From Thermoanaerobaculia bacterium (GTDB taxonomy: Bacteria > Acidobacteriota > Thermoanaerobaculia > Multivoradales > Multivoraceae), in assembly GCA_963666565.1 (NCBI GenBank), contig OY762911.1:2176001-2240000 (forward strand): a stretch of 64,000 bases of DNA. The letters are read 5' to 3'. Shown one piece after another: positions 1 to 64,000 of this stretch. Within the stretch, counting starts at the first letter, position 1. Each line of letters opens with the position of its first letter. The notes below the pieces were generated by a model that was not told the DNA's origin, did not search any database, and saw nothing but the letters and a program-made list of their open reading frames with translations. Made by a program: the position numbers and the translations under genes.

Positions 1-1151
1 CGAACCTCCCCAAGTCGGTCACGGCGCTCGACTTCGGCGGTTCGACCCGCTCCGGCCTCTCGGCCCTGCTGGCCGGCCTCGACATGGCGTCGGCGGGGCG
101 CACGGTCCTGGTCGCCGCCAGCGACGTGGTCGTCGGCGCGCCGAGCGGCCCGCGCGAGTCGGGCGGCGGCGACGCGGCGGCGGCCTTCGTCCTCGGCGGC
201 AACGGCACGGAACCGGTCGCCCGGCTGATCGGCCGCGCTTCCTGCACGGAGGAGGTGCTCGACGTCTGGAAGAGCCCGGGGATGCCCTTCGCCAAGCAGT
301 GGGAGGAGCGTTTCGGCGCCGACGTCTACACGCCGCTGCTGGTCGAGACGTTCGGCCGAGCCCTGGCGGACGCCGGCGTTTCCGCCTCCGACCTCTCGAA
401 GGTCGTCCTCGACGGCACGAACGCCCGCGTCTTCCGCGGTTTCGCGCGGCCCGCGGGGGTCGCTCCCGAGCAGGTCCTGGACGGCCTGGCCGGAACGGTG
501 GGGCGCGCCGGCGCCGCCCACGCCGGCCTGGTGCTGGCGAGCGCGCTGGACGGCGCGTCGGCGGGCGACCGGATCGCGGTCGCCGTCGTCGCCGACGGCG
601 TCGACGTCGCCGTGTTCGAGGTCGCCGACGCGATCGACGGCGGCCGCCCGAAGCACTCCGTGGCCTCCTGGGTCGAGTCCAAGCGGGACGACCTGGCCTA
701 CACGACCTACCTCAAGTGGCGCGAGGTGCTGCCGTTCGAGCCGCCGCGCCGCCCGGACCCGGACCGGCCGGCCGCTCCGCCCATGCAGCGCGCCGAGCGC
801 TGGAAGTTCGGCTTCCTGGGCTCGCGCTGCAACCGCTGCGGCAACACGAACCTGCCGCCGCAGCGCGTCTGCGTCGTCTGCCAGGCGGTCGACGACTCGA
901 CGGTCGAGCCCTACGCCGACGGCGAGTGCCGGATCAGCACCTACACCCTGGACCGGCTCGCCTACTCGCTGCAGCCGCCGGTGATCGGCGCCGTGGTCGA
1001 CTTCGACAAGGGCGGCAGGATGCTCTGCCAGCTCACCGACGTCGATCCGGACAAGGTGGGGATCGGCGACGAGTTGGAAATGACGTTCCGCCGCCTGTAC
1101 ACTGCGGGCGGCGTCCACAACTACTTCTGGAAGGCGCGTCCGAAGCGCTGA
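1..1151 (+). CDS. HMG-CoA synthase/FabH-like domain fused to a C-terminal DUF35 Zn-ribbon/OB-fold (5' end lies outside the window)
   Basis: Frame is open from base 3. The C-terminal CNRC..CVVC Zn ribbon and 'IGDELEMTFRRL...YFWKARP' are typical of DUF35. Lies directly upstream of a thiolase. Confidence 0.8.
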   Translation, partial: NLPKSVTALDFGGSTRSGLSALLAGLDMASAGRTVLVAASDVVVGAPSGPRESGGGDAAAAFVLGGNGTEPVARLIGRASCTEEVLDVWKSPGMPFAKQWEERFGADVYTPLLVETFGRALADAGVSASDLSKVVLDGTNARVFRGFARPAGVAPEQVLDGLAGTVGRAGAAHAGLVLASALDGASAGDRIAVAVVADGVDVAVFEVADAIDGGRPKHSVASWVESKRDDLAYTTYLKWREVLPFEPPRRPDPDRPAAPPMQRAERWKFGFLGSRCNRCGNTNLPPQRVCVVCQAVDDSTVEPYADGECRISTYTLDRLAYSLQPPVIGAVVDFDKGGRMLCQLTDVDPDKVGIGDELEMTFRRLYTAGGVHNYFWKARPKR

Positions 1152-1199
1152 GTCGATCGAGGAGATCGGCGTCGTCAGGGAAACGACGAAGGAGAACCT

Positions 1200-2375
1200 A
1201 TGGCCAGCAAGGGAATCTGTGATCGCGTAGCCATCGTCGGCATGGGCTGCACCAAGTTCGGAGAACACTGGAACCGCAGCGCCAGCGACCTGCTGGTCGA
1301 TGCCGTCCAGGAGGCCTACGGCTCCGCCGGGATCGAGCCGGACAACGTCGACGCCTACTGGCTCGGCACCACCGGCAGCGGCATCTCCGGCCTGACCCTC
1401 TCCGAGCCGCTGAAGATCCAGTACAAGCCGGTCACCCGGCTTGAGAACATGTGCGCCACCGGCAGCGAGGCGATCCGCAACGCCGCCTACGCGGTGGCGT
1501 CCGGCGCCTACGACCTCGTCATGGCGGTCGGCGTCGAGAAGCTGAAGGACTCCGGGTTCTCCGGCCTCACCGGCAGCGCCCCTCCGGGCGACGGCACCGA
1601 GTCCGGCATGACCGCGCCGGCGAACTTCTCCCTGTTGGCGCCCGCCTACGCCGAGAAGTACGGCGTCGATCTGGAGACGATGCGCGACGTCCTCACCAAG
1701 ATCGCCTACAAGAACCACTACAACGGCGCCCGCAACGAGAAGGCGCAGTTCCAGCGCGAGGTGCCGGTCGAGAAGATCAACGCGTCGCCGAAGGTGGCGG
1801 GGATGCTCGGCATCATGGACTGCTCCGGCGTCTCCGACGGCGCCGCCGCGGCGGTCATCTGCCGCGCCGAGGACGCCCACAAGTACAACGACGACCCGAT
1901 CTTCATCAAGGCGCTGTCGTTCGTGGCCGGTCCGTCCGAGGGCGCCAAGCGCCAGGACTACGACTTCACGACCTTCCCCGAGGTCGTGGAGAGCGCTCGC
2001 GACGCCTACGAGCAGGCGGGCATCGAGGAACCGCGCGAGCAGATCAGCATGGCGGAGGTCCACGACTGCTTCACGCCGACCGAGCTCGTGCTGATGGAGG
2101 ACCTCGGGTTCTCGCCGCGCGGCCAGGCGTGGAAGGACACGATGGACGGCCGCTTCGACCTCGACGGCGACCAGCCGGTCAACCCCGACGGCGGCCTGAA
2201 GAGCTTCGGCCATCCGATCGGCGCCTCCGGCCTGCGGATGATGTACGAGATGTGGCTCCAGCTCCGCGGCGAGGCCGGCGAGCGCCAGATCGCCGATCCC
2301 AAGCTCGGCCTGACCCACAACCTCGGCGGCGCCCCGGGCCGCTGCGTCAGCTTCGTGTCGGTCGTCGGCCTGTAG
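1200..2375 (+). CDS. Thiolase / acetyl-CoA acetyltransferase (SCP2-like type)
   Basis: Motifs 'ENMCATGS', 'EVHDCF', 'NPDGGLKSFGHPIGASG', 'HNLGG'. RBS AGGAG upstream. Confidence 0.9.
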   Translation: MASKGICDRVAIVGMGCTKFGEHWNRSASDLLVDAVQEAYGSAGIEPDNVDAYWLGTTGSGISGLTLSEPLKIQYKPVTRLENMCATGSEAIRNAAYAVASGAYDLVMAVGVEKLKDSGFSGLTGSAPPGDGTESGMTAPANFSLLAPAYAEKYGVDLETMRDVLTKIAYKNHYNGARNEKAQFQREVPVEKINASPKVAGMLGIMDCSGVSDGAAAAVICRAEDAHKYNDDPIFIKALSFVAGPSEGAKRQDYDFTTFPEVVESARDAYEQAGIEEPREQISMAEVHDCFTPTELVLMEDLGFSPRGQAWKDTMDGRFDLDGDQPVNPDGGLKSFGHPIGASGLRMMYEMWLQLRGEAGERQIADPKLGLTHNLGGAPGRCVSFVSVVGL

Positions 2376-2401
2376 GCCCCGGCTGAAGCGCTGATGCACT
2401 G

Positions 2402-2435
2402 CGACCCCGCTGGGAGACCCGGCGGGGTCGTTTCG
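2402..2435. terminator. Hairpin terminator after the thiolase (ancestrally between the convergent thiolase and aminotransferase genes)
   Basis: CGACCCCGCTGGG-aga-CCCGGCGGGGTCG followed by TTT. Confidence 0.6.
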
Positions 2436-2479
2436 TCAGTGCGCTGCCCGCGTCAGCGCCTCGTCCATCGCCGCCAGCG
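2436..2479 (-). repeat. Orphan original 3' end of the aminotransferase gene (LAAMDEALTRAAH*); left copy of the island-flanking direct repeat
   Basis: 2455-2479 AGCGCCTCGTCCATCGCCGCCAGCG is identical to 10611-10635. The translation matches the C-terminus of 10592..11974. Confidence 0.85.
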
Positions 2480-2677
2480 GGCGCCCGGACTGTGACGCTC
2501 GTGGCGCTGGGACGCGCCACGAGGGTGCCGGCCGGCATCGGGCGATGCCGCGCCGTCGGCGGGTGGCCTCGAGGAGGTGCGGCGTAAGGCGCGCCGCCAA
2601 CCGTCCTCAGCCGCTCCGCGAAGGCCTTGGTTCTACCTGACGAGCGCTCCGCTCCGGTGCTGACGTAGGATCGCGTC

Positions 2678-3187
2678 GTGAGCCGTCCCGAGATCCAGTT
2701 CCCTCGGTCCCGTTGCCCTGTCGACCCCGTTGGCGACTCAGGGCATTCCCGCGACCCTGGAGCGCCGAGCGCCGCACCGCACCGATCCCCGGTCAAGCCC
2801 CTGCGCGTCTTCCTCAGCTACGCCAGCGCGCACAAGCCCCTCGTCGACCGCTTCCGCGAAGAGGCGGCGGCCAGCCCTTCCTACCCTTGGTTTCGCGGCA
2901 GCTCTCTCGACGAGCCCATAGTCGACTGGCAGCGGCACGCAGAGCGCCTCATCCGTCGTTCGGCAGCCACCATTTGCCTGGTCGGCGACACCACTTGGCG
3001 CAGCGAACCGGTCAATTGGGAGATCCGCCGCGCCGCGAGTTTCGGGAAGCCGATCCTGGCGATCTCCCTGTACTCCAGTGGGGTCCGTCTGCCCGCCGCG
3101 CTGCTGGATCTCGGCATTCACTCCGTCGCCTTCAATCCGAACTCCTTCTTGCGGAACCTGAGTCATGACAGTTATCGATCCACTTGA
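2678..3187 (+). CDS. TIR domain protein (ThsB/MTH538-like)
   Basis: 'RVFLSYA', 'ICLVGDTTWRSEPVNWEIRRA', 'GKPILAI'. The catalytic Glu is present. Start codon uncertain. Confidence 0.8.
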   Translation: MSRPEIQFPRSRCPVDPVGDSGHSRDPGAPSAAPHRSPVKPLRVFLSYASAHKPLVDRFREEAAASPSYPWFRGSSLDEPIVDWQRHAERLIRRSAATICLVGDTTWRSEPVNWEIRRAASFGKPILAISLYSSGVRLPAALLDLGIHSVAFNPNSFLRNLSHDSYRST

Positions 3188-3686
3188 CGAGGACCTCTTC
3201 GCGGGGCGCGAGCCTGAGGAGGGGCAGGCGCAAGCGCTCCTGGAACAGTACAAGCTGTTCGTCAACACGTCCGAGGCCCTCGTGCAGCGGCGGCAGGGCG
3301 TGAACACCTTCTTCCTTTCCGTAAACTCCCTGCTCCTTGCCGCGGCCGGGCTGATCGTGCGCGACGGTTCGTTGGGCGGCGTGGAGTCCCTGATCCTGAT
3401 CTCACTGAGCGTCAGCGGTGGCGTCCTGTGTCTGGTCTGGCGTAGCTTGATCTCGTCGTTCAGGCAGTTGAGCGCGGGCAAGTTCAGGATCATCCATGCT
3501 CTCGAACAGCGACTTCCCGCCCGGATTTTCAGTGCCGAATGGGTCGCGCTCGGAAAAGGGAAGGACCCGAAGATCTACAAGCCCTTCACGGGCACGGAGT
3601 CGACGACTCCTATCGCCTTCTTGGTGCTTCACTTGGCTCTGCTGGTGGCCGGTGCGTCGAGGGCGCTCACCCCTCTGGCCTCCTGA
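3165..3686 (+). CDS. Small ~3-TM membrane protein, candidate pore-forming defence effector
   Basis: N-terminal 'LLEQYKLFV..RRQGVNTFF', three hydrophobic stretches and 'KFRIIHALE..LP'. Overlaps the upstream TIR gene. Confidence 0.7.
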   Translation: MTVIDPLDEDLFAGREPEEGQAQALLEQYKLFVNTSEALVQRRQGVNTFFLSVNSLLLAAAGLIVRDGSLGGVESLILISLSVSGGVLCLVWRSLISSFRQLSAGKFRIIHALEQRLPARIFSAEWVALGKGKDPKIYKPFTGTESTTPIAFLVLHLALLVAGASRALTPLAS

Positions 3687-3704
3687 GGAGGTTCGACCAA
3701 GGTC

Positions 3705-4145
3705 ATGAGCACGCGACGGATCCACCTCTTCATCAGCCACTCGTGGGCGTACTCGGGGCACTACGACACGCTCTGTTCGTGGGTTTTCGAGAGGAGTTGG
3801 TCGGTAGGGCAAGCGTCGCTCGAGTTCTTCGACTTCTCCGTGCCCAAGTACGATCCGATCCACGACGCGGGATCCGACCGGGCGCTCCAGGCAGCGATTC
3901 TCAGGAAGATCGATCGGAGTCACGTCGTTGTCTGCCCGACGGGCATGTATGCGAACCACAGCAAGTGGATCCGGAAGGAGCTGGCGGGAGCGAGGGCGAA
4001 GAGCAAACCGGTCCTGGGTGTCGATCCTTGGGGCCAGCAACGGCGTTCGTCGGTCGTAGGCGGTGCCGCGCGAGAGACGGTCGGCTGGAACGGAAAAAGC
4101 GTTGTGCAGGGCATCTGGAGGTGTTACCTGGACAGAGGCTACTGA
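3705..4145 (+). CDS. TIR domain protein (ThsB/MTH538/DUF1863-like)
   Basis: 'HLFISHSWAY', 'DFSVP', 'GMYANHSKWIRKEL', 'KPVLGV', 'VGWN'. RBS GAGGAGG. Confidence 0.85.
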   Translation: MSTRRIHLFISHSWAYSGHYDTLCSWVFERSWSVGQASLEFFDFSVPKYDPIHDAGSDRALQAAILRKIDRSHVVVCPTGMYANHSKWIRKELAGARAKSKPVLGVDPWGQQRRSSVVGGAARETVGWNGKSVVQGIWRCYLDRGY

Positions 4146-4317
4146 CGTCGATCAGTACAACCCGCCAACTCTCCCGTTCCCGTGGTCTCGCCAACTACAG
4201 CTGCCCCGGCGGCCCGATTCAGAGAGCGATGTCGGCCACGTTGGCCACGCCGTCAACGGACGCACGTGCGACTCGGTACTGAGGCCGACTTGCCTGCGAC
4301 TCGATCTTCCCCGGGAC

Positions 4318-4359
4318 CTGCGACCTCATGTCCTTGCCGTCGATGACCTTCTCGACGAC
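4318..4359 (-). pseudogene. Fragment of a type III res gene 3' end (divergent allele)
   Basis: 39/42 identical to 6373-6414. Encodes VVEKVIDGKDMRSQ versus VVQKVMDGNDMRSQ. Confidence 0.75.
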
Positions 4360-4784
4360 TGCTCGGGCGTTTCTGACGGCTCCGCCGCGGCGGCCATCTA
4401 CCGCACCGAGGACGCCCACAAGTACAACGACGACCCGATCTTCATCAAGGCGCTGTCGTTCGTAGCGGGTCCCTCCGAGGGCCCCAAGCGTCAGGACGGC
4501 CGCTTCGACCTCGACGGCGACCAGCCGGTCGACCCGGACGGCGAGCTGAAGAGCTTCGGCCATCCGATTGGAACCTCCGGCCTGCGGATGATGTACGAGA
4601 TGTGGCTCCAGCTCCGCGGCGAGGCCGGCGAGCGCCAGATCGCCGATCCCAAGCTCGGCCTGACCGACAATCTCGGCGGCGCCCCGGGCCGCTGCGTCAG
4701 CTTCGTCTCGGTCGTCGGCCTGTAGGCCCTGACTGAAGCGCTAGTGCACTGCGACCCCGCTGGCTTCCCGGCGGCGTGGTTTCG
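4357..4784 (+). pseudogene. Duplicated 3' part of the thiolase gene plus a degenerate terminator, with an internal 189-bp deletion
   Basis: Matches 1818-2435 with scattered substitutions. The segment between GGAC at 1955 and GGAC at 2144 is missing. Confidence 0.9.
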
Positions 4785-5030
4785 CTTCCAATGTCGGTGC
4801 GCCGGCCTTCTGGCCGGTACCGGGCGGTGTTGCGCCGGTGTACTTGTAGCCTCAGCGGCGAGAGTGGCTGCGGTCCAGCCCATAAGTCGAACGACGATTC
4901 GACTGGCGCGGGGCGTGTCCCCGCCATCGGGGAAGCTACAGTGAACCAGATCGTCGCCTCGCGCCTGCCGGACGGGGCGAACGAGCCGCGTAGGGTCCAG
5001 CGACGGTCGAAGATCGCGAGGCCATTACCC

Positions 5031-6182
5031 ATGTCACGTCCCTACATCCTGTTCTGTCCCTATCTTCCCATCATGGAGGCGGTGACTTTCGCTGGTTGGG
5101 AACTCGCGCCGCTGGACTTCTTCCAGGACCGCTGGGCTGACCCTCGGTTCAAGGACACGGCCATCGCGTTTATGGACAGGTTCCTCGACTTGGACCACAA
5201 GCCGATCCAAAGCCCGACCCTCCTGTGCAGGGAAGGGCGGCAACTGGACGGCGAGAAGCCTCCACTGGAGGTGGTCAGGGCACTCCAGCTCGCGTTGGTC
5301 TTCGCGTTCGTCGACGGCAACCCCAGGTGCCAGCCCGGGAACAAGGACCGGGGTTCGGCCATGATGACGGCCGAGAATGCTGACTTGCACGTATGGCCTA
5401 TCAATCTGGAGAACAAGAGCGTCGTCAAGCGTACGGGCTACTTGGTCGAGACGCACACTGCCCAGTACGGTGCCGGCGGTGGCCGCCTGACCCTGAGTCC
5501 GCCGCTCGACCTCCACCTGCCCTCGATGGCGCAGGGCCCGGACCCCTTGGTCTTGGTGGGCCTCTACGAGACGATCCTGCGCTCGCTGCAGTTCCCTGGC
5601 GCGAACCGTGATGGCGAAGCGATTCGAGTCGCTGTTGATTGGTTCGCGAGAGCTTGGCAGAACACCGCCCTGGTCGGATACCCGGAGCGGCTCGTGTACC
5701 TGAAGATCGCTTTCGAGGCGCTGACCGGTACCAGCAATAGCTGGAAGAGTGGCCGCAGGCTGCGAGAGATGTTCGAAGCGGTGCCAGACACAAGGCGTGA
5801 GGATTCGGAACGCCTCGTTTGGTCTCCGGAGGAGAAGCCCGTTCACGAGCGATGCTGGAAGAACAGGCGTGGCCACGCTCGGTCCACACGCATGACGGAT
5901 CTGGAACACTGGTTCATGGAGTTCAGTGATGCGCGGAACCGTATCGTTCACGAAGGCGCGACGCCAGAGCTCACCTACACCGGTCCGAGCCCCAGCTATG
6001 CCGGTCCGTTCTTCTGGACCGCCGAGTTCCTGCTCCGCAGTGCCATCAAGGTGAAATTGTCGGAGATCGGGTATGACAACGTTTGGCGCGGCCAGCTTTG
6101 GAGGCTTATCAGGGAGATCGTGGAGGAGCCGACGGTCGAGACCGTAGAACCTCAGCCTCGATCTGAGGACGACGCGAGCTAG
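5031..6182 (+). CDS. HEPN-domain protein (ApeA/Apea-like putative RNase)
   Basis: C-terminal 'LKIAFEALTG' and 'ARNRIVHEG' (RxxxxH). Start taken at ATG 5031; the ORF track extends to 4776. Confidence 0.65.
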   Translation: MSRPYILFCPYLPIMEAVTFAGWELAPLDFFQDRWADPRFKDTAIAFMDRFLDLDHKPIQSPTLLCREGRQLDGEKPPLEVVRALQLALVFAFVDGNPRCQPGNKDRGSAMMTAENADLHVWPINLENKSVVKRTGYLVETHTAQYGAGGGRLTLSPPLDLHLPSMAQGPDPLVLVGLYETILRSLQFPGANRDGEAIRVAVDWFARAWQNTALVGYPERLVYLKIAFEALTGTSNSWKSGRRLREMFEAVPDTRREDSERLVWSPEEKPVHERCWKNRRGHARSTRMTDLEHWFMEFSDARNRIVHEGATPELTYTGPSPSYAGPFFWTAEFLLRSAIKVKLSEIGYDNVWRGQLWRLIREIVEEPTVETVEPQPRSEDDAS

Positions 6183-6348
6183 GCGAGCCTCAGACAATCT
6201 CGGCAGTCAGTTGCTGCCAAGCAGCCGAGACGGGCCGAGAACCGGCGAATCACGGTGCAGGCACTTGCGCCGGGCCGGTCGTTGAGGTGCCCGGGGACGA
6301 GACGCTTCCCGCGGTCCGCGTCCCCGTTTCAGTCGACGTGGTCCGCGG

Positions 6349-8979
6349 CTATTGCCCGATACTCTCCAGGAGCTGCGACCTCATGTCATTGCCGTCCATG
6401 ACCTTCTGGACGACGAGGAACAGACACTTTCCGGCGCTCTCCCGCTCCCACAGATCACCGATTGCGCGTTTCTCGGCCGTGTCGGCACCTTCGGCGAGGT
6501 GGGCGCCCTTGTACTCGACGACGAGCAGACGGTCGTCCTTCAACCGGGCAACGAAGTCGGGGTAGAAGCGGCCGCCTGCCGTGGGCAGCCAGAACGAGTC
6601 GGGGTGGTTCGCGACGTTGCGGACCCAGTACGTCACTGTCGGCAGACTGTCGATCGCCTGCGCGCACTGGAACTCTTCGCCGTCGGAGGAGCCGTCGAAG
6701 GCGGGTACCTGGTCGGGCCCGAGGAAGTGGCGGTTCGGCTTCCAGGGGCCGCGATAACGACGCTGCCCGTGGTACATCCCGTCCCGGAACGCGAAGGCGT
6801 CGTCGAAGGAAACGCCAACTTTGGCCGTGGGCGCGAACAGGAACTGCTGGTAGGCGGACTCCCTCTCCCTTCGGCGAATGGCCGCGATCTTTCCGCGCAC
6901 CTTGCGCGTCAGGATGAACTTGCACCGCATCAGCGCCGCGATGTGAAGCCCGCGGGCGACGAGCAGGTGGTTGACCAGCTCGCTCAGCCAGCGCAGGAGC
7001 TCTCCCTGTCCGATGTCGGGCTGACGGACCTGCCGGTCGAGCCAGCGCACTAGCGCCTGCGGCGTCCAGCCTTCGACGTCGACGTCGAGGGTCAGTTGCT
7101 CCTCTTCGGAGGCGAAGCGGTAGGTCACGCGCTGGCCGTCCAGGTCGATCTCGAAGCCGCGCGCGGTCTCGCGGACGGTGAACTCCTCCTTCGCGAGCTT
7201 TGGCGAATGATCCAGTAGGGACCAGTCGCGGCACTCCATGAACAGCTCCGTGTCGGCGAAGACGATCTCGCCCTGCACGGCCGCGGTGAGGCGCGGCGCG
7301 GAGAGTCGTCGTCCGCGTTGCGCCGGCGAGAGCCGGCGGTATCGTTCCGCCCTGTACTCGTCGACAGAACGGACAAACTCGGCTCGTTCGTCTTCGGGCA
7401 GAGCGTCGCGGACGGCGTCCACCACATCCGGGTCGAGTTCGACTTCGGAGGCGATCTCGATCTTCCCGGTCTCCGACGTCCTCAGCGTGAACCCTCTGGC
7501 GCCCTTGAGAACCGCCAGAAGGTCGTCGGAGACGGTCGCGATGTGACTGAGCGTCGGGGGCGTCTGGTCGTGAGGCGCGGAGAGCGTCTCGTTGGGAAGC
7601 AGGTCCCGCTGAGCGGCCTCGACGTGTTCTTCAGCCTCCTCCTCCTCGAAGCCCATCGAGACCAGCTTGTCGACCAGCGCCCGCGCGGCGTGGCCGAAAG
7701 ACGGCTCGGAAAGGAAAGCGTAGGCGCGGTTCAGAGCGTCGTCTTTGCGGCGCTCCGCGAAGGGCATTCGCAGGACGCGACCGAGGAGCTGCTCGACGTC
7801 CCGGCCGTCCTGGATCCGGGAGACGGAACAGAAGACGTAGGCGAAGGAGCAGTCCCAGCCTTCCTTCAGCGCTTCGACGGTGATCACGTGCTCGATGGGG
7901 CACTCCGGGTCGAACAGGTCGAGCCCGTCGAGTTCCCTCTGTTTGCCGGTGGCTACGGCGATCTTCTCCTCCGCGATCTGCTCGACCTCGACGAGGTGCT
8001 CCTTGAGCGCTGCCGCGGTCACTTCGCGGTTCCTCGGCTGCGCCTGGAAGAGGACGATGGGCCGCATTGGCCGCGGGTCGTCGGCTGCCGTCCGGGACAG
8101 CGAGGACCGCGTCGCGACAGCGCCGTTCACCGCGTTCTGCCACGTGTCGTGCTCCGAGAGCATGACGGGCAGCTTGATCATGTCCTCGGCCTTCAGTTCG
8201 CTCGCGGTCACGCTATGCAGGATGTTCGACTTCGTTCGCGGCGTCGCCGTGAACTCGACGATGGCGCAGGGGTTCACGCGCGCCTGCATCTCCCGCGTGA
8301 GGCCAGTCACGGCATTGTGCGCTTCGTCGACGATCATCAGCGGCCGATGGAGATGGAGCAGGTTGGCGAACGAGAACTTCGGCTTCCCGTTGTCGAGCGT
8401 CTCCAGTCCCTCCGGTGCGCCGACGAGGCTGCCGAAATGGGGTTCGAGGTTCTCGTTGTGCGCGTAGACCTTGCGCCCCTCGGTGTTCGTCACCCGCAGC
8501 GCCTGGATCGTGCCGACGACGATGCAGCAGTGATCGCGGAGGTTGTGGGGGCGGACGTGGGCGAAGTCCGCGATGTCGAACACGCGCACCCTGCCGTCGA
8601 ACGCTTCGTCGAGCGCCTTCCGGTAGGGATGCCGCGTGTCCTTGAGCGCCTCCGCGGTCTGTGTGCGGATCGTCTTCGTGGGAACGAGCCACAGAACGAG
8701 CGGCCAGTCCTTCTCGATCCACGCGTCGCGAGCGAGCGGGACGGCGTGAGCCGCAAGGATCGTCTTGCCGCCGCCGGTCGGCAGGCGAAGGCACACGTAG
8801 GGGACGCCGGGAAGCCCGGCCAGGGCCTTGTAGTTCTCCGCGTAGCCGCGCAGCCGGCCCGCTTGCTCCGGAGCGCCCGTGATTCTCTCGTACGCCGCCT
8901 TCGGCCCGGCGACGCGGGCTTCTTCGAGGAACGTGCGGAGAATCGCGAGCGTGTCGGCCTGATAGCGCTTCAGTTCCAC
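6349..8979 (-). CDS. res: Type III restriction enzyme Res subunit (SF2 helicase plus PD-(D/E)xK nuclease)
   Basis: 'PTGGGKT', 'DEAH', 'LKEGWD', 'QLLGRVLR', 'FYPDFV..VVEYKG'. Confidence 0.9.
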   Translation of the reverse strand: MELKRYQADTLAILRTFLEEARVAGPKAAYERITGAPEQAGRLRGYAENYKALAGLPGVPYVCLRLPTGGGKTILAAHAVPLARDAWIEKDWPLVLWLVPTKTIRTQTAEALKDTRHPYRKALDEAFDGRVRVFDIADFAHVRPHNLRDHCCIVVGTIQALRVTNTEGRKVYAHNENLEPHFGSLVGAPEGLETLDNGKPKFSFANLLHLHRPLMIVDEAHNAVTGLTREMQARVNPCAIVEFTATPRTKSNILHSVTASELKAEDMIKLPVMLSEHDTWQNAVNGAVATRSSLSRTAADDPRPMRPIVLFQAQPRNREVTAAALKEHLVEVEQIAEEKIAVATGKQRELDGLDLFDPECPIEHVITVEALKEGWDCSFAYVFCSVSRIQDGRDVEQLLGRVLRMPFAERRKDDALNRAYAFLSEPSFGHAARALVDKLVSMGFEEEEAEEHVEAAQRDLLPNETLSAPHDQTPPTLSHIATVSDDLLAVLKGARGFTLRTSETGKIEIASEVELDPDVVDAVRDALPEDERAEFVRSVDEYRAERYRRLSPAQRGRRLSAPRLTAAVQGEIVFADTELFMECRDWSLLDHSPKLAKEEFTVRETARGFEIDLDGQRVTYRFASEEEQLTLDVDVEGWTPQALVRWLDRQVRQPDIGQGELLRWLSELVNHLLVARGLHIAALMRCKFILTRKVRGKIAAIRRRERESAYQQFLFAPTAKVGVSFDDAFAFRDGMYHGQRRYRGPWKPNRHFLGPDQVPAFDGSSDGEEFQCAQAIDSLPTVTYWVRNVANHPDSFWLPTAGGRFYPDFVARLKDDRLLVVEYKGAHLAEGADTAEKRAIGDLWERESAGKCLFLVVQKVMDGNDMRSQLLESIGQ

Positions 8980-8988
8980 GCAGCGGCC

Positions 8989-10545
8989 TCAGGCCCGCGC
9001 CTTGACGTCGTACGGCGTCTGTCTGAACGCCACGCGCTCGCGCTCCAGGGTTGCCGGCATCAATCGCGAGCGCTCGCCGTAGACCGTGAGCGATCCGTCG
9101 AACCCCTGGGCCGTCTCCGCGACTCGCTCGCGGATGAGGCGGAGCGTCGCGTGCGTGAGCACGTTGCCGCCGCCGGGCCGGCGGTCGCCCAGCACGCCGT
9201 TGAAGAGCAGTGCGACGGCCTCGCCGTCGTGGACGCCGAGCAGGGGCGACGCCGCATCCCGCTTCCAGGCGATTCCGGTCTCCGAGAACCAGACGTGAGC
9301 CGCCAGCACGTCGTACCGGACGTCCGGGCGAAGGCGGCCGTCCGCGTCGAAGGCTGGCGGGCCGAGCCGATGGAAGCGGAAGCCGCCGCCGCCCCGCCAC
9401 CCCACCGATTTCGAGATTCCGCCCTGTTCGCCTTCGATGACCTTCCGGAGTCGCGGTGCGCAGTGCGTGACCGCGTGGTCCCCCATCTCAATCCCGATCC
9501 AGCGCCGGCCCATCTTGTGCGCGACCGCCGCCGTGGTTCCGGAGCCGAGGAAGGAGTCGAGGACGAGGTCGCCGGGGTTCGTGCAGGACTCGAAGATGGT
9601 GTGAACCAGGCCTTCCGGTTTCGGAAACGAGAACTTGTCGCTCAGGCCGAACAGCGCCATGCTCTCGTAGGAGCCATGCTGCGTGTAGTGGCCAGAGATG
9701 ATCGTCGTCGGCTTCCGGCCGCGTACGTTGCCCGACTCGTCCCTGAAGTACTGCTTGTACGACACCACACGCTTGCCCGATCTTCGGGCGGATACGACCA
9801 GTTCGTCATTCAGCAGGGCCTTCTTGACCCGCTCTTCTGACCACTGCCACTGCTTTTCGGGCCAGATCTCGTCGCCGTTCGGCAGGACGATCGGGAATCT
9901 GAGGTTGGGCCTCTCGTCCATGCTCGTCGTTGCCAGAGGCTGAAGCCTGTAAGGCCCTCTCGCATCGAACTTGTCGTCTTTGTACTTGTAGTACTTCTTC
10001 AAGGCCTTGGGGTCGGGCGGCAGCCAGAGTTCGGGAAGCCGGGACATGTCCGCCGCGTAGCAGAGGACGTTCTCGTGGAGGCCGAGGAACCACTTCGCCT
10101 TGGAGCCGCCTCCGTAGCTCTTCTGCCAGACGAAGTTGGTCAAGAAGTTGGAGCGTCCGAAGATCTCGTCCATCACTACCTTGAGGTAGTGCACCTCATG
10201 GTCGTCGATCGAAACCCAGATCGAGCCGTCCTCCGCGAGCAACTCCCGCAGCAGTTCCAGCCGGGGCCACATCATCGCCAGCCACTGCGAGTGCTCCAGG
10301 TTGTCGTCGTAGTGCTCGAACGCGGAGCGCGTGTTGTAGGGCGGATCGATGTAGATGCACTTGACCCGTCCAGCGTAGAACGGCAGCAGTGCCTTCAGGG
10401 CCTCGAGGTTGTCGCCCTGGATCAGCAGGTTCCCCGCTGCCGCGTCGCCGGCCGACAGGTCGGGCAGCTCTTCCAGCAGGCGGTACGGGACGCGCCGAGC
10501 GGCGCCCACGTCCTCGTTCCGGGTCAGCCAGTGGAGGGTGGGCAT
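8989..10545 (-). CDS. mod: Type III R-M Mod subunit (beta-class adenine methyltransferase)
   Basis: 'QGDNLEAL', 'IYIDPPYNT', 'VLDSFLGSGTT'. Adjacent to res. Confidence 0.9.
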   Translation of the reverse strand: MPTLHWLTRNEDVGAARRVPYRLLEELPDLSAGDAAAGNLLIQGDNLEALKALLPFYAGRVKCIYIDPPYNTRSAFEHYDDNLEHSQWLAMMWPRLELLRELLAEDGSIWVSIDDHEVHYLKVVMDEIFGRSNFLTNFVWQKSYGGGSKAKWFLGLHENVLCYAADMSRLPELWLPPDPKALKKYYKYKDDKFDARGPYRLQPLATTSMDERPNLRFPIVLPNGDEIWPEKQWQWSEERVKKALLNDELVVSARRSGKRVVSYKQYFRDESGNVRGRKPTTIISGHYTQHGSYESMALFGLSDKFSFPKPEGLVHTIFESCTNPGDLVLDSFLGSGTTAAVAHKMGRRWIGIEMGDHAVTHCAPRLRKVIEGEQGGISKSVGWRGGGGFRFHRLGPPAFDADGRLRPDVRYDVLAAHVWFSETGIAWKRDAASPLLGVHDGEAVALLFNGVLGDRRPGGGNVLTHATLRLIRERVAETAQGFDGSLTVYGERSRLMPATLERERVAFRQTPYDVKARA

Positions 10546-10591
10546 TCGCCGTTCTGGACTTCCTCGCTATGCGGAAGCAGGCAGTGGAGCC

Positions 10592-11974
10592 TCAGCTTGC
10601 CGCTCTCGTAAGCGCCTCGTCCATCGCCGCCAGCGCGAACTCGACGTCGGCCTCCGTCAGCACGAGCGGCGGCTTGACCCGCAGCACGTTGCCGTAGAGC
10701 CCGCCCTTGCCGACGATGGCGCCCAGGTCCTTCAACTCGTCGAGCACCCGGCCGGTCAGGGCGGTTCCCGGCGTCTTCGCGGCCCGGTCGGCGACCAGTT
10801 CGATGCCGATCATCAGCCCCTGGCCGCGGACGTTGCCGATGCCTTCGTGGCGTTCTGCGAGGTCGCGGAAGCCCTGCAGGAGCCGGTTGCCCTGGATCTG
10901 CGCGTTCCGCTGCAAGCCCTCCTCCTCGATCACCTCCAGCACGGCCAGGCCGGCCGCCGAAACGAGCGGATTGCCGCCGAACGTGTTGATGTGGAGTCTC
11001 TGCGCCAGCGCCGCGGCGATCTCGGAGGTGGTCGCGACGGCCGCCAGCGGCAGGCCGTTGCCGATGCCCTTGGCCATCGTGACGATCTCGGGGACGACGC
11101 CGGAGCGCTCGAAGCCCCAGAAGTTGTCGCCGGTGCGGCCGAAGCCGGTCTGGACCTCGTCGGCGATGCAGACGCCGCCGTGGGCCCGGACGATCTCGTA
11201 GACCTCGGGGAGGTAGTTGGGCGCGCCCATCGTCACGCCGCCGGCGCCCTGGATGGGCTCCGAGATGAAGGCGGCGACTTGGCCGGGCGTGGAGTACCGG
11301 ATGAGTTCGGCCACGTCCTCCGCGGAGCGGCTGGCGATCTCTTCGGGCGTTCCGGCGAACGGATTGCGGTACGGATCCGGGTTGAGCGCGTGGTGCACCG
11401 GCCCGCCGCGCTGCACGCCGGACTTCCAGGTGTGGATGCCGGTCAGCGCCCCGGTCGGCGCGCTGCCGCCGTGGTAGGCGTTGCGGATGCCGACGACGTC
11501 GGCGTTGCCCGTGTGGAGCCGGGCCATCTGGATGGCCAGGTCGTTCGCCTCGCTGCCGCTGTTCACGAAGTAGATCCGGTCGATGCTCGGCGGCAGCTTG
11601 GCCAGCAGCGCCTCGGCGAAGCGCGGCATGTTCGGGTGCAGGAAGGCGGTCGAGCCGTGGGCCAGGAGCGCCATCTGCTGCTGGACGGCGGCGACGATCT
11701 TCGGGTGGGAGTGGCCGCAGGCGACGGTGCAGATGCCGGCGAACAGATCGAGGTAGCGGCGCCCCGTCTCGTCCCAGACGTATTGCCCGCGGCCTTCGAC
11801 CAGCATCACGGGCTCGCTGTAGAGGGTGAACAGGGCCGGGTTCACGTGCTGCCGGCGCAGTTCCAGGATCTTCTCGCGGCCCGGTCCCAGGTAGGGCGCC
11901 GGCCGGTGGCTGCACGGCGGCAGCTCCAGGGCGCGGGATCGGGAAGGGGTCGCGACGTCGAGTGCCACGGTCAT
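10592..11974 (-). CDS. Class III PLP aminotransferase (AGXT2/beta-alanine aminotransferase-like)
   Basis: 'SGSEAND', 'IADEVQTGFGRTG', 'MAKGIGNG', 'TFGGNP'. RBS GAGGA before ATG 11974. Confidence 0.9.
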   Translation of the reverse strand: MTVALDVATPSRSRALELPPCSHRPAPYLGPGREKILELRRQHVNPALFTLYSEPVMLVEGRGQYVWDETGRRYLDLFAGICTVACGHSHPKIVAAVQQQMALLAHGSTAFLHPNMPRFAEALLAKLPPSIDRIYFVNSGSEANDLAIQMARLHTGNADVVGIRNAYHGGSAPTGALTGIHTWKSGVQRGGPVHHALNPDPYRNPFAGTPEEIASRSAEDVAELIRYSTPGQVAAFISEPIQGAGGVTMGAPNYLPEVYEIVRAHGGVCIADEVQTGFGRTGDNFWGFERSGVVPEIVTMAKGIGNGLPLAAVATTSEIAAALAQRLHINTFGGNPLVSAAGLAVLEVIEEEGLQRNAQIQGNRLLQGFRDLAERHEGIGNVRGQGLMIGIELVADRAAKTPGTALTGRVLDELKDLGAIVGKGGLYGNVLRVKPPLVLTEADVEFALAAMDEALTRAAS

Positions 11975-12120
11975 GTCGGTGTTCCTCGTGGCCCGCTTGC
12001 GGGGCCGTTCAGGTCGTTTCGCTGTCGGGGCCGCGTGGGGGCGCGGCGGCGTGGAAGGGAACACTAGCAGTCGGGAGAGACTCCTGGGGCACGACTCCGC
12101 TGCGCCTCGTTTCCCGAAAT

Positions 12121-12147
12121 GCGGGTCGGAAGACCCGCACACCCAGC
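12121..12147. repeat. REP-like palindrome, single copy
   Basis: Reverse-strand copy of GCTGGGTGCGCGGGTCTTCYGACCCGC. Confidence 0.75.
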
Positions 12148-12163
12148 CCCGCGCACCCGGTGT

Positions 12164-13480
12164 TCAACTCAGGAGATCGACGATCGTCAGCGCCATCGCC
12201 TGGGTCGACCGGGTGATGTCGGCGAGCAGGCAGCGTTCGTCGGGCTGGTGGGCCTGCTCCAGCTCGCCCGGTCCGTAGGCGACGCACTGTCCGATGCCGC
12301 CGATGCGCTGGAAGTGCTTGTGATCGTAGGTGCCGGGGCTCGCCACGAGATCGGCGGCGTTCCCGGTCGCCGTTTCGATGGCGCGGGAGAGCGATTCGAC
12401 CAGGCGGCAATCGCCCGCGGTCCGGGTCGGCAGCACGCTCAGCAACTCCTCGACCTCGAACCGGATGCCGGGCCGGCGGGCCTCCACCGCGTCGAGGACT
12501 TCCCTGACCTCGGCCCGAACCGCGTCCGGTCCCTCCTCGAGCAGGTAGCGCCGGTCGACGACGAGCTCGCACTGGTCGGCGACGCAGGGCGACGGCAGTC
12601 CCTGGCCGTGGCCGTCCAGCGCGGCCGAGGAGTCGAGCCCCTCGATGACCTGGCCGCCGGCGATCGAGTTGACGTTGACCGTGGGCCGGCGCGCTCCTTC
12701 CGGCACGACGGGCAGCTCGGTGACCAGGTCGCCGATCGCCTCCCGGAGACCGAGCGCCGCCTCGGCCGCCGCGTCGATGGCCGAGACGCCGAGGAAGGGC
12801 ATCGAGCCGTGCGCGATGCGGCCGCGGGCCACGATCCGGAACCAGAGCACTCCGCGATGCCCGATGCAGATCCGGTTGGGGCCGAAGGGCTCGGGAATGA
12901 TCACGTAGTCCGTCGTGCGGCCGGTGACCCGGCCGGTCGCCGCGAGATGGGCGACGCCGGCGAGCCCGCCGCTCTCCTCGTCCACCGTGCCGCTGATCTC
13001 GACCGTTCCGCGCAGCCCGATGCCGGCGCGCCGCACCGCCTCGGCGGCGAACACGGCCGCGGCCAGGCCGGCCTTCATGTCGGCCGCGCCGCGTCCGTGA
13101 AGCCAGCCGTCCCGGATCTCGCCGCCGAAGGGGTCGACGGTCCAGCCCTCGCCGGGCGGCACGACGTCGAGGTGGCCGTTCAGGTGCAGCGACGGCCGCG
13201 CCTCGCGACCGCGTCGCCGGCCCAGCACGTTGACCTTCGGCCGCTTCGGATCGTCTCCGGGACCCTGGACGTACTCGGTCTCGAAGCCGCCCGCCTCGAG
13301 CCGGACGCCCAGCAACTCCGCGCATTCCCGGTAGGCGTCGCCGGGAGGGTTGACGCTCGGAATGCGGATCAGCTCCGCCGCGAAGTTCGCCGCCTCCTCG
13401 CCGCAGACGGCGGCTTCGGAGAGGACGCGGTCGAGCACGTCGTCGGGGGGCCGGGCGGGGGCGTTGACGGTGGGAGTCAT
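12164..13480 (-). CDS. M20 family metallohydrolase (ArgE/DapE-like)
   Basis: 'NGHLDVVP', 'GRGAADMKAG', 'DEESGG', 'AHQPDE'. Confidence 0.88.
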   Translation of the reverse strand: MTPTVNAPARPPDDVLDRVLSEAAVCGEEAANFAAELIRIPSVNPPGDAYRECAELLGVRLEAGGFETEYVQGPGDDPKRPKVNVLGRRRGREARPSLHLNGHLDVVPPGEGWTVDPFGGEIRDGWLHGRGAADMKAGLAAAVFAAEAVRRAGIGLRGTVEISGTVDEESGGLAGVAHLAATGRVTGRTTDYVIIPEPFGPNRICIGHRGVLWFRIVARGRIAHGSMPFLGVSAIDAAAEAALGLREAIGDLVTELPVVPEGARRPTVNVNSIAGGQVIEGLDSSAALDGHGQGLPSPCVADQCELVVDRRYLLEEGPDAVRAEVREVLDAVEARRPGIRFEVEELLSVLPTRTAGDCRLVESLSRAIETATGNAADLVASPGTYDHKHFQRIGGIGQCVAYGPGELEQAHQPDERCLLADITRSTQAMALTIVDLLS

Positions 13481-13603
13481 GGGGCCTTGAGGGTCGCCGT
13501 CGGCTGCTCGTTTTGCGGGCGGAGCGACTCCTGCCACAATAGCGGGCGTCGGCGTTCAGGGAGATTGACGGGACAGGCCCGCTGGTGACAGGAGAAGTTT
13601 CGT

Positions 13604-14728
13604 ATGGCGAGAATCCTAGGAGATTGCGCCGTGGCGCGCGGCCGCGACAGCGCGCCGCGTACGGTGGCGCTGGCCGCGTTGCTGATCGTCGCGGGGAGCC
13701 CCGGCGTGGCTGAAGACGCGGCGGCCGACCCTGGCCTGACGGCGGTCGAGGGGTTGAAGGTCGGCCAGTTCACCTACGAGGAGCGCCCGACGGGCTGCAC
13801 CGTCGTGCTGGCGATGGACGGCGCGGTCGGCGCGGTCGACGTCCGGGGCGGCGCGCCGGCGACGCGGGAAACCGCGCTGCTGAGTCCGCACAACATGATC
13901 CAGGAACTCCACGCGGTGGTCCTGACCGGCGGCAGCGCCTACGGTCTCGACGCCTCCGGGGGCGTGATGCGCTACCTTGAGGAGCAGGACACGGGCTACC
14001 GGGTCGGCGCCGGGGTGGTGCCGATCGTCGTCGCCGCGTCGCTGATGGACCTCGGCATGGGCGGCGCCAGCAAGCCGCGGCCGGACGCGGAATGCGGCTA
14101 CCGTGCCGCCGCGGCCGCCGGTACCGGCCCGGTGGCCCAGGGCAACGTGGGCGCCGGCGCCGGCGCCACGGTGGGCAAGATGGGCGGCCGTGGATCGCGG
14201 ATGAAGGGCGGCCTCGGCAGCGCCTCGATCAGGCTGGAACAGGGTTCCTCGGCCGGCCTCACGGTGGCGGCGCTGGTCGCGGTCAACGCGGTCGGCGACG
14301 TGATCGACCCGGCCACCGGCCAAGTCGTCGCGGGGGTGCGCGGCCCGAACGACGAACTGCTCGACGCCCGCAAGCTGCTGCGGAGCGGCCTCGGCCGCGA
14401 CCGCCGCGCCGCCCGGCGGGAGGCGGAGAACCGGGAGAACACGACCATCGCCGTGGTTGCGACGAACGCGACCCTGAACCAGGCCGAGGCCACCCGCGTG
14501 GCGCAGATGGCGCACGACGGTCTGGCCCGCTCGATCGTTCCCTCGCATACGCCGGGCGACGGCGACACCGTGTTTGCGATCGCCACCGGCGTGCTTGAAG
14601 GGCCGGCGGACGTGAGCCGCATCGGCGCGCTCGCCGCCGAGGCGCTGGCCGACGCGGTGCTCAACAGCGTACGGCACGCGGAGTCGCTTCCCGGCGTCCT
14701 CGCCGTCCGCGACCTGCCGAAGCCGTGA
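13604..14728 (+). CDS. P1/S58 family peptidase (DmpA-like)
   Basis: 'VDVRGGAPATRET', 'GGSAYGL', 'GNVGAGAGA', 'ENTTIAVVATN'. Confidence 0.88.
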   Translation: MARILGDCAVARGRDSAPRTVALAALLIVAGSPGVAEDAAADPGLTAVEGLKVGQFTYEERPTGCTVVLAMDGAVGAVDVRGGAPATRETALLSPHNMIQELHAVVLTGGSAYGLDASGGVMRYLEEQDTGYRVGAGVVPIVVAASLMDLGMGGASKPRPDAECGYRAAAAAGTGPVAQGNVGAGAGATVGKMGGRGSRMKGGLGSASIRLEQGSSAGLTVAALVAVNAVGDVIDPATGQVVAGVRGPNDELLDARKLLRSGLGRDRRAARREAENRENTTIAVVATNATLNQAEATRVAQMAHDGLARSIVPSHTPGDGDTVFAIATGVLEGPADVSRIGALAAEALADAVLNSVRHAESLPGVLAVRDLPKP

Positions 14729-15510
14729 CTGCGCCCCGGGATCCGTTTCGTCTCGACGGCCGGACGGTTGCCGTCATCGGCGCCGGCTCAGGCATCGGCG
14801 AGGGCGCGGCCGAGGCCTGCGCCCGCCAGGGAGCGCACGTCGCCTGTTTCGACCTGAACCTCATCGCCGCCAGGGCGACGGCCGACCGGATCGTCGCCGC
14901 GGGCGGCAGCGCGGAGGCGGCCGAACTCGACGTGCTCGATTCGGAAGCGATGACGTCGGCGCTTGGCGCGCTGGACGATCTTCAGGGCGTCGTGGCGACT
15001 CCGGGCGTCAACGTCCGCAAGCGCCTGCTCGACTACCAGCCCGACGAGTTCGACCGGGTGGTGACGCTCAACCTCCGCGGAGCGATGTGCGTGCTCCAGG
15101 TCGCTGGAGGGCTGCTCAGCGACGCCGGCGGCGGCAGCATCGTGCTGCTGTCCTCCATCCGCTCCCAGGTCGTCGAGCCGGGGCAGGGCGTCTACGCCGC
15201 GACCAAGGCCGGCATCGTCCAGCTCGCGCGAACGGCCGCGGCCGAACTCGGCGGCGCCGGCATCCGCGTCAACGCGCTGGCGCCCGGCGTCGTCGACACG
15301 CCGCTGACGAAGCCGATTCAGCAGAACGAGGCGTGGAACCGGGCCTACGCCGGCAAGACCGCGCTGGGCCGGTGGGGAAGGCCGGACGAGATCGGCGCCG
15401 CGGCGGCGTTCCTCGTCTCCGACGCCTCGAGCTACATGACCGGCGCCGTGCTCTTCGTCGACGGCGGCTGGACCGCCATCGACGGCCGCTTCGATCCTCC
15501 GGCGGGCTGA
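14725..15510 (+). CDS. SDR oxidoreductase
   Basis: GAGSGIG, YAATK, VDGG. Confidence 0.9.
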   Translation: MTAPRDPFRLDGRTVAVIGAGSGIGEGAAEACARQGAHVACFDLNLIAARATADRIVAAGGSAEAAELDVLDSEAMTSALGALDDLQGVVATPGVNVRKRLLDYQPDEFDRVVTLNLRGAMCVLQVAGGLLSDAGGGSIVLLSSIRSQVVEPGQGVYAATKAGIVQLARTAAAELGGAGIRVNALAPGVVDTPLTKPIQQNEAWNRAYAGKTALGRWGRPDEIGAAAAFLVSDASSYMTGAVLFVDGGWTAIDGRFDPPAG

Positions 15511-15524
15511 GCGGGAGACCGGAG

Positions 15525-16883
15525 ATGGGACCCGACGACTGGACTCCCGGGTCCGGGCGGACGCTGCGGGAGCTCCTGCGGAACGCTCGCATCTCGAACG
15601 AGCAGGCGGCGGAGCTGGCGGCGGTGGACCGCACGACGATCTACCGCTGGCTCAGCGGTCGCCAGAGTCCGCTGCGGCCGCAGAGCTGGAAGACGGGCGG
15701 CCTGGAGAGACTGGGCCGCCACCTCGGCTTCGAGACGCTGGAGGCGTTTGTGGAGGCCCTGAGCCTCGGCAGCGCGGACGCCGAAACCCCGCCGGGGCCG
15801 GCGAGCCCGGACGCCTCCGCGCTCGGCGAACCCGGGCGGCTCGCGCAGCAGTACGTGTTCCTTCGGGGCGCCGTCTCTTGGGAGAACCTCTCCTCGGCGC
15901 TCGGCGACAAGGCGACTTCCGGCGTCGATGCGTGCCTGCGCGAGGGCATCGTGGTGGGCCGCTACGTCGCCGGTCAGCGGTACTTCCTGGAGCCCGGCCT
16001 GGCGCTGGCGGCGGCCATCGCGTACCGGCCCGTCAAGCTGCCTCTGCTCGCGGCCGAACTTGGCCTGGACGTCGCCGGGATCGATAAACTCCTGCGCCAG
16101 CGGTCCGAGGACCTGGAGCAAGGGTCGGACGGTGCCGTGCGCCTCGCCGCCCACGACTACCGCGTCGTGATCTTCGACTGGAGCGAGACGCTCGTGGACG
16201 AAGCGAACTACGACTACGAGATCTGCGAGTCCCTGGCCTCGATCTGCGGCCACGACGCGTTTCGGACTCTCCTGAATCGGCTCGAAGCGGACCACGACCC
16301 CAGATGGTGGGACTACTTCTTCCTGGCCGCCCAGTTCGGGATCTCGGGATCGCAGGTCGTCGACGCCCACACGCGGCACCGGAGCATGATGGCCTGGATT
16401 CCGGGAGCGGAGGCGGTTGTCGCCCATGCCCGCGAGAAATCGGAAGCCGTGCTGGCAACCAACTGGCACGCGGACAACGTCCGGCTTCGGATGGAGTTGC
16501 TCGGTCTGGCGCCGGAGACCTTCTCGCGCATCGTGACGAGCGACGAGTTCGACAGCGTTCGGTCCAAGCGGGACATGTACGCCAGGATTCTCGCGGAGTT
16601 CGATGTTGCCGCGGAGGACGTACTCGTCATCAGCAACACGTACGACCAGAATGTCCTGCCGGCCCTGACGCTCGGCTGCCAGGCCGTCTGGTTCGCCCGG
16701 CCGCGCTCCCGCTTCCTGTGGCTCAGGAGGGCGCCGCGAACGGGCGCCGGTTTCTTCTACCTGCTGAGGAACTCGGCGAAGTTCCGACTTCCGGGCTTCG
16801 TCGCGTTCGACCATCGCGAGACGCTTTCGTGGCTCCAGGGCACGCCACGGGCTCGCCACGGGAGCGCCACGCCCGGAATCTGA
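15525..16883 (+). CDS. XRE-type HTH fused to a C-terminal HAD-like domain with degenerate motifs
   Basis: 'SNEQAAELAAVDRTTIYRWLSG', 'VVIFDWSETLVD', 'VLATN', 'VISNTYDQNV'. RBS GGAG before ATG 15525. Confidence 0.65.
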   Translation: MGPDDWTPGSGRTLRELLRNARISNEQAAELAAVDRTTIYRWLSGRQSPLRPQSWKTGGLERLGRHLGFETLEAFVEALSLGSADAETPPGPASPDASALGEPGRLAQQYVFLRGAVSWENLSSALGDKATSGVDACLREGIVVGRYVAGQRYFLEPGLALAAAIAYRPVKLPLLAAELGLDVAGIDKLLRQRSEDLEQGSDGAVRLAAHDYRVVIFDWSETLVDEANYDYEICESLASICGHDAFRTLLNRLEADHDPRWWDYFFLAAQFGISGSQVVDAHTRHRSMMAWIPGAEAVVAHAREKSEAVLATNWHADNVRLRMELLGLAPETFSRIVTSDEFDSVRSKRDMYARILAEFDVAAEDVLVISNTYDQNVLPALTLGCQAVWFARPRSRFLWLRRAPRTGAGFFYLLRNSAKFRLPGFVAFDHRETLSWLQGTPRARHGSATPGI

Positions 16884-17303
16884 CGCGCAGTGGACTCGCC
16901 ACCATCCCCCTGCCTAACGTTGAGCGGTGCTCCCGGCAAGGACGAGATCGAAACGAAAGGCGGCGGTCGGTGGCCTCGGCGTCGGAGGCGCGGGCAGAGC
17001 CAGAAGCAGACGGGCGCCGCGGCGAGCGAACGCAAGGCGGTTCTGCCTGGACCATCTGGTCGCTGCCGTCCGGCAGACAGGACACCGTCGCCGAGATGTA
17101 CGCCGGCTACATGCCCATGGTCACCGTCTCGATCCGGGAGAGCTCTGTTTCCGACAACGACTCGTAGTACGGGGACGGAGCGTTCTTGCTCCGACCGTAC
17201 GAGTCTGTGTCGCGCATGGCGCCAGACCACGCCATCTTCACCATCAATCCGGAAAAGCCGCCTATAGGTCCTGCAGAGGGCGCCATTTGGAACGGTCGCC
17301 AGT

Positions 17304-18485
17304 ATGAGAGAGCCATGGGTCGATGAGATTCATCGTGCTGCCGAACGGGGCGATGCCGACGAGCAGAGCAAGCTCGGTACGCTCTACAACGTCGGCACGG
17401 GTGTGCAGCAGGACGCCACGGAGGCGGTTCGCTGGTACCGCTTGGCCGCACAGCAGGGCCACGCCGAAGGGCAGATGCACCTCGGTATGTGCTACTTGCA
17501 CGGGCATGGCGTGCGTCAGGACCCCACCGAGGGGATTCGCTGGCTTCGCCTTGCCGCCGAGCAGGGCGACGCCCGCGCGCAGACGTACCTTGGCGCTTGC
17601 TACATGGACGGCGACGGCGTCCGGCAAGAGGCCACCGAGGCGGTCCGCTGGTATCGCCTTGCCGCCGAGCAGGGCGACGCCGACGCGCAGGTAAGCCTCG
17701 GAATCTGCCACATGGGCGGCGACGGCGTCCGCCAGGACGTCTTCGAGGCGGTTCGCTGGTTTCGCCTTGCGGCGGAGCAGGGTAACGCCGACGGGCAGAC
17801 AAACCTGGGAATCTGCCACATGCGCGGCGACGGCGTCCGTCAGGACGTCTTCGAGGCGATTCGCTGGTTTCGCCCTGCGGCAGAGCAGGGTAATGCCGCC
17901 GCGCAGACAAGCCTCGGAATCTGCTACGCGAACGGCGACGGCGTCCAGCAGGACGCCGCCGAGGCGGTTCGCTGGCTTCGCCTCGGCGCGGAGCAAGGCG
18001 ACGTGGACGCGCAGGAGGCGTTGGCAACGCTTGAGCCTCAAGGCGAGCACGGGCGCGATTCGCATGGACCAGGAAAGGCAGCGGAGGAACTGATTGTCAG
18101 TCTGGTGCGGAGATGGCCCAAGGCGACGAAGCTGGTGCGAAAGTTGAGCAGTCTGTTGCGGAAGTGGCCCGGGCTGCCGAAGTGGAAGAAGCGGCTGATC
18201 GGATTGGCGGCTTTTGTTGTCCTGATGTTGTTTGTGAGGTTGATTTACGGCCCATGGGTCGCCGGAGTACTGGTCCTGGTCATCTTCTTGTTGGCCGTGT
18301 CGGTCTTCGCGATTTGGTTTGGTTGGATTTACTTCATTACGGGCTGGAACATTGTCGAATGCCGAGGCTGCGGTCGGTCGATGTTGCTGCACCACTTCAG
18401 AAAGCAGCGCGGCTGCCTGAGCTGCGGCACGTCCCTGGAGCCGGTGCCAACCGGAGAACGCGGGTCTTTCTTTGATCGCTTCTAG
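17304..18485 (+). CDS. Sel1-repeat protein with C-terminal TM helices and a CxxC..CxxC Zn ribbon
   Basis: Six 36-aa (108-bp) repeats 'A.RW.RLAAEQG...AQ..LG..Y..G.GV.QD', two to three hydrophobic segments, CRGC and CLSC. Confidence 0.85.
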   Translation: MREPWVDEIHRAAERGDADEQSKLGTLYNVGTGVQQDATEAVRWYRLAAQQGHAEGQMHLGMCYLHGHGVRQDPTEGIRWLRLAAEQGDARAQTYLGACYMDGDGVRQEATEAVRWYRLAAEQGDADAQVSLGICHMGGDGVRQDVFEAVRWFRLAAEQGNADGQTNLGICHMRGDGVRQDVFEAIRWFRPAAEQGNAAAQTSLGICYANGDGVQQDAAEAVRWLRLGAEQGDVDAQEALATLEPQGEHGRDSHGPGKAAEELIVSLVRRWPKATKLVRKLSSLLRKWPGLPKWKKRLIGLAAFVVLMLFVRLIYGPWVAGVLVLVIFLLAVSVFAIWFGWIYFITGWNIVECRGCGRSMLLHHFRKQRGCLSCGTSLEPVPTGERGSFFDRF

Positions 18486-20349
18486 ACTCCTTGAACAAGG
18501 GGCGTCTTAACAGTTGAGTCAAGTTTGGTTCGGGGTGTCCGTGTCGATTCGGCGTGACGGAGGTCGGCCTCAGGCTGCGAGTCGCTGTCCTCGCCAAGCT
18601 CTTTGGACCTCGCGGTCGTAGCTGGCGACGGTTCTTCGTAGCCGGGCGTTGGCTTCCGGGTCGAGGGTGGCGGACATGACGGGGCCGAGCACTCGGGCGT
18701 GGGTCCGGTGGTAGGCGAACGCTACGCGCAGTCCCCAGTCGGTGATCCGGTAGCGGTGGGTGCGCGGAACCCGTTCGACGATTCCCCGCAGTCGCAGTCG
18801 GCGCAGGTCGTAGGTCATGCGGGAGGGTCCGTAGCGGTCCGGCGTGAGTCCGCACAGACTGGCGACCGCGGGCCGCAGGTCGCGGTTGCGGAAGCCGTTG
18901 GGCAGGAGGCTGAAGCGCAGCAGGGCGGCGAAGAGACTCTGCACCCTGCGGTCTCCGAAGCGAAGCGCCGAAGCGCGCTGACCCGAGATGCACCGCGGAC
19001 GGTGCAGATCGTCGAGCGTTTCGGCTCCGAGCAGACAGTCGTGGCTGAGAGTTTGGACGCCGAGCAGGCGTCGGTTGGCGGCGAAGCCGACCTTCTTGAG
19101 GTCATCGAGGTTTCTCAGCAAACGACCGACATCGAAGTCGTAGGTGTCGTTGATCACCGTCTCGGTGCGCAGGGCGCGCCCTTCCTTGTGGTACTGCTTG
19201 ATGCGCGAGTGCTTGTAGTCGACGTGCAGCGACGGGGAGACCCCGTCGGTAATGACGCGGGTGCGATACCGCGAGGGGGTGCGTCGCGTGACGCGGCGCT
19301 TGAAGATCAACTGCACGTGCTCGGGCCGTCCCATGTCGAGGTGCTCGCGCAGCACCTCCTCGAAGAAGACCCGACCCTGCACCGGGCGGTCGAAGACCTG
19401 GGTCAGGGCGAATTCGGCCTGGAGGATCGAGACGGCGTAGCGGATGCCCCGCCGCCGGTCGCCGGCGGAGAACGGATGCGGCAGGCGAGCCAGCCACTTG
19501 CGCAGCAGCGCGTCGATCTTGTCCGCGTCGAGGCCGTCGGCGAGCCGCTGCATCGCCTCCGGGTCCGAGCAGCGCAGGATGCCGTTGTCCAGCGCCTCGT
19601 ACTCGATCCCCCGCTTGCTCAACTGGCGCTTGAGGTACTCGTGTCCGTTGATGCACAGCTTGGCGTTGTAGGGGAAGTACGAGCAGAACTTCAGGAAGAA
19701 CGGACCGAAGTCGTCGTCGAACACGTAGAAGTAGTACTGGTTGACCATCGCCGTCGAGTGCACCAGCCACGGATAGCCCGCGTCGGTCGCCGAGTCGTAA
19801 CGACGCTCGGTACGCAGCACCCGAGCCTTCTCCTGCGCCTTGCCGACGTACAGCACCCCCTCGCCTCCATGCCACCGGCGAAGGTACTCGCGGGTGCGGT
19901 CGTCCTTGCGCTCGCCGCGCCGAAACGGGACGATGTCGATCCGATGCTGCCGCGCGTAGCCCTTGATCGCGGCCACGAACCGCCTCGTCATCGGCGCCAT
20001 CAGCACCGACGACGGCACCTGCGCGCCCCGCACCTCCCGGAAGAACCAGGCCGCGCCCGCGCCACGCTGAAGCACCGGTACGTAGACGTTGAGGTACATC
20101 CGATCGACGCACTCCAGCGTCAACGACACATGCTCCTCAAGAACCTCGGCTGCCGTGCGTGCTACCTTCATCAGCGGACTCCGGTCGATGGGCTTCTCAC
20201 CGGCCAGCTTAAGGCCACCTTCGCCGCAGAGCGACAATACGGCGGATTCACTCCGCAGCTGAAGCAGCGACCGGAGTCCGATCGACGCCAAGGCCGAGGC
20301 CGACCACCGCCGCGAACATGCTCGTCGGTCTGAGGCGAAGCCTCGTTAG
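18482..20349 (-). mobile_element. Putative IS-like element without terminal inverted repeats (CTAA...CTAG ends)
   Basis: Single ORF with a structured 5' non-coding region and an AT-richer 3' end motif AAACTTGACTCA...CTAG abutting the Sel1 stop codon. Boundaries are inferred. Confidence 0.5.
18570..20171 (-). CDS. Uncharacterised putative transposase / replication-initiator-like protein with C-terminal winged HTH
   Basis: 533 aa, Arg-rich. 'RIKQYHKEGRALRTETVIND' recalls the Y-x-K..R-x-E motif of Rep_trans/gpII initiators. 'FRNRDLR...MTYDLRRLRLRGIVERVP..RYRIT' looks like a wHTH. Confidence 0.6.
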   Translation of the reverse strand: MKVARTAAEVLEEHVSLTLECVDRMYLNVYVPVLQRGAGAAWFFREVRGAQVPSSVLMAPMTRRFVAAIKGYARQHRIDIVPFRRGERKDDRTREYLRRWHGGEGVLYVGKAQEKARVLRTERRYDSATDAGYPWLVHSTAMVNQYYFYVFDDDFGPFFLKFCSYFPYNAKLCINGHEYLKRQLSKRGIEYEALDNGILRCSDPEAMQRLADGLDADKIDALLRKWLARLPHPFSAGDRRRGIRYAVSILQAEFALTQVFDRPVQGRVFFEEVLREHLDMGRPEHVQLIFKRRVTRRTPSRYRTRVITDGVSPSLHVDYKHSRIKQYHKEGRALRTETVINDTYDFDVGRLLRNLDDLKKVGFAANRRLLGVQTLSHDCLLGAETLDDLHRPRCISGQRASALRFGDRRVQSLFAALLRFSLLPNGFRNRDLRPAVASLCGLTPDRYGPSRMTYDLRRLRLRGIVERVPRTHRYRITDWGLRVAFAYHRTHARVLGPVMSATLDPEANARLRRTVASYDREVQRAWRGQRLAA

Positions 20350-20524
20350 AGGCTTGCCGTAAGGGGCAGCGCCTCGGCGCGGTCCCGGGTCTCCCACATC
20401 ATCATCGGCAACTCCTTCAAGTGCCAGCAGCGGGCCGTCCTGGACGTGCCGTCGAGCGGCTCCTTGAAGCAAGGCCGTCGGTGCTCCGGCATCCGGTCAG
20501 GGTGGGGGTAGACTCTGCGCTGCC

Positions 20525-21301
20525 ATGCTCGGCTACGACGACCTTTTCCGACTCGACGGCAGGACGGCCGTCGTCACCGGCGCGTCGTCCGGCCTCGGCG
20601 TCGTCTTCGCGCGGGCGCTGGCCGCGGCTGGGGCTTCCGTCGTCGTCTCGGCGCGGCGGCTCGACCGGCTGGAGCAGCTTGCCGCGGAGATCGAGGCCGG
20701 CGGCGGGCAGGCCCTCGCCGTCACCTGCGACGTTGCGAGCGAGCAGGACGTCGACGCGCTCGCGGCGAGGGCGGTCGACCGTTTCGGACGCGTCGACGTG
20801 CTGGTCGCGAACGCCGGCGTCTCCGACCCGCGCCCGGCCGAGCAGGAACCGCTCGACGTGTGGCGGCGGGTCGTGGCGGTCAACCTGACCGGCGTCTTCC
20901 TGTGCAACCGCCGGTTCGGCGCCCTGATGCTGGAGCGGGGATCGGGCTCGATCGTCAACATCGCGTCGGTGCTCGGTGTCGTCGGCGCCGGCCAGATTCC
21001 GCAGGCGTCCTACGCGGCGTCCAAGGGCGGCGTGGTCAACATGACGCGCGAGCTCGCGGCCCAGTGGGCCCGGCGGGGCGTGCGGGTGAACGCGATCGGC
21101 CCGGCCTGGTTCGAGTCCGAGATGACCGAGGAGATGTTCGCGTCGGACCAGGGCGTGCGCTGGATCCGCCGCAAGACGCCGATGGGCCGCCCCGGCCGCG
21201 GCGAGGAACTGGCCGGCCCCGTCGTGTTCCTGGCCTCCGACGCGTCGAGCTACGTCACCGGCCAGACGCTGCTCGTCGACGGCGGCTGGACCGCGATCTA
21301 G
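20525..21301 (+). CDS. SDR oxidoreductase
   Basis: TGASSGLG, YAASKGG, VDGGW. Confidence 0.9.
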   Translation: MLGYDDLFRLDGRTAVVTGASSGLGVVFARALAAAGASVVVSARRLDRLEQLAAEIEAGGGQALAVTCDVASEQDVDALAARAVDRFGRVDVLVANAGVSDPRPAEQEPLDVWRRVVAVNLTGVFLCNRRFGALMLERGSGSIVNIASVLGVVGAGQIPQASYAASKGGVVNMTRELAAQWARRGVRVNAIGPAWFESEMTEEMFASDQGVRWIRRKTPMGRPGRGEELAGPVVFLASDASSYVTGQTLLVDGGWTAI

Positions 21302-21329
21302 CGCTGGCGCCCGCTCGGTCGCAGCCGCG

Positions 21330-23675
21330 ATGACTCTCGAGATCGCCTTCCTGCTGGTCGTCCTGGCGGCCATGGTCGGGCTGTTCCTGACCGAGAAGCT
21401 GCCGATCGACCTGACGGCGTTCCTCGGCCTGACGCTGCTCATCTTCACGGGCTACGTCGCGGTGCCCGACGCCTTCTCCGGCTTCGCGTCGTCGGCGGTG
21501 ATCACGATGCTGTCGATCTTCATCGTCAGCGCGGGACTGATGCAGACCGGCGTGGCGGACCTGGTCGGCGGGGCGATCCACCGCTTCGTCGGCAGCCGCG
21601 AGGTTCCGCTGATCGTCGCCGTCATGCTGGTGGCGGGCGTCCTCTCGATGTTCATGAACAACATCGCGGCGACGGCGGTGCTGATGCCGGCGGTGGCGAG
21701 CCTCGCGCGGCGGGCGCACCTCGCGCCGGCGCGGCTGTTCATGCCGCTGGCGTTCGGGGCGATCCTCGGGGGGACGGCCACCCTGGTGGGGACGCCGCCG
21801 AACATCCTGGCGGGGGCGATGCTGCGGGACCGGGGACTCGAACCGTTCGGGCTCTTCGACTTCACGCCGTTCGGCGCGGTGCTGCTCCTGGGCGGCGTCG
21901 TCTTCATGCTGACTCTGGGACGCCGCCTGTTGCCGGGCCGGCGCGACGCTCCTCCCGGCCGCGGCGAATCGGAGCTGGCCGACCTCTACGGCCTGCACGA
22001 GGGGCTGTTCTCCATCCGCATTCCCTCCGGCTCCGACCTCGACGGCGCCACGCTGCGCGAAACGCGCCTCGGCACCACCCTCGGCGTGCAGCTTCTCGGG
22101 GTGGCGCGCGGCGAGGAGTGGCAGTTGGCGCCCGGCAACGACACGCGGCTCCTGGCCGGCGACGAACTGGTGGTGCAGGGGGACGCCGAGAAGGTGGAGC
22201 AGACGCTGCGCCTCCAGGGCGTCGATCTCGGCGCGGCGACGACGCTCGGCACGGCCACGACCGGCGAGATCGGCGCGCCGGACGCGGGCGTCACCGCGCT
22301 CCGGGCGCGGGTTCCCGCTGGGTCGCCCCTGGCCGGCAGCACGCTGGCCGCGACGGACTTCCGCGAGCGCTGGCGGGTGTTCGTGATCGCGGTGGAACGC
22401 GGCGGTGAAGTGCATGTCGACCGGCTGGGCGATCTGCCGCTCGAGCGGGGCGACGTGCTGTACGGCCTGTTCGGGGACGACGCGCCGGAGATCGACCCGG
22501 AGGTGCTCGCCGTCGAAGAGAGCGGTCCGGGCGCGCTCGACCGCTTGGAGGATCAGCCGCTGCTGGTGATCCGGGTGCCGGAGAACTCGTCCCTTCTCGC
22601 CAGCGGCGCCGGCGTCGAGTGGATGGGCCGGCTGATGGAGCTGACCGTCGTCGCGGTCGAACGGGAGGGCGAGGCGATCTGGGGGCCCGGCCCGCGGGTC
22701 GGCTTCGAGGCTGGCGACCGGCTGTTCGTCAAGGGCAGGGAGCGGCGGCTGCGGGCCCTGTTGCGGATGGGCGGCGTCGAGCTGACTTCGGGCGTCGCCG
22801 CGCCCGCGTTCGAGTCGGAGGAGGTGGGCATGGCCGAGGCGACGTTGGCGCCGCGGTCCGGCCTTGCCGGCAAGAGCCTGGCGGAGACCGAGTTCCGCGA
22901 CCGCTACGGCGTGCAGGTGCTGGCGATCTGGCGCGAGGGCCGGGCGATCCGCAGCGGTCTGGCGCAACTCGCGCTGCGGGTCGGCGACGCGCTGCTGCTC
23001 CAGGGCCGCCGGGGCCGACTGGGCCTGCTCTCGCGCGAACGGGACCTGGTCGTGCTGTCGGACGTGGCGGACGAGCCGCGCCGCCTGAACAGGGCGCCGT
23101 ACGCGGTCGGCTGTCTCGCCTTGATGGTTGTCCTGGTGGTGACCGGGCTGGCGCCGATCCAGGTCGCCGCGTTCGCCGCCGCGAGCCTCATCGTGCTCTG
23201 CGGCGCGCTGACGATGGAGGAGGCCTACCGCGCGATCGAATGGCGGGTCATCTTCCTGGTGGCGGCGATCCTGCCCGTGGGTTCCGCGATGGAGAGCAGC
23301 GGCACGGCGGCGCTCCTGGCCGGCAGCGTGATGGAACTCGCCGGCCCGGCCGGACCCTACGCCGTGCTGGCGGCTCTGGTCCTGCTCTCGAGCCTGCTCA
23401 GCCAGGGTCTCGACGGCGCGCCCGCGGTCGTCCTGCTGACGCCGGTCGTGCTCGAGGCGGCTTCGGGTCTCGGCCTCTCGCCCTACCCGCTGATGATGGG
23501 CGTGGCCCTGGCGGCGTCGGCGGCGTTCATGACGCCGTTCAGCCACAAGGCGAACCTGCTGGTCATGGGCGCCGGCGGCTACCGCAGCGTGGACTACCTG
23601 CGAGTCGGCACGCCGCTGACCGTGGTGCTGCTGGCCGTCATCGTGTGGATGGTGCCGCTCGTCTTTCCTTTCTGA
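21330..23675 (+). CDS. SLC13-family permease with multiple TrkA-C (RCK-C) domains
   Basis: 'FMNNIA', 'TLVGTPPN', 'FMTPFSH..NLLVMGAGGY'. Central soluble RCK-C repeats. Confidence 0.88.
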   Translation: MTLEIAFLLVVLAAMVGLFLTEKLPIDLTAFLGLTLLIFTGYVAVPDAFSGFASSAVITMLSIFIVSAGLMQTGVADLVGGAIHRFVGSREVPLIVAVMLVAGVLSMFMNNIAATAVLMPAVASLARRAHLAPARLFMPLAFGAILGGTATLVGTPPNILAGAMLRDRGLEPFGLFDFTPFGAVLLLGGVVFMLTLGRRLLPGRRDAPPGRGESELADLYGLHEGLFSIRIPSGSDLDGATLRETRLGTTLGVQLLGVARGEEWQLAPGNDTRLLAGDELVVQGDAEKVEQTLRLQGVDLGAATTLGTATTGEIGAPDAGVTALRARVPAGSPLAGSTLAATDFRERWRVFVIAVERGGEVHVDRLGDLPLERGDVLYGLFGDDAPEIDPEVLAVEESGPGALDRLEDQPLLVIRVPENSSLLASGAGVEWMGRLMELTVVAVEREGEAIWGPGPRVGFEAGDRLFVKGRERRLRALLRMGGVELTSGVAAPAFESEEVGMAEATLAPRSGLAGKSLAETEFRDRYGVQVLAIWREGRAIRSGLAQLALRVGDALLLQGRRGRLGLLSRERDLVVLSDVADEPRRLNRAPYAVGCLALMVVLVVTGLAPIQVAAFAAASLIVLCGALTMEEAYRAIEWRVIFLVAAILPVGSAMESSGTAALLAGSVMELAGPAGPYAVLAALVLLSSLLSQGLDGAPAVVLLTPVVLEAASGLGLSPYPLMMGVALAASAAFMTPFSHKANLLVMGAGGYRSVDYLRVGTPLTVVLLAVIVWMVPLVFPF

Positions 23676-23804
23676 CCGAGGTTCGCGGTCTCTCCCGCGC
23701 GGCCTGCTCGCGGCCGCGCACCGGGAAAACGCGGATCCGGCTAGTATCCGGGGCCTGAGTTCATGAAGGCGTGCGAAGAAGTCGCCGCCAAGGAGGATTT
23801 GACG

Positions 23805-26579
23805 ATGTCCGAACGGCAACCCTGGACCCGCTGCGTTCCGGTTCTTCTCGCGTCCGGCCTCGTGCTCGCGGCGTCGGCAGTCGCCCAGACCACGGGCGAC
23901 ATCCGCGGCCAGGTCCGCGACGCCAACGGCGACGGCCTGCCCGGCGTCACCGTGTCGGCCACGATCGAGGATCGCGGCGTGTCGCGGACCACGATCGCCG
24001 GCGTGGGCGGGAACTTCGTCATCTCGTCTCTTCAGGTGGACGACTACGTCGTGACCGCGTCGCTGGACGGCTTCCGGGACCACCGGGTCGAGGGCGTGCG
24101 GGTCGGCATCTCGACGACGGTCAACCTGGAGATCGTGCTGTCGCTGGAGGCCGTGGAGGAGGAGGTCACGGTGACCGCGTCGCCGATCCTCGACGTGACG
24201 AGTTCCAGCGTCGGCACCAGTTTCACGGCGGACTTCATCGACGATCTGCCGACCGACCGGAACTTCTGGGACCTGGTCGCGGTTTCGCCCGGGATCAGCC
24301 AGGCTTCGGAAGGCAGCACCTCGCTGAGCGCCTTCGGTTCGAGCGTGGCCTCGAACTCCTGGCGCATCGATGGCCTGGACACGACCTCCTCGGACACCGG
24401 CCGCGCCTTCTGGTGGACGAACCCGGCGATCATCGAGGAGGTGCAGGTGCTGGGGATCGGCGCTCCGGCGGAGTACGGCAGCATGTCGGGGGCCGCGATC
24501 AACATCGTGACGAAGTCCGGCACGAACGAGTTCGCCGGCACTCTCGACTGGTACCACATGAACGAGGGTCTGACGGAAGAGAACGCCGAGCTCGACGGCC
24601 TTCCGTTCCATCGCGAGGAGTTCGACGACCTCACGGGCACTCTCGGCGGTCCGCTGGCGCGCGACAGGGCCTGGTTCTTCGCTTCCATCCAGAACACCGA
24701 GGACGCGTACGCCGAGCCGGGAGTCGATCCGTCCTTCCCGACCGCCTATCCGACGGTGCGTTCCGACATCAAGTTCAACGCGGCGTTCAACGACAGCAAC
24801 CTGATGGAGGCGAAGTACCACTACGAGGACTACGACTTCATCTTCGCGGCGCCCAACACGACGCCGGACGCCATCGCGACGGAGTTCGGCAACAACCCGG
24901 CTTGGGGCCTCCAGTTCCAGTCGGTCCTGACCCCGGACGACTACCTGGAGGTCATGTACACCGGCTACAGCAGCGACGACAACCTGCTCTCGGCCACGGG
25001 CAGCACCGCCGCGCCCTACACGGACTACTCGCCGGCCGGCGGCGGTCCCCCTCAGTCCAGCGGCAGCCCCGGCTACACCTACATCTGGCTGCTCGGCCGC
25101 GACCAGTTGGACGTCAAGCTCTCGCACCACGCCGACGATCTCCTGGGCGGCGACCACGACTTCAAGTTCGGCATCTCCTACGGCACGGGACACGGCGATA
25201 CCCGGACCGGCGGCGGCCCGAACGGCGTCTACTTCTACCGCTACGAGTACTACCCGGGCTATCCCTACTACTACCGGGTCACGGCGCGGCCGTTCTACTA
25301 CGGCGCCGAGACGGCGGCGGTCTCGGCCTTCGTCGACGATTCCTGGCAGGTGAACTCGAACCTGACGCTCAACGTCGGCGTGCGGTACGACAAGCACAAC
25401 GGCGACATTCCGGACTATGCGTCGCTGAACCAGGACTGGAGCCCCACCTCCGAGATCATCCCCGGAGTCCAGGACGTCGTCGATTGGTCGCACGTGTCGC
25501 CGCGGATCGGTATGGCCTGGCAGCTCGGCGACAGCCAGGTGCTGCGCGCCTTCTACGGCAAGTTCTACGACGCGGACGTAACCGGCCACTGGTACGCGCC
25601 GCCGCCGAACCCGCCCGAGTACATCTACGAGTACGGGCCCTCGCTGGACGGCCCCTGGACGTACTCGTCCAGCTTCGAGTACCACGGCAACCTCTTCCAC
25701 CCCGACCTGAAGGCGCCCGAAACCGACCAGTTCACCCTGGGCTGGGAGCGTCGCCTGGGGGACAACTTCACCCTCGGCGTCCAGGGCGTCTACAAGGAGG
25801 CGAAGAACCTGATCGGCTGGGAGATCCTGAACGACGGCGTCTACGAGGAGGTGCCGTGGACGAATCCGTTCACTGGCGAGACGGAGCAGTTGTACAGCAT
25901 TCTGGAGCAGCCGACGACGCGCAAGGGCAACCGGCCGGGCGACGGCTCGAAGGCGCCGCCGGGCATCAGTTACCACCAGGAGTACGAGGGAGTCGTGCTC
26001 ACCTTCAACAGGCGCTACAGCGACGGCTGGAGCATGCAGTCGTCCTATACCTGGTCCAACTCCACCGGCTTCATTCCGCGGCCGCTGCTGCAGTCCCAGG
26101 GCAATCCGTTCTACGCCTCGACCGACGGCCGCGATCCGAACAACTGGATCAACGCCGACCAGGCGCTGCAGAACGACCGCGAGCACGTCCTCCAGTTCCA
26201 GGGCAGTTTCGAGCTGCCGTGGAAGCTGATCGGCACGGCGACCTACAGCTACATGACGGGCAAGCCCTACAGCCGTCAATTGGTGATCGGCGGCCGGAGT
26301 TCGGCCGCGCCGCTCGCTCAGGGCGGCCAGCGGGTGATCGCCGTTCCGGCCAGCGACGACAACCGGCTGCCGGACCAGAACAACTTCGATCTGTCCGTCG
26401 GCCGGCGCTTCGATGTTGGCGGGGTTCAGCTCAAGCTCGACGTCCAGCTTCTCAACGTGTTCAACGAGGACACATGGGACTGGTGGGACACCCTGCAGGT
26501 ACCGCCGGACGAAGAGTACGTGCCGGACGGCTACCTCTTCCCGCGTCGCGTCATGATCCGCTTCGGGCTTCAGTTCTAA
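23805..26579 (+). CDS. TonB-dependent receptor (Oar-like, N-terminal carboxypeptidase-regulatory domain)
   Basis: Signal peptide, 'GQVRDANGDGLPGVTV', 'APAEYG..GAAINIVTKSGTNEF', C-terminal Phe. Confidence 0.9.
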   Translation: MSERQPWTRCVPVLLASGLVLAASAVAQTTGDIRGQVRDANGDGLPGVTVSATIEDRGVSRTTIAGVGGNFVISSLQVDDYVVTASLDGFRDHRVEGVRVGISTTVNLEIVLSLEAVEEEVTVTASPILDVTSSSVGTSFTADFIDDLPTDRNFWDLVAVSPGISQASEGSTSLSAFGSSVASNSWRIDGLDTTSSDTGRAFWWTNPAIIEEVQVLGIGAPAEYGSMSGAAINIVTKSGTNEFAGTLDWYHMNEGLTEENAELDGLPFHREEFDDLTGTLGGPLARDRAWFFASIQNTEDAYAEPGVDPSFPTAYPTVRSDIKFNAAFNDSNLMEAKYHYEDYDFIFAAPNTTPDAIATEFGNNPAWGLQFQSVLTPDDYLEVMYTGYSSDDNLLSATGSTAAPYTDYSPAGGGPPQSSGSPGYTYIWLLGRDQLDVKLSHHADDLLGGDHDFKFGISYGTGHGDTRTGGGPNGVYFYRYEYYPGYPYYYRVTARPFYYGAETAAVSAFVDDSWQVNSNLTLNVGVRYDKHNGDIPDYASLNQDWSPTSEIIPGVQDVVDWSHVSPRIGMAWQLGDSQVLRAFYGKFYDADVTGHWYAPPPNPPEYIYEYGPSLDGPWTYSSSFEYHGNLFHPDLKAPETDQFTLGWERRLGDNFTLGVQGVYKEAKNLIGWEILNDGVYEEVPWTNPFTGETEQLYSILEQPTTRKGNRPGDGSKAPPGISYHQEYEGVVLTFNRRYSDGWSMQSSYTWSNSTGFIPRPLLQSQGNPFYASTDGRDPNNWINADQALQNDREHVLQFQGSFELPWKLIGTATYSYMTGKPYSRQLVIGGRSSAAPLAQGGQRVIAVPASDDNRLPDQNNFDLSVGRRFDVGGVQLKLDVQLLNVFNEDTWDWWDTLQVPPDEEYVPDGYLFPRRVMIRFGLQF

Positions 26580-26592
26580 GGACTGGCGCGCG

Positions 26593-26670
26593 GTGCCGGC
26601 GGCGCCGCACCCGGCAGACGTCTTTCGGCCGCCTTCGGCGGCAGCGGGTCAGAAGACCCGCGCACCCGGC
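26593..26670. repeat. Partial REPIN/MITE-like element
   Basis: REP unit at 26644-26670 plus internal sequence shared with 63568-63761. Confidence 0.7.
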
Positions 26671-26689
26671 GGACGGGTTCTGCCGGTCG

Positions 26690-27184
26690 CTACCGTCCGT
26701 GGTAGAGCGTCGCGTCCTCGGTGTGCAGGCCACGGGGATCGTCGCGGTTCGACTCGTACAGCCGGCCCTCGGCATCCACCAGGTCGTCCCGGAAGATCGC
26801 TTCGTCGACGGCGACGTCGCCGGGGCACGAGATCTCGATCAGGTTGCCGGCCGGGTCGCGAATGAACATCTGCATCGCGCCGTCGGGCAGCCGTCGCACC
26901 TTGCCCCAGGGCGAGGTGTCGATGGCGCCGAGTTCGCGCATCCGGAAGAAGATCGAGTCGAAGTCGTCCACCTGCAGGCAGAGGTGGCCGCGGAACGACG
27001 CCTGGTCCTCCCACTCGGTGACGTGAAGCTGCTGCTCCTCGTTGATCTTGAAGAACTGGGCCGGGAAATCGAGGTTGAACGTCGGCAGCGGTTCGAGCCC
27101 GAGCTCGCGCTCGTAGAAGGCGCAGGCCTTCTCCAGGTCGTCGACGACGACCGTCGCGTGTTGGATCTGCAGCACGTTCGCCAT
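26690..27184 (-). CDS. VOC/glyoxalase family protein
   Basis: 'HATVVVDDLEKACAFY', 'FIRDPAGNLIEI'. Confidence 0.85.
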   Translation of the reverse strand: MANVLQIQHATVVVDDLEKACAFYERELGLEPLPTFNLDFPAQFFKINEEQQLHVTEWEDQASFRGHLCLQVDDFDSIFFRMRELGAIDTSPWGKVRRLPDGAMQMFIRDPAGNLIEISCPGDVAVDEAIFRDDLVDAEGRLYESNRDDPRGLHTEDATLYHGR

Positions 27185-27207
27185 GTCGTTCTCCCTCGAT
27201 GCCGGGG

Positions 27208-28095
27208 TCAGCGGATGAGCGGCAGCAACTTCTCCGCCGATCGGCGCGTGAGCATCGTGTAGAACTCGTCGCTCAGCAGGTTGCTGCCGTGGTCCTCGAT
27301 GAACTTCTTCTGTTCCGGTGTGATGTCGGTCGGTTCCGTCTCGACCGCGCTCGGGTGCCGGTTGGCCGGCGTGCGGTCGATCGAGGCCACGAACTCGACG
27401 GTCAGGGCTCCGTCGTAGCCGACGTCGCCTAGCGTCTGGACGATCGCCGTCCAGTCGAGCGCGCCCATGCCGGCGGCCATCCGGTTGCTGTCGGCGACGT
27501 GGAAGTCGACGAGTCGGCTGCCGGCCTGGCGGATCGAGCCGAGCAGGTCACGGTCCTCCATGTTCATGTGGAAGGCGTCGAGGCAGACGCCGCAGTCGGG
27601 ACCCGTCGCCTCGGCCAGCGCCAGCGCCTGGGCGCCGCGGTTGATGAAGTAGGTCTCGAAACGGTTGATCGGCTCGATGGCGAGCAGCACGCCCGCGGCC
27701 TGGCCGTGCTCGTAGATCTCCCGCATGCTCTCGACCGCCCAGCGCCACTCGTTCCCGGGCGTCGAATCGGGATCGACCTTGCCGACGGTGCCCGGCACGA
27801 TCGAGATCTCGTGGCCGTCGAGCTCCTCGACCATCGTGATGCAGTCCTTGACGTACTGGACGGAACTCGCGCGCTCGGCCTCGTCCCTGGCGATCAGGCT
27901 GCGGCCTTCCATCATCAGGGTGACGGAGCCCCAGCAGCGAATGCCGTACCGCCGGAGCAGTTCGCGCACCTCCGCCGTGTCGTAGAGCTCCGGCTCGCCG
28001 CTGATCTCAAGCGACTCGTAGCCGAACTTCCTGAGCCGCGCGAGCGTCTTCTCCAGCGGCTCGGCGCGCATCCAGTTGTGCATCGACAGGTGCAT
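27208..28095 (-). CDS. Sugar phosphate isomerase/epimerase (xylose isomerase-like TIM barrel, ketose 3-epimerase-like)
   Basis: 'IEPINRFET', 'LDAFHMNME', 'HVADSNR', 'VEF'. Confidence 0.85.
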   Translation of the reverse strand: MHLSMHNWMRAEPLEKTLARLRKFGYESLEISGEPELYDTAEVRELLRRYGIRCWGSVTLMMEGRSLIARDEAERASSVQYVKDCITMVEELDGHEISIVPGTVGKVDPDSTPGNEWRWAVESMREIYEHGQAAGVLLAIEPINRFETYFINRGAQALALAEATGPDCGVCLDAFHMNMEDRDLLGSIRQAGSRLVDFHVADSNRMAAGMGALDWTAIVQTLGDVGYDGALTVEFVASIDRTPANRHPSAVETEPTDITPEQKKFIEDHGSNLLSDEFYTMLTRRSAEKLLPLIR

Positions 28096-28247
28096 GGGCT
28101 TGGACCTCCAGGTTGCCGCGGGAAGATAGCAGGGTCGCGGCGCCAAGGATTCGGCGTTCTCATGCGTCATACCGATGAGTTGGGATGGCAGAAGCGGTTC
28201 AGCACGTCGTCGCGGCCAGGTGGGCATCCGCCGGGCGGTGCTCTAGT

Positions 28248-28796
28248 GTGACGGGCGTGCCGGCGAGAGACGAGGAGTTGGTTCGGGCTGCCGCCGGGGG
28301 CGACCGGGAGGCATTCGCGGAGCTCCTCGACCTTCACTACGACCGGATTTTCCGGTTCTGCTTCCGGCTGACCGGCCGGCGGGAGGAGGCGGAGGACCTG
28401 ACGCAGGACATCTGTCTCGCCTTGCCGGGAAAGCTGAGCGGCTTCCGGGGCCAAGCTCGCGTGACGACCTGGCTGTACCGGATCGCGGTGAACGCGGTGC
28501 ATGACCGGCGGCGGCGGGACTCCAGCCGGGCGAAGGCGGCGGAGGGATGGGGAGACTGGGAAACGAATCGCCGGGCGACGGCGAGTGAGACGGCCGCCGA
28601 CCTCGATTGGCTGCGACGGGCCATGGGCGCCTTGCCGAGCGACCTGCGCGACACGGTCGCGCTCACGGTCGATGGCGAGATGACCCACCGTGACGCTGCG
28701 GAAGTGCTTGGGGTCTCCGAGGGCACCGTGAGTTGGCGGCTGTCGGAGGTACGCAAACGGCTGCGGGCCATGTGGCAGGAGGAAACAGGACGATGA
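28248..28796 (+). CDS. ECF sigma-70 factor
   Basis: 'AEDLTQD', 'TWLYRIAVN', 'AAEVLGVSEGTVSWRL'. Start uncertain. Confidence 0.88.
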   Translation: MTGVPARDEELVRAAAGGDREAFAELLDLHYDRIFRFCFRLTGRREEAEDLTQDICLALPGKLSGFRGQARVTTWLYRIAVNAVHDRRRRDSSRAKAAEGWGDWETNRRATASETAADLDWLRRAMGALPSDLRDTVALTVDGEMTHRDAAEVLGVSEGTVSWRLSEVRKRLRAMWQEETGR

Positions 28797-31042
28797 CCGA
28801 TCCACTCGACGATCTGAAACGCGCATTCGAGGACGCGACGCCTGAGCCGGATGCCGAGAGGCGGAAGGCGACGCTGGCCCGCGCGATGGAGTCGTTCGAC
28901 CGTGCCGAGAACTCGACGGCGGAGTCGCCTCGCACGGATAACCGCCTCGGTGCCTGGGGCGCTTTCGGACGCGAAGCGCGACATCTGCTTGCCGCCCTGA
29001 CCTCCCGGCCCGCGGTGGCCGTGGCCGCCGGCCTGGCCGCGGTCGGGCTGGCCGTTCTCTTCGTGTTCCTGGGCCGCGACGCGACGTCCCAGCCTGGAGT
29101 GGTCGTCGCTGACGCTGGCGGTGGCGAGAACGAGCGGGAGTGGGCGTCGCCGGATCCCTTGACCGGAGAACCTCGGGTGCGCGAGTTGGAGCGGTCGACG
29201 GACGCGCCTCCCTCGTCTCCGGACAAAGCGGCTGTTGCGGAACCCCTTGCGCAGAGGTTGGAACCGGCGGTCGCACGGCCTGGGTCCGAAGCTCCGCTGG
29301 CCGACTCTGGCGAGTCCGAGTCGGCGACGGTGCGCGAGGAAGCGAGCCTCGCTGAAGCGGAACCCGGGCCGGTGCCGGAACCGGCTACCGGCCGGGCTTC
29401 CGAGACCTACTGGCGCGAAAGAACCGAGGAACTCGGGCGGGAGATGGAGCGGACAATGGTCGCGATCGAGCGCGCGAGGGAACGGCAAGCCGGCGCGGTC
29501 GAGAGTGCCCGCCTGCAAGGGGCCGTCACGGTGGCTTCGGAGCCGCCTCTCGTTGCCAGCTTCGCGGCTTCGAGCCGCTCCCTGCCCGACGTCGTGGTCC
29601 AGCGGCCGCCGAACACGGAGGCCTTCGCCAACGAAGACGCCAGTCCGGTCAAGCTCGCGAGCGAGGAACCCGTCTCGACCTTCTCGATCGACGTCGACAC
29701 CGCGAGTTACTCCGTCGTCCGCTCTTCCCTGACGAACGGCCGTCTGCCCGCGCCGGAGTCGGTGCGGATCGAGGAACTCGTCAACTACTTCCCGTACGCC
29801 TATCCGCCGCCCGGCGAGGGCGGAGCGCCGTTCCGGCCGACGGTCACCGTCTCGGAGACGCCGTGGAACCCGGACACGCTGCTCATGCACCTCGGCATCC
29901 AGGGACGGCTGCCGGCGACCGACGACCGCCCGCCGCTCAACCTCGTCTTCCTGATCGACACGTCGGGTTCGATGGGCTGGCCGAACAAGCTGCCTCTGCT
30001 CGTGCAGTCGTTCCGGCTGATGATCGGCCAGCTCGATCCTGCCGACGAAGTCGCGATGGTCGCCTACGCCGGCAGCGCGGGCCGCGTGCTGGATCCGACC
30101 CCCGCCGCCGATCGCGGCGCGATTCTGGAAGCTCTCGACCGACTGAGCGCTGGCGGCTCGACCGCCGGAGCGGCGGGCATCCGGTTGGCCTACCGGGTCG
30201 CCGGGGACATGGCGGCCGACGGCGAGGGCGAGGTCACGCGGGTCATTCTGGCCACGGACGGCGACTTCAACGTCGGTATCTCGGAACCCGGTCAGCTCGA
30301 GAGCTTCATCGCGCGCCAGCGGGAGAGCGGCGTCTACCTGTCCGTGCTCGGCTTCGGGCGCGGCAACCTGGACGACGCGACGATGCAGGCGCTCGCCCAG
30401 CACGGCAACGGTCAGGCGGCCTACATCGACACGCTCGCGGAGGCGCGGAAGGTGCTCGTCGATCAACTCGTCGGCACGCTGTTCCCGATCGCGAACGACG
30501 TGAAGATCCAGGTCGAGTTCAACCCGGCCGAGGTCGCCGAGTACCGGCTGATCGGCTACGAGACGCGGGCGCTGCGGCGCGAGGACTTCAACAACGACCG
30601 GGTCGACGCCGGCGAGATCGGCGCCGGGCACGCGGTGACCGCCATCTACGAGGTGACGCCGGTGGGGTCGCCTGCCGTCCTGCACGACGCTCTGCGCTAT
30701 GCCGCCCGCGCGGCGGAACCGCCGGCGGCCGCGGAGGACCGTGCCGGGTCCCGGGAGCTCGCGTTCCTGCGGCTGCGCTACAAGGCGCCGGGCGAGGACA
30801 CGAGCGAACTCGTCGAACTGCCGATCGCCCGCGACGCGGGCGAGGCCGGCGCCGATCAGCGCTTCGCCGCGGCCGTTGCCGGGTTCGGGCAACTCCTGCG
30901 GGACGGCGCCTACACCGGCGGCTGGACCTGGGCCGACGCGATCGCGCTGGCCGAGGCGAACGCCGGCGACGACCGGTTCGGCTACCGCCGCGAGGCCGTG
31001 ACCCTGATGCGCCTCGCGGAGAGCCTGGCCGTGGCCCGGTAG
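28793..31042 (+). CDS. Membrane-anchored vWA-domain protein (YfbK-like), possible anti-sigma factor
   Basis: TM segment, 'STFSIDVDTASY', MIDAS 'DTSGSM', 'LATDGDFNVG'. ATGA overlap with the sigma gene. Confidence 0.85.
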   Translation: MTDPLDDLKRAFEDATPEPDAERRKATLARAMESFDRAENSTAESPRTDNRLGAWGAFGREARHLLAALTSRPAVAVAAGLAAVGLAVLFVFLGRDATSQPGVVVADAGGGENEREWASPDPLTGEPRVRELERSTDAPPSSPDKAAVAEPLAQRLEPAVARPGSEAPLADSGESESATVREEASLAEAEPGPVPEPATGRASETYWRERTEELGREMERTMVAIERARERQAGAVESARLQGAVTVASEPPLVASFAASSRSLPDVVVQRPPNTEAFANEDASPVKLASEEPVSTFSIDVDTASYSVVRSSLTNGRLPAPESVRIEELVNYFPYAYPPPGEGGAPFRPTVTVSETPWNPDTLLMHLGIQGRLPATDDRPPLNLVFLIDTSGSMGWPNKLPLLVQSFRLMIGQLDPADEVAMVAYAGSAGRVLDPTPAADRGAILEALDRLSAGGSTAGAAGIRLAYRVAGDMAADGEGEVTRVILATDGDFNVGISEPGQLESFIARQRESGVYLSVLGFGRGNLDDATMQALAQHGNGQAAYIDTLAEARKVLVDQLVGTLFPIANDVKIQVEFNPAEVAEYRLIGYETRALRREDFNNDRVDAGEIGAGHAVTAIYEVTPVGSPAVLHDALRYAARAAEPPAAAEDRAGSRELAFLRLRYKAPGEDTSELVELPIARDAGEAGADQRFAAAVAGFGQLLRDGAYTGGWTWADAIALAEANAGDDRFGYRREAVTLMRLAESLAVAR

Positions 31043-31129
31043 GTCGCTGGCCGGCCGGCGACCGACGGACCGTCTGCGGGCGGTCCTTGGTGGCCGGACG
31101 GCGACTGACGTGCCTCCTGTGGCCGGTCC

Positions 31130-31954
31130 TCAGTTGGCGCCCAGGAAGCCCCGCAGGCAGCGGGTGACGGCGCCTGGCGCCTCGGCCATCAGCATGTGGC
31201 CGGCGTCCGCGACCGTCACGAAGCCGGCGCCGCCGTCGGTGGAGCGGATGCGGTCGGCGAGCGCGCGGCCGGCCCTCGGCGGCGTCATCCGGTCCTTCGC
31301 GCCGGCCACGACGAGCGTGGGGCACGCGACGCCCGGCGCGCTCTCGCTGCCCTCCCACTCGTTGCAGGCGGCGAAGTCGCGGTGGAGCACCTCCGGCTCG
31401 CAGCGGTCGAGCAGCGCCATCGTCGATCCGAGCATCCAGAGTCCCGGGGACTCGGCGCCGCCGAAGTGGGCGCCGGAGCCGTGCCCGAAGGCGGCGATGA
31501 ACCGGTGGGCATCGAGCGGCCGCTTCAGGGTGTCCGCCAGCAGGCCGGGGTTGACCCGGAGCGTCTCGCCGGCGCCGAGCAGGGCCAGCCGGTTCACGCG
31601 GCCGTTCAGCCGGGACGCCGCGTCGACCGCGATGCAGGCGCCCATCGAGTGGCCGACGAGCGCGATGTCCTGGCTGCCCGCTCGTTCCGCCGCCGCTTCC
31701 GCGAAGTCGACGGTCCAGGCGGCGTAGTCGGCGATCGTTGCGATGCCGTCCAGATCCTCGGACGCTCCGTGACCCGGCAGGTCGGACGCGGCGACGTTCC
31801 AGCCGTGCTGGGCCAGCGACCGGGCCTGCAGCGCCCACACCGTGTGGTCGCTGCCGGCGCCGTGGAGAAGCAGGGCCAGCGGTTGCCCCTCCCGCCAGGC
31901 GGCGCCGCCCGTGCCGCAGTACGCCTCGCGGCCCTGGATCTCCAGTTCGGTCAT
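31130..31954 (-). CDS. Alpha/beta hydrolase
   Basis: 'LHGAG', 'DLPGHG', 'GHSMG', 'AGHMLM'. Confidence 0.88.
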   Translation of the reverse strand: MTELEIQGREAYCGTGGAAWREGQPLALLLHGAGSDHTVWALQARSLAQHGWNVAASDLPGHGASEDLDGIATIADYAAWTVDFAEAAAERAGSQDIALVGHSMGACIAVDAASRLNGRVNRLALLGAGETLRVNPGLLADTLKRPLDAHRFIAAFGHGSGAHFGGAESPGLWMLGSTMALLDRCEPEVLHRDFAACNEWEGSESAPGVACPTLVVAGAKDRMTPPRAGRALADRIRSTDGGAGFVTVADAGHMLMAEAPGAVTRCLRGFLGAN

Positions 31955-32014
31955 CGGTGTGGGCTCAGTCGTCGGGACGGGTCAGGAGATCGTCGGCGTG
32001 GGCGCGGCGACGGG

Positions 32015-33337
32015 TCAGGAGGCGACCGCTCGCGGCCGCTGCATCCGCCGCTGCGAGCGCTTGAGCGCCCGGTCGAGATCGGCTGTGAGGTCCTGGGGAT
32101 CCTCCAGGCCGACGGAGAGCCGCACCATCTCCTGGGTCACGCCGGACTCGGCGAGTTCCTCGGCGGTCATCTGCTGGTGCGTCGTGCTCGCGGGGTGAAT
32201 GACCAGGCTCTTCGCGTCGCCGACATTGGCGAGATGCGACCAGAGCTCAAGGCCCTCGATGAAGGCGATCCCGGCCTCGATACCGCCGCGAATCCCGAAG
32301 GTGAGCAGCGCGCCGCTGCCCTTCGGCAGCAGCTTCCGGGCCAGCTCGTGCTGCGGGTGGCTCGGCAGGTCGGGATAGCTGACCCACTCGACGGCCTCGT
32401 GCCGTTCCAGGAACCCGGCGATCTCCCGTGCGTTCTCCACGTGGCGGGCGACCCGGAGCGGCAGGGTCTCCAGGCCCTGGAGCAGGTAGAAGGCGGCCTG
32501 CGGGTTGAGGCAGGCGCCGAAGTCGCGCAGTCCTTCGAGCCTCGCCTTCAGGATGAAGGCCGGCGGGCCGTAGTGCTCGGCGAAGGCGATGCCGTGGTAG
32601 CCCGGGCAGGGCTCGGTCATGATCGGGAACCGTCCGGAGGCGGCCCAGTCGAACTTGCCGCTGTCGACCAGGACGCCGCCCAGGGTGACGCCGTGGCCGC
32701 CGATGAACTTGGTCGCCGAGTGCATCACGATGTCCGCGCCGAGCTCGATCGGCCGCGACAGGAACGGGGTACCGAAGGTGTTGTCGATCAGAAGCGGCAC
32801 GCCGGTCTCGTGCGCGAGGTCGGCGACGGCGGGGATGTCCAGCACGTCGATCCGCGGGTTGCCGATCGTCTCGCCGAAGAACAGCTTCGTGTTCGGACGG
32901 GCGGCGCGCCGGAAGTTCGCGGGGTCGGTCGGTTCGACGAAGGTCGTCTCGATGCCGAACCGGCGGAGGGTGTGGTTCAGCAGGTTGTGCGTACCGCCGT
33001 AGATGGCGGCCGAGGAGACGACGTGGTCGCCGGCGGAGAGGATGGTCGCCGCCGCCAAGTGGAACGCCGACTGCCCGGACGCGGTGGCGACCGCGCCGAC
33101 GCCGCCTTCGAGGGCGGCGATCCGCTCCTCGAACACGGCCACCGTCGGGTTGGAGATCCGCGAGTAGATGTGGCCGGCTTCCTCCAGGTTGAACAGGCCG
33201 GCGGCGTGGTCCGTGTCCCGGAACACGTACGACGTCGAGTTCACCACGGGCACGGCCCTGGCGCCGGTCGCCGGGTCGGGCCGCTGGCCGGCGTGAAGGG
33301 ACAGAGTGTCGAACTTGTAGAACCAGTCGCTGCTCAT
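32015..33337 (-). CDS. metY: O-acetylhomoserine aminocarboxypropyltransferase
   Basis: 'YSRISNPT', 'HSATKFIGGHG', 'LANVGDAKSL', 'HPASTTH'. Confidence 0.88.
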   Translation of the reverse strand: MSSDWFYKFDTLSLHAGQRPDPATGARAVPVVNSTSYVFRDTDHAAGLFNLEEAGHIYSRISNPTVAVFEERIAALEGGVGAVATASGQSAFHLAAATILSAGDHVVSSAAIYGGTHNLLNHTLRRFGIETTFVEPTDPANFRRAARPNTKLFFGETIGNPRIDVLDIPAVADLAHETGVPLLIDNTFGTPFLSRPIELGADIVMHSATKFIGGHGVTLGGVLVDSGKFDWAASGRFPIMTEPCPGYHGIAFAEHYGPPAFILKARLEGLRDFGACLNPQAAFYLLQGLETLPLRVARHVENAREIAGFLERHEAVEWVSYPDLPSHPQHELARKLLPKGSGALLTFGIRGGIEAGIAFIEGLELWSHLANVGDAKSLVIHPASTTHQQMTAEELAESGVTQEMVRLSVGLEDPQDLTADLDRALKRSQRRMQRPRAVAS

Positions 33338-33421
33338 GCGGTTGCCCCCGGGTCGATTGCGGCGCGAGGCGGACCGTGAGTGTAGCTGTAGCGGCGGGGC
33401 GAGGTGCCCGCCCGCCCGGCC

Positions 33422-33582
33422 GGGGCTTGGGGGGTCGGCCCCCTGGCGCCGCTCGCGCTTGGTCGGATGATGAAGGGGGGTGCGCTCGCTGCACTCCGCT
33501 CGCTTCGGTCCGTCGCCGGTTGCCGCACGGGCATGGGAAGTCGCTCGCTCCGAGCCGCCAGGGGGCCGACCCCCCAAGCCCC
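33422..33582. repeat. Long-hairpin element, family 2 (27-bp perfect inverted repeat)
   Basis: 33422-33448 is the reverse complement of 33556-33582. The interior resembles 40469-40579. Confidence 0.75.
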
Positions 33583-33616
33583 TGGGGCGGGCTGGACGTC
33601 GTCGGGCTGCCTCACA

Positions 33617-33695
33617 CTGGGTGCGCGGGTCCTCTGACCCGCTGCCGCCGAAGGCGGCCAGGAGAACGCGCCGGCCGGAGGCCTGCGCCGCCCGG
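33617..33695. repeat. Partial REPIN/MITE-like element
   Basis: REP unit at 33617-33642 plus shared internal sequence. Confidence 0.7.
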
Positions 33696-33748
33696 CGGTC
33701 ACTGCTCCCCATGTGTCGTGTGGCAGAGTCGGGCGCCGAGGATGCTCG

Positions 33749-34663
33749 ATGGGAATCGTCGAAGAGTGGCATGAGTGCCTGGACCGGGGGGAGATCCTGC
33801 TCCTCGATGGGGGTACCGGAACGGAGCTGGAGCGTCGCGGCGTGCCGATGGATTCGGCGGCCTGGTGCGGGACGGCGGCGTTGGAGCACCGGGAGGCGAT
33901 CCGTGACCTTCACGAGGACTACATCCGGGCCGGGGCCGACGCGATCGTCACGAACACGTTCGCGACGCACCGGCCGTTGCTGGAGGCGGCGGGCCTGGGC
34001 GACAAGGTCGGGCTGATCGTGCGGCGGGCCGTGGAGGCGGCGCTGGAGGCGCGGGAGCGGGCCGGGTGTCCGGGCGTGCTCGTCGCGGGATCGATGTCGA
34101 CCATGCCGGCGAGCAACGTCCGGGGCGGCTACGAGCCGCTCGACGTGCAGATGGCGGCTTATCGCGAGCAGTGCGGCCTGCTGGCTGACGCCGGCGTCGA
34201 TGTCGTCGCGCTCGAGATGATGCAGGACGGCGAGCGGGCGGCGCTCGCGTTCGAGGCCGCAAAGGAGACTGGCCTGCCGGTGTGGCTCGGCGTCAGCGCG
34301 CGGAAGGACCCGGACAGCGGCGCGATCACGCCGTTCAACTGGCCCGACGAGTCCTTCGAGGACCTTCTCGATGCACTGATTCCGCTCGGCCCCTCGATCG
34401 TCCACGTGATGCACAGCGAGATCGCGGCGGTGCCGGAGGCGGTGGCGATGGTCCAGGAGCGCTGGGACGGACCTGTCGGCGTGTACCCGGAGTCGGGCTA
34501 CTTCACGATGCCGAACTGGAACTTCGTCGACGTGATCGATCCGGCCGATCTGCTGGAGGAGGCGCGCGGCTGGGTGGCCGCGGGCGTTCGGATCGTCGGC
34601 GGCTGCTGCGGGTTGGGGATCGAGCACATCCGGTCCCTGGGGGCGCTTCGCGAGTCCGGCTGA
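33749..34663 (+). CDS. Homocysteine S-methyltransferase family protein
   Basis: 'LLDGGTGTEL', 'AGADAIVTNTF', 'VGGCCG'. Confidence 0.88.
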   Translation: MGIVEEWHECLDRGEILLLDGGTGTELERRGVPMDSAAWCGTAALEHREAIRDLHEDYIRAGADAIVTNTFATHRPLLEAAGLGDKVGLIVRRAVEAALEARERAGCPGVLVAGSMSTMPASNVRGGYEPLDVQMAAYREQCGLLADAGVDVVALEMMQDGERAALAFEAAKETGLPVWLGVSARKDPDSGAITPFNWPDESFEDLLDALIPLGPSIVHVMHSEIAAVPEAVAMVQERWDGPVGVYPESGYFTMPNWNFVDVIDPADLLEEARGWVAAGVRIVGGCCGLGIEHIRSLGALRESG

Positions 34664-34679
34664 GGAGGACGGAACGATC

Positions 34680-35162
34680 GTGGCAGCCGGAGGCGAACCG
34701 GATCGAGCCCGGACGGCTTTCGAGCCGCCGTTGCTCGTGCTGGTCTGCCTGGTCGTCGGCTTCGGGCTGTCCTGGCTGCTGCCCCTCCGGATCTGGCCGG
34801 TCGGAACCAATCGGGGCCTGGTGATCGCCGGCGTGGCGGTCGTGGCCGCCAGCTTCGCGTGGTTGGTCTGGTCGGCGTTGACGATGGTCCGCGGCGGCTC
34901 CTCCCTGCCGGTTCATCATCCGACCGCGAAGCTGGTGATCGGGGGGCCTTACCGGTGGTCCCGCAACCCGATCTACACCTGCATGGTGCTGGCGTTGCTG
35001 GGACTTGCGCTGGCAAGGGCCAGTTGGTGGTTCGTCGGGCTGGCTGTAGCGGCGGCGCTCCTGCTGCGCTGGGGCGTCATCCTGCGGGAAGAGGTCTACC
35101 TGGAACGCAGGTTCGGCGACGAGTACCGCGACTATGCGAGCCGCGTCCGGCGCTGGCTGTAG
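34680..35162 (+). CDS. Isoprenylcysteine carboxyl methyltransferase (Ste14/PEMT) family membrane protein
   Basis: 'GPYRWSRNPIY', 'REEVYLERRFGDEY..Y..RVRRWL'. Confidence 0.88.
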   Translation: MAAGGEPDRARTAFEPPLLVLVCLVVGFGLSWLLPLRIWPVGTNRGLVIAGVAVVAASFAWLVWSALTMVRGGSSLPVHHPTAKLVIGGPYRWSRNPIYTCMVLALLGLALARASWWFVGLAVAAALLLRWGVILREEVYLERRFGDEYRDYASRVRRWL

Positions 35163-35179
35163 GCGCCGGCGGCGCGCTC

Positions 35180-35206
35180 GCTGGGTGCGCGGGTCTTCTG
35201 ACCCGC
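35180..35206. repeat. REP-like palindrome, single copy
   Basis: GCTGGGTGCGCGGGTCTTCTGACCCGC. Confidence 0.75.
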
Positions 35207-35241
35207 ATCGAGCGCGATGCTGCGAAGCAGCGAGCACGAAC

Positions 35242-37632
35242 CTGTTCCGTTCGAGCTGGCGTTTCCTGTCGGCCATCGCCGTCGCCCTGGTCTTTGCCGC
35301 CTGCGGACCGCCGCGGGAGGACGCGGCGACCCCGCCGGCGCGCGCGGACGTCGAGCGCCTGCTCGCGGGCGCCTCGACCGGGCAGCCGCCGGTCGTCCTG
35401 ATCACGATCGACACGCTGCGGGCCGACCGGCTATCGAGCTACGGCTCGGACCGGGTCGCGACGCCGCACATCGACCGGCTTGCCGCCGAGGGCATCCGCT
35501 TCGCCAATGCGTCGTCGACGGTGCCGTTCACGCTGCCGGCCCACAGCTCGATCATGACCGGGCTCTACCCGCCGTCGCACGGCGTGCGCGAGAACGTCGG
35601 CTACGTGCTGGCGCCCGAGCTCGCGACGATCGCCGAGCGGTTCCGGGACGCGGGCTACCTGACCGGCGGCTTCGTCAGCGCCTTCGTGCTCGATGCGCGC
35701 TGGGGGATCGCCCGCGGCTTCGACGCCTACGTCGACGACTTCGACCTCGACGCGATGGCGGGCGCGAACCTGGGCTCGGTCCAGCGGGCCGGCACGGAGA
35801 CGATCGGGCACGCCCTGGCGTGGCTCGACGAGACCGTCCTTTCCGCTGGCCGCGCCGCCGATGCCAGCGGCGCTACGGGGAGGCCGCCCTTCTTCATGTG
35901 GCTGCATCTGTTCGATCCGCACGACCCCTACGAACCGCCCGAGCCCTTCCGTTCCGAGTACGAGGGGCGACCCTACGACGGCGAAGTGGCGTACACGGAC
36001 TCTCTGATCGGCGATTTCCGCGCCGCCCTCGAGCGGCGCGGGCTGGTCGACGAGTCCGTCGTCGTGCTGACGTCGGACCACGGCGAGGGACTTGGCGACC
36101 ACGGCGAGAGCTACCACGGGTTCTTCGTGTACGACTCCACCGTCCACGTGCCGCTCATCGTCCGGCTGCCCGGCGGCGTCGAAAGCGGACGGGTGGTCAC
36201 CGACGCCGTGAGCCACGTCGACATCGCGCCGACCCTGATCGAACTGCTGGACCTCGACGTGGCCGGCGCGTTCCAGGGCCGGAGCCTGCTCCCGGACATG
36301 CAGGGGCTGCCGAATCCCCTTGCCGAACGCGGCGTCTACGCCGAGTCCTTCTACGCGCTCGACCACTACGGCTGGGCGCCGCTCCGTTCGCTGCGCACGA
36401 CGGAGCACAAGTACATCGAGGCGCCCGATCCCGAGCTCTACGCTCTGCTCGAGGATCCGGGCGAACTCGCCAACGTTCTCCTCGAAGAGCGCGATCTGTC
36501 GCGCCGCCTGCGAACGGAGGCGCTCGAACTCGCGGCGGAACTCGACCGGGCGGCGCCGACTTCCAGCGCGGAACCGGACCTCGACGAGGACACGCTGGCG
36601 CAGTTGCGCGCGCTCGGCTACCTCGCCGGCCGCGGGGCCGCCGGCCGGGAGGACGCGGAAGGCCCGCGCGCCGACCCGAAGGACAAGGCGCACCTGCACC
36701 GCGCCATCATGCGGGCGCAGAGCGCCTTCGGCGCCGGCGACGAAGACGCGGCCGCGGCCGAGCTTCGGGCGGCCTTGTCCGAGGACGAGGGGCTGCTCGA
36801 CGCGCACCAGCTCCTGGGCACGATCACCCTCCTGGCGGGCGACCCGGAGCCGGCGATCGGCCACTTCCGGAGCGCGCTGGCCCTCGATCCCGAGCACCGG
36901 CAGTCCCTGCTCGGCCTCGCCAACGCCTACCGCGAACTGGGACGCATCGACGAGGCGGTGGTCGGCTACCGCCGGCTGCTCGACGTCGCGGGTCAGGATG
37001 CCAAGGCGACGATGGCGCTGGCGCGGATCCACGTCGACCGCGGCGAGCTGAGCGAAGCGGAGCGGGTGCTGGCGGCGGCCGCCGAGGGGCGCGAACCGCC
37101 CGCGGTCGTCACGAACAAGCTGGGCGAGGTGATGGCGCTCCTCGGCCGCAGCGGCGACGCGGAGGCGAAGTTCCGGCAGGCCATCTCCTCGAACCCGGAA
37201 CTGGGCGAGGCCCACTTCAACCTCGCCGTCCTGCTGGACGAGTCGGGGAGGACGGAGGCCGCGATCGCGGCCTACCGGCGGGCCGCGGAACTGAGGGCGC
37301 GGGACCACCGGCCCCGCTTCAATCTGGGCCGCCTCCACGGCCGGCAGGGCCGCGCGGATCTCCAGATCGAGGCGTACCGCGAAGCGGTGGAGGCGGCGCC
37401 GGACTTCGCCCTCGGCCACTTTCACCTGGCGAAGGCGCTGATGGATCACGGGCGCGACCTTGAGGAGGCGGAGGCCCTGGCGCGCCGCGGTCTGGAGGGC
37501 GAGCCGGCCGGCCGGGACGGCGCGCTCGGCTACTTCGTGCTCGCCGACATCCTGAACCGGCTGGGCCGCCCGGCCGAGGAACGGCAGGCACTGGCCCGCG
37601 GACAGGAGTTGCTAGCCGGCGGCGAACGCTGA
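35242..37632 (+). CDS. Sulfatase-like lipoprotein with C-terminal TPR repeats (start uncertain)
   Basis: Lipobox 'VFAAC', 'ITIDTLRAD', 'TLPAHSSIMTG', 'TSDHGE', TPR helices. Confidence 0.85.
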   Translation: MFRSSWRFLSAIAVALVFAACGPPREDAATPPARADVERLLAGASTGQPPVVLITIDTLRADRLSSYGSDRVATPHIDRLAAEGIRFANASSTVPFTLPAHSSIMTGLYPPSHGVRENVGYVLAPELATIAERFRDAGYLTGGFVSAFVLDARWGIARGFDAYVDDFDLDAMAGANLGSVQRAGTETIGHALAWLDETVLSAGRAADASGATGRPPFFMWLHLFDPHDPYEPPEPFRSEYEGRPYDGEVAYTDSLIGDFRAALERRGLVDESVVVLTSDHGEGLGDHGESYHGFFVYDSTVHVPLIVRLPGGVESGRVVTDAVSHVDIAPTLIELLDLDVAGAFQGRSLLPDMQGLPNPLAERGVYAESFYALDHYGWAPLRSLRTTEHKYIEAPDPELYALLEDPGELANVLLEERDLSRRLRTEALELAAELDRAAPTSSAEPDLDEDTLAQLRALGYLAGRGAAGREDAEGPRADPKDKAHLHRAIMRAQSAFGAGDEDAAAAELRAALSEDEGLLDAHQLLGTITLLAGDPEPAIGHFRSALALDPEHRQSLLGLANAYRELGRIDEAVVGYRRLLDVAGQDAKATMALARIHVDRGELSEAERVLAAAAEGREPPAVVTNKLGEVMALLGRSGDAEAKFRQAISSNPELGEAHFNLAVLLDESGRTEAAIAAYRRAAELRARDHRPRFNLGRLHGRQGRADLQIEAYREAVEAAPDFALGHFHLAKALMDHGRDLEEAEALARRGLEGEPAGRDGALGYFVLADILNRLGRPAEERQALARGQELLAGGER

Positions 37633-38472
37633 GGCCACGAGGTCCGCCATCCGTCGCGGATCCTCCAGCGGGCCGAGGTGGCCGAGACCCTCGATCTCCA
37701 GGAAGCGCACGTTCGGCAGTTCGCCGACGATCGCCTCGGCCCAGTACGCGGGCCCCGGCGTGAGCACGGCGCCGCGCATCAGGGTCACCGGGCACTCCAC
37801 CTGGCGGAGCCCGTCCCAGGCGCGGTGGTGCGGCCCCATCAGGTAGAGCTGCGCCTCCACGTCGGGGCTGCACTTGATCTCGACCTCGCCGTCCCCGGCC
37901 GGCGCGAAGCCGTGCCGGACGTAGGCATCCAGCGCCTCCGGGTCGAGCAGGGAGTAGGGAACCTTCTCCGCGTAGTTGGCGACGGCGGCCTCGCGCGACG
38001 CGAAGCGCCTGCGGCGATGCCGGGTCCGGTCGACCCACATGCCGAGACGGGCGTCGTCGTCGGTCACGCCGGGCGGATAGATGACCGGCTCGTAGCAGAC
38101 GAGTCCGGCGAACAGGTCCGGTCGCCGCGGCGCGATCATCAGCAGCGAGGCGGCGCCCATCGAGTGGCCGAAACCGAACAGCGGGCCGCCGGCGCCGAGT
38201 TCCAGCGCGTCGATCGCGGCGAGCAGATCCTCGGCGCAACTCTCCCAGGAGTAGTCGAGCCCGTCCGGCGCGGAGGCGTCGCCGTGGCCCCGCAGGTCGA
38301 CGCCGATGCGCCTGAAGCCGTCGAGCCGCTCCAGCATCGGGTCGTAGACCCGACCGTGGAAGCCGGTGGCGTGGCCGACGATCAGGTCGGGGCCTTCGCC
38401 GCCGAAGTCGTGGACCGCGAGTTCGACGCCGTCCGTGGACGGCACGCGCTGGACGGAGACCGGTTCGAGCAT
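37612..38472 (-). CDS. Alpha/beta hydrolase
   Basis: 'HATGF', 'DLRGHG', 'GHSMG'. Confidence 0.88.
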   Translation of the reverse strand: MLEPVSVQRVPSTDGVELAVHDFGGEGPDLIVGHATGFHGRVYDPMLERLDGFRRIGVDLRGHGDASAPDGLDYSWESCAEDLLAAIDALELGAGGPLFGFGHSMGAASLLMIAPRRPDLFAGLVCYEPVIYPPGVTDDDARLGMWVDRTRHRRRRFASREAAVANYAEKVPYSLLDPEALDAYVRHGFAPAGDGEVEIKCSPDVEAQLYLMGPHHRAWDGLRQVECPVTLMRGAVLTPGPAYWAEAIVGELPNVRFLEIEGLGHLGPLEDPRRMADLVASAFAAG

Positions 38473-38567
38473 GGGCGGCGGAACCCGGGAGTTCGGGCCG
38501 AGGGAACGTAGCGGAGTGAGTTCCGGGGTGCAAGCCTGACCGCGGGGCTTCGTTGCAGAATAGGGCG

Positions 38568-39710
38568 ATGTTCAGGCAAGTCGCCCGGTTCGGCCGGGGC
38601 AGCCGCCGCTCGGCGGAGAGCGTTCGGGTGTGGAGGCTGCAGATCGGCTTCCTGCTGCTGCTCGCGGTCACCGCCGTGCAGGTCGTCTGGTGGCTGGTCG
38701 ACCAGTCCCGGATCGCGGACCGGATCGCCGCCGACCGGGTCGCCGAGGTCGAACTGAACCGCGAAGCGGCGGAGTCTTCGCTGCGGGCCGGCCAGTCGCC
38801 CAGGGAACTCCGCGCCCTCTACCCGCACCTGGAGATCGGCGACGGCGAGGCGCGGATCCGCCCGGAAGCCCGCGCGGCGATCGAGCGGGACCGCCGCAGC
38901 CACCTGAACCAGTACCGCTGGGAGGGCGGGTTCTTTCTGGCGGTCATCGCGGGCGGGGTCTTCCTTCTGTCCCGGGTGCTGCGCCGGGAGGCGGACCTCC
39001 TCGCCCGCCAGCAGAACTTCCTCGCCGCCGTGTCGCACGAGTTGCGGAGCCCGCTGGCGAGCCTGCGGCTGACGACGGAGACGTTGCTGCTGCGCGACCT
39101 GGTGGCCGCCGACCGACGTTCCCTCCTGGAGCGCAACCTGGAGGACCTGCGGCGCCTGGAGCGCATGATCGGCAACCTGCTGGAGACGAACCGGCTGGAG
39201 CAGGCGAAGGTCGGGCCGCGCCGCGAATCCGTCGACCTGGAGGACGCGGTGTCTCTCGCCTTCGCGGAACTGGGCCACCGGGCCGAGGGCGGCGGGGACA
39301 TCGACATCGCGGTCCGGGTGGAGGACGGCTTGGGGCTGAGGGCCGATCCGGTGGGCCTGGGCACCGTGCTGCGGAACCTGATCGGCAACGCGATCGAGTC
39401 CGCCCAGGCGGCCGGCACGAGGGTGGAGGTGACGGCCAGGCGACAGGGCTCGGCCGTGGAGCTCGAAGTGCTCGACGACGGCGTCGGCTTCGACCCCGCG
39501 GAGGGCCGCCGCCTGTTCGAGAAGTTCTACCGTCCCGGCAACGAGCTGCGGCGCGACAAGAAGGGCAGCGGCCTCGGGCTCTACCTGGTGCGCAGCTTCG
39601 TGGCGCTCGAGGGCGGCGAGGTGGAGGCGAGCAGCGAGGGCCCCGGCCGCGGCGCGGCGTTCCGCGTGACCTGGCCGGTCCGCGAGCGGGCCGCGGGATC
39701 GGCGTCGTGA
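38568..39710 (+). CDS. Sensor histidine kinase
   Basis: Two TM segments, 'VSHELRSPL', 'NLIGNA', 'DDGVG', 'GSGLGL'. Confidence 0.9.
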   Translation: MFRQVARFGRGSRRSAESVRVWRLQIGFLLLLAVTAVQVVWWLVDQSRIADRIAADRVAEVELNREAAESSLRAGQSPRELRALYPHLEIGDGEARIRPEARAAIERDRRSHLNQYRWEGGFFLAVIAGGVFLLSRVLRREADLLARQQNFLAAVSHELRSPLASLRLTTETLLLRDLVAADRRSLLERNLEDLRRLERMIGNLLETNRLEQAKVGPRRESVDLEDAVSLAFAELGHRAEGGGDIDIAVRVEDGLGLRADPVGLGTVLRNLIGNAIESAQAAGTRVEVTARRQGSAVELEVLDDGVGFDPAEGRRLFEKFYRPGNELRRDKKGSGLGLYLVRSFVALEGGEVEASSEGPGRGAAFRVTWPVRERAAGSAS

Positions 39711-40423
39711 GATCTCCGGCCGAGGAGCGGGCGCGGGTCCTGCTGATCGAGGACGAGGAGAACCTCGCCGCCGGCATCCGCTTCAACCTGGAGGCGGAGG
39801 GACTGGACGTCGACTGGATCGACGACGGCGTGCAGGCGCTGGAGCGGGTCCGGGATCCGCGCTACCAGCTCGTCATTCTCGACGTGATGCTGCCGGGCGT
39901 GGACGGGTTCACGCTGTGCGAGGAGGCGCGCAGGGGCGGCGTCGATACGCCGGTTCTGTTCCTGACCGCCAAGGCGGAGGTCTCCGACCGGATCCGCGGA
40001 CTCCGGGCCGGAGGCGACGACTACCTGGCCAAGCCGTTTCACCTGACGGAGCTCCTGCTGCGGGTTCAGGCGATCCTGCGGCGCCGTTCCTGGCGCCCCG
40101 GCGACGCGCCGGACGCGGTGCGCTTCGGCGGCAACCGTTTCGACTTCGCCGCCTTCGCGGGCGCTTCCTGGGACGGGCGGGCGCAGCAGTTGACGCAGAA
40201 GGAGGCGATGATCCTCAGGACCCTGGCCGAACGGGAGGGCGAGGTCGTCTCGCGCGAGGACATCCTGGACCGCGTCTGGGGCTACGAGGCCTTCCCGTCG
40301 TCCCGGACGGTCGACAACTTCATCCTCCGGCTGCGCAAGCGCTTCGAGCCCGATCCCGAGCGCCCGCGCCACTTCCACACCGTCCGCGGCGTCGGCTACC
40401 GGTTCACCGCCGAACCGGAGTAG
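39707..40423 (+). CDS. OmpR-family response regulator
   Basis: 'LIEDE', 'LDVMLP', 'DDYLAKPF', 'TVRGVGYRF'. GTGA overlap with the kinase. Confidence 0.92.
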   Translation: MRSPAEERARVLLIEDEENLAAGIRFNLEAEGLDVDWIDDGVQALERVRDPRYQLVILDVMLPGVDGFTLCEEARRGGVDTPVLFLTAKAEVSDRIRGLRAGGDDYLAKPFHLTELLLRVQAILRRRSWRPGDAPDAVRFGGNRFDFAAFAGASWDGRAQQLTQKEAMILRTLAEREGEVVSREDILDRVWGYEAFPSSRTVDNFILRLRKRFEPDPERPRHFHTVRGVGYRFTAEPE

Positions 40424-40434
40424 CTGCTTGGGCC

Positions 40435-40613
40435 GCCTGGGGCGGGGTCCGGGAGGAGGGGACCAGCGGACGCTCGCGCCCTCTTGGCGGATGAGGGGGT
40501 TGGGCGCTCGCTTCGGTCGGCTGCGCTCCGTTGCGGTGTCGGTCGATGTGGCGGCTTGGGCAGTCGCTTGCCTTCAGCTCGCTGGTCCCCTCCTCCCGGA
40601 CCCCGCCCCAGGC
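40435..40613. repeat. Long-hairpin element, family 2 (34-bp perfect inverted repeat)
   Basis: 40435-40468 is the exact reverse complement of 40580-40613. Lies between convergent genes. Confidence 0.8.
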
Positions 40614-40695
40614 TGGACGGCTTTGCCGGGCGGTTGAGCGGTGGACCTTGGGTGGAGATCCGGAGTGCTGCGGCAGTTGCTGGAGTGCCTGACGT

Positions 40696-41424
40696 TTACT
40701 GAACTTCGAGAAGTTCGATGTCGAAGATGAGGGCGGCGGCGGGTGGGATGGCGGGCGCCGAGCCTTGGGCGCCGTAGGCGAGTTCGGCGGGGATGAAGAC
40801 CTCCCATTTTGCGCCGGGCTTCATCAACTGCAGCGCTTCGGCCCAGCCCGGGATGACGCTGCCGATCGGGAACGTGGCGGGCTGGTCGCGCTCGTAGGTG
40901 CCGTCGAATCGCGTGCCGTCGATCAGCGTGCCCCGGTAGTGGACCGTCACCGCCTGGTTCGCGGTCGGGCTGTCTCCTTCGCCGGGGCGCACTTCGCGGT
41001 AAAGGAGGCCGGAGTCCGTCTTGACGATGCCCTCTTCCCTGGCCTTCTGGGCGAGGAAGACGGCGCTCTTGGCGGTGTTCTCCATCATTGCCGCCTGTCG
41101 CGCGCGGTCCGCGTGTTCCTGCATCTTCGCGCCGAGTTCGCCGAGCACGGTGTCGATCTCATCGGAGTCCATCGCCTCCGACCCTTCGAGCGAGTCCCTG
41201 AAGCCTCGGAGAAGCAGCTCGGCATCCAGGAGCAGGTCGTCCGGCCCCAGGTTGCTGCCGATGTTCACGCCGAGGGCGTAGGACGCCTTCTCGTCCCAGG
41301 TCTCGGCGACAGGCGTCTCGTCGTCGTTGCCGGCGGCGGCTTCTTCCTGGGCGCAGGCCGGCGCCGCGGCGAGGAGGACGAGGAGGGCGGCGGTCGGGGC
41401 GAGGCAGGTGCGTGGCTCGTTCAT
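40696..41424 (-). CDS. FKBP-type peptidyl-prolyl isomerase (FkpA/Mip-like)
   Basis: Signal peptide, 'KASYALG', 'VHYRGTLIDG..FD', 'VIPGWAEAL', 'LAYG'. Confidence 0.92.
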   Translation of the reverse strand: MNEPRTCLAPTAALLVLLAAAPACAQEEAAAGNDDETPVAETWDEKASYALGVNIGSNLGPDDLLLDAELLLRGFRDSLEGSEAMDSDEIDTVLGELGAKMQEHADRARQAAMMENTAKSAVFLAQKAREEGIVKTDSGLLYREVRPGEGDSPTANQAVTVHYRGTLIDGTRFDGTYERDQPATFPIGSVIPGWAEALQLMKPGAKWEVFIPAELAYGAQGSAPAIPPAAALIFDIELLEVQ

Positions 41425-41595
41425 GGCGCGGATGGTATCCGCAAGCGCCGTCGGTCCTGTCGCGGAGGCGATGGTCGCCGCCGGCGTGGGACGAGGCTCT
41501 CCCTCGTCTCGACCGCGGCCGCGTTCGACCGCGAGACGCGCAGCGACGGCCTCGCCCGTGGCGGGCCGGCGTGACCGCTTCGCTATCCTCGCCTC

Positions 41596-42393
41596 GTGCA
41601 GCCGCTGCAGTTGATCCTCGTGGCGCTGGTGCAGGGGCTGACCGAGTACCTGCCGATCAGTTCGACGGCGCACACGATCCTGCTGCCGCGGCTGCTCGGT
41701 TGGCCGGACCAGGGGCTGGCCGTGGACGTGGCGGCGAACACGGGCACGCTGGCGGCCGTCGTCGCGTACTTCCGCAAGGACTTGGCGGCCTACGCGCGGG
41801 CGTTGCTGCCGGGTGGCGGGGACGGCGGGGACCCGGCCGCGCGGCGGATGATCCCGCTGCTGGCGCTGGCGTCCCTGCCGGTGCTGGTCGCCGGCATCGG
41901 GGCCGCGGACTGGGTGGCCGGCGACGCCCGGACGCCGGGAGTGATCGCCTGGGCGACGATCGGCTTCGGGCTCGCGCTGGGCGCCGCGGACCGCTGGGGA
42001 GCGCACGGCCGCCGGCTCGAGGACGTGACCTGGCGGCATGCCATGGTGTTCGGGCTGGCGCAGGCGACGGCGCTCATTCCGGGGGCGTCCCGGGCGGGCG
42101 TCGCGATCAGCGCCGGCCGGCTGCTGGGCTTCGACCGCGAGTCGTCGGCGCGTTTCGCCTTCCTGCTGGCGGTGCCGGCCGGCGTCTTCGTCGCCGGCAA
42201 GGACGGTCTCGACCTGTTGAGCGGCGCGTTGCCGATCGAGCAACTGCCGTCGCTGCTCCTGGTCGCCGCCCTGTCGGCGGTGGTCGGCTACCTGGTGATC
42301 GGCGCGCTGCTCGGCTGGCTGAGGCGCCGCAGCCTGCAGATCTTCGTCGGCTACCGGCTGGCGCTGGGCGCCGTCCTGCTGGTCCTCTTCTGA
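41596..42393 (+). CDS. uppP: Undecaprenyl-diphosphate phosphatase
   Basis: 'VQGLTEYLPISSTAH', 'ALIPGASRAG'. Confidence 0.92.
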   Translation: MQPLQLILVALVQGLTEYLPISSTAHTILLPRLLGWPDQGLAVDVAANTGTLAAVVAYFRKDLAAYARALLPGGGDGGDPAARRMIPLLALASLPVLVAGIGAADWVAGDARTPGVIAWATIGFGLALGAADRWGAHGRRLEDVTWRHAMVFGLAQATALIPGASRAGVAISAGRLLGFDRESSARFAFLLAVPAGVFVAGKDGLDLLSGALPIEQLPSLLLVAALSAVVGYLVIGALLGWLRRRSLQIFVGYRLALGAVLLVLF

Positions 42394-42397
42394 AGTC

Positions 42398-42542
42398 CGC
42401 TGGGTGCGCGGGTCTTCCGATCCGCCCTCCGGGCGCAGCCGCGAAGCGACGAAGCCCGGACAACAAGACCGCCGGCCGAAGGCCGGCGACGATTCTCCGC
42501 CGCCTCCGGCGGCAGCGGGTCGGAAGACCCGCGCACCCAGCG
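42398..42542. repeat. REPIN/MITE-like element (inverted REP doublet)
   Basis: Terminal inverted REP units. Lies between the convergent uppP and leuB. Confidence 0.85.
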
Positions 42543-43610
42543 TCAGCGCTGGGTGCGTGCGACGATGGCCTCGCCCATCTCCGTCGTCGACGCGGCCGCG
42601 TGTCCGTTGGGCGCGAGGTCGGCGGTGCGGAGGCCGTCGTCCAGCGTCGCCGCCACGGCGGCTTCGACCCTCGCCGCCTCCGCTTCCAGGCCGAGGCTGT
42701 GGCGGAGCAGCATTGCTGCGCTCAGGATTGCGCCGACCGGGTTGGCGATGCCGTGGCCCGCGATGTCGGGCGCCGAGCCGTGGACCGGCTCGTAGAGGCC
42801 CTGGCGGCCGGCGCCGAGAGACGCGGAGGGCAGCATGCCGAGGGAACCGGCGAGGATGGCCGCCTCGTCGCTCAGGATGTCGCCGAACATGTTGCCGGCG
42901 AGGATGACGTCGTAGTCCGCTGGCGAGCGCATCAATTGCATCGCGAAGGCGTCCACGAGGTGGTGGGTGACCTCGACGTCGGGATACGCGCTGGCGACTT
43001 CGGTCACGGAACGCCGCCAGAGCCGCATGGAGGCCAGGACGTTCGCCTTGTCGATCGAGGCGACCTTTCCGCGCCGCCCCTGCGCCGCGCGCAGCGCGAC
43101 CCGGGCGACGCGCTCCACTTCGGCGGTGGAGTAGACGAGCGTGTCGTGCGCCACGTCGCCGTCGCCCTGTTCCTGGCGGGGACCGAAGTAGATGCCGCCG
43201 GTCAGTTCGCGCACGAACAGCAGGTCCACGCCGCGCAGCAGTTCCGGCTTGAGCGGCGCGAATTCCACCAGGGACTCGAACACCGGCACCGGGCGCAGGT
43301 TGGCGAACAGGCCCATCTCGGCCCGCAGGTCGAGCAGCCCCTGTTCGGGCCGGAGTTCCGCGGTCGGGTCGGACCACTTCGGCCCGCCCACGGCGCCGAG
43401 CAGCACCGCGTCGGCCGCCTTGCAGGCGGCCAGAGTGGCGGGCGGCAGGGGATTCCCGAAGTCGTCGATCGCGTTGCCGCCCATCGGGTGGGACTCGAGC
43501 CGGAACTCGTGTCCGCCGAGGGCGGCGACCGCGTTCAGGACGCGGACCGCTTCCGCCGTGACTTCCGGCCCTATGCCGTCGCCAGGGAGGAGGACGATGT
43601 TCGCCTTCAT
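42543..43610 (-). CDS. leuB: 3-isopropylmalate dehydrogenase
   Basis: '[10 protein letters not shown]', '[10 protein letters not shown]', '[11 protein letters not shown]', '[12 protein letters not shown]'. Confidence 0.96.
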
Positions 43611-43640
43611 GGATCTGACCGCCGGCGGCGCCAACCTTCC

Positions 43641-43833
43641 GCTGGGTGCGCGGGTCTTCCGACCCGCCCGCGGGCGGCGCCGCGAGGCGGTGCGGCCCGG
43701 ACGATAAGGCCGCCGGCCTCCGGCCGGCGACCGCGCCAGGCGCGCCGCCAGCCACGGCGGCGCCGGCCTTGCGGCCGGCAGGAGTTCCTGGCCGGCTGCG
43801 CCGGCAGCGGGTCAGAAGACCCGCGCACCCAGC
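43641..43833. repeat. REPIN/MITE-like element inside the leu operon
   Basis: Inverted REP doublet between leuD and leuB. Confidence 0.85.
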
Positions 43834-43902
43834 AGACGGGCGGTTCCCTGCGCGAGAGCGCTGCGGAAACCGGAGTGTCGGTTTTCATGGGAGTCGGTCC
43901 GC

Positions 43903-44526
43903 TCAGGCCGACCGGGTGTCGAGCCGGGAGGGGTGCGCCGCCTCGAACGCCTCGATCGCCGGCGCCCGGTTCAGCAGGTAGCCGAGCTGGTCCGTGCCGT
44001 CGAGCAGGCAGCGGCGGGCGAAGGGGTCGACCTCGAAGCGTGCCTCGCCGCCGCCGGGCAGGCTGAGGGTCCGCGCTTCCAGGTCGATCGCGACCTCGGC
44101 GGCGGGGTCGGCGGCGACGGCGTCGAACAGCGAGCCGGAGACCTCTTCGCTCACCGGCACGACGAGCAGGCCGTTCTTCAGCGCGTTGCTGCGGAAGATG
44201 TCGGCGAAGGACGTGCTGATGACGGCGCGAAAGCCGTAGCCCACCAGGGCCCAGGGCGCGTGCTCGCGGGAGCTGCCGCAGCCGAAGTTGTCGCCGGCGA
44301 GGAGGATCCTCGCTTCGGCGTGCTCGGCGCGGTTCAGCACGAAGTCGGAGATGGGCTCGCCTTCCGGGTTGCCGTCCCGGTAGCGCCAGCGGGAGAACAG
44401 GCCGGAGGCCAGGCCGCTGCGGTCGGTGACCTTCAGGTAGGACGCCGGGATGATCTGGTCGGTGTCGACGTTCTGGATCGGCAGCGGCGCCATCGTCCCG
44501 GTGTAGCGGGTGAAGCTCTTGCTCAC
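43903..44526 (-). CDS. leuD: 3-isopropylmalate dehydratase small subunit
   Basis: 'NVDTDQIIP', 'NFGCGSSREHAPWAL'. GTG start. Confidence 0.96.
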   Translation of the reverse strand: MSKSFTRYTGTMAPLPIQNVDTDQIIPASYLKVTDRSGLASGLFSRWRYRDGNPEGEPISDFVLNRAEHAEARILLAGDNFGCGSSREHAPWALVGYGFRAVISTSFADIFRSNALKNGLLVVPVSEEVSGSLFDAVAADPAAEVAIDLEARTLSLPGGGEARFEVDPFARRCLLDGTDQLGYLLNRAPAIEAFEAAHPSRLDTRSA

Positions 44527-44621
44527 GACAGGACCTCCCGCATGTCGGTGACTCGTCCGCCGGGGTTGCCGGAAGGACGCCGCCGCTCGCGGCGGTTGGC
44601 GCGGCGCGGAACGACGCTCAC
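44523..44621 (-). other. 32-aa mini-ORF coupled to the leuC stop and the leuD start, ending in a recoded copy of the LeuC C-terminus
   Basis: GTGA overlaps at both ends. Ends ..GRVTDMREVLS* versus LeuC ..[11 protein letters not shown]. Confidence 0.55.
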
Positions 44622-46054
44622 GACAGCACCTCGCGGACATCGGTCACTCGCCCGGTGATGGCCGATGCCGCCGCCGTCAATGGACTGGCCAGGAAGGTGC
44701 GGCCGCCGGCGCCCTGCCGCCCCTCGAAGTTGCGGTTCGAGGTGCTGACCGCGTACTGGCCGGGCGCCAACTGGTCGCCGTTCATCGCCAGGCACATCGA
44801 GCAGCCGGCCTCGCGCCACTCGGCGCCGGCGTCGACGAAGACCTGGGCGAGCCCGTCGCGTTCGGCCTGCCGCTTGACGGCGTCCGAGCCGGGCACGACG
44901 AGCACCCGCAGCCCGTCGGCCACCTTGCGCCCGCGCAGCACGCTCGCCGCCGCCGCGAGGTCGCTGTAGCGCGAATTCGTGCAGCTTCCGACGAAGACGA
45001 CGTCGATCGGCTTGCCCTGAAGCTGCTGACCGGGTTCGAGGGCCATGTAGTCGAGCGCCTTGCGGAAGGAGGCGCGCTTCTCGGGTTCGACGGCGTCGTC
45101 CGACGGAATCGTCCCCGCGATCGGGATCGCCATGCCGGGGTTCGTGCCGTAGGTAACCATCGGCTCGAGCGCCGAGCCGTCGAGAGTCGCGGTCTTGTCG
45201 TAGCTCGCGCCATCGTCCGTGGGCAGCGACCGCCAGTCGTCGAGCGCGGCTTCCCAGGCGTCGCCGGCGGGCGCCATCGGCCGGCCCTCCAGGTAGGAGA
45301 AGGTGACCTCGTCGGGCGCGATCAGGCCGGCGCGGGCGCCGCCCTCGATCGACATGTTGCAGACCGTCATCCGGCCCTCCATGTCGAGCGCGCGAATCGC
45401 CTCGCCGGTGTACTCGAAGACGTGGCCGGTGCCGCCGCCGATGCCGAGCTTCGCGATCACCGCCAGGATGATGTCCTTCGCGACCACGCCTTCCCGCAGG
45501 CGGCCGTCGACGCGCACCTCGCAGGTCTTCGGGCGGTGCTGCAGCAGGCACTGGGTGGCGAGCACGTGGCCGACCTCGCTGGTGCCGATGCCGAAGGCGA
45601 GCGCCCCGACCGCGCCGTGGGTGCTGGTGTGGCTGTCGCCGCAGACGACGGTCATCCCGGGCTGGGTGGCGCCCAGTTCGGGGCCGATGACGTGGACGAT
45701 CCCGCGCCGTTCGTCGCCCATCGCGTAGAGCGGGATGCCGTAGCGCTCGCAGTTCGCCTGCAGCCGGTCGAGCTGGGCGGAGCCCTCCGGGTCGAGCACG
45801 CGGAGCCGAGCACCGTCGATCGAAGGGTCGGTCGGCGTCGAGTGGTCCATCGTCGCCAGCGTCAGGTCGGGCCGCCGGACGGGGAGCCCCCGTTCGGCCA
45901 GCTCGGTGAAGGCCTGGGGCGACGTCACCTCGTGGACCAGGTGCAGGTCGACGTAGAGGGTCGCCGGCAGGCCCTCGGCCTCCGCAGCGACGCCTTCCGC
46001 GGGGACGACGTGGCGCCGCCAGATCTTCTCGAACAGGGTCCGCGGCCCGGTCAT
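44618..46054 (-). CDS. leuC: 3-isopropylmalate dehydratase large subunit
   Basis: 'HEVTSPQAF', '[11 protein letters not shown]', 'GSCTN', 'CSMCLAMN', '[10 protein letters not shown]'. Confidence 0.96.
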
Positions 46055-47679
46055 GCGTCCACCGGCCGAGGTCTCGAGACCTGGAGCGTGGCGGGGCCGG
46101 CTTCGCCCGCCGTGTACTTGGTGCCGATCGCGGTCAGCATCCGGTTGAGCGCCGCCAGGTACGCCTTGGCGGAGGCGACGATGACGTCCGTGTCGGCGCC
46201 GTAGCCGCCGAAGACGCGGCCCTTGCCGCGGCCGCCGGCCGGACTCTTGATCCGCACCGTGACCTCGCCCATCGCGTCGATGCCCTCGGTGACGCTGTGG
46301 ACGTTGTACTCCAGCAGCGTGTTCTCGGCCTCGACCACGGCGTCGATGGCCCGGAAGGTCGCGTCGACCGGACCGGTGCCGACGCCGGGCGAGACGTACT
46401 CGTGACCGTTCGGCCCGCACAGGCGGGCGGTCGCGGTCGGCATGCCGGGCCGGCCGCAGGAGATCTGCAGTTCGGTCAGGGTGAAGATCTCGGTCGGCGC
46501 CAGGATCTCCTGGTTCGCCAGCGCCTGCAGGTCGGCGTCGGTGATGTCCTTCTTCTGGTCGGCGAGCTGCTTGAAGCGGCGGAACGCCTCGCCGAGTTCC
46601 TCCCGGTTCAGCTCGAAGCCGAGCTCCTCCAGCCGCACGCGCAGCGCGTGCTTGCCGGAGTGCTTGCCGAGCACGAGCTTGCTCTGGGTCAGGCCGACCG
46701 TCTGGGGGGTCATGATCTCGTAGGTGCGCTGGTCCCGGAGCATGCCGTGCTGGTGGATGCCGGCCTCGTGGGCGAAGGCGTTCTCGCCCACGATCGCCTT
46801 GTTCCGCGGCACCGCGATGCCGGTGTAGTGGGCGACGAGGCGGCTGGTCCGCACGAGTTCCGTCGTGTTCAGCCGGGTGCCGACGCCGTAGATCTTCGGC
46901 CTCGTGTGGAGCGCCATGACGACCTCCTCGAGCGAGGTGTTGCCGGCGCGTTCGCCGATGCCGTTGATCGTCACCTCGACCTGCCGCGCGCCGGCCTCGA
47001 TCGCCGCCAGCGTGTTCGCGGTGGCGCAGCCGAGATCGTCGTGGCAGTGGGCGGACCAGACGACGTCCCCGGCGCCTTCGGTGTGCTCCATGAGGTAGCG
47101 GAAGAGGTTGCCGTACTCGACCGGCATGTCGTAACCGACCGTGTCCGGGATGTTCAGCGTCGTGGCGCCCTCCCTGACGGCGAGCGAGAGCGCCTCGACC
47201 AGGAAGTCCGGGTCGGAGCGGCTGCCGTCCTCGGGACTGAACTCGATGTCGTCGCAGAGGGAACGCGCGTGCGCCACCATGTGGCCGACCTGGCTCAGCA
47301 CCTGCTCGCGGGTCATGCCCAGCTTGCGCTCCATGTGCAGGTCGGACGTGGCGATGAAGGTGTGGATGCGGGGCCTGGCCGCGTCCCGCACGCCTTCCCA
47401 TGCCTTGTCGATGTCCTCGCGCCAGCAGCGGGCGAGGCCGGCGATGACCGGCCCGTCGCTCCGGCCGACCTCGCGGGCGATCCGGCGCACTCCCTCCAGG
47501 TCGTCGGGACTGGCGGCGGGAAAGCCCGCCTCCATGACGTCGATGCCGAGGACGGCGAGCTGGCGGGCCACCTCCAGTTTCTCGGCGCTGGTCATCGTCG
47601 CGCCCGGCGACTGCTCGCCGTCGCGCAGCGTGGTGTCGAAGATCCGGACGTAGTCGCCCTTCCGGTCCTGTCCTGGCAT
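46051..47679 (-). CDS. leuA: 2-isopropylmalate synthase
   Basis: '[13 protein letters not shown]', 'HCHDDLG', 'GIGERAGN', 'HEAGIHQHG'. Confidence 0.95.
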
Positions 47680-47681
47680 CG

Positions 47682-48683
47682 CTACACCTCCTTGGCGTCC
47701 AGGAACGGCATCATCCGGCGCAGTTCCCGGCCGACCTCCTCGATCGGGTGGCTTCGCTCGCGCTGCCTGCGGGGATCGAAGCGCGGGCGGCCGTTCCTGT
47801 TCTCGGCGATCCAGTCGCGGGCGTAGGTCCCGTCCTGGATGTCGCGGAGCACCTTGTCCATCACGGCCCGCACGTCCTCCGTGATCATCTGATCGCCGGC
47901 GTGGTAGCCGCCGTGTTCGGCGGTGTCGGAGACGCTGTACCACATGTAGCCGAGCCCGCCCTCGTACATCAGGTCGACGATGAGCTTCAGCTCGTGCAGG
48001 CATTCGAAGTAGGCGACCTCGGGCTGGTAGCCGGCCGCGACCAGCTTCTCGAAGCCGGCGCGGACCAGGGCGGACGCGCCGCCGCAGAGGACGATCTGCT
48101 CGCCGAACAGGTCGGTCTCCGTCTCCTCGGCGAACGTGGTCTCGATCACGCCGGCGCGGGTGCAGCCGATGCCCTTCGCGTAGGCCAGGGCGTCGGCCAG
48201 GGCGCCGCCGGTGGCGTCGTTCTCGACCGCGACCAGGCCCGGCGTGCCGGCGCCCTCGGCGAACACCTCGCGCACCCGGTGGCCCGGCGCCTTCGGGGCG
48301 ACCAGGGAGACGTCGACTTCCTTCGGCGCGTCGATCTCGCCGTAGCGGACGTTGAACCCGTGGGCGAACATCAGGGTGTCCCCCGGCCCGAGGTTCGGCG
48401 CGATGTCCCGTTCGTAGAGCTCGGCCTGCACCGTGTCGGGCGCGAGGATCATGATCATCCGCGCCCGCGCGGCCGCTTCCGCGTTGCCGAGCACCTCGAG
48501 ACCGTCCGCCTCGGCCCGGCCGGCGCTGCCGCTGCCCTCGCGCAGGCCGACGACGACGTCGACGCCGCTGTCCCGCAGGTTCAGGGCGTGGGCGTGGCCC
48601 TGGCTGCCGTAGCCGATGACGGCCACGGTGCGGCCGTCGAGCCGGGAGAGATCCGCGTCGTCGTCGTAGTAGAGCTTCGCCAT
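47682..48683 (-). CDS. ilvC: Ketol-acid reductoisomerase
   Basis: '[14 protein letters not shown]', 'ETDLFGEQ', 'SVSDTAE'. Confidence 0.96.
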
Positions 48684-48723
48684 CTGGATGGGTTCCTCGC
48701 TGGGTGATTCGGGCCGAGGGCGC

Positions 48724-49269
48724 CTAGAGCACGTTGCTTTGCGCCGCCGCGCGGCCGCGGTTGGGCTTGAAGCCCTCGTCCTTCAGGGTGTGGCCGCCGC
48801 GCCCGAGCGCGATCACGCCGGTGCGCACCATTTCGACGATGCCGAACGGCCGCACGAGTTCGGTGAAGTGCTCGAGTTTCTCTTCCTCGCCGGTGATCTC
48901 GACGACCAGGCTCTCGGCGGAGACGTCGATGATCCGGGCCCGGAAGATGTCGCAGAGCTGGATCACCTCCCGCCGGTTCTCCGAGGAAGCCTTGACCTTG
49001 ACCAGGGCCATTTCCCTCACCACGGAGGGCTGGCTGTGCAGGTGGTCCACGTGGACGACGTCGACCAGCTTGTACAGGTTCTTGACCAGGCGGTCGGCTT
49101 CCGCGCTGTCCGACTCCATGACGATCGTCATCCGGGACATCTCGTCGCGCTGCGTGCGGCCGACGGACAGGCTGTCGATGTTGAAGCTGCGCCGCCGGAA
49201 CAGGTTCGCCACGCGGGCCAGGACCCCGGGACGGTTCTCGACCAGCGTGGCCAGGATGTGCTTCGCCAT
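48724..49269 (-). CDS. ilvN: Acetolactate synthase small subunit
   Basis: '[24 protein letters not shown]', 'VRTG'. Confidence 0.95.
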
Positions 49270-49298
49270 GACGGGCTTCCTTCAGCGGCCGGACGACC

Positions 49299-51197
49299 TC
49301 AGACCCCGAACCGGGAACCCAGGGCGGCCGCGGCGGCCGGGGCTTCTTCGGGCTCGGCGGAAGGCGCTTCGGGCGCCTGCGCCGCGGCCGCGCGCTCGCG
49401 GCGCTTGCGCTCGAACTCCTCCGGGGTCGGCCGGCGGATCATGTCGTCGAGGTCGGCGCCGGCGGGCACCATGGGGTAGACGATCTCTTCCTTTTCGACC
49501 ACGAACTCGATGAGCGTCGGCCCCGCGGTCGTCTCCCGCGCCGCCCTGACCGCGTCTTCGATCTCGCCCCGCTCGGTGACCCGGACCGCCGGGATGCCGT
49601 AGGCCTCGGCCAGCTTGCAGAAGTCCGGGTTGACCATCGGCGTGGCGTTGTAGCGCTCTTCGTAGAAGAACTCCTGCCACTGGCGGACCATGCCGAGGAA
49701 GCCGTTGTTGATGATGGCGATGTGGACGTTGACCCGCTCCTGGACGGCGGTGGCGAGTTCCATCAGCGTCATCTGGAAGCCGCCGTCGCCGACGATCGCC
49801 CACACTTCCTGGTCGGGACGGGCCATCTTGGCGCCGATCGCCGCCGGCACGCCGAAGCCCATCGTGCCCAGGCCGCCGCTCGTGATCAGGCTGTGCGGCC
49901 GTTCGTGGTGGTAGTACTGGGCCTCCCACATCTGGTGCTGGCCGACGTCGGTCACGGTGACGGCGCCGCCGCCCGTGAACTCGAACAGGTCGCGGATGAC
50001 CTGGGCGCCGAGCAGCTTGCCCTCGGGCACTGCCGGGTGCTGGGGCGCGTCGACCGGGCGGACGATCTCCCGCAGTTCGGACTCGGTGCGCCACTCGGCG
50101 ATGCGGTCGAACCAGGCCTGGTTCGGCCGGCGCTCGACCCGCTCAAGCAACTGCCCCAGGACCTCGCGGAGGTCGCCGACGATGCCGACGTCCACCGTGA
50201 CGTTCTTGTTGATCTCCGAGGGATCGATGTCGACGTGGATCTTGCGCGAGTTCCGGGCGTAGGTGGCCAGGTTGCCGGTCACCCGGTCGTCGAAGCGCAT
50301 GCCGAGGGCGATCAGCAGGTCGGCCTCCTGGATCGCGTGGTTCACCTCGGCGCCGCCGTGCATGCCCATCATGCCCAGGCACAGCGGGTGGCGCTCGGAC
50401 ATGGCGCCCTTGCCGAGCAGGGTCAGCGCGACCGGGATCCGGGCCTTCTCCGCCAGTTGCGCGAGTTCCGCGTTGGCGCCGGCCATCGAGACGCCGTGGC
50501 CGGCCAGGACGATCGGCCGCTTCGAGTCCCGGATCAGTTCCAGGGCCGAGTCGACCTGGCGCGCCCGCGCGGCCCGCGGCGGACGATAGCCGGGGAGCTC
50601 GATCGGCTCGCTCGGGTAGACGAACCCGGCGCTCTCGATCTGGACGTCCTTCGGGATGTCGACCAGCACCGGCCCCGGCCGCCCGGTGCGGGCGATGTGG
50701 AACGCCTCGCGCATGACCTCCGGCAGTTCCTCGATCGACCTGACCAGGTAGTTGTGCTTGGTGATGGGCAGGGTGATGCCGGTGACGTCCGTTTCCTGGA
50801 AGGCGTCGCTGCCGATGGCGCCGGTCGGCACCTGGCCGGTGATGCAGACGATCGGCGAGGAATCCATCATCGCGGTGGCGATGCCGGTGACGAGGTTCGT
50901 CGCGCCGGGGCCGCTCGTCGCCATCGCCACGCCGACCTTGCCGGTGGCGCGGGCGTAGCCGTCGGCCATGTGCGACGCGCCCTGCTCGTGCCGGGTCAGT
51001 ACGTGGTGGAGTTGGGGGTACTTCGTCAGGGCGTCGTAGGTGGGCAGGATGGCTCCGCCGGGGTAGCCGAAGACGATGTCGACGCCCTCGCGCAGGAGGC
51101 ACTCGCAGACGATCTCGGCGCCGGTCAGCACGACGGCGTCCGTGCCGGCGCCCGCCTCTTCGCGTCTTCCGTCCGTTGCGGTCGTGTCGTCGCTCAT
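49299..51197 (-). CDS. ilvB: Acetolactate synthase large subunit
   Basis: 'FGYPGGAIL', 'TSGPGATN', 'GDGGFQMT', 'GMVRQWQ'. Confidence 0.96.
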   Translation of the reverse strand: MSDDTTATDGRREEAGAGTDAVVLTGAEIVCECLLREGVDIVFGYPGGAILPTYDALTKYPQLHHVLTRHEQGASHMADGYARATGKVGVAMATSGPGATNLVTGIATAMMDSSPIVCITGQVPTGAIGSDAFQETDVTGITLPITKHNYLVRSIEELPEVMREAFHIARTGRPGPVLVDIPKDVQIESAGFVYPSEPIELPGYRPPRAARARQVDSALELIRDSKRPIVLAGHGVSMAGANAELAQLAEKARIPVALTLLGKGAMSERHPLCLGMMGMHGGAEVNHAIQEADLLIALGMRFDDRVTGNLATYARNSRKIHVDIDPSEINKNVTVDVGIVGDLREVLGQLLERVERRPNQAWFDRIAEWRTESELREIVRPVDAPQHPAVPEGKLLGAQVIRDLFEFTGGGAVTVTDVGQHQMWEAQYYHHERPHSLITSGGLGTMGFGVPAAIGAKMARPDQEVWAIVGDGGFQMTLMELATAVQERVNVHIAIINNGFLGMVRQWQEFFYEERYNATPMVNPDFCKLAEAYGIPAVRVTERGEIEDAVRAARETTAGPTLIEFVVEKEEIVYPMVPAGADLDDMIRRPTPEEFERKRRERAAAAQAPEAPSAEPEEAPAAAAALGSRFGV

Positions 51198-51211
51198 CTC
51201 GGCCTCCTCGC

Positions 51212-52168
51212 TCAGCCGGCCAGTGGCGGCGCGGCCTCCCGCAGCCGGGGCACCGGCGTGAGCCAGTCGTGGCGGTCGGGGATCCGGCCCTCGACCAGTC
51301 CGAAGAACTCCTCCTGGAGGTGGTGCGTGATCTCGCCGCGCGTTCCGCCGCCGATCGGGATCCGGTCGACGGAGCGCACCGGCGTGACCTCGGCCGCGGT
51401 GCCGGTCATGAACAGCTCGTCGGCCAGGTACAACTCTTCGCGCGCGATCGGCTGGAAGTGCACTTCGTACTTCAGGTCGCGGGCGATCGTGACGACCGAG
51501 TCCCTCGTGATGCCGCCCAGGATCGAGTTGTAGAGCGGCGGCGTGTAGATCGCGCCGTCCCGGATCAGGAACAGGTTCTCGCCCGCGCCCTCGCAGACCA
51601 GCCCGCGCTCGTCGAGCATGATGCCCTCGGCGTAGCCGTGCTGGCGGGCCTCGATGGACACGAACTGGTTCGTCACGTACTGCCCGCTGATCTTGCCGAG
51701 CGGCACGGCCGTGTTCGAGTTGAAGCGGCGCCAGGAGCTGACCGCGGCGTCGACACCCTGCTCGATCGCCTCGTCGCCCAGGTAGCGGCCCCAGCGGACC
51801 GCGTAGATGGCGAGCCTGGCACTGCAGTCGGTCGGATTCAGGCCCATCTCCTCGTCGCCCCGGTAGATCAGCGGGCGGATGTAGCACGACTCCAGGCGAT
51901 TGCGCGCGACCGCCTCGATGCACAGCTCCTCGACCCGGTCCTCGGTGCAGCCGGGATCCATCCGCATGATCCGGCAACTGTCGAACAGGCGCCGGACGTG
52001 GGAGCCGAGGCGGAAGATCGCCGTCGTCTCGCCCGTGTCGTAGGCGCGGATGCCCTCGAAGACGGACGAACCGTAGTGCAGGCCGTGCGTGGTGAGATGG
52101 ACCGTCGCTTCGGCCCAGGGTTTCCACTGGCCGTCGATCCAGATCCACTCCGATCGTTCTATGGGCAT
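51212..52168 (-). CDS. ilvE: Branched-chain amino acid aminotransferase
   Basis: 'LHYGSSVFEGIRAY', 'EGAGENLF', 'TGTAAEVTP'. Confidence 0.95.
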   Translation of the reverse strand: MPIERSEWIWIDGQWKPWAEATVHLTTHGLHYGSSVFEGIRAYDTGETTAIFRLGSHVRRLFDSCRIMRMDPGCTEDRVEELCIEAVARNRLESCYIRPLIYRGDEEMGLNPTDCSARLAIYAVRWGRYLGDEAIEQGVDAAVSSWRRFNSNTAVPLGKISGQYVTNQFVSIEARQHGYAEGIMLDERGLVCEGAGENLFLIRDGAIYTPPLYNSILGGITRDSVVTIARDLKYEVHFQPIAREELYLADELFMTGTAAEVTPVRSVDRIPIGGGTRGEITHHLQEEFFGLVEGRIPDRHDWLTPVPRLREAAPPLAG

Positions 52169-52199
52169 GGCAATTGCTCCACTGGCGGTAGCGGCCGAA

Positions 52200-52230
52200 C
52201 AAAAAAGCCCCCAGGCGGCGCTGGGGGCTT
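52200..52230 (-). terminator. Attenuator terminator upstream of ilvE
   Basis: Minus strand AAGCCCCCAG-cgccgc-CTGGGGGCTT followed by a T tract. Confidence 0.8.
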
Positions 52231-52262
52231 GAAGTCGCTCGGTTTCCGGTCGGTGCGCCCGG

Positions 52263-52328
52263 TCAGCCCCCTGGGGTCGCAAGGACCAGGACCGGAACCG
52301 GCAGGGGAAGGGCGTCTGGACGAGTCAT
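52263..52328 (-). CDS. ilv-leu leader peptide MTRPDALPLPVPVLVLATPGG
   Basis: 4 Leu and 3 Val in 10 consecutive codons. Its 3' end GGGGGCT can pair with the terminator 5' arm. Confidence 0.75.
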   Translation of the reverse strand: MTRPDALPLPVPVLVLATPGG

Positions 52329-52375
52329 GATGCAGGGAGTTCGGTCGATCTACCGAACGGCAGGTCGTGGGCGGG

Positions 52376-52405
52376 AGCGTAGGAGAGGAGAGGAGCGGCT
52401 GTCAA
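52376..52405 (-). promoter_or_regulatory. Putative sigma70 promoter of the ilv-leu operon
   Basis: TTGACA-N18-TACGCT on the minus strand, upstream of the leader ORF. Confidence 0.55.
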
Positions 52406-52475
52406 GTCTCGCCCGCGCCGCCGGAACCGACACGGGCCGCCGAATCGGCGCTATAGTCGAACGTTTACGCGCGCG

Positions 52476-55433
52476 TTGCGGCGGCCTTCCGTGAAACTGT
52501 TCCCACGCCTCGAATTCCATCGCACCGGGATCGGTCTGCTGCCCGATCCCCACGACCCGGAACCGGGTTCGGCGGTCCACCTGGCCCAGGTGGCGGGGTC
52601 GAAGCGTCCGCTGACGTTCTGCAGTTGCTCGACGGGCCGGCGGAGCGGTTGCCGCCACCTCAGGCAACTGGAGGGCCAGATCCGGGAACTCCACCAGGCC
52701 GCCGGCGGCGCCTGGATCGACGCGTTCGCCCGCAGCGGCTGGTTCCGGCTGGCCCAGGCCCTGTTCGAGGAACGGCTGCCGGCGGCGTCCGACTGCCTGG
52801 TGCTCAAGGAGGGGGCGCGCGAGCCGATCCGCCTGTTCGCTCCCGATGGCACGGAAGTGCTTCGCTACCTGGAACAGGCGCCTTCCGCGGTCCGTCTCCT
52901 GGAGCGGATCGGGAAGCTCGCGGACGGCGTGTCGGCCGCCGACCGGTCGGGTCTGCTGGAGCGTCTCTCGACCTTCATGCGGACGCCGGAGGAGCAGCAC
53001 CTGAACAAGGCCGGGATGCAGACGAACCGGCAGTTCTTCGAGAGCAGCCTCTGGTTCCGCGTCGCGTACCACGCGCTCAGGGAGTACGGCGACATCAGGG
53101 GCCGGCTCGACGGCAGCGGGACGGCCGGCGCGTCGGTTCGGCTTCGGCCCTTCGTCGAACTCGGGAGCGGCACGGTGTTCCTGGCGGTCCGCGGGCGGGC
53201 GGACGGCCCGGACCTGTTCGAGATCGCCGTGCCGCGCCGCCGGGTCGGCGCGGCGCTCGAGTTTCTCGCCGACGCCGGGCAGGCGTCCATCGTGCCGCTG
53301 CCCGCGGCGGACCTCTTCTACGTCGGGCCGGACACGAAGATCCCGGCAGAGCGCAAGCTCGACGTCCTGCGCCTCGCCGCGGAGGGCGAGGAGATCCTCG
53401 ACGAGGAGGCGCGGAAGCGCTTCCGGTACGGCGATCTCGTCTTCGTGGAGGAGCTGGGAGCGCTCGTGCGGCGCTCGGACCGGGGGGAGAGCGGCTGGCG
53501 CGAGCCCCGGACGCTCGACCTCGAGGCGGCGCGCGTTCCGGCCCTCCGCACCGCGGCGCCGGTCCTGAAACCGGCGCCGGTCCTGACCGAGAATCCGCTG
53601 GCGAGCCTCGGCATCCTCACCGAGTTCGACTACATAGAGATCGAGCCGGACGAGGACGAATCGCTGTCCATCCGCTACGGCTTCGGCGACTCCGACGTGA
53701 GCCTCGAGGACCTGCTGGCGGCGAAGGGCGCCGGCCTGCCGTACCTCGAGACGGCGTCCGGCTGGATCGACCTGAACGCCCCGGCGCTCAGGAACCTCGG
53801 GTCGCTGCCGGCCCGGGCGAGGGCCCGGATGGAAGGCGCCGGCAACGGCGGTTCCGGGGGGCTGCGACTCTCCTCGGCCGAGCTGCTCCGGCTCCAGGCG
53901 TCGAGCACGGCGCCGATCCGCATCGAGGGCGAAGGCAGCAGGCACGACTTCCTGCGCCGCTTCCTGGACCTCCGCCCGGCCGATCCGATGGTAAGTCCGG
54001 GCGGACTGAAGAGCATCCTCCGTCCGTACCAGAAGCTCGGCGTCGAGTGGCTGAAGTTCCTGTACGAGAACGACCTGGCGGGTCTGCTGTGCGACGACAT
54101 GGGCCTCGGCAAGACCCACCAGGCGATGGCCCTGATGGTCATCCTGCGGGAGCAGTTGGGGGTCGACGAGCCGTTCCTCGTCGTCTGCCCGCGCACCGTC
54201 ATCAGCCACTGGCGCAACAAGCTCCGGGAGTACGCGCCGGGACTGCGCCCGGCGTACTACCACGGGCCGCAGCGCGACCTCGAGGAATCGCTCCGCGAGG
54301 GCGACACCGTCCTCACCTCGTACGGCGTGATGCGCAACGACGTCGAACGTTTCGGCGCGCGGCGCTGGGGCCTCATCGTGTTCGACGAGGTGCAGCAGAT
54401 CAAGAACCGGAGCACCCAGGGCTACCGGGCGGCCGTGGCGCTCAAGGCCCGGATGAAGCTGGGGCTGACCGGCACGCCGATCGAGAACTCGCTCACCGAG
54501 TTGAAGGGTCTGTTCGATCTCGTGCTGCCGGGCTACCTGGGCGGCGACGACACCTACCTCGACGTGCTCGGACCGAACGAGCTCGACGCGGACTCCTGGT
54601 ACGCGGCGAACCTGCGGCGCCTGACCGCTCCCTTCGTGCTGCGCCGGGTGAAGACCGCGGTGCTGGACGAACTGCCGGAGAAGATCGAGGACGTGCGGAC
54701 CTGCCGCCTGAGCGCCGAGCAGTTCGACCTGTACCGGCAGACGATCGAAACGAAGGGCGTCACGTTGATGAACGCCCTGCGGAGCGAGCGGGGCGCCCTT
54801 CCGTACATCCACATCTTCGCCCTGCTGAACATGCTGAAGCAGATCTGCGATCATCCCGCGCTGGCGGTGGGCGACCTCGACCGCTACGAGAACTACGAGT
54901 CCGGCAAATGGGACCTGTGCAAGGAACTGCTCGAAGAGAGCTTCGCCAGCGGCCAGAAGGTGGTCGTCTTCAGCCAGTACCTGGGCATGATCGGGATCCT
55001 GGAGCGCCACCTGGCGAAGCTCGGCGTCGAGTTCGTCACGCTGACGGGTTCGACCCGGCAGCGCGGGAAGGTCGTCGACCGCTTCAACAACGACGAGGAC
55101 TGCCGCGTCTTCCTGGGCAGCCTGAAGGCGGGCGGCACGGGCATCGACCTGGTGGGCGGTTCCGTCGTCATCCACTACGACCGCTGGTGGAACGCGGCTC
55201 GCGAGGACCAGGCGACCGACCGCCTGTACCGGATCGGCCAGAAGCGGGCGGTCCACGTCTTCAAGCTGATCACCGAGGAGACGCTCGAAGAGCGCATCGC
55301 CGCCATCATCGACCGCAAGCGCCGGCTCATGGAGAGCGTGGTGCAGGAGGACGACCCCCGGCTCAAGAAGATCTTCTCGCGGGAGGAGCTGATCGAGCTG
55401 CTGCAGGGGCCGGGCCTCGACGAGCCCCAATGA
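52476..55433 (+). CDS. SNF2-family helicase with an N-terminal SWIM-like Zn finger
   Basis: 'CSC....CRH', 'DDMGLGKT', 'DEVQ', 'TGTPIEN', 'WWNAA..QATDRLYRIGQ'. Confidence 0.9.
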   Translation: MRRPSVKLFPRLEFHRTGIGLLPDPHDPEPGSAVHLAQVAGSKRPLTFCSCSTGRRSGCRHLRQLEGQIRELHQAAGGAWIDAFARSGWFRLAQALFEERLPAASDCLVLKEGAREPIRLFAPDGTEVLRYLEQAPSAVRLLERIGKLADGVSAADRSGLLERLSTFMRTPEEQHLNKAGMQTNRQFFESSLWFRVAYHALREYGDIRGRLDGSGTAGASVRLRPFVELGSGTVFLAVRGRADGPDLFEIAVPRRRVGAALEFLADAGQASIVPLPAADLFYVGPDTKIPAERKLDVLRLAAEGEEILDEEARKRFRYGDLVFVEELGALVRRSDRGESGWREPRTLDLEAARVPALRTAAPVLKPAPVLTENPLASLGILTEFDYIEIEPDEDESLSIRYGFGDSDVSLEDLLAAKGAGLPYLETASGWIDLNAPALRNLGSLPARARARMEGAGNGGSGGLRLSSAELLRLQASSTAPIRIEGEGSRHDFLRRFLDLRPADPMVSPGGLKSILRPYQKLGVEWLKFLYENDLAGLLCDDMGLGKTHQAMALMVILREQLGVDEPFLVVCPRTVISHWRNKLREYAPGLRPAYYHGPQRDLEESLREGDTVLTSYGVMRNDVERFGARRWGLIVFDEVQQIKNRSTQGYRAAVALKARMKLGLTGTPIENSLTELKGLFDLVLPGYLGGDDTYLDVLGPNELDADSWYAANLRRLTAPFVLRRVKTAVLDELPEKIEDVRTCRLSAEQFDLYRQTIETKGVTLMNALRSERGALPYIHIFALLNMLKQICDHPALAVGDLDRYENYESGKWDLCKELLEESFASGQKVVVFSQYLGMIGILERHLAKLGVEFVTLTGSTRQRGKVVDRFNNDEDCRVFLGSLKAGGTGIDLVGGSVVIHYDRWWNAAREDQATDRLYRIGQKRAVHVFKLITEETLEERIAAIIDRKRRLMESVVQEDDPRLKKIFSREELIELLQGPGLDEPQ

Positions 55434-55504
55434 GCGGGGCGACGGCGAGTCCGGTCGATGGCGCCGAAGCCGGGGACCGGGGCCGGGAATAGGGTAGCGG
55501 GCCG

Positions 55505-57067
55505 ATGACCGCCAGGATCGATCTCTACGACACGACGCTGCGCGACGGCACCCAGCGGGAGAACGTCTCCCTGTCGCTGGCGGACAAGCTGGCGATCGCC
55601 CGGCGGCTGGACGCCTTCGGTATCCCTTACATCGAGTGCGGCTGGCCCGGCTCGAACCCGAAGGACGTCGACTTCTTCGAGGCCATCCGGGGCGTCGAAC
55701 TCGAACAGACGAAAATCTGCGCCTTCGGCAGCACGCGCCGCAAGAACGGCCCCTGCGCTCGCGACGGCAACATCCAGGCCCTCGTGGCCGCGGAGACGCC
55801 GGTCGTGACGATCTTCGGCAAGAGCTGGGACCTCCACGTCGAAAAGGTGCTCGAGACGGACATCGCCGAGAACGAGAACATGGTCCGGGACTCGGTCGGC
55901 TACCTCAAGGACCTCGGCCGCGAGGTGATCTACGACGCCGAGCACTTCTTCGACGGCTTCGCCGCGAATCCCGAGTGCGCCCTCGGCACGCTGCGCGCCG
56001 CGGCCGGCGCCGGCGCCGACTGCATCGTGCTGTGCGACACGAACGGCGGCGCCCTGCCCTGGCGGATCGAGGCCGGGGTCGAGGCCGTGCGGGCCGAACT
56101 CGGCGCCGATGCGCGGATCGGCATCCACACCCACGACGACGGCGGCTGCGGCGTGGCGAACTCGCTCGCCGCCGTGCGCGCCGGGGCGGTCATGGTCCAG
56201 GGCACGATCAACGGCTACGGCGAGCGGGTGGCGAACGCCAACCTGGTGACCATCCTGCCCGACCTCCAGTGCAAGATGGGTTTTGCTTGCGTTCCCGACG
56301 AGCGGCTCCGGGAACTGACGGCGCTGTCGCGCTACGTCGCCGAGGTGGCGAACATCGCCCACGACGACCACCTGCCCTACGTCGGCCGGAGCGCCTTCGC
56401 TCACAAGGGCGGCGTTCACGTGGCGGCGATGCTCAAGGATCCGGCCAGCTACCAGCACGTGGCGCCGGAACTCGTTGGGAACGAGATGCGCGCCGTGGTC
56501 TCCGAACTCTCGGGCCGCGGCAACATCGCCCACCTGGCGGCCGGCAGCGGGATCGGCGCGGACACGCCGCACGCGCGCGAGATCCTCTACAAGGTCAAGG
56601 ATCTGGAGAACCGCGGCTACAGCTTCGAGGCCGCGGAGGCCTCCGTCGAGTTGATGCTCCGCCGGGCCGAGCCGGGCTACGAGGCGCCCTTCCGGCTGCT
56701 CGACTTCCTGACCGTCGTGGAGCATCGCGACGGCCGCGGCGTGGTCACGGAAGCGACGGTCAAGGTCGAGCTGCGGGGCGGGGCCGTTGAGCACACGGTT
56801 TCCGAGGGCAACGGGCCGGTCAACGCCCTGGCCCACGCGCTGCGGAAGGCGCTGGCGCCGCACTACCCGGCGCTGAACGACATGCGGCTGGCCGACTACA
56901 AGGTGCGCATCCTGGACAGCGCCCAGGGCACGGCGGCCACGACGCGGGTGCTGGTGGACTTCACGGCCGGCGGCGACCGCTGGACCACGGTCGGCGCGGG
57001 CACGAACATCATCGAAGCGAGCTGGGAAGCGCTCTCCGACGCGATCGAGTACGGCCTGACGAAGTAG
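55505..57067 (+). CDS. cimA: Citramalate synthase
   Basis: 'YDTTLRDGTQ', 'GWPGSNPKD', 'FGKSW', 'YDAEHFFDG', 'FAHKGGVH'. Confidence 0.92.
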   Translation: MTARIDLYDTTLRDGTQRENVSLSLADKLAIARRLDAFGIPYIECGWPGSNPKDVDFFEAIRGVELEQTKICAFGSTRRKNGPCARDGNIQALVAAETPVVTIFGKSWDLHVEKVLETDIAENENMVRDSVGYLKDLGREVIYDAEHFFDGFAANPECALGTLRAAAGAGADCIVLCDTNGGALPWRIEAGVEAVRAELGADARIGIHTHDDGGCGVANSLAAVRAGAVMVQGTINGYGERVANANLVTILPDLQCKMGFACVPDERLRELTALSRYVAEVANIAHDDHLPYVGRSAFAHKGGVHVAAMLKDPASYQHVAPELVGNEMRAVVSELSGRGNIAHLAAGSGIGADTPHAREILYKVKDLENRGYSFEAAEASVELMLRRAEPGYEAPFRLLDFLTVVEHRDGRGVVTEATVKVELRGGAVEHTVSEGNGPVNALAHALRKALAPHYPALNDMRLADYKVRILDSAQGTAATTRVLVDFTAGGDRWTTVGAGTNIIEASWEALSDAIEYGLTK

Positions 57068-57084
57068 CGCCGTACCCGGCGGGA

Positions 57085-60080
<2,996 letters not shown>

Positions 60081-60084
<4 letters not shown>

Positions 60085-61037
60085 GAGGCGAGCGCCAGTC
60101 GAACGACGTAGCCGCCATAGGCCGCGAGCAGCAGCAGGCCCCAGGCACGTCCGATGCTGCGTCCATGCCGCAGCATGTAGACGGCGAGGAACATGAGCAA
60201 GCTGAAGGCGAGCATGACCGAGGCGTCCACGCCCTCGGCGCCGAACGTGGTCTCGAAGGGCCGGACGAGCACCGCCGCCGGCAGGACGAGCAGGATGTTG
60301 AACACGTTCGAGCCGATGATGTTCCCCAGCACGATGCCGTGGTGCTTGCGGTAGGCGGCGACCAGGCACGCCGCGAGTTCCGGCACGCTGGTCCCGAAGG
60401 CCACGACGGTGAGCCCGATGATCCGCTCGCTGACGCCGAGGTCGCGGGCGAGTTCCTCCGCGGCCGGCACCAGGAGTTGGGCCGCGCCGACGACGAGCAG
60501 AACGAGGCCGAGCAGCGTGCCCAGGGCCGACTTGAGTCCGTTGGCGTGCTGCGCCTCGGCTTCTTCGACCTCCCCGGCGCGGACCAGCACGAAGAGGAAG
60601 TACGCCATCAGCGCGAGCAGGACGGCGCCCTCGAACCGGGCGAAGCGGCCGAAGGCGGTGAAGGTCACGACGAGCAGGGAGGTGGCGAGCATGAAGGGCA
60701 GCTCGCGCCGCACCAGACGCACGGCCTGGCGGTCGGTGGCGTCGTCGTCGTTGAGCAGCGGCGCGACCAGCGCCGACACGCCCAGGATCAGGCCGACGTT
60801 GGCGATGTTCGAGCCGACCACGTTGCCGTAGACGAGCCCGGTGGAGTCGCGCAGCGCCGCGGCTATCGCCACGCCGAGCTCCGGCGCCGAGGTGCCGAAG
60901 GCGACGACGGTCAGGCCGATGACCGTCGGGCTGACCCGCAGAACCGCGGCCAGCCCGGTAACCGAGCGCACCAGGACCTCGCCGCCGGCCCAGAGCACGG
61001 CGATGCCGAGGAGGATCAGCAGCAGGGAGATCAGCAC
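60081..61037 (-). CDS. Calcium/sodium antiporter (YrbG family)
   Basis: Two alpha-repeats 'VAFGTS.PEL' and 'GN..GSN'. Confidence 0.92.
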
Positions 61038-61067
61038 GGTCCGGCTTCGGGTTCGCGGCGTCCGCGC

Positions 61068-62516
<1,449 letters not shown>

Positions 62517-62570
62517 TGCCCGCGCGGATCCGCGGGGCCGGGTTCAACCTATGCCCGCGGGCCGAAGTCG

Positions 62571-63518
62571 TCAATCGGCGGCGCTCACGAGGCGCGCCTC
62601 GACGGGCGCCGGGGGATAGAGGTTGGCGCGGTCGCCGGCGACGAAGGCGTAGACCCGGATTCCGGCCAAGTGGGCGATGTCGAGCGCCAGGCTGGACGGC
62701 GCGCCGACCGCGGCGATCGCGGGGACGCCGGCGACCGCGGCCTTCTGGACGATCTCGAAGCCGAGCCGGCCGCTGACGGCCAGGATCGTCGAGTCGAGGG
62801 GCAGCCGGCCGGCCCGGAGCGCCCGGCCGACGACCTTGTCGACCGCGTTGTGCCGGCCGATGTCCTCGTACAGCCAGAGCAGGTCGGCGTTCCGGTCCAC
62901 TACGTGGAACAGGGCGGCCGCGTGGACGCCGCCGGTGTCCTCGAAGAGGTCCTGCCGGACTCTCATCCTGGCCGGCAGACCGCTGACGACCCGGCGTTCG
63001 AGGTCCGGCGCGAGGTCGAGCGGAGGGATCGACGGCAGCCGCACCCACAGGTCTTCGAGCGAAGGCTTGCCGCAGACGCCGCAGGCGCTGGTGACCCGGA
63101 AGGCGCGCTCGCGCTCGCCGGCGTCCCGCCTGCGGCGCGCGCGCCGGCGGCCTTCGGCCGAGAGGCGAACGTCGACGGTGGCGCCGGGGACTGTGGCTTC
63201 CGGCGGCGCGGCGGTGGGGCTGTCGAGGCCGGGGAGGCCGCCGGGCGCCTGCCGGCCAGAGGGGAGTCCGGCCGACGGATCGGCGGGTTTCGCGACCCCG
63301 GCGACGTCCGCGGCGCCTTCGATCCAGCCCTCGGCGTAGAGGTAGCCGAGCGCCAGTTCGGCCTCGGCGCCGGGACTGCGCATCGTGACGACGATGGGCT
63401 CGCCGTCGACCCGGATCTCGAGCGGCTCTTCGACCGCCACCCGGTCGCGCCTCTCGCCGCCCTCGCCACGCTCGACGAGGACCTCCCGGGCTTCCGCGCC
63501 GGCGTCGCGCCTAGCCAC
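62571..63518 (-). CDS. fdhD: Formate dehydrogenase accessory sulfurtransferase
   Basis: 'VEEPLEI', 'SACGVCG', 'TGGVHAA', 'EDIGRHNAVDK'. Start inferred. Confidence 0.9.
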   Translation of the reverse strand: MARRDAGAEAREVLVERGEGGERRDRVAVEEPLEIRVDGEPIVVTMRSPGAEAELALGYLYAEGWIEGAADVAGVAKPADPSAGLPSGRQAPGGLPGLDSPTAAPPEATVPGATVDVRLSAEGRRRARRRRDAGERERAFRVTSACGVCGKPSLEDLWVRLPSIPPLDLAPDLERRVVSGLPARMRVRQDLFEDTGGVHAAALFHVVDRNADLLWLYEDIGRHNAVDKVVGRALRAGRLPLDSTILAVSGRLGFEIVQKAAVAGVPAIAAVGAPSSLALDIAHLAGIRVYAFVAGDRANLYPPAPVEARLVSAAD

Positions 63519-63567
63519 GGCGGTTCGCCCGGTTTCGGCCGGGGCGGCGGCCCGGAACGGGCCATCG

Positions 63568-63761
63568 GCTGGGTGCGCGGGTCTTCCGACCCGCTGCCGC
63601 CGGAGGCGGCCGGAAAGACGCGCCGGCCGAGAGGCCGGCTCCGCTCGGCCTGGCGCCTCGGCTCGCAGCGGTCGCCGGCCTTTGGCCGGCGGCCGTGTCG
63701 TCCGGGCCGCGCCGCTTCGCGGCGCCGCCCGCAGGCGGGTCGGAAGACCCGCGCACCCAGC
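63568..63761. repeat. REPIN/MITE-like element
   Basis: Inverted REP doublet. The interior is homologous to 43641-43833 in the opposite orientation. Confidence 0.85.
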
Positions 63762-63844
63762 GGAGCGCCGGCTTCGCTCCGGCGGCCCGTTCCATGCAAG
63801 CGTGCACCGCGAGCCTTGCGAACGGCATTCCGCGGCGCGAACTC

Positions 63845-64000
63845 CTAGGCACGGCTGCGCACCCGATCTGCGGCCTGAAGGCGCCTGGACACGACGGTCC
63901 CGGCCGGTTCGACCCGTACGCGCACTCCGTACTCGGGCTCGCCGGAGTCGGGGTCCAGCGACCAGGGCAGGAGTTCCATGCACTCCGGCCAGTGGGCCTC
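63845..64000 (-). CDS. C-terminal fragment of a probable FdhF/YdeP-type molybdopterin oxidoreductase (continues beyond the window)
   Basis: 'EAHWPEC.ELL....DPDSGEPEY...VRVE'. Lies upstream of fdhD. Confidence 0.55.
   Translation of the reverse strand, partial: EAHWPECMELLPWSLDPDSGEPEYGVRVRVEPAGTVVSRRLQAADRVRSRA

Follow-up and report, generated by a model that had tools for sequence, protein, structure and literature searches.

A recurrent TIR-8xMP-TIR cassette in a Thermoanaerobaculia bacterium and its probable role as a Thoeris-type module with a small membrane effector

Introduction

In the genome of a Thermoanaerobaculia bacterium, two genes for stand-alone TIR proteins enclose a gene for a small membrane protein, and the question arises what such a protein would do between two TIRs where none of the familiar Thoeris effectors is encoded. 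The locus lies in a window of 64,000 nt (contig OY762911.1, positions 2,176,001 to 2,240,000 of the forward strand), by which we mean the whole stretch of DNA that was analysed. A first-pass annotation, made from the letters alone, had proposed a possibly undescribed TIR-signalling system, in which a signal or a direct TIR contact opens a minimal pore. Here, we ask what the three proteins are, how constantly their genes travel together, and which of several explanations accounts best for the arrangement.

Results

Gene order of the cassette

Between positions 2678 and 4145 of the plus strand, open reading frame calling gives a TIR protein of 169 aa (TIR1), a three-TM protein of 173 aa and a second TIR protein of 146 aa (TIR2). 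The features of the locus are as follows.

2528..2677, plus strand: upstream leader, with an AGGA that precedes the GTG start by 7 nt; conserved alongside the cassette in the closest relatives (blastn)
2678..3187, plus strand: TIR1, ThsB-type, clade A; GTG start; Pfam ThsB_TIR and TIR_2, PADLOC ThsB1
3165..3686, plus strand: 8xMP three-TM protein, proposed membrane effector; ATG start; Pfam PF24838
3705..4145, plus strand: TIR2, ThsB-type, clade B; ATG start; Pfam ThsB_TIR, phrog_6988
4300..4763, no strand assigned: right-hand insertion scar; a fragment like the res 3' end, followed by a partial copy of the thiolase 3' end and spacer
6349-8979, minus strand: res of a type III restriction-modification (R-M) system; PADLOC REase_III, 1.8e-176
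8989-10545, minus strand: mod of the type III R-M system; PADLOC MTase_III, 6e-161

The tight operon described in the first-pass annotation is borne out by these frames, as the TGA of TIR1 (3185-3187) lies beyond the ATG of the membrane protein (3165), giving an overlap of 23 bp, and the TGA of the latter is directly followed by a GGAGG ribosome-binding site, with 18 nt between this stop and the TIR2 ATG. Comparison with the closest relative (L001) indicates purifying selection on each of the three genes (dN/dS of 0.35 for TIR1, 0.20 for 8xMP and 0.46 for TIR2), and TIR2 is the best conserved of the cassette genes (mean pairwise identity 0.64 vs 0.57 and 0.53). Neither a sigma-70-like promoter nor a terminator was seen around the cassette, and no tRNA or Rfam family was found there.

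The membrane protein

The middle protein is a full-length member of the Pfam family 8xMP (PF24838; 1.8e-33, 115.7 bits at a cut-off of 30), with residues 26-162 aligning to profile positions 1-133 of 136. Since Pfam describes this family as 'octameric membrane protein' and NCBI gives homologues the product name 'RipA family octameric membrane protein', the resemblance to small oligomeric membrane proteins that had earlier been suggested finds its counterpart in the family name. From that same name, the window protein may form a homo-octameric ring. The RipA of Francisella is an envelope protein that is reported to interact with LpxA, and its presumed tie to 8xMP is the family name.

The hydrophobic segments of the window protein span residues 46-66, 74-96 and 149-169, and the loop 97-147 is basic (9 K/R vs 4 D/E). 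Six residues, namely Y29, R42, R43, E114, E125 and W126, do not vary among 59 8xMP sequences. The family is large, with 3367 representative clusters (50% identity clusters) at E<=1e-3 from bacteria and archaea, and PF24838 is present in all 120 listed of the 200 homologues collected. A Firmicute 8xMP query, of interest because ThsJ (type IX, Bacillus) might be an 8xMP protein, returned Clostridium members, with no Bacillus among the matches. PDB sequences gave no match to 8xMP, either by single sequence or by profile, NCBIfam none to the window protein, and the search for 8xMP carriers among phages found no phage, its sole match being one phage-plasmid record.

The two TIR proteins

TIR1 matches Pfam ThsB_TIR (2.4e-8) and TIR_2 (1.5e-7) as well as PADLOC ThsB1 (7.2e-8), and TIR2 matches ThsB_TIR (6.4e-14) and, in PHROGs, phrog_6988 (4.9e-22), such that both lie above the Pfam ThsB_TIR cut-off and the ThsB-like identity first suggested for them holds. 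The TIR domain of TIR1 covers approximately residues 42-165; among the 31 relatives aligned, the N-terminal stretch of about 40 aa before it is common to L001 only. The two proteins are as divergent from each other as had been claimed (E 0.009, with 22% identity over a stretch of 72 aa), and the TIR tree has two clades, one per position, with clade A upstream of 8xMP (77 rows; split support 97*) and clade B downstream (47 rows).

The catalytic-position Glu is E115 in TIR1 (VNWEI), which is aligned in the match to the PDB entry 8fz9 'TIR' (E 2.6e-4), and E92 in TIR2 (IRKEL). Both fall into a single alignment column that is Glu in 77 of the 77 clade A and 46 of the 47 clade B proteins, which upholds the catalytic Glu noted earlier for each and suggests that both TIRs are competent as enzymes, with catalysis itself a prediction from conservation.

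Apart from ThsB_TIR/TIR_2 and 8xMP, Pfam gives no domain in the cassette, and no PADLOC effector model matches. SIR2-SLOG, Macro and caspase-like protease domains, by which the effectors of type I, II and IV Thoeris are recognised, are thus absent from the window genes by Pfam and PADLOC, as the first-pass annotation had it. A ThsB-type TIR with its catalytic Glu and a recurrent non-TIR effector gene in the same operon, two of the features of Thoeris in the broad sense, are both found.

Recurrence, linkage and fusions in relatives

Linkage was assessed in the best 80 of 373 genomic relatives of the 8xMP protein. A ThsB-type TIR frame lies beside the 8xMP gene or is fused to it in 77 of these 80 (Pfam confirmed ThsB_TIR in all 13 neighbours sampled), and the order TIR-8xMP-TIR is found in 29, of which 25 were called by script and four came from over-extended frames corrected by eye. 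The recurring operons that the first-pass annotation had proposed to look for therefore exist, and the TIR-8xMP cassette is a real system that recurs widely, if patchily, over many phyla of bacteria and in archaea. In 63 of the 74 loci considered, the upstream TIR and 8xMP genes overlap or are separated by <=30 nt. Loci with a downstream clade B TIR span Acidobacteriota, Gammaproteobacteria, Rhodothermales, Binatia and others. Since 42 of the 80 related loci lack a clade B TIR by script, TIR2 is dispensable for the core of the system.

In three loci (L060, L069 and L079), as well as in 17 of the 56 long representatives (at least 17 protein clusters), 8xMP carries a TIR as an N-terminal fusion. 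The fused TIRs fall into clade A, like TIR1, and a clade B TIR is again present in the three fusion loci. Further versions of the TIR-8xMP combination are the pairs of Polaromonas pH8NP2 and Synechococcus pIITB6_1 and the fusion of Sporomusa/Dendrosporobacter. Long-form relatives of the window 8xMP, a sister lineage, also carry a DUF7701 domain, which resembles a divergent ryanodine-receptor (RyR) repeat. A derivation of DUF7701 from a degenerate TIR was considered and ruled out (hhalign probability 0.4).

Among distant plasmid-borne relatives (24-40% identity; bacteria and haloarchaea), 8 of 14 contexts have a TIR immediately upstream, and the plasmid copies adjoin R-M, PIN, HEPN, NucS and HNH genes. 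In Rhizobium, 8xMP stands downstream of an NB-ARC protein, a non-TIR sensor; such a position behind non-TIR sensors agrees with an effector role.

Relatives of TIR2 occur with other effectors. Caspase-family genes follow them immediately in Arsenophonus (56% identity), Salmonella houtenae (39.7%) and Bacillus cereus AH187 (37.5%), a caspase-family gene lies near the relative in R. rhizogenes (53%), and on an E. coli plasmid the relative (33.8%) adjoins a DUF4231 protein, a SLATT-related type. At L044, a TIR-8xMP pair has as its neighbour a caspase-like gene accompanied by clade-B-like TIRs. Since its closest plasmid relatives lie beside caspase-like proteases, the TIR2 clade swaps effectors. 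The TIR1 clade was found with no other effector and no plasmid protein matched TIR1, so that effector exchange is demonstrated for TIR2 only.

Genomic setting

The cassette lies 2.2 kb from the type III R-M genes, whose two strong PADLOC matches secure this part of the neighbourhood proposed earlier. The HEPN neighbour is not supported, as Pfam, PADLOC, NCBIfam, PHROGs and PDB sequences all gave no match to the frame in question (4776-6182, 468 aa); the sole motif visible in its translation is RNRIVH (Rx4H).

The scar to the right of the cassette consists of a piece similar to the 3' end of res (4300-4359, in which 4302-4359 repeats 6357-6414 at 86%) and a partial duplicate of the thiolase 3' end with its downstream spacer (4357-4763). 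Direct repeats (D1-D4) connect the latter to the left-hand side, with 2144-2413 repeated at 4494-4763 (95%) and 1818-1967 at 4357-4506 (89%). These scar pieces are non-functional remnants. In L001 and L002, too, the cassette is bordered by the thiolase/spacer duplication, and in blastn the block 2528-4145 of the window is 88-89% identical to L001 and L002 and 92% to L003. L004 and L005 have only the cassette in common with the window (2804-4131, 68% at the nucleotide level) and different surroundings. The cassette occupies a variable insertion site beside R-M genes. Across the related loci, PADLOC matches (1e-10) are found in 14 of the 127 nearest large neighbour frames and in none of 25 control frames taken from the rest of the window, an enrichment that is weak and not statistically significant (Fisher p = 0.13).

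Discussion

From our point of view, the cassette is best understood as a Thoeris-type signalling or abortive-infection module with 8xMP as its membrane effector, a reading that we consider probable with modest confidence. Phage infection would switch on the TIRs, presumed to act as NAD+-consuming enzymes (NADases or cyclases), and these would release an ADP-ribose-derived signal. 8xMP would form a homo-oligomeric ring in the inner membrane, and the signal would bind to its conserved basic cytoplasmic parts, that is the N-terminal helix ending with R42-R43 and the TM2-TM3 loop with K106, E114, E125 and W126 as putative site residues. The polar face of TM1 (N47, F50, L51, N54) could then open and permeabilise or depolarise the membrane, such that the infected cell would no longer support phage growth. 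TIR1 would be the partner that always goes with 8xMP and is coupled to it in translation, and TIR2 an accessory second signal producer or sensor, presumably drawn from the TIR clade that drives caspase-like effectors elsewhere.

A rather unlikely alternative is that no diffusible messenger is involved. TIR1 would then be permanently docked on, or fused to, the cytoplasmic face of 8xMP, with the ring acting as a sensor or scaffold that triggers NAD+-depleting TIRs, or with a change in TIR shape gating the pore. The N-terminal fusions in the three loci and the 17 of 56 long representatives, with the fused TIRs in clade A, speak for such a complex, as do the overlapping or <=30-nt junctions in 63 of the 74 loci, which suggest co-translation and stoichiometric assembly, and the finding of clade A TIRs with no effector other than 8xMP. 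A lasting association of TIR and ring would account for the fusions and the tight coupling no less well than a diffusible signal would. However, the swapping of caspase, DUF4231 and 8xMP effectors among TIR2-type TIRs speaks for a signal that can be transferred, the Arg, Trp and Tyr residues invariant in the cytoplasmic parts of 8xMP are as one would expect for a small-ligand pocket, and ThsB_TIR-family TIRs are, according to the main text of the discovery preprint, the signal-making class of characterised Thoeris (Yirmiya et al., December 2025; bioRxiv 10.64898/2025.12.03.692087).

One could also imagine that two unrelated units meet here, with TIR1 and 8xMP as the system and TIR2 as an uninvolved orphan of a type IV (caspase) Thoeris that has lost its protease, and the closest TIR2 relatives in TIR-caspase operons as well as the 42 of 80 related loci lacking a clade B TIR would be in line with this. 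We nevertheless regard it as improbable, as the clade B TIR holds the same downstream position in 29 of 80 loci across several phyla and is also found in the three fusion loci, TIR2 accompanies the cassette in other surroundings (L004, L005), and of the three genes TIR2 is the best conserved, under purifying selection and with the Glu kept in 46 of 47 proteins. Very improbable, finally, is a role outside immunity, in which a RipA-like envelope-homeostasis protein would be under the control of TIR-like nucleotide-processing enzymes. The NCBI product name of the homologues points in this direction, the defence enrichment among neighbours fell short of significance, and the RipA of Francisella, with its reported interaction with LpxA, would give at least one member a role outside defence, provided that the family membership is real. 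Against it stand the variable insertion site beside R-M genes, the defence-type neighbours of the plasmid copies, the patchy spread over many phyla and archaea, and the pairing of TIR2 relatives with caspase-like effectors, which belong to a validated type of defence.

Returning to the signalling module with 8xMP as effector, the question is how far it differs from what has been described. The preprint by Yirmiya et al. (10.64898/2025.12.03.692087), which gives 29 predicted effector types and inferred new effectors by the same logic of TIR exchange as used here, reports in its main text TIRs with small ring-forming membrane effectors, namely type V with ThsF/DUF2270 (3 TM) and type VII with SLATT. 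ThsF is modelled there as a heptameric 3-TM ring with positively charged cytoplasmic pockets between protomers and is activated by 3'cADPR. Like type V, the window combines a ThsB-type TIR with an adjoining three-TM protein that has a basic cytoplasmic loop. Unlike ThsF, 8xMP is not a DUF2270 protein (PF10028; none of 23 8xMP members matches at E<=10 in Pfam), it is nominally eight-membered, going by its family name, as opposed to the heptamer of the model, and the window combines TIRs from two clades, with TIR fusions and DUF7701 among the 8xMP relatives.

Type IV, according to the same source, joins a TIR to a caspase-like protease and uses N7-cADPR as the signal. TIR2 resembles its TIRs, being 56%, 53%, 40% and 37.5% identical to proteins beside caspase-family genes, whereas the window cassette has no protease, a membrane protein occupies the effector slot and TIR1 has no counterpart there. 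With type II, in which ThsB1 and ThsB2 differ in activity and the ThsA effector is a TM-Macro protein (Sci Adv 2024, PMC11204291), the window has in common two divergent TIRs in one operon and a membrane-targeted effector; its 8xMP protein lacks a Macro domain, for which 173 aa leave no room. The small multi-TM SLATT effectors of type VII and CBASS are thought to oligomerise upon nucleotide binding (10.64898/2025.12.03.692087, main text), and a DUF4231 protein adjoins one of the TIR2 relatives, on an E. coli plasmid. However, 8xMP shows no significant match to SLATT, with one of 23 members reaching SLATT_6 at E 0.4.

Kinship of 8xMP to DUF2270, SLATT or PycTM was not found by Pfam. ESM Atlas, queried with the homologue P0105 standing in for the window protein and with PF24838 excluded, returned neighbours with best scores of 0.81-0.76, below the lead threshold of the tool, and DUF2270 was absent from them. 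In PADLOC 2023 and NCBIfam 2026 no named system matches the membrane protein, and the TIRs give only weak ThsB/PDC-M50B matches. The Rst_2TM_1TM_TIR system was considered as a candidate, but no such PADLOC model matched. In the literature searched, nothing was found on PF24838, 8xMP or DUF7701, nor any tie of the family to TIRs or immunity, and the main text of the Yirmiya preprint does not name 8xMP. The suggestion of an undescribed system may therefore stand with respect to the effector, which no named system in PADLOC 2023 or NCBIfam 2026 matches, but not with respect to the kind of system, as TIRs with small ring-forming membrane effectors are already known from the main text of the preprint, and 8xMP, judged by profile matches, belongs to neither DUF2270 nor SLATT.

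One could speculate further that TIR and 8xMP represent an undescribed Thoeris type, in which a preassembled eight-fold 3-TM ring is a pore gated by a cyclic-ADPR-type ligand, the receptor of the sister lineage is the RyR-repeat-like DUF7701, and a root of the animal cADPR-RyR signalling may be found here. As a whole, we consider this extended proposal a doubtful one.

If 8xMP is indeed a TIR-controlled pore, a large and widespread effector family of 3367 clusters would join TIR immune signalling, and the protein would provide a minimal model, of some 170 aa, of how an ADPR-derived signal opens a membrane. The natural TIR-8xMP fusions offer a means to separate diffusible signalling from activation by contact. 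With one TIR clade exclusive to 8xMP and the second also serving caspase systems, the two-TIR layout could reveal how a single effector integrates two sensors. Lastly, the RyR-like domain in the sister systems may serve as a lead on the origin of cADPR-responsive channels.

Organization of the cassette

The first-pass annotation had described an operon of a TIR, a protein with about three transmembrane segments and a second TIR, and this layout is borne out by three open reading frames:

2678-3187, + strand: TIR1, 169 aa, GTG start, AGGA 7 nt upstream
3165-3686, + strand: middle protein (8xMP), 173 aa
3705-4145, + strand: TIR2, 146 aa

The TIR1 stop and the start of the 8xMP gene overlap by 23 bp, and GGAGG is found directly 3' of the TGA of the 8xMP gene, with the TIR2 ATG following 18 nt past that stop. 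Both TIRs belong to the Pfam family ThsB_TIR (2.4e-8 for TIR1, 6.4e-14 for TIR2) and are mutually divergent, as had been stated, with 22% identity over 72 residues. The middle protein matches PF24838 ('8xMP', a family named as octameric membrane proteins) over its full length (Pfam, 1.8e-33, 115.7 bits; cut-off 30) and has three hydrophobic segments (46-66, 74-96 and 149-169). Since the 67-73 loop is short and the 97-147 loop is basic, the N-terminus and the long 97-147 loop are predicted to be cytoplasmic. Comparison of 59 8xMP sequences that are 29-90% identical to the one in the window shows no variation at Y29, R42, R43, E114, E125 or W126 and almost none at N47, F50, L51, N54, K106 and Y138; the cytoplasmic side would thereby carry two neighbouring Arg together with aromatic residues, and TM1 a polar stripe. 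With dN/dS values of 0.35, 0.20 and 0.46 against the closest relative, each of the three genes is under purifying selection.

Linkage of 8xMP to TIRs

A profile search for the 8xMP family, whose members carry the NCBI product name 'RipA family octameric membrane protein', yielded 3367 representative clusters at E<=1e-3, and 2012 when the threshold was E<=1e-10. From the genomic relatives, the best 80 of 373 were taken with 6 kb flanks, and TIRs were located by ORF search with profiles grown from TIR1 and TIR2. A TIR ORF adjoins or is fused to the 8xMP gene in 77 of these 80 loci; as the sample holds the best 80 of 373 relatives, this linkage applies to the nearer part of the family. Pfam ThsB_TIR was matched in all sampled neighbours (13/13). 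In 63 of 74 loci with an upstream TIR on the same strand, the TIR overlaps 8xMP or is separated from it by no more than 30 nt. The exceptions are a decayed 8xMP copy adjoining a HepT/MNT pair (L045), a locus 276 nt from a contig end (L070) and an archaeal 8xMP among two pentapeptide-repeat proteins and an ion-channel gene (L076, Methanotrichaceae MAG, 4366-9217).

Three architectures occur. In the form present in the window, a short 8xMP has a TIR upstream and often a second one downstream; the full TIR-8xMP-TIR order was assigned by script to 25 loci and to 29/80 once four loci, in which an over-extended ORF hid the TIR, had been corrected by eye. In the second form 8xMP measures ~272 aa, carries DUF7701 at its N-terminus and is preceded by a single TIR, and in the third the TIR is fused to the 8xMP N-terminus in a single polypeptide (Clostridium tagluense, Dendrosporobacter, Sporomusa). 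The long representatives (>=205 aa, n=56 in the best 149) comprise 17 TIR-8xMP fusions, 10 DUF7701-8xMP proteins and 29 with 8xMP only. Distant plasmid relatives (24-40% identity) have a TIR directly upstream in 8/14 contexts, including three haloarchaeal plasmids and one of Halorubrum; the other six have NB-ARC upstream (one), a large protein with a sub-threshold TIR_2 match (one) or neither (four). On Rhizobium leguminosarum pRL22b6 (L089, 1-2956), the reading frame of a large NB-ARC (STAND) protein stops 2 nt short of 8xMP.

Further variants were seen. Just upstream of the cassette, three Gammaproteobacteria MAG loci (L008, L013, L014; 5037-5555) carry an additional 8xMP paralogue of divergent sequence (Pfam 7e-15), giving the order 8xMP'-TIR-8xMP(-TIR), and mixed rings of the two paralogues are possible there. 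In L002, a close relative of the window, 8xMP and the TIR that follows it form a continuous 370-aa ORF (5866-6978), owing either to fusion at the C-terminus or to an indel in the assembly; the homologue P0005 (236 aa) carries both Pfam domains, 8xMP and TIR.

The DUF7701 domain (PF24792), the N-terminal fusion partner of 8xMP in long relatives linked to TIRs, lies at the following positions:

L037, 5674-6003: DUF7701 region
L038, L039, L041, L046, L058, L062, L064, L067, L075, L078 and L080: the same region

Its profile matches a RyR1-repeat chimera (6uhi, E 1.7e-6 to 3.3e-6) and four variants of one bacterial 'putative ryanodine receptor' (0.02-0.06), the latter match spanning the motif H..W..W...H..LVPY..L, and Pfam RyR is weakly matched in 5/12 DUF7701 members (best 0.015). 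By these profile matches, DUF7701 resembles a repeat of the ryanodine receptor (RyR) in divergent form, and it may be the signal receptor of the DUF7701-8xMP systems.

Two TIR clades and exchange of effectors

In a FastTree phylogeny, 124 TIR domains from the sampled loci fall into two clades, with support of 97 on each side. TIR1, the TIRs encoded immediately 5' of 8xMP and the three fused TIRs fall in clade A (77 rows), whereas clade B (47 rows) contains TIR2, the downstream TIRs and most extra TIRs, including the companions of fusion proteins. At the position of the catalytic Glu, this residue is present in 77/77 sequences of clade A and in 46/47 of clade B, so that its retention in both TIRs, as first reported, stands; the Glu of TIR1 also aligns with that of PDB chain 8fz9 'TIR' (E 2.6e-4). 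Mean pairwise identities in 24 three-gene cassettes are 0.53 (clade A), 0.57 (8xMP) and 0.64 (clade B), which, as the pairs are non-independent, are descriptive only.

No plasmid relative of the TIR1 domain was found by tblastn, and 105 plasmid records were found for TIR2. Contexts were inspected for five of the latter and for one Salmonella record from the 'phages' collection. A TIR is followed by a caspase-family protein in Arsenophonus paPb3 (56% identity to TIR2), by peptidase C14 in B. cereus AH187 (37.5%) and by an ICE-like protease p20 in Salmonella houtenae (39.7%), and in Rhizobium rhizogenes two TIRs (53%) have a caspase-family gene close by. These relatives share the layout of type IV Thoeris, summarised in the preprint text as TIR plus caspase-like protease (Yirmiya et al., bioRxiv 10.64898/2025.12.03.692087). 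On a small E. coli plasmid the TIR (33.8%) adjoins a DUF4231 protein, and on Paracoccus pantotrophus pPAN3 (L099, 2947-5281) a TIR2-like gene precedes an 8xMP gene in two pieces ~1.3 kb apart.

L044 (6851-9184) has three clade-B-like TIRs around a caspase-like gene (PADLOC 1.3e-19), immediately beside a TIR-DUF7701-8xMP pair, such that one island holds two TIR systems with different effectors. TIR2 also matches the phage family phrog_6988 of unknown function (4.9e-22), and the lysogeny module of the temperate C. difficile phage phiCDKH01 (L096, 2977-3399) contains a gene resembling TIR2 (28% identity; 1.3e-33 with the local TIR profile), beside a 168-aa non-membrane protein and the integrase.

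Genomic surroundings

The insertion site is chromosomal, between a thiolase and a class-III aminotransferase gene:

1200-2375: thiolase gene
2436-2479: fragment of the aminotransferase 3' end, matching 10592-10635
4300-4359: fragment resembling the res 3' end, matching 6357-6414
4357-4763: duplicate of the thiolase 3' end, copying stretches of 1818-2413
4776-6182, + strand: ORF of 468 aa between cassette and type III R-M
6349-8979: res, type III R-M (PADLOC 1.8e-176)
8989-10545: mod, type III R-M (PADLOC 6e-161)
10592-12142, - strand: class-III aminotransferase gene

The type III R-M neighbour read from the sequence is confirmed, and the system is complete. The proposed HEPN neighbour could not be upheld: Pfam, PADLOC, NCBIfam, PHROGs and PDB sequences gave no hit for the ORF at 4776-6182, whose only visible feature is an RNRIVH (Rx4H) motif close to the C-terminus. 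This stretch is absent from L001 and L002, where other DNA occupies the position. The remainder of the window consists of housekeeping genes, with no PADLOC match among 25 ORFs.

The partial duplicates of the thiolase, aminotransferase and res 3' ends both bound and break up the island; in L001 and L002, too, the cassette is flanked by the duplicated thiolase end. The island has no integrase or tRNA nearby, and the site looks like a recombination hotspot for swapping defence modules. Acidobacteriota MAG loci of 'Candidatus Multivorans' (L001-L003) show ~90% DNA identity to the window and the same order of thiolase, cassette and thiolase duplicate. Two Thermoanaerobaculia loci (L004, L005) have only the three-gene block (2804-4131, 68% nt) in common with the window, in other surroundings, and the cassette is therefore mobile as a block; in one of the two, a DrmMI/type IIG gene adjoins the cassette.

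Proposed function and relation to known Thoeris systems

On balance, we lean towards a Thoeris-type system in which a TIR-made signal would act on an 8xMP ring as membrane effector and phage growth would be stopped. Infection would activate the TIRs, which would convert NAD+ into an ADPR-derived signal; this would bind conserved cytoplasmic parts of the ring of 8xMP subunits, the ring would open or disrupt the membrane, and the infected cell would no longer support the phage. The near-obligate linkage, the catalytic residues, the fusions, the exchange of effectors in the TIR2 clade, one NB-ARC partner and the residue conservation point in this direction, all by comparison of sequences. For TIR2, whose nearest relatives work with caspase effectors, a product similar to N7-cADPR would be a reasonable first guess.

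It is possible, if rather unlikely in our view, that TIR and ring instead form a permanent complex, in which either the ring senses and the TIR depletes NAD+ or the TIR gates the pore; the TIR-8xMP fusions and the coupled junction fit such a complex at least as well as signalling. That TIR2 is the orphan of a lost caspase system appears improbable, given its conserved position, its co-mobility and its strong conservation. By its NCBI product name, the 8xMP family may be tied to Francisella RipA, a name that hints at a non-immune role in the envelope. Francisella RipA is dealt with in a passage of a review (PMC12444477). We give such a role hardly any credence, as the distribution is patchy, mobile and defence-adjacent, although the test of defence neighbours is weak (14/127 PADLOC-positive in related loci vs 0/25 control ORFs, Fisher p = 0.13).

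For the favoured TIR-signalled ring, type V Thoeris provides a precedent, in which a 3-TM DUF2270 protein, modelled as a ring of seven subunits with basic pockets, is activated by 3'cADPR (bioRxiv 10.64898/2025.12.03.692087). According to the text of the same preprint, types V-XI were validated and 29 effector types predicted; the text names DUF2270, DUF6650, SLATT, CMP hydrolase, ion channel, hydrolase and DUF2188, and '8xMP', 'PF24838' and 'RipA' are absent from the text. In a Pfam search, none of 23 8xMP members matched DUF2270 (type V) and one of 23 matched SLATT (type VII), at E 0.4 only. With PF24838 excluded, the ESM Atlas gave no close named neighbour, and the searchable literature makes no mention of the Pfam accessions of 8xMP and DUF7701, or of DUF7701 itself. 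The suggestion that the system might be undescribed holds insofar as PADLOC 2023 and NCBIfam 2026 contain no model for the 8xMP membrane protein; the type V/VII-like precedent in the preprint weakens it. The 8xMP effector may already be among the 29 predicted types, or may be ThsJ, the type IX effector. The combination of TIR and 8xMP is to be likened to type V or VII Thoeris and would work like these, while belonging, by its effector family, to neither.
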